From a virus, in UHGV virus genome UHGV-0344388: a stretch of DNA of 10,271 nt; one strand, written 5' to 3'. Positions 1 through 10,271 of this stretch are shown here, in pieces. How positions within the stretch are numbered: position 1 is the stretch's first letter; every line of letters begins with the position of its first letter. The translations under genes were made by a program, and so were the position numbers. The notes under the pieces are model-generated. The model saw only the letters and a list, made by a program, of their open reading frames with translations, did not search any database and had not been told where the DNA came from.

Positions 1-67
1 ATATACCGGAGCGGGTGTATTCAGCAATATACTCCTGCTGCAACGCCCCCCAGTCCGGTCTGCTCAT
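1..67 (-). CDS. 5' end of a gene continuing beyond the window start (22 codons visible: MSRPDWGALQQEYIAEYTRSGI); position suggests a DNA-packaging (terminase) gene, function unconfirmed
   Basis: ATG at 67..65 preceded by an AGGA Shine-Dalgarno-like motif about 9 nt upstream; open frame runs to position 1. It follows the stop of the 83-aa ORF in the same frame (TAA 73..71, one codon, then ATG). Not in the ORF track because it has no stop in the window. Confidence 0.35.
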   Translation of the reverse strand, partial: MSRPDWGALQQEYIAEYTRSGI

Positions 68-70
68 CAG

Positions 71-322
71 TTAGTCCTGATTTTTATCCACCCTGAGTAG
101 TTCGCGCAGAGCAAAGGCATCCCCTTTTCTGGCAAGCTTAAACAATGCCGCTCGTAACTCGGCTTCACCTTTCGCTCTGCCCTTACGGATGGCCGCATAA
201 AAATCTGTCATTGCTTCCCGATTTTCTTTCAGTCGGTTCAGATCAACATCCAGAACGTCAGCGATTTGTTGTGCAGTCATCCGGCACGCTGCCAGAGACT
301 CGACTTTCGAATACGGAATCAT
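71..322 (-). CDS. small helix-rich protein (83 aa), possibly an HTH DNA-binding protein of the kind found at the N terminus of small terminase subunits
   Basis: ORF track. GGGGG purine-rich motif 6-8 nt upstream of the ATG at 322; the alternative ATG at 280 has no SD. Helix-rich basic sequence (AAIRKGRAKGEAELRAALFKLARKGDAFALRELL). Overlaps the 3' end of the upstream gene by 65 nt. Functional call is inference only. Confidence 0.45.
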   Translation of the reverse strand: MIPYSKVESLAACRMTAQQIADVLDVDLNRLKENREAMTDFYAAIRKGRAKGEAELRAALFKLARKGDAFALRELLRVDKNQD

Positions 323-1190
323 TTGTCACCCCCATTGATATGCAGGGTGTCTTCTTCCTGTATTTTTCGTGAAGGATTTTTACTGCAGCGTTGTTCCAGG
401 TGACCTGATGGTGAATGCGTTTATGGCTGGCACCCATCAGTGAGATTTTTACGCACGACGGCGCATACATGACGGAGTAAAAACTTTTAACGTAGGTTCC
501 GGAATCCAGATACAGCTCGGTCATTCCGCCGCTGTTTTTCTGCGTCTGTTTCTGCCCTAACTGGACAGCACCGATCGTCATAAACAATTCACCACAGCGA
601 CCGAGATTCGTGTACGTATTCACATCCTCGTTAATGCGCCCCATGAATGAGAACGGTCGATCAACCGAACAGATAAAGCTGTTCATTGCCTTGCGTTTCA
701 CCCACGAAGCATGGCCGCCATTGTCACCAAGAAAATCCCCGCCCTGCGACATAGCGATGGAAAGCGCGGGTATTGATTCGTAATACGCCAGCATTTCAGA
801 AAGGATCGCATCCAGTTTCCTTATCGGGAAATAGGCCTGGTCATAGTTGCGATCCACCCGAAACTGGAACTCGTGATAATCATCATCGAGCTGAATGAAG
901 TATTTACACCCGACCAGTTTTGCCAGGTCGAAACAGGCATTACGGGCGTAAAAAATTGAGCGGCGGTCACCAAAATTATCGGCTTCGTCAAAACGACTGG
1001 CAATATCGGCTTTGGAAAATACCAGCACCTGTTCACCAAATTCAGCCATGTACTGATGCCGTGTCTTATCTTCATCATCAACAACGATAAAAATTTTCCC
1101 GGTATAGCCAGCACGACGCAACGTCCGGTAAGTCAGAACTTTGTCCGGTCGCCCGTGAGTCAGAATAAAGGCGCAAAAATCATCACGCAT
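258..1190 (-). CDS. GT-A-fold-like (GT2-like) glycosyltransferase candidate, 310 aa, cytoplasmic (no signal peptide or TM segment seen)
   Basis: ORF track. N-terminal pattern CAFILTHGRPD...GKIFIVVDDEDKT resembles the first beta strand and acidic motif of GT-A enzymes; a second acidic motif YFIQLDDDYHEF resembles the DxD metal/sugar-nucleotide site. Start ATG overlaps the stop of the upstream ParB-like gene (ATGCGTGA, 8-nt overlap) with a GGAGGAGG SD, indicating translational coupling. Fold assignment is motif-based inference. Confidence 0.6.
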   Translation of the reverse strand: MRDDFCAFILTHGRPDKVLTYRTLRRAGYTGKIFIVVDDEDKTRHQYMAEFGEQVLVFSKADIASRFDEADNFGDRRSIFYARNACFDLAKLVGCKYFIQLDDDYHEFQFRVDRNYDQAYFPIRKLDAILSEMLAYYESIPALSIAMSQGGDFLGDNGGHASWVKRKAMNSFICSVDRPFSFMGRINEDVNTYTNLGRCGELFMTIGAVQLGQKQTQKNSGGMTELYLDSGTYVKSFYSVMYAPSCVKISLMGASHKRIHHQVTWNNAAVKILHEKYRKKTPCISMGVTNDSVFESRVSGSVPDDCTTNR

Positions 1191-1971
1191 ATTCCTCCTC
1201 CCCGCTATGCATGATCGCCACCATGCGCTGCGTCATTCGGACAAATCCATTTTCAATAGCCTGCTGATAATCAATGATCACCAGCGCCGACTCCTCGAAA
1301 AGGCACTGAATTTCAGCGGGGGCATGAGCGTAATAGTCCGCAATTCTGCTGAAATTAAACACCGTGTGACGTTCTGCCGCACACAGGAGGAATTTCTCAA
1401 TATCAGGATCAAGGGACGCCGAACGTATCCGGCTGATCAGCTCCTGAGTTTTCGTATCGTCGTACAGTTCACTGATATCCGGTTTACCGCCCGACGGCTC
1501 ATAAACAGGCGTATCAATTTTCGTCGTATACGGCTCCTCCTTATTTCCTGTACCGGGCAAAACATCCGTCAACAGTTCATCAATTTCTGTCGGGCCGAAG
1601 CCTGTCAGGGAGACATCAAAATCAGCATTGATTAGGTCCGACAGCTCCATCCGCAATAGATCTTCATCCCAGCCAGCATTCATCGGTAGGCGATTATCTG
1701 CCAGGCGGTACGCCTTTTTCTGCTCATCCGTCAGGCCAGACAGAACAATGACCGGAACAGAATCCATTTTGAGCATTTCAGCCGCCATAACACGACCGTG
1801 ACCCGCAATAATTTCGCCCTTTTCGTCAATCAGCACCGGATTAGTCCAGCCGAATTGCTTAATACTTTCTACCAGTTGTGCCACCTGCTCAGTACTGTGC
1901 GTCCTGGCGTTGTGCGCATACGGTGACAATTCTTGTAATGGGCGATAGACTATCTTTAATTTCTCGCTCAT
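1183..1971 (-). CDS. ParB-like nuclease domain (ParB/Srx fold) protein, 262 aa
   Basis: ORF track. N-terminal region (YRPLQELSPYAHNARTHSTEQVAQLVESIKQFGWTNPVLIDEKGEIIAGHGRVMAAEML) matches the ParB N-terminal/ParBc pattern, including the G-H-x-R-x-x-A-A core; C-terminal ~170 aa unassigned. Confidence 0.8.
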   Translation of the reverse strand: MSEKLKIVYRPLQELSPYAHNARTHSTEQVAQLVESIKQFGWTNPVLIDEKGEIIAGHGRVMAAEMLKMDSVPVIVLSGLTDEQKKAYRLADNRLPMNAGWDEDLLRMELSDLINADFDVSLTGFGPTEIDELLTDVLPGTGNKEEPYTTKIDTPVYEPSGGKPDISELYDDTKTQELISRIRSASLDPDIEKFLLCAAERHTVFNFSRIADYYAHAPAEIQCLFEESALVIIDYQQAIENGFVRMTQRMVAIMHSGEEEYA

Positions 1972-1987
1972 ACAGCCTTGCTTTATG

Positions 1988-2023
1988 AATAAAACGCACC
2001 CCAGCAGCCAGTGCTACTGGGGG
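1988..2023 (-). terminator. candidate rho-independent terminator downstream of the trkG-like gene
   Basis: On the minus strand a 10-bp stem (one G.U pair) with a 4-nt loop (plus coords about 1999..2022) is followed by UGCGUUUUAUU. The U-tract is offset by 4 nt from the stem, so confidence is moderate. Confidence 0.4.
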
Positions 2024-2108
2024 CGGAGGTGTTGCTGGTAAAGTTAGGTATTGGATCAATGAGTGAGTCAATATAATATTAAACTCACAATTATAAATCA
2101 GCCATATA

Positions 2109-3566
2109 TTAGGAGCGCCAAAAAAAACCTGAAAACAATATAATAACAGGATAAATTTCAAGGCGACCAAGAATCATAGCTATGCACATTAAATATTTTG
2201 CAATGTCATTAAGCACTCCGAATGACGATGCAGTAGCCCCAAAACCTAATCCCATATTATTAATACATGCAGCCACTGTTGCAAATGATGTAAGAAAATC
2301 ATATCCCATACCATTTAACACCAGTATAAAAAACACCGTGAAGAGAGTATAAAGAAAAAAGAAACTCCATACAGACCTCATTACACGATCTGTAACTATC
2401 TTCCCTCCTACATTTACACTCAACAACGCTCTGGGATGAGAAAGCTGATTTATCTCGTGTTTGCTTTGTTTGAAAAGTATAAGAAATCGAAGTGACTTAA
2501 TTCCACCACAAGTTGAACCTATACATCCCCCAAAGAAACTTGACAACAGCAAAAACACTATCGTGTGCGTGGGCCAGTTTGCATAATCCTGCGTAGCTAA
2601 ACCATTATCAGTGAGCATGGAGCTGGCAAGAAAAAACGAATGAATAAAACTTCCATGCAAGTCATACATACCTATATGCCAGACCTGGAAAGAGGTAACA
2701 ATGATCACCCCTAAGGCTATTAACAGAAAGAAACGAAGTTCAATATCTCTGATTAAAGGTTTTATCGTTTTCCTGCTAATAACAATATACCAAAGAGTGA
2801 AGTTGAAAGCCGATAGCAGGGAAAAAGAACCAGCCACCAGCTCAACCAAATAGTTATTAAAATATCCGATACTCTCGCTATGAGTTGAGAAACCACCAAG
2901 CGAAACTGTGGAAATCCCGTGACAAATAGCATCAAACAAAGGCATTCCTGCAAGTCTATAACAGACAATACAAGCAATACCTAATAAAGAATAAGTTATC
3001 CACAGTGTCCGTGACGTATCGGCCAGGCGGGGAGTGAGTTTGTCATCCTTAAATGGCCCCGGCATTTCTGACTGATAAAGCTTTGCACCACCAATACCCA
3101 ATAATGGCAATACAGCAACCGCCAGAACAATAACTCCTAAACCACCTATAAAATTTAACTGTGACCGATAGTACAAATATGCCCGAGGTAATGAACTAAC
3201 ATCATCAATTACAGTTGCTCCTGTTGTTGTTATTCCAGAAACCCCTTCAAACAGAGCATCAATGAACGTTAAATTAAGTTCTGAGTCAATCCATAAAGGG
3301 AATGCACTAATAACAGAAAACAAAATCCAAAACATTACAATTATAATAAACCCATCACGGGTACGTAATTGAATGCCAGATTTCTTAGTTGTATACCACG
3401 CTCCGCCACCAATGCAAAAAAATATAACGAAAGTTATAAAGAAAACGAATAGGCTTTTTTCTTTATAAAACAATGCTACAACCATTGGTGGCAACATTGA
3501 AAGACTATAGAGCCAAACCAGGAACCCACACATATGAGTAACAACTCTTACATGAGATGTATTCAT
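2109..3566 (-). CDS. trkG: Trk-system potassium uptake protein, TrkH/TrkG family (485 aa from the MNTSHVRVV start)
   Basis: ORF track 2109..3584; start chosen at the second in-frame ATG (3566), giving 485 aa. Polytopic membrane protein with a GVSGITTTGAT selectivity-filter-like motif and a TrkH-like C terminus (GRLEIYPVIILFSGFFWRS). Conspicuously AT-rich relative to flanking phage genes. Position directly after Rz/Rz1 matches the known prophage-borne trkG of E. coli K-12 Rac (from memory). Confidence 0.9.
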   Translation of the reverse strand: MNTSHVRVVTHMCGFLVWLYSLSMLPPMVVALFYKEKSLFVFFITFVIFFCIGGGAWYTTKKSGIQLRTRDGFIIIVMFWILFSVISAFPLWIDSELNLTFIDALFEGVSGITTTGATVIDDVSSLPRAYLYYRSQLNFIGGLGVIVLAVAVLPLLGIGGAKLYQSEMPGPFKDDKLTPRLADTSRTLWITYSLLGIACIVCYRLAGMPLFDAICHGISTVSLGGFSTHSESIGYFNNYLVELVAGSFSLLSAFNFTLWYIVISRKTIKPLIRDIELRFFLLIALGVIIVTSFQVWHIGMYDLHGSFIHSFFLASSMLTDNGLATQDYANWPTHTIVFLLLSSFFGGCIGSTCGGIKSLRFLILFKQSKHEINQLSHPRALLSVNVGGKIVTDRVMRSVWSFFFLYTLFTVFFILVLNGMGYDFLTSFATVAACINNMGLGFGATASSFGVLNDIAKYLMCIAMILGRLEIYPVIILFSGFFWRS

Positions 3567-3703
3567 ATCTAAATATTCTTTCAATTATAACCACCTTGCT
3601 GCAATATTATGATTATACTGTATAAAATTTAACTCCTCTTAGATCTTACTTCACTGTTCCTTATGAAACAATCATCAAAATGAATCATATTGTAGTTAAG
3701 ATT

Positions 3704-4183
3704 TTACTTTAAACACTGTTCGGTTATGTATTGCTGAGCACCTTCAAGTTGGGCCTGCATCATTACCAGTCGTTCCCGGAGGGTGAAATAATCCCGTTCA
3801 GCGGTGTCTGCCAGTCGGGGGGAGGCTGCATTATCCACGCCGGAGGCGGTGGTGGCTTCACGCACTGACTGACAGACTGCTTTGATGTGCAACCGACGAC
3901 GACCAGCGGCAACATCATCACGCAGAGCATCATTTTCAGCTTTCGCATCAGCTAACTCCTTCGTGTATTTTGCATCGAGCGCAGCAACATCACGCTGACG
4001 CATCTGCATGTCAGTAATTGCCGCGTTCGCCAGCTTCAGTTCTCTGGCATTTTTGTCGCGCTGGGCTTTGTAGGTAATGGCGTTATCACGGTAATGATTA
4101 ACAGCCCATGACAGGCAGACGATGATGCAGATAACCAGAGCATAAATAATCGCGGCGACTCTGCTCACTGATCTATCCCCCAA
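3704..4183 (-). CDS. Rz: Rz i-spanin (inner-membrane spanin subunit)
   Basis: ORF track. From the internal GTG at 4168 the translation is almost identical to lambda Rz ([67 protein letters not shown]...). The true start is either the ATG at 4183 (19-nt overlap with the endolysin) or the GTG at 4168 abutting the endolysin stop. Confidence 0.9.
3763..3948 (-). CDS. Rz1: Rz1 o-spanin (outer-membrane lipoprotein spanin subunit), embedded in Rz in the +1 frame
   Basis: ORF track. Translation [56 protein letters not shown] closely matches lambda Rz1, with a VVGC lipobox and proline-rich periplasmic segment. Confidence 0.85.
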
Positions 4184-4698
4184 CAGGCTAATGCGCTTTC
4201 CTGGTCACGACGAATAACCTGTCCATAGCAGTTATTTGAACGTATGCGGCAATCGCGCCCACCATCTTTTATCCACCAGCGAATCGCCTCGCATGCACCC
4301 TTACGATCACCGGCATTCAGCCGCTTATAAAACGTCGACGGAAAACACTTACCAGGGCCAATGTTATAGGGACAGAATGACGCGATACCGGCTTTCTGTG
4401 GCTCGGTCAGTGGAACTTTTATATTGCGCTCCACCCATGCCAGCGCCTTATCACGCTCAATGGCGTTGACCTGGTCGCATTTTTCCTTCGACAGTTTCAT
4501 ATTGGGAAAAACGTTTTTTCCATCCACCACTGTGGCACCCCGACAGATGGTCCATATGCCAGAACCATCGCGGTATGCCATTGTGTGGTTACCTTCTTTT
4601 TCGTCCAGAAACTGGTCAAGTATCTGAGGAGCAGATGCGCCAGCACCAATCAGCGCCAGAACGGCAGCCGACAGGCCGTATCTGATTTTTGTGTTCAT
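4165..4698 (-). CDS. SAR (signal-arrest-release) endolysin, T4-lysozyme-like muramidase (GH24), RrrQ/R21-like
   Basis: ORF track. N-terminal weakly hydrophobic Gly/Ala-rich SAR segment ([17 protein letters not shown]) followed by the catalytic E-x8-D-x5-T pattern ([18 protein letters not shown]). Start ATG overlaps the stop of the upstream YdfR-like gene (ATGA). Confidence 0.9.
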
Positions 4699-5006
4699 AG
4701 ATATTTATGATGAGGACGCTCGTGCTTATTGGCAGGATTTTCAATCTTAAAGGAGTACTGATGCTGCAGATAAGACTCAACTTTTTCTGACAATTTTTCT
4801 GCTACTTCCAGGAAGACTTGCCGGACGCTCATTCTGGCTGCTGCCTCATAAAACTCCAGCGCAGCTCCTTCAACACGGTCCATGGCGACATCCAGGCCAA
4901 AAATTTCACCGTCAAAGCGTTCTTTGTCCTGTAAGGCTACAGTTACCGTAACTTTATTCTCAAAATTACGGACTCCTTTCACAACCAGTTCATAGTATTG
5001 AGTCAT
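4695..5006 (-). CDS. YdfR-like small protein (DUF1327-type) inserted between holin and endolysin, 103 aa
   Basis: ORF track. Tight packing (4-nt gap after the holin stop, ATGA overlap with the endolysin). Same size and position as ydfR in the E. coli K-12 Qin prophage lysis cassette (from memory). Function unknown. Confidence 0.7.
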   Translation of the reverse strand: MTQYYELVVKGVRNFENKVTVTVALQDKERFDGEIFGLDVAMDRVEGAALEFYEAAARMSVRQVFLEVAEKLSEKVESYLQHQYSFKIENPANKHERPHHKYL

Positions 5007-5010
5007 TGGA

Positions 5011-5226
5011 TTACTCTCCTCTCGCAGCCTTACGCCTGTCTTCTTTAATCTTGAAATAAAGATTTGTCAGGTACGTCAGCAGGCCAAATACCAGGCTACC
5101 CAGCACACCTATTGCTGCCCACTGTGAGGGCGTGACTTTATCGAGCAGCTGTAAAAACCAGTAGCCAGCACTGCCTGCGGAGGTGCCGTAGGCAATGCCT
5201 GTTGAAATTTTGTCCATGGATTTCAT
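5011..5226 (-). CDS. class II pinholin, phage 21 S21-like, 71 aa, with dual-start MKSM motif
   Basis: ORF track 5011..5283; start placed at the MKSM methionine (5226). Translation [71 protein letters not shown] is near-identical to the S21 pinholin as remembered: two TM segments and a charged C terminus. Confidence 0.85.
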
Positions 5227-5325
5227 AGCCTCACCTCCGCACGGAACGGATGGCATAGTTATTATGTGTAGGCTTCCAGACACATCAATCAGAGCCTTAA
5301 TTGATATATATGCTGGAGACGATGC

Positions 5326-5352
5326 AATATAAAAAGCTCGCCGTAGCGAGCT
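5326..5352 (-). terminator. rho-independent terminator downstream of the lipoprotein genes and upstream of the holin
   Basis: Perfect 7-bp stem AGCTCGC/GCGAGCT with a 4-nt loop (5335..5352), followed on the minus strand by UUUUAUAUU (5334..5326). Confidence 0.5.
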
Positions 5353-5477
5353 AATAAAATGTATTTCTCTGATATTATGTTTATTTGTATTAGCTCAGAC
5401 TTGACATCACAGGTTTCGTATATAGAACATCATCAAATCTGTCAGTTTGCTATGAATGAGATATAGTAATTGAAGAG

Positions 5478-5873
5478 CTAACCTCGCATGTCAAAGCCAG
5501 ATTTCTGAAAATCTCTGTAGACTTCCGGATTGTTGAAGGCCGGAAATTTGGCTTTATGAGCTGCGGACTTTATCGCTTCGCAATAGGCTTTATCACCGTT
5601 ACTGGTAGATATTTTTAACGCCGTGCCATCCTGAGAGAATTCCATATGCAACCTGCATTTTTTCCCTTTCCAGTTATGCGGCTCATCAAGTTTGGCATTA
5701 ATTGCAGCTCTGATTCCCCGCGCTTGCGCCCCCCATTCATCCTGATCATCCCAGCGTCCTGAACTGCAACTACCTGTAGCAGTAGTTTTGTGGCAATCTG
5801 AAGGGTGTAAAGGTGTGCATCCCGCAACAAAACCGACCCAAAAAGTCAACATAACGATTTTCTTTAATCCCAC
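5478..5873 (-). CDS. lipoprotein with a divergent TolA C-terminal (domain III)-like domain, 131 aa
   Basis: ORF track. GTG start with a GAGGAG SD 7 nt upstream. Signal peptide with VAGC lipobox (MGLKKIVMLTFWVGFVAGC), Thr at +2. C-terminal half (GKKCRLHMEFSQDGTALKISTSNGDKAYCEAIKSAAHKAKFPAFNNPEVYRDFQKSGFD) keeps the two-Cys spacing and the P-x-x-P-x-VY-x-x-F pattern of the neighbouring paralog. Confidence 0.7.
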   Translation of the reverse strand: MGLKKIVMLTFWVGFVAGCTPLHPSDCHKTTATGSCSSGRWDDQDEWGAQARGIRAAINAKLDEPHNWKGKKCRLHMEFSQDGTALKISTSNGDKAYCEAIKSAAHKAKFPAFNNPEVYRDFQKSGFDMRG

Positions 5874-6023
5874 TTCTTGCTCCTCAATCCATTAAAATCT
5901 CAGCAATAGTAGTTGTTACGTCCGCCACTGGCTCAGAGCTGACTATCCGCTAAATTTAGCTCAGTGCCGTAGTTGTGTCAGAACAAACCTAAGCCGAAAC
6001 CGTTTATTACAAAACAATAAATA

Positions 6024-6452
6024 TCAGGGTTTAAAATCCAGCACCCCATTTTGAAATACTTTATATACTTCCGGCGAAGGGGGGGCAGGTATATCAACAT
6101 TCTTTATCGCATTCATCGCTTCACGACATAAATCGAGGTCTCCACTTTCTCTTTTAACCTCCAGTAGAAGGCCATTCGGGGCCATATGCATTCTCAGTGT
6201 ACACTCTTTTCCTGAATACTTACTCGCATCCCCGAACTGTTTTTCGATGGCGCTCTTGATTTGATGGGCATACAGACGGATATCCTCACTAACATCAGAA
6301 GTACGTTCAGATGAACTCACATACTGTGTCTCTATTGCTTTATCGGAGTAATATGATGTACGGTCATGATAATTTGTCGATACAGCATCAGTGCACCCGA
6401 TAATAATCCCACTAATAATCAACGTAAGAATTGATGCGCTACGAAAACCCAT
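6024..6452 (-). CDS. lipoprotein carrying a TolA domain III-like C-terminal domain, 142 aa
   Basis: ORF track. ATG with GAGG SD. Signal peptide with IIGC lipobox, Thr at +2. C-terminal ~85 aa (LYAHQIKSAIEKQFGDASKYSGKECTLRMHMAPNGLLLEVKRESGDLDLCREAMNAIKNVDIPAPPSPEVYKVFQNGVLDFKP) aligns nearly colinearly with the E. coli TolA C terminus as I remember it (...YAGQIKSAIESKFYDASSYAGKTCTLRIKLAPDGMLLDIKPEGGDPALC...IPKPPSQAVYEVFKNAPLDFKP), including both cysteines and the terminal LDFKP. Confidence 0.8.
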   Translation of the reverse strand: MGFRSASILTLIISGIIIGCTDAVSTNYHDRTSYYSDKAIETQYVSSSERTSDVSEDIRLYAHQIKSAIEKQFGDASKYSGKECTLRMHMAPNGLLLEVKRESGDLDLCREAMNAIKNVDIPAPPSPEVYKVFQNGVLDFKP

Positions 6453-6481
6453 TTTTCCTCACATATGTCATATAGTAAAGG

Positions 6482-6511
6482 ATTATATATACCGTTGTTT
6501 TGGACGCTCAA
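6482..6511 (-). promoter_or_regulatory. candidate sigma70 promoter for the TolA-like lipoprotein gene
   Basis: Minus strand: -35 TTGAGC (6511..6506), about 18-nt spacer, -10 TATAAT (6487..6482), roughly 30 nt upstream of the ATG at 6452. Hand-scanned; not tested. Confidence 0.35.
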
Positions 6512-6569
6512 ACAGCGAATCAGATCAAATAAAACGCACATTTGTTAACATTTACACAAAGTCTGCGTG

Positions 6570-6590
6570 GGATATTCTGAAAGAATATCC
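6570..6590. repeat. perfect 9-bp inverted repeat with 3-nt spacer (GGATATTCT gaa AGAATATCC); candidate operator or RNA hairpin
   Basis: Read directly from the sequence. Lies about 60-85 bp upstream of the candidate lipoprotein promoter. No U-tract on either side, so not a canonical intrinsic terminator. Confidence 0.5.
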
Positions 6591-6985
6591 ATAATGTGGA
6601 GAGAATCTATTGAAGTGCATGGTGCCGGGTGCCTCCCGGTGAATTCAGTACCAGCACCTGAATCCGCGATTATCCCATATACCTACTCGCTGATTGCCCC
6701 TCCGCACAGGGGGATTCACCATGCCAGTTTCTTTTAACAAACTCCCCGCAAACCAGAGAACAGTCAACCGCCTGAATTGTGAAGTATTTAAAAATTTCTC
6801 CCGCTAACTGATACCCGGCTAACAGTCTGGCGTTTTCTTTTTCAGCAACGGGAAAGCAACAACCACCACACCCGCCACCAGCACACCGTCAGCCAGCACT
6901 GACATTATCCGGCTGCTGCAATGCCATTCACAAAAACAGTAAGCAATCACTTTTTACCGTAACAGGTGATAATCCAGATATGTAT

Positions 6986-7339
6986 CTACCCCAGATGAGT
7001 AATCCGAAGTTCATCCATACCACAGGTCCTGGCTATTCTGTTGTACTCCTGAACAAGAGCAAATAATTCTGAATTAGCAACCATGAACTCATCGCAAACC
7101 CTCTGTATAGCATCACTATTCAGAATAATAACGTCTCTTCCCGAAAGACGATCAGGAGCACAGAACAAAACTGTCAAACGGCTGAAGGCCTTTGCTCGTG
7201 CTGCATTGACTATATCAATACGCTGCCTAAGGATGAAACACCCCGACGCCTCATCAATATTCACTCTACCCACACCATATGAATGATAAATATTTAATGC
7301 TGAAAAAACCATTAGACCGTATAACAAACACTCAATCAA
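6986..7339 (-). CDS. hypothetical protein, 117 aa; possibly a gene remnant
   Basis: ORF track only. Begins with TTG; the first in-frame ATG (7312) has no recognisable SD. No family recognised. Overlaps a 67-aa plus-strand ORF that is equally unconvincing. Confidence 0.3.
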   Translation of the reverse strand: MIECLLYGLMVFSALNIYHSYGVGRVNIDEASGCFILRQRIDIVNAARAKAFSRLTVLFCAPDRLSGRDVIILNSDAIQRVCDEFMVANSELFALVQEYNRIARTCGMDELRITHLG

Positions 7340-7449
7340 TACTTAACAGAACTTTTATTTTTGACAAACATATTATGTTTTCAACAATATCCTGAGCCAG
7401 GTATATTCCAGTATAAGGCTCTGCCGGAAGGAATCTGGAAGAATGAATA

Positions 7450-7526
7450 TGGCGCGCTGTACTGGATTCGAACCAGTGACCGATTGCTTAGAAGGCAATT
7501 GCTCTGTCCGGCTGAGCTAACAACGC
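7450..7526 (-). tRNA. tRNA-Arg (anticodon UCU), 77 nt including encoded CCA
   Basis: Reverse complement GCGTTGTTAGCTCAGCCGGACAGAGCAATTGCCTTCTAAGCAATCGGTCACTGGTTCGAATCCAGTACAGCGCGCCA folds as a cloverleaf: 7-bp acceptor stem, anticodon stem ATTGC/GCAAT with loop CTTCTAA, T-arm with GTTCGAATC, 3' CCA. Confidence 0.85.
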
Positions 7527-7626
7527 TGAATACCGATAATGGACCGCCATCGGGGACCCGCCCCCGCACCAACAACCCTGTTATCGTGTCGTCTGCTCTT
7601 CCTGATAAGCTAATGGCGGTTTGTGA

Positions 7627-7702
7627 TGGTGGCCCTTGCTGGATTTGAACCAGCGACCTGGCGATTATGAGTCGCTCGCTCTCACCACTGAGCTAAAGGG
7701 CC
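7627..7702 (-). tRNA. tRNA with CAU anticodon, ileX/ileZ-like (probable tRNA-Ile2, lysidine-modified), 76 nt including encoded CCA
   Basis: Reverse complement GGCCCTTTAGCTCAGTGGTGAGAGCGAGCGACTCATAATCGCCAGGTCGCTGGTTCAAATCCAGCAAGGGCCACCA: perfect 7-bp acceptor stem, anticodon loop CTCATAA, T-loop GGTTCAAATCC. Closely resembles E. coli ileX as remembered. Ile versus Met identity is not decidable from the anticodon alone. Confidence 0.85.
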
Positions 7703-7740
7703 GGGAGCAGAATAATAACGGTCCGTAATTAATTCCGCAA

Positions 7741-7763
7741 TAAAAAACCCGCTCGGCGGCGGG
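7741..7763 (-). terminator. rho-independent terminator just downstream of Q (tR'-like)
   Basis: Minus strand: stem CCCGC/GCGGG with loop CGCCGA, immediately followed by UUUUUUAUU (plus coords 7747..7742). Confidence 0.6.
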
Positions 7764-7812
7764 TTGTAGAAACTCTTCTAACGTCAGGCATAAAAAGCCC
7801 ATCATTATGACG

Positions 7813-7840
7813 AATTTACCACAGATTCCGGAAAAATCAA
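7813..7840 (-). promoter_or_regulatory. candidate late promoter PR'-like, immediately downstream of the Q gene
   Basis: Minus strand: -35 TTGATT (7840..7835), 16-nt spacer, -10 TAAATT (7818..7813), the same -10 hexamer as lambda PR'. Sits between the Q stop (7846) and the terminator at 7741..7763, as expected for a Q-utilisation region. Confidence 0.45.
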
Positions 7841-7845
7841 CCTTG

Positions 7846-8667
7846 TTACCTAGTTACCTTTTTTAACTGCCGCTCAGCCCATGCTTCTTCAATATCAAAC
7901 CGGGTCACCAGCGCATCATAGAATTTCTTAACTGTTTTTTCCCATGACGCGCGTGTTATCTGGTTTGTCACCTCGCATATAGCATTAAATGCCTCCGTTG
8001 ATGGTAGTCTTTCATAGCCACGACCACCACAACGCTGGCAGTCTCTGACAACAGGCATACCACGTTTTACCGACTCTTCACGATGAATGGCGACACCACG
8101 CCCACGGCAATCCTTACAGGCGGTGGAAACCTCACCCTTTCCGCCACACTCCGGACAGGCAACTTTTACCACCTCCCTGACTTTTTTCCATTCTTCCCAG
8201 TAAGACGGATACACACCTTTCGTACACTTTGCCCATACCGGCGGCTTACCATCCGGATACTGGACCTTGTTTGTAAAAACTATGCTTTCAATAAATTTTT
8301 CCCCATAGCAACAAGGGCACTGCTTTTTACTCGCTGCGCTGCGGGCATAATCCTCAAAAGCGTACGAAGCCATAATGCGCATCACTACCGGTTTTATTTC
8401 TGCCGGAAGTTTTCTCAACGCCGCCACACGATCGCACCGACTGAGTGCATAATCTGCCAGTAATTCTGTTGCCCGCGCCCTGTCATTCATACTGATGCCC
8501 ATTTTCCCCAGGAACGCAGAAAAACCCATCTCAGCCCGATTCTGTGTCATGCCCTGCGCGGCCATCACATCAGTGATACTCAGCGCATCTTTTGACGTTG
8601 AGGCCGATGCATCGGTCAGGCCAGGGGATTTTGGGGAGTAGTATTTCGGTAAATCTTCCAGTTTCAT
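7846..8667 (-). CDS. late-gene antitermination protein Q (Q-type antiterminator with Cys-rich zinc-binding motifs), 273 aa
   Basis: ORF track. Position immediately upstream of a PR'/terminator pair and downstream of rusA; Cys-rich repeats (CPECGGKGEV, CKDCRGRGVA, CQRCGGRGYE); overall resemblance to prophage Q proteins such as QuuQ (from memory). Start codon uncertain: weak SD at 8667, and K-12 QuuQ is shorter. Confidence 0.8.
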   Translation of the reverse strand: MKLEDLPKYYSPKSPGLTDASASTSKDALSITDVMAAQGMTQNRAEMGFSAFLGKMGISMNDRARATELLADYALSRCDRVAALRKLPAEIKPVVMRIMASYAFEDYARSAASKKQCPCCYGEKFIESIVFTNKVQYPDGKPPVWAKCTKGVYPSYWEEWKKVREVVKVACPECGGKGEVSTACKDCRGRGVAIHREESVKRGMPVVRDCQRCGGRGYERLPSTEAFNAICEVTNQITRASWEKTVKKFYDALVTRFDIEEAWAERQLKKVTR

Positions 8668-8681
8668 TTTTTGACCTGCTC

Positions 8682-9038
8682 TTAATGCATTATGGGGTAA
8701 ATCTTCACCCCCAGACGTCCGCCAGATACTGGCTGACCACGAACGATATTGATTTCATCAAACTGCTCATCGTCCATTAACACTCCCGCATGCGTCAGCG
8801 CATCCAGCGGTGCTTTCAGGATATTGTCCAGGTCGCGACGACGCTTATCCGGTGGCTCTGCAATCACCTTTATCGCCAGCCTTCCGGACAGGCTTAATTT
8901 CAGCCGCTGCTGGCGAACAATAAGCGCCACAGCCCGGCGATAACGCTTTCCCTCCTCCGAGATAAAATATGTGCTGCCACGGCGTCGCCAGTAAGTGTTC
9001 ACCGTCGGCGGGTAAGGTAAAACCAAATCTATGAGCAT
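8682..9038 (-). CDS. rusA: RusA Holliday-junction resolvase (crossover junction endodeoxyribonuclease), 118 aa
   Basis: ORF track. Strong SD (AAGAGGTGA). Translation matches the RusA pattern (YPPTVNTYWRRRG..., DKRRRDLDNILKAPLDALTHAGVLMDDEQ...GGRLGVKI), including the catalytic acidic residues in the RRRDLDN region. Confidence 0.9.
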   Translation of the reverse strand: MLIDLVLPYPPTVNTYWRRRGSTYFISEEGKRYRRAVALIVRQQRLKLSLSGRLAIKVIAEPPDKRRRDLDNILKAPLDALTHAGVLMDDEQFDEINIVRGQPVSGGRLGVKIYPIMH

Positions 9039-9050
9039 CAGTCACCTCTT

Positions 9051-10100
9051 TTACCCAAGCACGCCAGTTGCAAAGGCGTGATCAAGAAAACGAAAAATTA
9101 AATCAACCTGAGAACCATGCTTTTCTTCGAACGCCAGAGGATCCGCATGAAGCTCGTTGTGATGCTCCCGACACAGCGGTAGCGTGAAAATATCGTGAGA
9201 TTTTGTCCCCATTCCGCCCTGACCATGACCAATCAGGTGATGGGGATCGTCGGCTGGCTTACCACAACACGCACACGGCTGTGTCTTCACCCAGCGTTTG
9301 TATTTCTCGTTAACCCAGCGGCGACGTTTAGGTCGTTTCATGAAAGATTCCGGAGACTCAGGATCAACGGCAATGCTGACCACCGTCTTTTCCTGTGGTG
9401 GGTTCTGTTGCTGGTGGGCGTGAGGCAGCGGCGCAAGATTTTTTGTGCGCTGTTTCAGTATGCTGGTGGCGGTCTGCTCTCCCGGTACGATGTCGCTTTC
9501 GCGGTACACCGAGCAGATTTTTTCCGCTGGTAATCCCAGCGAACGACGCGATACAGCCTCAGGTAGTGCATCCACCACCTGATTGCAGACCGCCCACCAG
9601 GATAATTCAGCCAAAGATAATTCCCGCTCCTGCGTACCGCTTATTGCGTGACGGATGACGTCAATCACCCATGCTGTCAGATTTTGTTGAGCAAGCAGCT
9701 CCAGTGATTCCGATGTCTGGTCACGCAGTTGGTTGTCGCAGTGCCAACACAACACCATTGCGCCGGTACCATAACGGTGAATGACTGTTTCAGTGTGATG
9801 GTAATCTCCATTAGGCCACTGGCAGGATGTAACATGACGTAATAGCCAGTCAGACAATGCGCCAACGCCGCCAGCAGCACGAATCACCCGTTCGTTACTA
9901 AAAAACGGCAGCAATGTTTTGTCTTCCGCCAGCGGCTGGCCAACGGCAGGAACGACTCCGGATGGCAGATTACGCATGCTTTTTGGTTCCGGTTCCACCA
10001 GCACTCGAGGATTATGAAATATCTGTATGGATTCACGGCCCGGCTTAAGGACCACCAGCCCAAGCTCAGGCACCAGAACAGGTCTAAGTAATACCCGCAC
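9051..10100 (-). CDS. DUF968-family prophage protein (YdfU-like) with a C-terminal HNH-like Cys/His motif, 349 aa from the GTG at 10100
   Basis: ORF track 9051..10139. Start placed at the in-frame GTG at 10100, which has a GGAGG SD and abuts the upstream stop, giving 349 aa (the size I recall for K-12 YdfU); the ATG at 9977 is an alternative. C-terminal motif CACCGKPADDPHHL...CREHHNELH. Confidence 0.75.
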   Translation of the reverse strand: MRVLLRPVLVPELGLVVLKPGRESIQIFHNPRVLVEPEPKSMRNLPSGVVPAVGQPLAEDKTLLPFFSNERVIRAAGGVGALSDWLLRHVTSCQWPNGDYHHTETVIHRYGTGAMVLCWHCDNQLRDQTSESLELLAQQNLTAWVIDVIRHAISGTQERELSLAELSWWAVCNQVVDALPEAVSRRSLGLPAEKICSVYRESDIVPGEQTATSILKQRTKNLAPLPHAHQQQNPPQEKTVVSIAVDPESPESFMKRPKRRRWVNEKYKRWVKTQPCACCGKPADDPHHLIGHGQGGMGTKSHDIFTLPLCREHHNELHADPLAFEEKHGSQVDLIFRFLDHAFATGVLG

Positions 10101-10101
10101 G

Positions 10102-10271
10102 TTACCTCCAGATCCGTTGCTGGAAAGTGCGGGACGCACGTGGTGGGCGTTCGGAGTAAGGCAATCTGACTGAGATTATCCAGTGACGGTAGTCGAGACT
10201 AAGGGCTTTCTTAACCTCGTATCCGCGCCTGCGGTAACACTGAATTATCCATTCAGCCTGCTCTTCAGTGC
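10102..10271 (-). CDS. 3' end of a gene entering from beyond the window end (C-terminal 55 codons: ...EEQAEWIIQCYRRRGYEVKKALSLDYRHWIISVRLPYSERPPRASRTFQQRIWR); function unknown
   Basis: Open frame on the minus strand from the window edge to a TAA at 10104..10102, immediately followed by the GGAGG SD and GTG of the DUF968 gene. Not in the ORF track because it has no start in the window. Confidence 0.4.
   Translation of the reverse strand, partial: TEEQAEWIIQCYRRRGYEVKKALSLDYRHWIISVRLPYSERPPRASRTFQQRIWR

What the first reader, a model, noticed from the sequence alone, without database searches (positions are those of the whole stretch)
258..1971. Translationally coupled ParB-like nuclease-domain gene and GT-A-like glycosyltransferase gene just upstream of the packaging genes
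The ParB/Srx-fold gene and the putative glycosyltransferase overlap by 8 nt (ATGCGTGA) with a strong SD, so they are co-translated as a unit, and the 3' end of the GT gene overlaps the next small ORF by 65 nt. The GT candidate is predicted cytoplasmic and carries two GT-A-like acidic motifs (IVVDDED and QLDDDYHEF). From established knowledge, ParB-like nuclease domains in phages are often partnered with DNA-modifying enzymes near the terminase genes, and sugar transfer to DNA bases is a known anti-restriction strategy. A ParB-like DNA-binding/nicking module paired with a glycosyltransferase could be an uncharacterised DNA-modification or anti-defence module acting at packaging or injection; a role in protein or envelope glycosylation is an alternative. 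The functional link is inference.
Basis: partly seen in the sequence, partly recalled or inferred. Interest (0 to 1): 0.7.

Follow-up and report, generated by a model that had tools for sequence, protein, structure and literature searches.

The report
ParB-partnered DNA-type glycosyltransferase cassette in prophage
A common E. coli prophage carries, just before its DNA-packaging genes, a tightly coupled gene pair – a ParB-like helper protein and a sugar-transferring enzyme of the family that decorates DNA bases in other viruses – but none of the enzymes that normally prepare DNA to receive the sugar, so its target is unknown.

Summary
On the minus strand, ynaK (1971-1183, 262 aa, ParB/Srx N-domain) overlaps a 310-aa gene (1190-258) by ATGCGTGA behind a GGGGAGGAGG Shine-Dalgarno. 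The 310-aa protein is a clear member of Pfam TAGT (TET-associated glycosyltransferase, E 5.5e-35), GT-A fold, with the family's R/DDD/ED motifs. RefSeq already names it "GREB1-related protein". The window is a Rac-family lambdoid prophage, and the pair occurs in about 16-30% of complete E. coli genomes.

New here:
- The conserved partner of this TAGT clade is an unannotated helical C-terminal domain of YnaK. It lies directly upstream of the GT in 100 of 102 loci (bacteria, Gram-positives, an archaeal virus), sometimes without the ParB domain and once fused to a TAGT.
- Full-length ParB-CTD+TAGT pairs sit 0.3-2.9 kb upstream of the large terminase gene.
- No TET/5mYOX or hydroxymethylase was found in any context examined, including two complete phage genomes. 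Both genes are nonetheless under strong purifying selection (dN/dS about 0.1).

Best reading: a late-expressed, two-component DNA glycosylation module with an unknown acceptor. I rate it a new variant of a known kind. It is directly testable in E. coli.

The parts
1183..1971 (-). ynaK, 262 aa: ParB/Srx-fold N-domain, conserved linker motif and novel helical C-terminal domain
   Evidence: ORF. Pfam ParB_N E 8.8e-7, above cut-off. phrog_620 E 3e-90 over the full length. RefSeq names it ynaK. dN/dS 0.10-0.13.
1567..1971 (-). YnaK residues 1-135: ParB/Srx N-terminal (NTP-binding-type) domain plus two helices; Box II reads G56-H57-G58-R59
1477..1566 (-). YnaK residues 136-165: mostly low-confidence (residues 136-152 predicted disordered) yet highly conserved segment carrying Y148-T-x-K-I-x-T-P155-V-Y157-E158-P159...P164
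   Evidence: Invariant or near-invariant columns in alignment A2. pLDDT below 50 for residues 136-152.
1207..1476 (-). YnaK residues 166-255: helical C-terminal domain (CTD), the conserved partner of this TAGT clade; no Pfam family
1183..1203 (-). Translational coupling site: SD GGGGAGGAGG (1203-1194), GT start ATG (1190-1188), ynaK stop TGA (1185-1183)
   Evidence: Read from the sequence. The overlap is conserved in distant relatives.
258..1190 (-). 310-aa TAGT-family GT-A glycosyltransferase ('GREB1-related protein')
   Evidence: PF20691 E 5.5e-35. phrog_842 E 9e-104. RefSeq name. More than 8000 homologues. dN/dS 0.07-0.12.
525..1169 (-). GT residues 8-222: TAGT Pfam domain / GT-A core with R14, D39/D41, D102-D104 (DDD, window 879-887) and N187-E188-D189
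   Evidence: Pfam envelope. Invariant columns. Residues 1-150 pLDDT above 85, matching SpsA, ThuS/SunS, ColGalT1 and glycogenin and viral TAGT models with TM 0.6-0.7. Motif R...DDD...EDY/F for phage GT-A/JGT enzymes as stated in bioRxiv 10.1101/2023.12.21.572611.
327..524 (-). GT residues 223-288: clade-specific, basic (pI 9.6), highly conserved C-terminal region (GGMTELY, GTYVKSFYS, R258-x-H260-H261) lying outside the Pfam model
   Evidence: AF2 confidence is low despite the conservation, so folding with the partner or substrate is inferred.
258..326 (-). E. coli-specific ~22-residue C-terminal tail of the GT plus stop codon; this tail causes the overlap with the next ORF
   Evidence: Homologues end near residue 288.
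71..322 (-). 83-aa ORF (RefSeq: 69 aa starting at 280), related to part of a small-terminase family; conserved between the GT and terS in enterobacterial versions
   Evidence: phrog_309 E 8e-23. An 82-aa counterpart exists in Yersinia prophages. RefSeq CDS.
1..67 (-). 5' end of the terminase small-subunit gene (Terminase_2)
1989..2022 (-). Intrinsic-terminator-like hairpin with T-tract after trkG, 18-50 nt upstream of the ynaK ATG
   Evidence: No promoter-like site above the shuffle expectation between it and ynaK. Expression by Q-antiterminated late transcription is inferred.

Best explanation
ynaK and the 310-aa gene form a two-subunit, late-expressed nucleic-acid glycosylation module of a Rac-type lambdoid phage. 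The 310-aa protein is the catalytic subunit: a metal-dependent GT-A glycosyltransferase of the TAGT family that uses a nucleotide-sugar donor. YnaK is its dedicated non-catalytic partner. Its helical C-terminal domain and the conserved YTxKIxTPVYEP segment bind and activate the GT, probably by completing or ordering the GT's basic C-terminal acceptor-binding region. The ParB/Srx N-domain adds NTP-dependent or packaging-linked control, in the way DBD-less ParB proteins switch on phage thymine dioxygenases on double-stranded DNA. The pair is translated as a unit from the Q-dependent late transcript together with the terminase. It should therefore act on replicated phage DNA just before or during packaging, giving sparse or site-specific sugar marks that protect against host nucleases. 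What is shown: family membership, fold, motifs, obligate pairing, a natural fusion, terminase adjacency, purifying selection, and the absence of hydroxymethylase genes. What is inferred: physical complex formation, activation, DNA as the acceptor, timing, and the anti-restriction role. The acceptor group is unknown. It is probably not phage-made 5hmC or 5hmU.
For: - TAGT membership and GT-A fold. Catalytic residues are invariant from E. coli to an archaeal virus.
- Characterised TAGT members act on DNA: T2/T6 beta-glucosyl-HMC-alpha-glucosyltransferase is PF20691 (PMC13216743, PMC13390438). Phage GT-A enzymes and JGT share the R...DDD...EDY/F site.
- A YnaK homologue lies directly upstream of, or overlapping, the GT in every locus with upstream sequence. 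A CTD hit is present in 100 of 102 loci.
- CTD-only genes overlap TAGT starts in lytic-phage replication and modification clusters that also carry C5-, N6/N4- and Dam methyltransferases and ArdC.
- A natural TAGT-ParB_N-CTD fusion is followed by a second TAGT and then TerL.
- The YnaK N-domain is the same module that is fused to phage DNA methyltransferases (PMC12704722).
- YnaK's predicted architecture (NBD, helices, disordered linker, CTD, no DNA-binding domain) matches that described for the ParB activators of 5mYOX (PMC13229309).
- TerL lies 0.3-2.9 kb downstream in 20 of 26 full-length-ParB loci and in 0 of 4 CTD-only loci.
- A terminator precedes ynaK and there is no promoter above chance.
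- dN/dS is 0.07-0.13.
Against: - No TET/JBP-type dioxygenase, thymidylate-synthase-type hydroxymethylase or other hydroxyl-generating enzyme was found. This holds for the complete Rac-like prophage, the complete phi jlb1 genome, about 35 Pfam-annotated contexts and 132 neighbour ORF clusters. No acceptor known for this family is therefore available in canonical DNA.
- YnaK is strongly acidic (net -21) and lacks an HTH, so it is unlikely to target DNA itself.
- One TAGT-domain protein, GREB1, glycosylates a protein (PMC7968844).
- No nucleoside analysis of any phage carrying this cassette was found in the searchable literature.
- The C-terminal half of the GT model is unreliable.
Confidence: 0.5

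Rival explanations
1. Protein glycosylation. The TAGT-type enzyme O-glycosylates a protein rather than DNA. Candidates are its own partner (the invariant Tyr/Thr of the YTxKIxTPVYEP segment, glycogenin-style), a packaging or virion protein, or a host protein.
For: - GREB1, a TAGT-domain protein, O-GlcNAcylates ER-alpha (PMC7968844).
- Structural neighbours include glycogenin, the peptide S-glycosyltransferases ThuS/SunS and collagen ColGalT1.
- The partner carries an invariant, predicted-disordered Tyr/Thr-rich motif.
- There is no DNA acceptor pathway.
Against: - CTD+TAGT pairs in lytic phages sit among replication and DNA-methylase genes, not structural genes.
- The ParB_N module is otherwise fused to DNA methyltransferases.
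- Tandem TAGT paralogues resemble stepwise DNA glycan building in T6.
Confidence: 0.15
2. The enzyme acts on foreign, already hydroxymethylated or glucosylated DNA (for example T-even phage DNA in E. coli). This would be superinfection interference, or the cassette is a pathway remnant that lost its dioxygenase.
For: - The T2/T6 TAGT adds glucose to alpha-glucosyl-hmC.
- The authors of bioRxiv 10.1101/2023.12.21.572611 speculate that prophage GTs could hypermodify invading genomes.
- E. coli hosts hmC phages.
Against: - The pair lies in the late operon behind a terminator with no promoter of its own, so it should be silent in lysogens.
- The same cassette occurs in Lactobacillus, Nocardia, Haloarcula and soil phages.
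- T4-like TAGTs share only about 23-25% identity and have no CTD partner.
- dN/dS of about 0.1 and 40-47% identity across domains of life argue against a remnant.
Confidence: 0.07
3. Small-molecule target. The GT glycosylates, or consumes, a nucleotide-derived metabolite or immune signal, or a nucleotide sugar, as an anti-defence measure. YnaK would act as an NTP-sensing regulator.
For: - In one phage the CTD+TAGT pair follows nicotinamidase-like and NAPRTase genes typical of NAD-reconstitution counter-defence.
- The ParB/Srx fold includes small-molecule kinases such as SerK and SbnI.
- No DNA acceptor pathway was found.
Against: - No precedent exists in this family.
- Terminase adjacency and DNA-methylase neighbours point to DNA.
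- The adjacency is a single case.
Confidence: 0.07
4. Two unrelated functions sharing a slot. YnaK would be a ParB-like nuclease or packaging accessory (like the HNH proteins next to terminases). The GT would be a lysogenic-conversion enzyme for envelope glycans.
For: - The region between the lysis and terminase genes is a moron hot spot (trkG here; toxin genes in Yersinia).
- HNH genes lie upstream of the pair in some loci.
- ParB_N proteins are often annotated as nucleases.
Against: - Pairing is obligate across about 100 loci, with overlapping reading frames.
- CTD-only partners lack ParB_N.
- A natural fusion exists.
- The GT has no signal peptide, transmembrane segment or Gtr-type partner (sequence).
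- The family is DNA-type TAGT.
Confidence: 0.04

Closest known systems
Phage TET/5mYOX-associated GT-A glycosyltransferases and trypanosome JGT (Pfam TAGT, PF20691)
   Same: Same Pfam family, GT-A fold and R/DDD/ED active-site pattern, encoded by phages and often near ParB and terminase genes.
   Different: Those enzymes act on 5hmC or 5hmU made by a neighbouring dioxygenase or hydroxymethylase; none is present here. This clade has an extra conserved C-terminal region and an obligatory CTD partner.
T2/T6 beta-glucosyl-HMC-alpha-glucosyltransferase
   Same: It is a PF20691 member that transfers glucose to a hydroxyl displayed on DNA. PHROG labels the window protein with this name.
   Different: Only about 23-25% identity to T4-like homologues. 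It has no CTD or ParB partner and needs glucosyl-hmC, which a lambdoid phage does not make. The PHROG name should not be taken as the function.
ParB activators of phage thymine dioxygenases (ParB176/5mYOX176; PMC13229309)
   Same: A ParB NBD, helices, disordered linker and CTD without a DNA-binding domain, encoded next to a post-replicative DNA-modifying enzyme.
   Different: The partner enzyme here is a glycosyltransferase, not a dioxygenase. CTD homology to ParB176 could not be tested because no sequence was available. Here the CTD alone can be the partner.
Phage ParB_N-DNA methyltransferase fusions (phrog_498; PADLOC MTase_II; PMC12704722)
   Same: The N-domain is closely related (E 3.7e-51 and 1e-38). 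These fusions are prophage-enriched and are typically encoded near terminase genes.
   Different: There is no methyltransferase domain. The catalytic unit is a separate, translationally coupled GT.
Chromosome/plasmid partition ParB (Spo0J, Noc, KorB)
   Same: The ParB/Srx N-domain fold, with Box I and a Box II arginine.
   Different: There is no HTH, no ParA and no parS context. The protein is acidic, and GERR is replaced by GHGR. It is not a partition protein.
GREB1 (animal TAGT-domain O-GlcNAc transferase)
   Same: It shares the TAGT domain and is the source of the RefSeq product name.
   Different: GREB1 is a large eukaryotic multidomain protein with a protein substrate. The relationship is at domain-family level only.

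Membership tests
TAGT (PF20691) glycosyltransferases | Match to the family profile above the curated cut-off | tested here: met
   121.6 bits against a 27.5 cut-off, E 5.5e-35, residues 8-222 covering profile positions 4-205 of 205.
TAGT (PF20691) glycosyltransferases | GT-A fold | tested here: met
   The N-terminal 150 residues are modelled at pLDDT above 85. Foldseek hits to SpsA, ThuS/SunS, ColGalT1 and glycogenin (E about 1e-4), and to viral TAGT models at E 4e-21, TM 0.64-0.70. The C-terminal half is poorly modelled.
TAGT (PF20691) glycosyltransferases | [quoted passage not shown] | tested here: met
   R14, D102-D103-D104 and E188-D189 (with Y193) are invariant in 11 and in 21 sequences. 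The pattern is taken from bioRxiv 10.1101/2023.12.21.572611. No direct alignment to JGT was possible.
TAGT (PF20691) glycosyltransferases | Genomic association with an enzyme that makes the hydroxyl acceptor (TET/JBP-5mYOX, or ThyS-type hydroxymethylase plus alpha-GT) | tested here: not met
   None was found in the complete Rac-like prophage, the complete phi jlb1 genome, about 35 Pfam-annotated contexts, or 132 neighbour ORF clusters. Vibrio phage pv27 has a single ThyS gene, next to DHFR. Caveat: one search lists only the top 25 of 75 families.
TAGT (PF20691) glycosyltransferases | Sugar transfer to a modified base in DNA | not testable with these tools
   This needs nucleoside LC-MS or an in vitro assay.
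ParB/Srx superfamily (PF02195) | Profile match and fold of the N-terminal domain | tested here: met
Partition-type ParB (ParABS) | HTH DNA-binding domain, a ParA partner, and the GERR CTPase motif | tested here: not met
   There is no HTH in the model and no HTH Pfam hit. No ParA gene is present in the prophage. Box II reads GHGR. TIGR00180 scores 38 bits against a cut-off of 58.
DBD-less ParB activators of phage DNA-modifying enzymes (PMC13229309) | NBD + helical segment + disordered linker + CTD, no DNA-binding domain, encoded beside the cognate enzyme | tested here: met
   Model architecture, overlap with the GT gene, and conservation of adjacency.
DBD-less ParB activators of phage DNA-modifying enzymes (PMC13229309) | Partner enzyme depends on the ParB for activity on dsDNA | not testable with these tools
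   This requires co-expression or in vitro reconstitution.
ParB_N-DNA methyltransferase fusions | Methyltransferase catalytic domain fused to ParB_N | tested here: not met
   Only residues 3-141 match phrog_498 or the PADLOC MTase_II model. The C-terminal half is the novel CTD.

The most novel reading that the evidence does not exclude
This CTD-partnered TAGT clade does not need a pre-installed hydroxymethyl group. With its ParB/CTD partner it would glycosylate a constituent of ordinary DNA, for example an exocyclic amine of a canonical base, at specific sites. That would be a type of DNA modification not yet described, made by a cassette found in a large fraction of E. coli strains and in phages of Gram-positive bacteria and archaea.
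Probability: 0.25. Interest if true: 0.9.

Novelty: new variant of a known kind. Interest (0 to 1): 0.6.

Why it matters
All known DNA glycosylation (T-even phages, base J, metavirome 5mYOX clusters, arabinosyl-5hoC) adds sugar to a hydroxyl that another enzyme installed first. Here a strongly conserved DNA-type glycosyltransferase is kept under purifying selection in small temperate phages that have no such enzyme. It is always welded to a previously unrecognised partner domain.

Either outcome is informative. If the acceptor turns out to be ordinary DNA, this is new nucleic-acid chemistry and a new anti-restriction mark. If it is a protein or a small molecule, it changes what 'TAGT' annotations mean in thousands of phage genomes.

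The module is also a second, genetically tractable example of a ParB-fold protein acting as a helper for a nucleic-acid-modifying enzyme. It sits in E. coli, where deletion, induction and LC-MS are routine.

Tried and rejected
1. I first assumed from memory that K-12 ydaY was the remnant of the GT. One search shows ydaY is a separate small tail-region gene. K-12 keeps only a truncated ynaK.
2. I looked for a hidden dioxygenase or hydroxymethylase and found none.
   - Pfam scan of unannotated Rac-like proteins.
   - Full phi jlb1 annotation and the 1.4-kb unannotated gap upstream of its ParB gene. The gap holds only short ORFs (the longest 73 aa, a hydrophobic membrane-like peptide); whether it encodes tRNAs was not checked.
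   - 132 neighbour ORF clusters. That output shows only 25 of 75 families, so single occurrences cannot be excluded.
4. A PDB sequence search with the GT profile gave no hits.
5. Several resources were unavailable.
   - The afdb50 library was not on the machine, so structural closeness to JGT and GREB1 was not measured.
   - Iyer et al. 2013 (NAR), which defined TAGT, is not held. Whether it already describes TET-less ParB-TAGT pairs could not be checked.
   - Supplements of PMC13229309 are not held, so YnaK could not be compared with ParB176.
6. The PADLOC scan shows the GT is not part of a catalogued defence system.
7. Literature searches for ParB plus glycosyltransferase without a dioxygenase found no description.
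Full report
**Setting.** All genes in the window lie on the minus strand and form the late region of a lambdoid prophage.
- DUF968/HNH-like protein: 10139-9051.
- RusA: 9038-8682.
- Q antiterminator: 8667-7846.
- tRNA-Met(CAT): 7702-7627; tRNA-Arg(TCT): 7526-7450.
- Two TolA-C-domain lipoprotein-like genes: 6452-6024 and 5873-5478.
- Holin, DUF1327 protein, lysozyme and Rz/Rz1: 5283-3704.
- trkG: 3584-2109.
- ynaK: 1971-1183.
- The 310-aa gene: 1190-258.
- An 83-aa ORF: 322-71.
- The start of the small terminase gene: 67.

The first 2.2 kb is 100% identical to many E. coli chromosomes. It matches 1619 of 5426 complete genomes, 867 of them over at least 80% of the query. It is 98.5% identical to induced E. 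coli phages of the vB_EcoS-...R series. A full copy (L001) is a Rac-family prophage carrying intR, xisR, recET, kilR, ydaT and trkG.

**Observation.** The 8-nt overlap ATGCGTGA, the GGGGAGGAGG Shine-Dalgarno sequence and both acidic motifs are present. The 65-nt overlap with the next ORF holds for the longest ORF, which has its own GGGGGTGA Shine-Dalgarno. RefSeq uses a later start, giving 23 nt of overlap. This overlap arises because the E. coli protein has a ~22-residue tail that homologues of about 288 aa lack.

**What the proteins are: the 310-aa protein.**
- It matches Pfam TAGT (PF20691) at E 5.5e-35 over residues 8-222 and phrog_842 at E 9e-104.
- RefSeq calls it "GREB1-related protein".
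- The AF2 model is confident for residues 1-150 and shows a GT-A fold. PDB neighbours are SpsA, ThuS/SunS, ColGalT1 and glycogenin. Viral neighbours are TAGT models with TM 0.64-0.70.
- R14, D41, D102-D104, N187-E188-D189 and R258/H260/H261 are invariant from E. coli to an archaeal virus; D39 is nearly invariant.
- Residues 223-288 lie outside the Pfam model. They are highly conserved within this clade, basic (pI 9.6) and poorly modelled.

**What the proteins are: YnaK.**
- Box II reads GHGR rather than GERR.
- After the N-domain come two helices, then a predicted-disordered but conserved segment (YTxKIxTPVYEP), then a confident helical C-terminal domain (CTD, residues 166-255).
- The CTD has no structural neighbour and no Pfam family.
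- The protein is very acidic (pI 4.6, net -21) and has no HTH.
- Its N-domain is closely related to the ParB modules fused to phage DNA methyltransferases (phrog_498 at 3.7e-51; PADLOC MTase_II at 1e-38).

**Comparative evidence: pairing.**
- The GT has more than 8000 homologues. Phage relatives share 40-47% identity in Nocardia, Lactobacillus, Vibrio and Haloarcula viruses.
- Every locus with upstream sequence has a YnaK homologue directly upstream, usually overlapping the GT start by 4-11 nt.
- A profile of the CTD hits 100 of 102 fetched loci. The two exceptions are a truncated contig and a T4-like Aeromonas phage whose TAGT is only about 25% identical.

**Comparative evidence: the CTD as a stand-alone partner.** In Vibrio phage pv27 and in many metagenomic phages the upstream gene encodes only the CTD (112-142 aa). 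It again overlaps the TAGT start. These pairs lie in replication and modification clusters that also carry C5, N6/N4 or Dam methyltransferases.

**Comparative evidence: family size and fusion.**
- The CTD family has 1382 cluster representatives at E<=1e-3, and the CTD is always C-terminal.
- One protein, P0502, is a natural TAGT-ParB_N-CTD fusion. It is followed by a second TAGT and then TerL.
- Tandem TAGTs also occur in soil contigs.

**Comparative evidence: terminase adjacency.** Full-length ParB-CTD+TAGT pairs have a large-terminase gene 0.3-2.9 kb downstream on the same strand in 20 of 26 representative loci. None of the 4 CTD-only loci has one.

**Comparative evidence: selection.** Both genes evolve under strong purifying selection, with dN/dS of 0.07-0.13.

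**What is missing.** The known acceptors of this family are 5hmU (JGT), 5hmC (metavirome GT-A enzymes), the glucose of alpha-glucosyl-hmC (T2/T6) and, for GREB1, a protein Ser/Thr. I found no TET/JBP-type dioxygenase and no thymidylate-synthase-type hydroxymethylase in any of the following:
- the complete Rac-like prophage;
- the complete 38-kb phi jlb1 genome;
- any Pfam-annotated neighbourhood;
- the families shared by 132 neighbour ORF clusters from 29 loci (only the top 25 of 75 families are listed, so singletons are not excluded).

Vibrio phage pv27 has one ThyS gene, next to a dihydrofolate reductase gene. That pairing is what a true thymidylate synthase would have. Pfam detects 83-95% of phage 5mYOX-containing contigs according to PMC13229309. 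Consistent absence is therefore unlikely to be a detection failure.

**Expression.** A terminator-like hairpin (2022-1999, then a T-tract) follows trkG and ends less than 30 nt before the ynaK start. Promoter-like sites are no more frequent than in shuffles. I infer that the pair is read by Q-modified polymerase together with the terminase genes. This implies late expression, when replicated DNA is about to be packaged.

**Literature.**
- ParB genes near phage DNA-modification and terminase genes have been noted before. Aravind and co-workers proposed that ParB directs modification machinery during packaging (PMC8256090).
- A 2026 study showed that DBD-less ParB homologues activate cognate thymine dioxygenases on dsDNA. 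Both the NBD and the CTD are required (PMC13229309).
- A 2025 survey of the ParB-CTPase fold lists methyltransferase fusions in prophages but no glycosyltransferase partner (PMC12704722).
- I found no paper describing a ParB- or CTD-coupled TAGT without a dioxygenase. The founding TAGT paper (Iyer et al. 2013) is not in the library, so prior description there cannot be excluded.

**Interpretation.** The best-supported model is a two-subunit enzyme. The TAGT is the catalytic subunit. YnaK is the dedicated partner: its CTD and linker motif bind and activate the GT, and its ParB_N domain adds NTP- or packaging-linked control. DNA is the most likely target, for these reasons:
- the family's known chemistry;
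- the methyltransferase-type ParB module;
- the DNA-methylase, replication and anti-restriction neighbours;
- the terminase adjacency.

The acceptor is unexplained, which leaves real room for a protein or small-molecule target. It also leaves room for glycosylation of unmodified DNA, which would be new chemistry.

**Verdict.** Family-level annotation already exists, so this is not categorically new. The obligate CTD partnership, the fusion evidence and the systematic absence of an acceptor-making enzyme make it a distinct, experimentally attractive variant.

Noticed in passing
window 5478-5873 and 6024-6452 (minus strand): Two paralogous small lipoprotein-like genes carry TolA C-terminal domains (PF06519, E 1.3e-14 and 8e-23). 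They lie between the prophage tRNAs and the holin. They may be TolA-domain decoys against colicins or filamentous or other phages that use TolA. This segment differs from the otherwise identical prophage in strain CFSAN061763, which has iraM there.
   Followed up: partly
window 7450-7526 and 7627-7702 (minus strand): Prophage tRNA-Arg(TCT) and a CAT-anticodon tRNA lie just downstream of the Q antiterminator gene. ARAGORN calls the latter Met; RefSeq annotates the homologous gene as Ile.
   Followed up: no
window 2109-3584 and 1989-2022 (minus strand): trkG (a TrkH-family K+ transporter) is a moron inserted in the late operon between Rz and ynaK, with its own terminator-like hairpin. In E. coli K-12 the Rac prophage keeps trkG and only a truncated ynaK, and has lost the GT.
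   Followed up: partly
L002-L004 (2207-3938) and the 16.6-kb JGI contig carrying P0502: Some relatives carry two TAGT paralogues in tandem after the ParB-CTD gene. One carries a TAGT-ParB_N-CTD fusion followed by a second TAGT and TerL. This suggests stepwise building of a di-saccharide.
   Followed up: partly
L095 2833-8273: In one metagenomic phage the CTD+TAGT pair directly follows isochorismatase (nicotinamidase-like), F420-ligase-like and NAPRTase genes. An N6/N4 methyltransferase follows the pair. The arrangement looks like a counter-defence island.
   Followed up: no
L100 (Nocardia phage NTR1) 3-3408: The ParB-CTD gene (Orf1) and the TAGT gene (Orf2) are immediately followed by the large terminase, with no annotated small-terminase gene between them. 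This raises the question of whether the ParB-like protein also serves packaging recognition there.
   Followed up: no
L008 2180-3332 (Yersinia prophage): Heat-labile-enterotoxin-like A (Enterotoxin_a/Scabin-like) and LT-IIB genes occupy the slot upstream of the ParB-TAGT pair. This is the position trkG holds in E. coli.
   Followed up: no
window 9051-10139 (minus strand): A 362-aa DUF968 protein has a weak HNH-like C-terminal match (HNHc_6, E 1.4e-4, below cut-off). It lies upstream of rusA.
   Followed up: no

Follow-up and report, generated by a model that had tools for sequence, protein, structure and literature searches.

Two adjacent prophage lipoproteins with TolA domain III: possible outer-membrane-tethered decoys for group A colicins and filamentous phages

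Domain III of TolA (TolAIII) is a docking site in the periplasm. Colicins of group A, such as ColA and ColN, and the pIII protein of filamentous phages must reach it for entry. Free copies of this domain have been exported into the periplasm of tolA+ cells by fusion to a signal sequence, and such cells reportedly become colicin-tolerant, a result ascribed to Levengood-Freyermuth et al. in 1993. E. coli cells that export TolAIII also lose proteins from the periplasm (Wan and Baneyx 1998, as used in PMC6195910). A likeness of another kind is offered by Cor and Llp, lipoproteins that block the entry step of a competitor, as is proposed here. Cor of phages phi80 and N15 is an outer-membrane lipoprotein that blocks FhuA and brings about superinfection exclusion. 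Llp of T5 is likewise described as a FhuA-blocking outer-membrane lipoprotein that excludes superinfecting phages (bioRxiv 10.64898/2026.03.26.714494). Both bind and inactivate the receptor, whereas the proteins considered here would bind the invader by posing as its periplasmic co-receptor; among the Pfam and PHROG profile matches no sequence similarity to Llp or Cor was found. A resident filamentous phage presents a further case: the N-terminal domains of its pIII are said to occupy TolA, resulting in resistance to Ff phages and in colicin tolerance (so Boeke, Model and Zinder in 1982). The interface of TolAIII with its ligand is common to pIII-mediated exclusion and the role proposed here, but the former is the mirror image of the latter, the ligand saturating the host receptor there and a copy of the receptor saturating the ligand here.

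The window, by which we mean the whole 10,271-nt stretch of the viral genome UHGV-0344388 that was analysed, belongs to a lambda-like prophage and contains two neighboring genes for proteins of 142 and 131 amino acids (Table 1). Both proteins resemble E. coli TolAIII (residues 334-421; PDB 3QDP, 3QDR, 1TOL, 2X9A, 1S62) in Pfam family, predicted fold and disulfide pair. Only in the 142-aa protein does the likeness extend to 58% identity and to an almost unchanged beta3, the strand used by TolB, g3p and ColN. Unlike host TolA, the pair has neither the anchoring, TolQR-coupled domain I nor the long helical domain II. A lipoprotein signal and a short tether are found instead, so that the domain would hang from the outer membrane and could not be energised, and the genes lie on a prophage and not in the tolQRA operon. 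With engineered periplasmic TolAIII the pair would share the export of a free domain in a tolA+ cell, and the colicin tolerance reported for the engineered form is the effect proposed for the pair. The engineered form is artificial, soluble and over-expressed, whereas the pair is natural, by prediction lipid-anchored, diverged, carried on mobile elements and probably expressed at a lower level.

Table 1. Coordinates of the lipo-TolAIII pair and surrounding features in the window
Feature	Position	Strand	Remarks
Holin, P21 S type	5011..5226	-	PF04971, E 5.5e-36; first lysis-cassette gene, immediately downstream of pair
Intrinsic-terminator-like hairpin AGCTCGC-TACG-GCGAGCT, then TTTTTAT	5335..5352	-	Consensus match only; between pair and holin gene
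lipo-TolAIII-2 gene, 131 aa	5478..5873	-	GTG start
lipo-TolAIII-2 TolA domain III, residues 46-131 (roughly)	5481-5738	-	
lipo-TolAIII-2 signal peptide and lipobox, residues 1-19	5817-5819 (Cys19 codon)	-	
Spacer separating the two genes, 150 nt	5874..6023	-	Holds GAGGAG Shine-Dalgarno of lipo-TolAIII-2
Weak promoter-like match inside the spacer	5981..5953	-	
lipo-TolAIII-1 gene, 142 aa	6024..6452	-	ORF list, profile and pairwise matches, AF2
lipo-TolAIII-1 TolA domain III, residues 55-142	6027-6290	-	
lipo-TolAIII-1 disordered linker, residues 21-54	6291-6392	-	
lipo-TolAIII-1 signal peptide and lipobox, residues 1-20	6393-6395 (Cys20 codon)	-	
Sigma-70 promoter-like site TTGAGC-18-TATAAT	6482..6511	-	10/12, consensus match only; ~30 nt upstream of 142-aa gene
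Two phage tRNA genes, Arg-TCT and CAT anticodon (RefSeq: tRNA-Ile)	7450..7702	-	
Terminator-like hairpin, tR'-type position	7746..7765	-	Directly downstream of Q
Late antiterminator Q	7846..8667	-	PF03589, E 1.4e-54

The original prediction held that the larger protein matches TolAIII almost residue for residue and that the smaller one is a more divergent paralogue with the same cysteine spacing, and it named a profile search and a structural superposition as checks. Both checks were run and agree with it. The Pfam family PF06519, which has a gathering threshold of 25 bits, is matched by the 142-aa protein with 80.9 bits (E 8e-23, model positions 4-96 of 96) and by the 131-aa protein with 54.6 bits (E 1e-14, model positions 10-92 of 96). 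Residues 55-142 of the 142-aa protein align without gaps to E. coli TolA 334-421 with 51 of 88 residues identical (phmmer E 1.9e-27). Its cysteines C84 and C109 correspond to C363 and C388 of TolA, and the terminal LDFKP is identical. The 131-aa protein shares 27 of 88 residues with TolA and is 28% identical to its neighbor; its cysteine pair, C73 and C98, has the 25-residue spacing of TolA. The tail motif P-x-x-P-x-VY-x-x-F, which had been ascribed to both proteins, is present in the 142-aa protein but not in the 131-aa protein, where it reads P-x-x-x-x-P-x-VY-x-x-F. The AF2 models of both show the TolAIII fold, with a sheet of three strands packing on helices, and have a pLDDT of ~90 over the domain; superposition with Foldseek places the domains close to TolAIII crystal structures (3QDR_A, rmsd 1.0 Å, TM 0.90; 3QDP, 1.1 Å, TM 0.92). 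The structures matched by the models include TolAIII chains crystallised with ColA, M13 g3p and IF1 g3p.

The face of TolAIII that is bound by TolB, g3p and ColN is formed by alpha1 and by beta3 A415-K420 (PMC4339652). This face is the best-conserved portion of the 142-aa domain, with identity to TolA at 12/19 positions in alpha1, 10/15 in segment 400-414 and 5/7 in beta3 as compared to 5/15 in alpha2. The ColA site of TolAIII comprises LLDIKP together with K368, K379 and K396 (PMC3365938). At these positions the 142-aa copy has LLEVKR and H/K/K, the 131-aa copy ALKIST and E/S/H; beta3 of the latter is also altered (SGFDMRG). Both known binding faces of TolAIII are retained in the 142-aa copy, while the 131-aa copy has preserved the edge-strand character of beta3 and lost the cationic ColA site. 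The L-D-F-K of beta3 is equally conserved in 56 diverse short lipoproteins and in 38 long proteins (at least 250 aa, taken as full-length TolA).

As lipoprotein features we considered a charged n-region, a hydrophobic h-region and a lipobox of the type [LVI][ASTVI][GAS]C with a residue other than Asp at +2. All can be read in both translations. The N-terminus of the 142-aa protein is MGFRSASILTLIISGIIIGC followed by TDA, with the expected lipobox I-I-G-C20, Thr at +2 and Asp at +3. That of the 131-aa protein, likewise of lipoprotein type, is MGLKKIVMLTFWVGFVAGC followed by TPL, with V-A-G-C19 and again Thr at +2. Both lipoproteins are predicted to be placed in the outer membrane. In the AF2 models a disordered linker of ~25-35 residues precedes the domain in the two proteins, and that of the 131-aa protein contains an extra conserved cysteine pair, C27 and C36 (CHKTTATGSC). 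The ATG of the 142-aa gene is preceded at 4 nt by a GAGGA Shine-Dalgarno sequence, and the GTG of the 131-aa gene has GAGGAG upstream.

The gene order in the prophage is Q, tRNAs, the lipo-TolAIII pair and holin, and the pair belongs to the late transcription unit of Q. Its GC content is 0.38-0.46, as compared to ~0.47-0.50 in the flanking phage genes, and a variant with 65% identity stands alone, in Stx-type phages, precisely where stx is otherwise found. The stx slot named in the original prediction is confirmed, with the pair lying between Q with the tRNAs and holin. The arrangement is that of a putative moron; the promoter-like sequence and downstream terminator mentioned in that prediction are both present as consensus matches only. 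The region upstream of the 65%-identical variant does not align and gives no comparative support for conservation of the promoter. Expression of the pair in the lysogen is putative, and most of the product may appear towards the end of the lytic cycle. In Stx phages, tRNAs are found in a comparable place upstream of stx.

The 142-aa gene is present in 888 of 5,426 complete E. coli genomes (~16%), and the pair locus is near-identical across hundreds of genomes. The scan of viral contigs carries no information on diversity, all 80 loci that were kept being 99% identical to the window. In the I-complex conjugative plasmids IncB/O, IncK and IncI-gamma, a homologue from the 131-aa family follows the relaxase gene nikB at a distance of 68 nt. 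The plasmid pO157 carries a member of the family too, and orphan single genes of it are found in ~35 enterobacterial species. Elsewhere its neighbors are ordinary chromosomal genes (DcuB, glutathione peroxidase, omptin, SRAP, LysR), and in other genera no neighbors are conserved beyond genus level, which rules out a multi-gene system. Related lipo-TolAIII genes are carried by Klebsiella plasmids. On a CloDF13-type plasmid of 10,060 bp from Klebsiella, such a gene overlaps a gene for a secreted protein with only TonB_C and adjoins the cloacin operon. Genes K and L of CloDF13 were considered as a comparable lipo-TolAIII/TonB_C pair and rejected, as translation and blastn revealed unrelated proteins at the same backbone position. 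The significant matches comprise 524 cluster representatives at 50% identity; 60 of the best 150 are lipobox proteins of 100-170 aa, and Asp at +2 occurs in none of these 60. For one distant representative the available context amounts to a contig of 964 bp. The dN/dS ratio is 0.07-0.18 in the 131-aa family and 0.26 in the domain of the 142-aa family, and both genes are under purifying selection.

In view of the above, we give an even chance to the reading that the pair, tethered to the outer membrane, supplies TolAIII decoys for colicins of group A and for the pIII of filamentous phages. Each gene would produce a pre-lipoprotein, with Cys20 of the 142-aa and Cys19 of the 131-aa protein as the lipidated residue, after which the flexible tether would suspend a whole, disulfide-bonded TolAIII in the outer periplasm. 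A colicin translocation domain or pIII N1 emerging beneath the outer membrane could be trapped by these tethered copies. As the decoys would be uncoupled from TolQR and the proton-motive force, the invader would be retained and not drawn inward, and a tolerant lysogen, plasmid host or chromosomal carrier would be the outcome. The two copies probably serve to cover different ligands, one set for each paralogue. The affinity of TolA is ~1 uM for ColN and ~40 uM for TolB (PMC4339652), so decoys in moderate quantity should capture invaders at no serious expense to the Tol-Pal system of the host. Phage IF1 uses I pili as its receptor and needs TolA-C, to which its pIII binds (PMC7911016; PDB 2X9A). 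The occurrence of relatives on I-complex conjugative plasmids, which carry these pili, gives circumstantial support to the functional reading of the original prediction (a decoy or a Tol-Pal perturbation), as do the relative beside the cloacin operon and a secreted TonB-C and the beta3 edge strand kept in the 142-aa protein. The moron slot, the variant at the stx position, the plasmid homologues and the orphans form a context typical of single-gene protective cargo. Many E. coli lysogens are without conjugative pili, hence filamentous phage is not the selective agent everywhere. One colicin molecule suffices to kill, and a stoichiometric decoy may just delay killing. The position of the 131-aa family among ordinary chromosomal genes would also fit a physiological envelope role.

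The main rival to the decoy reading arises from the ability that a tethered TolAIII could equally have to bind TolB. As a Tol-Pal antagonist it would bind the N-terminal strand of TolB at the outer membrane in competition with energised TolA, leaving TolB-Pal undissociated and Pal immobile and loosening the outer membrane, with leakiness and hyper-vesiculation as a result. Late expression ahead of holin would aid lysis or the release of progeny or cargo, and a low level in lysogens would give more vesicles. The conservation of the TolB-binding beta3 and alpha1 in the 142-aa protein (PMC4339652; PMC7391070) is in agreement with this, as are the leakage of periplasmic proteins caused by artificial periplasmic TolAIII (in the account used in PMC6195910) and the suggestion in a Tol-Pal review that modulated TolB interactions could regulate vesiculation. 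The location in a Q-dependent late unit directly ahead of the lysis cassette also points this way, but any gene in this slot, stx for example, would be expressed late whatever its function, which makes the slot uninformative. Moreover, the TolA-TolB affinity is weak (40-200 uM) and would demand high expression, and stable carriage on conjugative plasmids and chromosomes under strong purifying selection is hard to square with membrane damage. We consider a Tol-Pal antagonist unlikely; decoy action and Tol-Pal perturbation are inseparable by sequence alone.

It is rather improbable, in our judgement, that the same fold serves a different partner, for example in a periplasmic step of DNA entry by other tailed phages, in entry exclusion of an arriving conjugative element, or among the envelope proteins of the host. 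The changes described above for the 131-aa family (27/88 identity to TolA, loss of the ColA site, altered beta3) and the extra cysteine pair in its linker would fit such a partner, and its place immediately behind the relaxase gene of I-complex plasmids could hint at a role in conjugation. However, we know of no tailed coliphage or conjugation system that needs TolAIII, and the 142-aa copy is too similar to TolA (58%) for a new specificity. Side chains matter little for beta-strand augmentation (PMC4339652), which makes the divergence compatible with the classical ligands. That the genes are non-functional relics, namely 3' tolA fragments captured and carried along by the prophage, could be suggested by the RefSeq name 'tolA' of one of them and by the presence of partial copies in databases. 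Both ORFs are intact, though, with Shine-Dalgarno sites and canonical lipoboxes, and hundreds of genomes share a near-identical locus. The dN/dS values of 0.07-0.26 and a lipoprotein architecture common to 60 of the best 150 among the 524 representatives effectively refute a gene fragment or pseudogene, and we regard relics as extremely improbable.

TolAIII is a common gateway of group A colicins and filamentous phages, and artificial periplasmic copies disturb it; natural copies with lipoprotein signals under purifying selection suggest that bacteria and their mobile elements already use this trick. Such copies are found in ~16% of complete E. coli genomes as well as on pO157, on resistance plasmids of the I-complex and on a cloacin plasmid. 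If the decoy reading is correct, a single gene would suffice as a simple means of tolerating colicins and phages. This would then be relevant to colicin- and phage-based therapeutics and phage-display hosts, provide natural probes for the TolAIII face required by each invader, and correct a widespread 'tolA' mis-annotation. In case the Tol-Pal rival is true instead, we would be dealing with natural regulators of Tol-Pal and vesicle formation, which would be of interest as well. As a tentative extension, which we hold somewhat more doubtful than evenly balanced, mobile elements of Enterobacterales (prophages, I-complex, IncF and bacteriocin plasmids, small chromosomal islets) may spread 'translocon decoys'. 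These would consist of tethered TolAIII, joined on at least one plasmid by a secreted TonB C-terminal domain, and would give broad, receptor-independent tolerance of Tol- and Ton-dependent bacteriocins and pilus-specific filamentous phages by interception in the periplasm. Such a class would represent a defence principle found neither in immunity proteins nor in receptor blockers nor in intracellular defence systems, and could explain how conjugative plasmids afford pili that filamentous phages exploit.

The TolA likeness itself is already known, as RefSeq and RAST call these genes TolA-domain proteins, the RefSeq label being 'cell envelope integrity TolA C-terminal domain-containing protein'. 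The gene name 'tolA' given to the 142-aa gene is wrong: the features of a bona fide TolA are absent, and the score against the equivalog model NF007065 is 105.4 bits (53.7 bits for the 131-aa protein), below the cut-off of 213. The name probably stems from TIGR02794, for which the 142-aa protein scores 73.9 bits, above the cut-off of 59.45, and the 131-aa protein 47.2 bits, below it. The equivalog models are matched across their last ~95 positions only. The original prediction knew of no characterised function, and none emerged from the literature searched, PHROGs, NCBIfam or PADLOC. Full-text literature searches found no functional study of lipo-TolAIII proteins, the 2020 Tol-Pal review makes no mention of paralogous or prophage TolA copies, and the PADLOC defence models do not match the pair. 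PHROG 5772, annotated as 'unknown function', includes both proteins (E 1.8e-61 and 6.7e-65). In EDL933, ciprofloxacin induces EDL933_2012 32-fold; this gene of CP-933O was likened to TolA in that study and is a candidate homologue only (PMC11125564).

The two proteins of the gene pair are TolA's last domain on a tether predicted to be lipidated, and not TolA itself. The 142-aa protein starts with MGFRSASILTLIISGIIIGC followed by TDA and the 131-aa protein with MGLKKIVMLTFWVGFVAGC followed by TPL; each has a charged n-region, a hydrophobic core and a canonical lipobox with Thr at +2, in agreement with the lipoprotein signals originally predicted, and good Shine-Dalgarno sequences lie ahead of both ORFs. 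The proposed relation to the Pfam TolA C-terminal family was borne out by matches to PF06519 (E 8e-23 for the 142-aa and 1.3e-14 for the 131-aa protein). In a search of solved structures, residues 55-142 of the 142-aa protein aligned without gaps to E. coli TolA 334-421, which is domain III or TolAIII (E 1.9e-27), with 51/88 positions identical and both cysteines and the terminal LDFKP kept. The 131-aa protein is indeed the more divergent copy, with 27/88 residues identical to TolA, cysteines likewise spaced by 25 residues, 79-80 residues aligned to solved TolA structures (E 5e-9) and 28% full-length identity to its neighbor. The tail motif P-x-x-P-x-VY-x-x-F, ascribed to both, is exact in the 142-aa copy but inexact in the 131-aa copy.

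The AlphaFold2 domains (pLDDT ~90) superpose on TolAIII crystal structures at 1.0-1.1 Å (TM 0.90-0.92), which agrees with the similarity of fold that had been anticipated, and the N-terminus with signal peptide and linker comes out disordered in the models. The tether between lipoprotein signal and TolAIII domain measures 25-35 residues, and neither the membrane-anchor domain I nor the long helical domain II is present in either protein. Both widely miss the cut-off of NF007065 (TolA equivalog). The 142-aa protein does score above that of the older TIGR02794, which is probably why RefSeq names its gene tolA; this name is wrong and misleading. The RefSeq start of the 131-aa gene in E. coli chromosomes is an internal ATG (375 nt, 124 aa); the GTG at 5873, with a GAGGAG Shine-Dalgarno, restores the MGLKK n-region that is ATG-started in plasmid homologues. 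The linker of the 131-aa family also carries two extra cysteines in a conserved CHKTTATGSC (residues 27-36, window 5754-5795(-)), which never vary among the aligned homologues, are missing from TolA and the 142-aa copy, and may form a second disulfide loop.

Such proteins are common. An exhaustive profile search gave 524 significant 50%-identity cluster representatives, and lipobox proteins of 100-170 aa make up 60 of the best 150, none of these 60 having Asp at +2. Named members occur in Enterobacter, Klebsiella, Serratia, Hafnia, Leclercia and Dryocola under the labels 'TolA' or 'colicin import membrane protein'. Among 5,426 complete E. coli genomes, 888 carry the 142-aa gene (950/952 copies chromosomal) and 773 have prophages that match the 1.3-kb stretch with the pair at 99.9-100% identity; phage mEp460_ev081 matches it within the same range. 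dN/dS lies at 0.07-0.18 in the 131-aa family; in the 142-aa family the TolAIII part has 0.26 and the tether 0.50. Both genes are functional.

The genetic surroundings are diverse. In Stx-type phages a variant with 65% identity to the 142-aa gene sits alone at the exact stx position, in line with the stx slot originally proposed for the pair, between Q and the genes for the nanS-p esterase, DUF1378, DUF826 and holin. The 131-aa family has 87-88% nucleotide-identical copies on ~600 plasmids. In I-complex conjugative plasmids (IncB/O, IncK2/Z, IncI-gamma/K1; MPF_I) the nikA-nikB relaxase genes end 68 nt upstream of the homologue on the same strand, and the two are therefore probably co-transcribed; in pO157-type IncF plasmids the gene comes after psiB-psiA-hok. 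More distant lipo-TolAIII genes are present on Klebsiella plasmids. On the CloDF13-type K. pneumoniae plasmid p2_020003 (L005, 10,060 bp) one adjoins the cloacin-immunity-lysis operon and shares 4 nt with a second gene (the two at 5905-6638), whose product, a TonB C-terminal domain (PF03544, E 9e-11) behind a signal peptide and nothing more, may be a TonB-pathway counterpart of the TolA copy. This cassette stands in place of CloDF13 genes K and L, which were considered as relatives and rejected as unrelated. Another copy lies beside a thioredoxin-fold gene on an IncR Klebsiella plasmid. The 131-aa family also occurs in ~35 further enterobacterial species, there as a lone orphan gene among unrelated neighbors with no phage genes nearby. 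From these varied contexts it follows that the unit of function is one gene, with diverse mobile or accessory DNA as its carriers.

TolAIII has two binding faces. The first, formed by the beta3 edge strand A415-K420 and helix alpha1, is used by TolB, g3p and colicin N via beta-strand augmentation (PMC4339652; PMC7391070), and the second, beta2 L375-P380 with K368, K379 and K396, by colicin A (PMC3365938). Within the 142-aa domain, conservation is highest at the first face: identity to TolA is 12/19 in alpha1 (334-352) and 5/7 in beta3 (415-421; GVLDFKP vs APLDFKP), with 10/15 in segment 400-414 and 5/15 in alpha2 (385-399). The corresponding values for the 131-aa copy are 5/19, 1/7 (SGFDMRG, still made of strand-forming residues), 4/15 and 7/15. 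The colicin A site is largely kept in the former (LLEVKR; H, K, K) and lost in the latter (ALKIST; E, S, H). The beta3 residues L-D-F-K are equally conserved in 56 diverse short lipoproteins and in 38 long proteins (at least 250 aa, taken as full-length TolA).

Group A colicins and the pIII of filamentous phages must dock at TolAIII, and their import requires TolA coupled to TolQR. Judged by their signals, both lipoproteins would be expected in the outer membrane. As the best explanation, held with moderate confidence, we infer that the tethered copies are decoys for these invaders. Hanging just beneath the outer membrane, at the point where invaders emerge first, they would act as dead ends and would trap invaders in preference to TolB, because the affinity of TolAIII for colicin N is ~40 times that for TolB (PMC4339652). 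The two paralogues of the window would probably widen the ligand range covered. Artificial exported TolAIII reportedly caused colicin tolerance (Levengood-Freyermuth, 1993), which we count in support of decoys, as we do the leaky outer membrane that PMC6195910 describes for such a construct. The pili of I-complex plasmids are those used by IF1, a TolA-dependent filamentous phage whose pIII binds TolA-C via a permanently exposed site (PMC7911016; PDB 2X9A), and a decoy adjoining transfer genes therefore makes sense. The TonB-C partner beside the cloacin operon likewise points towards bacteriocin import pathways.

Sequestration of TolB, which would weaken Tol-Pal and lead to leakiness or vesiculation, or aid lysis, would also suit the conservation of the TolB face and the place of the pair in the late operon. 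However, the affinity for TolB is weak, and the genes are under purifying selection and stably maintained in plasmids and chromosomes, so that we regard this role as rather doubtful. A new ligand for the same scaffold can be envisaged chiefly for the diverged 131-aa family and seems unlikely for the proteins as a whole. Dead gene fragments are highly improbable, being contradicted by architecture, spread and dN/dS values.

On the decoy reading, we class the lipo-TolAIII proteins among the exclusion and tolerance lipoproteins of mobile elements, from which they differ in that they imitate, at the molecular level, a hub domain of the periplasm. The similarity to TolA is already visible in public annotation, whereas the lipo-TolAIII architecture and its likely meaning seem unexplored. 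Full-text literature searches, a Tol-Pal review, PHROGs, NCBIfam and PADLOC yielded no functional description, in line with the original statement; PHROGs places both proteins in family 5772 ('unknown function') and no PADLOC model matches either. The finding itself is real and common, with the mechanism inferred, and it is cheap to test.

Read on its minus strand, the window takes in the part of a lambda-like prophage (Qin/Rac-type) that holds the late-regulatory and lysis genes.

Features of the window and I-complex plasmid homologues of the 131-aa gene
Feature	Locus	Coordinates	Strand	Remark
DUF968/YdfU	window	9051-10139	-	
RusA	window	8682-9038	-	
Antiterminator Q	window	7846-8667	-	
Terminator-like hairpin	window	7765..7746	-	
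Two tRNA genes	window	7450-7702	-	
DUF3927	window	6819-6950	-	
142-aa gene of the pair	window	6024-6452	-	
131-aa gene of the pair	window	5478-5873	-	
P21-type holin	window	5011-5226	-	
DUF1327/YdfR	window	4695-5006	-	
Lysozyme	window	4165-4698	-	
Rz/Rz1	window	3704-4183	-	
trkG-like transporter (TrkH potassium transporter)	window	2109-3584	-	
ParB_N protein	window	1183-1971	-	
TET-associated glycosyltransferase	window	258-1190	-	PF20691, E 5.5e-35
131-aa homologue	L003	6004-6435		same strand as nikA-nikB
131-aa homologue	L127	3465-3896		same strand as nikA-nikB
131-aa homologue	L128	3465-3896		same strand as nikA-nikB

The gene pair has a lower GC content than the flanking phage genes. A promoter of its own had been proposed, and a promoter-like site (10/12) does lie 30 nt upstream of the 142-aa gene, but it is a consensus match only, in a region that is unconserved in the variant locus. 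The proposed terminator corresponds to a GC-rich hairpin and T-run between the 131-aa gene and the holin gene, again only a consensus match. With such signals the layout would be that of a classical moron. During lytic growth, transcription by Q-modified polymerase would run on through both genes, whatever their expression in the lysogen.

The 117-aa ORF at 6986-7339(-), which lies between DUF3927 and the tRNA genes, has no Pfam or PADLOC match, lacks annotation in RefSeq's version of the locus and may not be a real gene. The tRNA at 7627-7702(-) is tRNA-Met (CAT) according to ARAGORN and tRNA-Ile in RefSeq for its counterpart in a related prophage; on the latter label this would be a lysidine tRNA of the ileZ type, a kind that Stx phages carry upstream of stx. 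The trkG-like gene, directly after Rz/Rz1 and with a GC of 0.34-0.42 against ~0.50 in its surroundings, is a second accessory insertion within the same late region; in the Shigella flexneri copy it is in several broken pieces. The glycosyltransferase and ParB_N genes overlap by 8 nt and look like a phage DNA-modification or anti-restriction module near the packaging end of the prophage.
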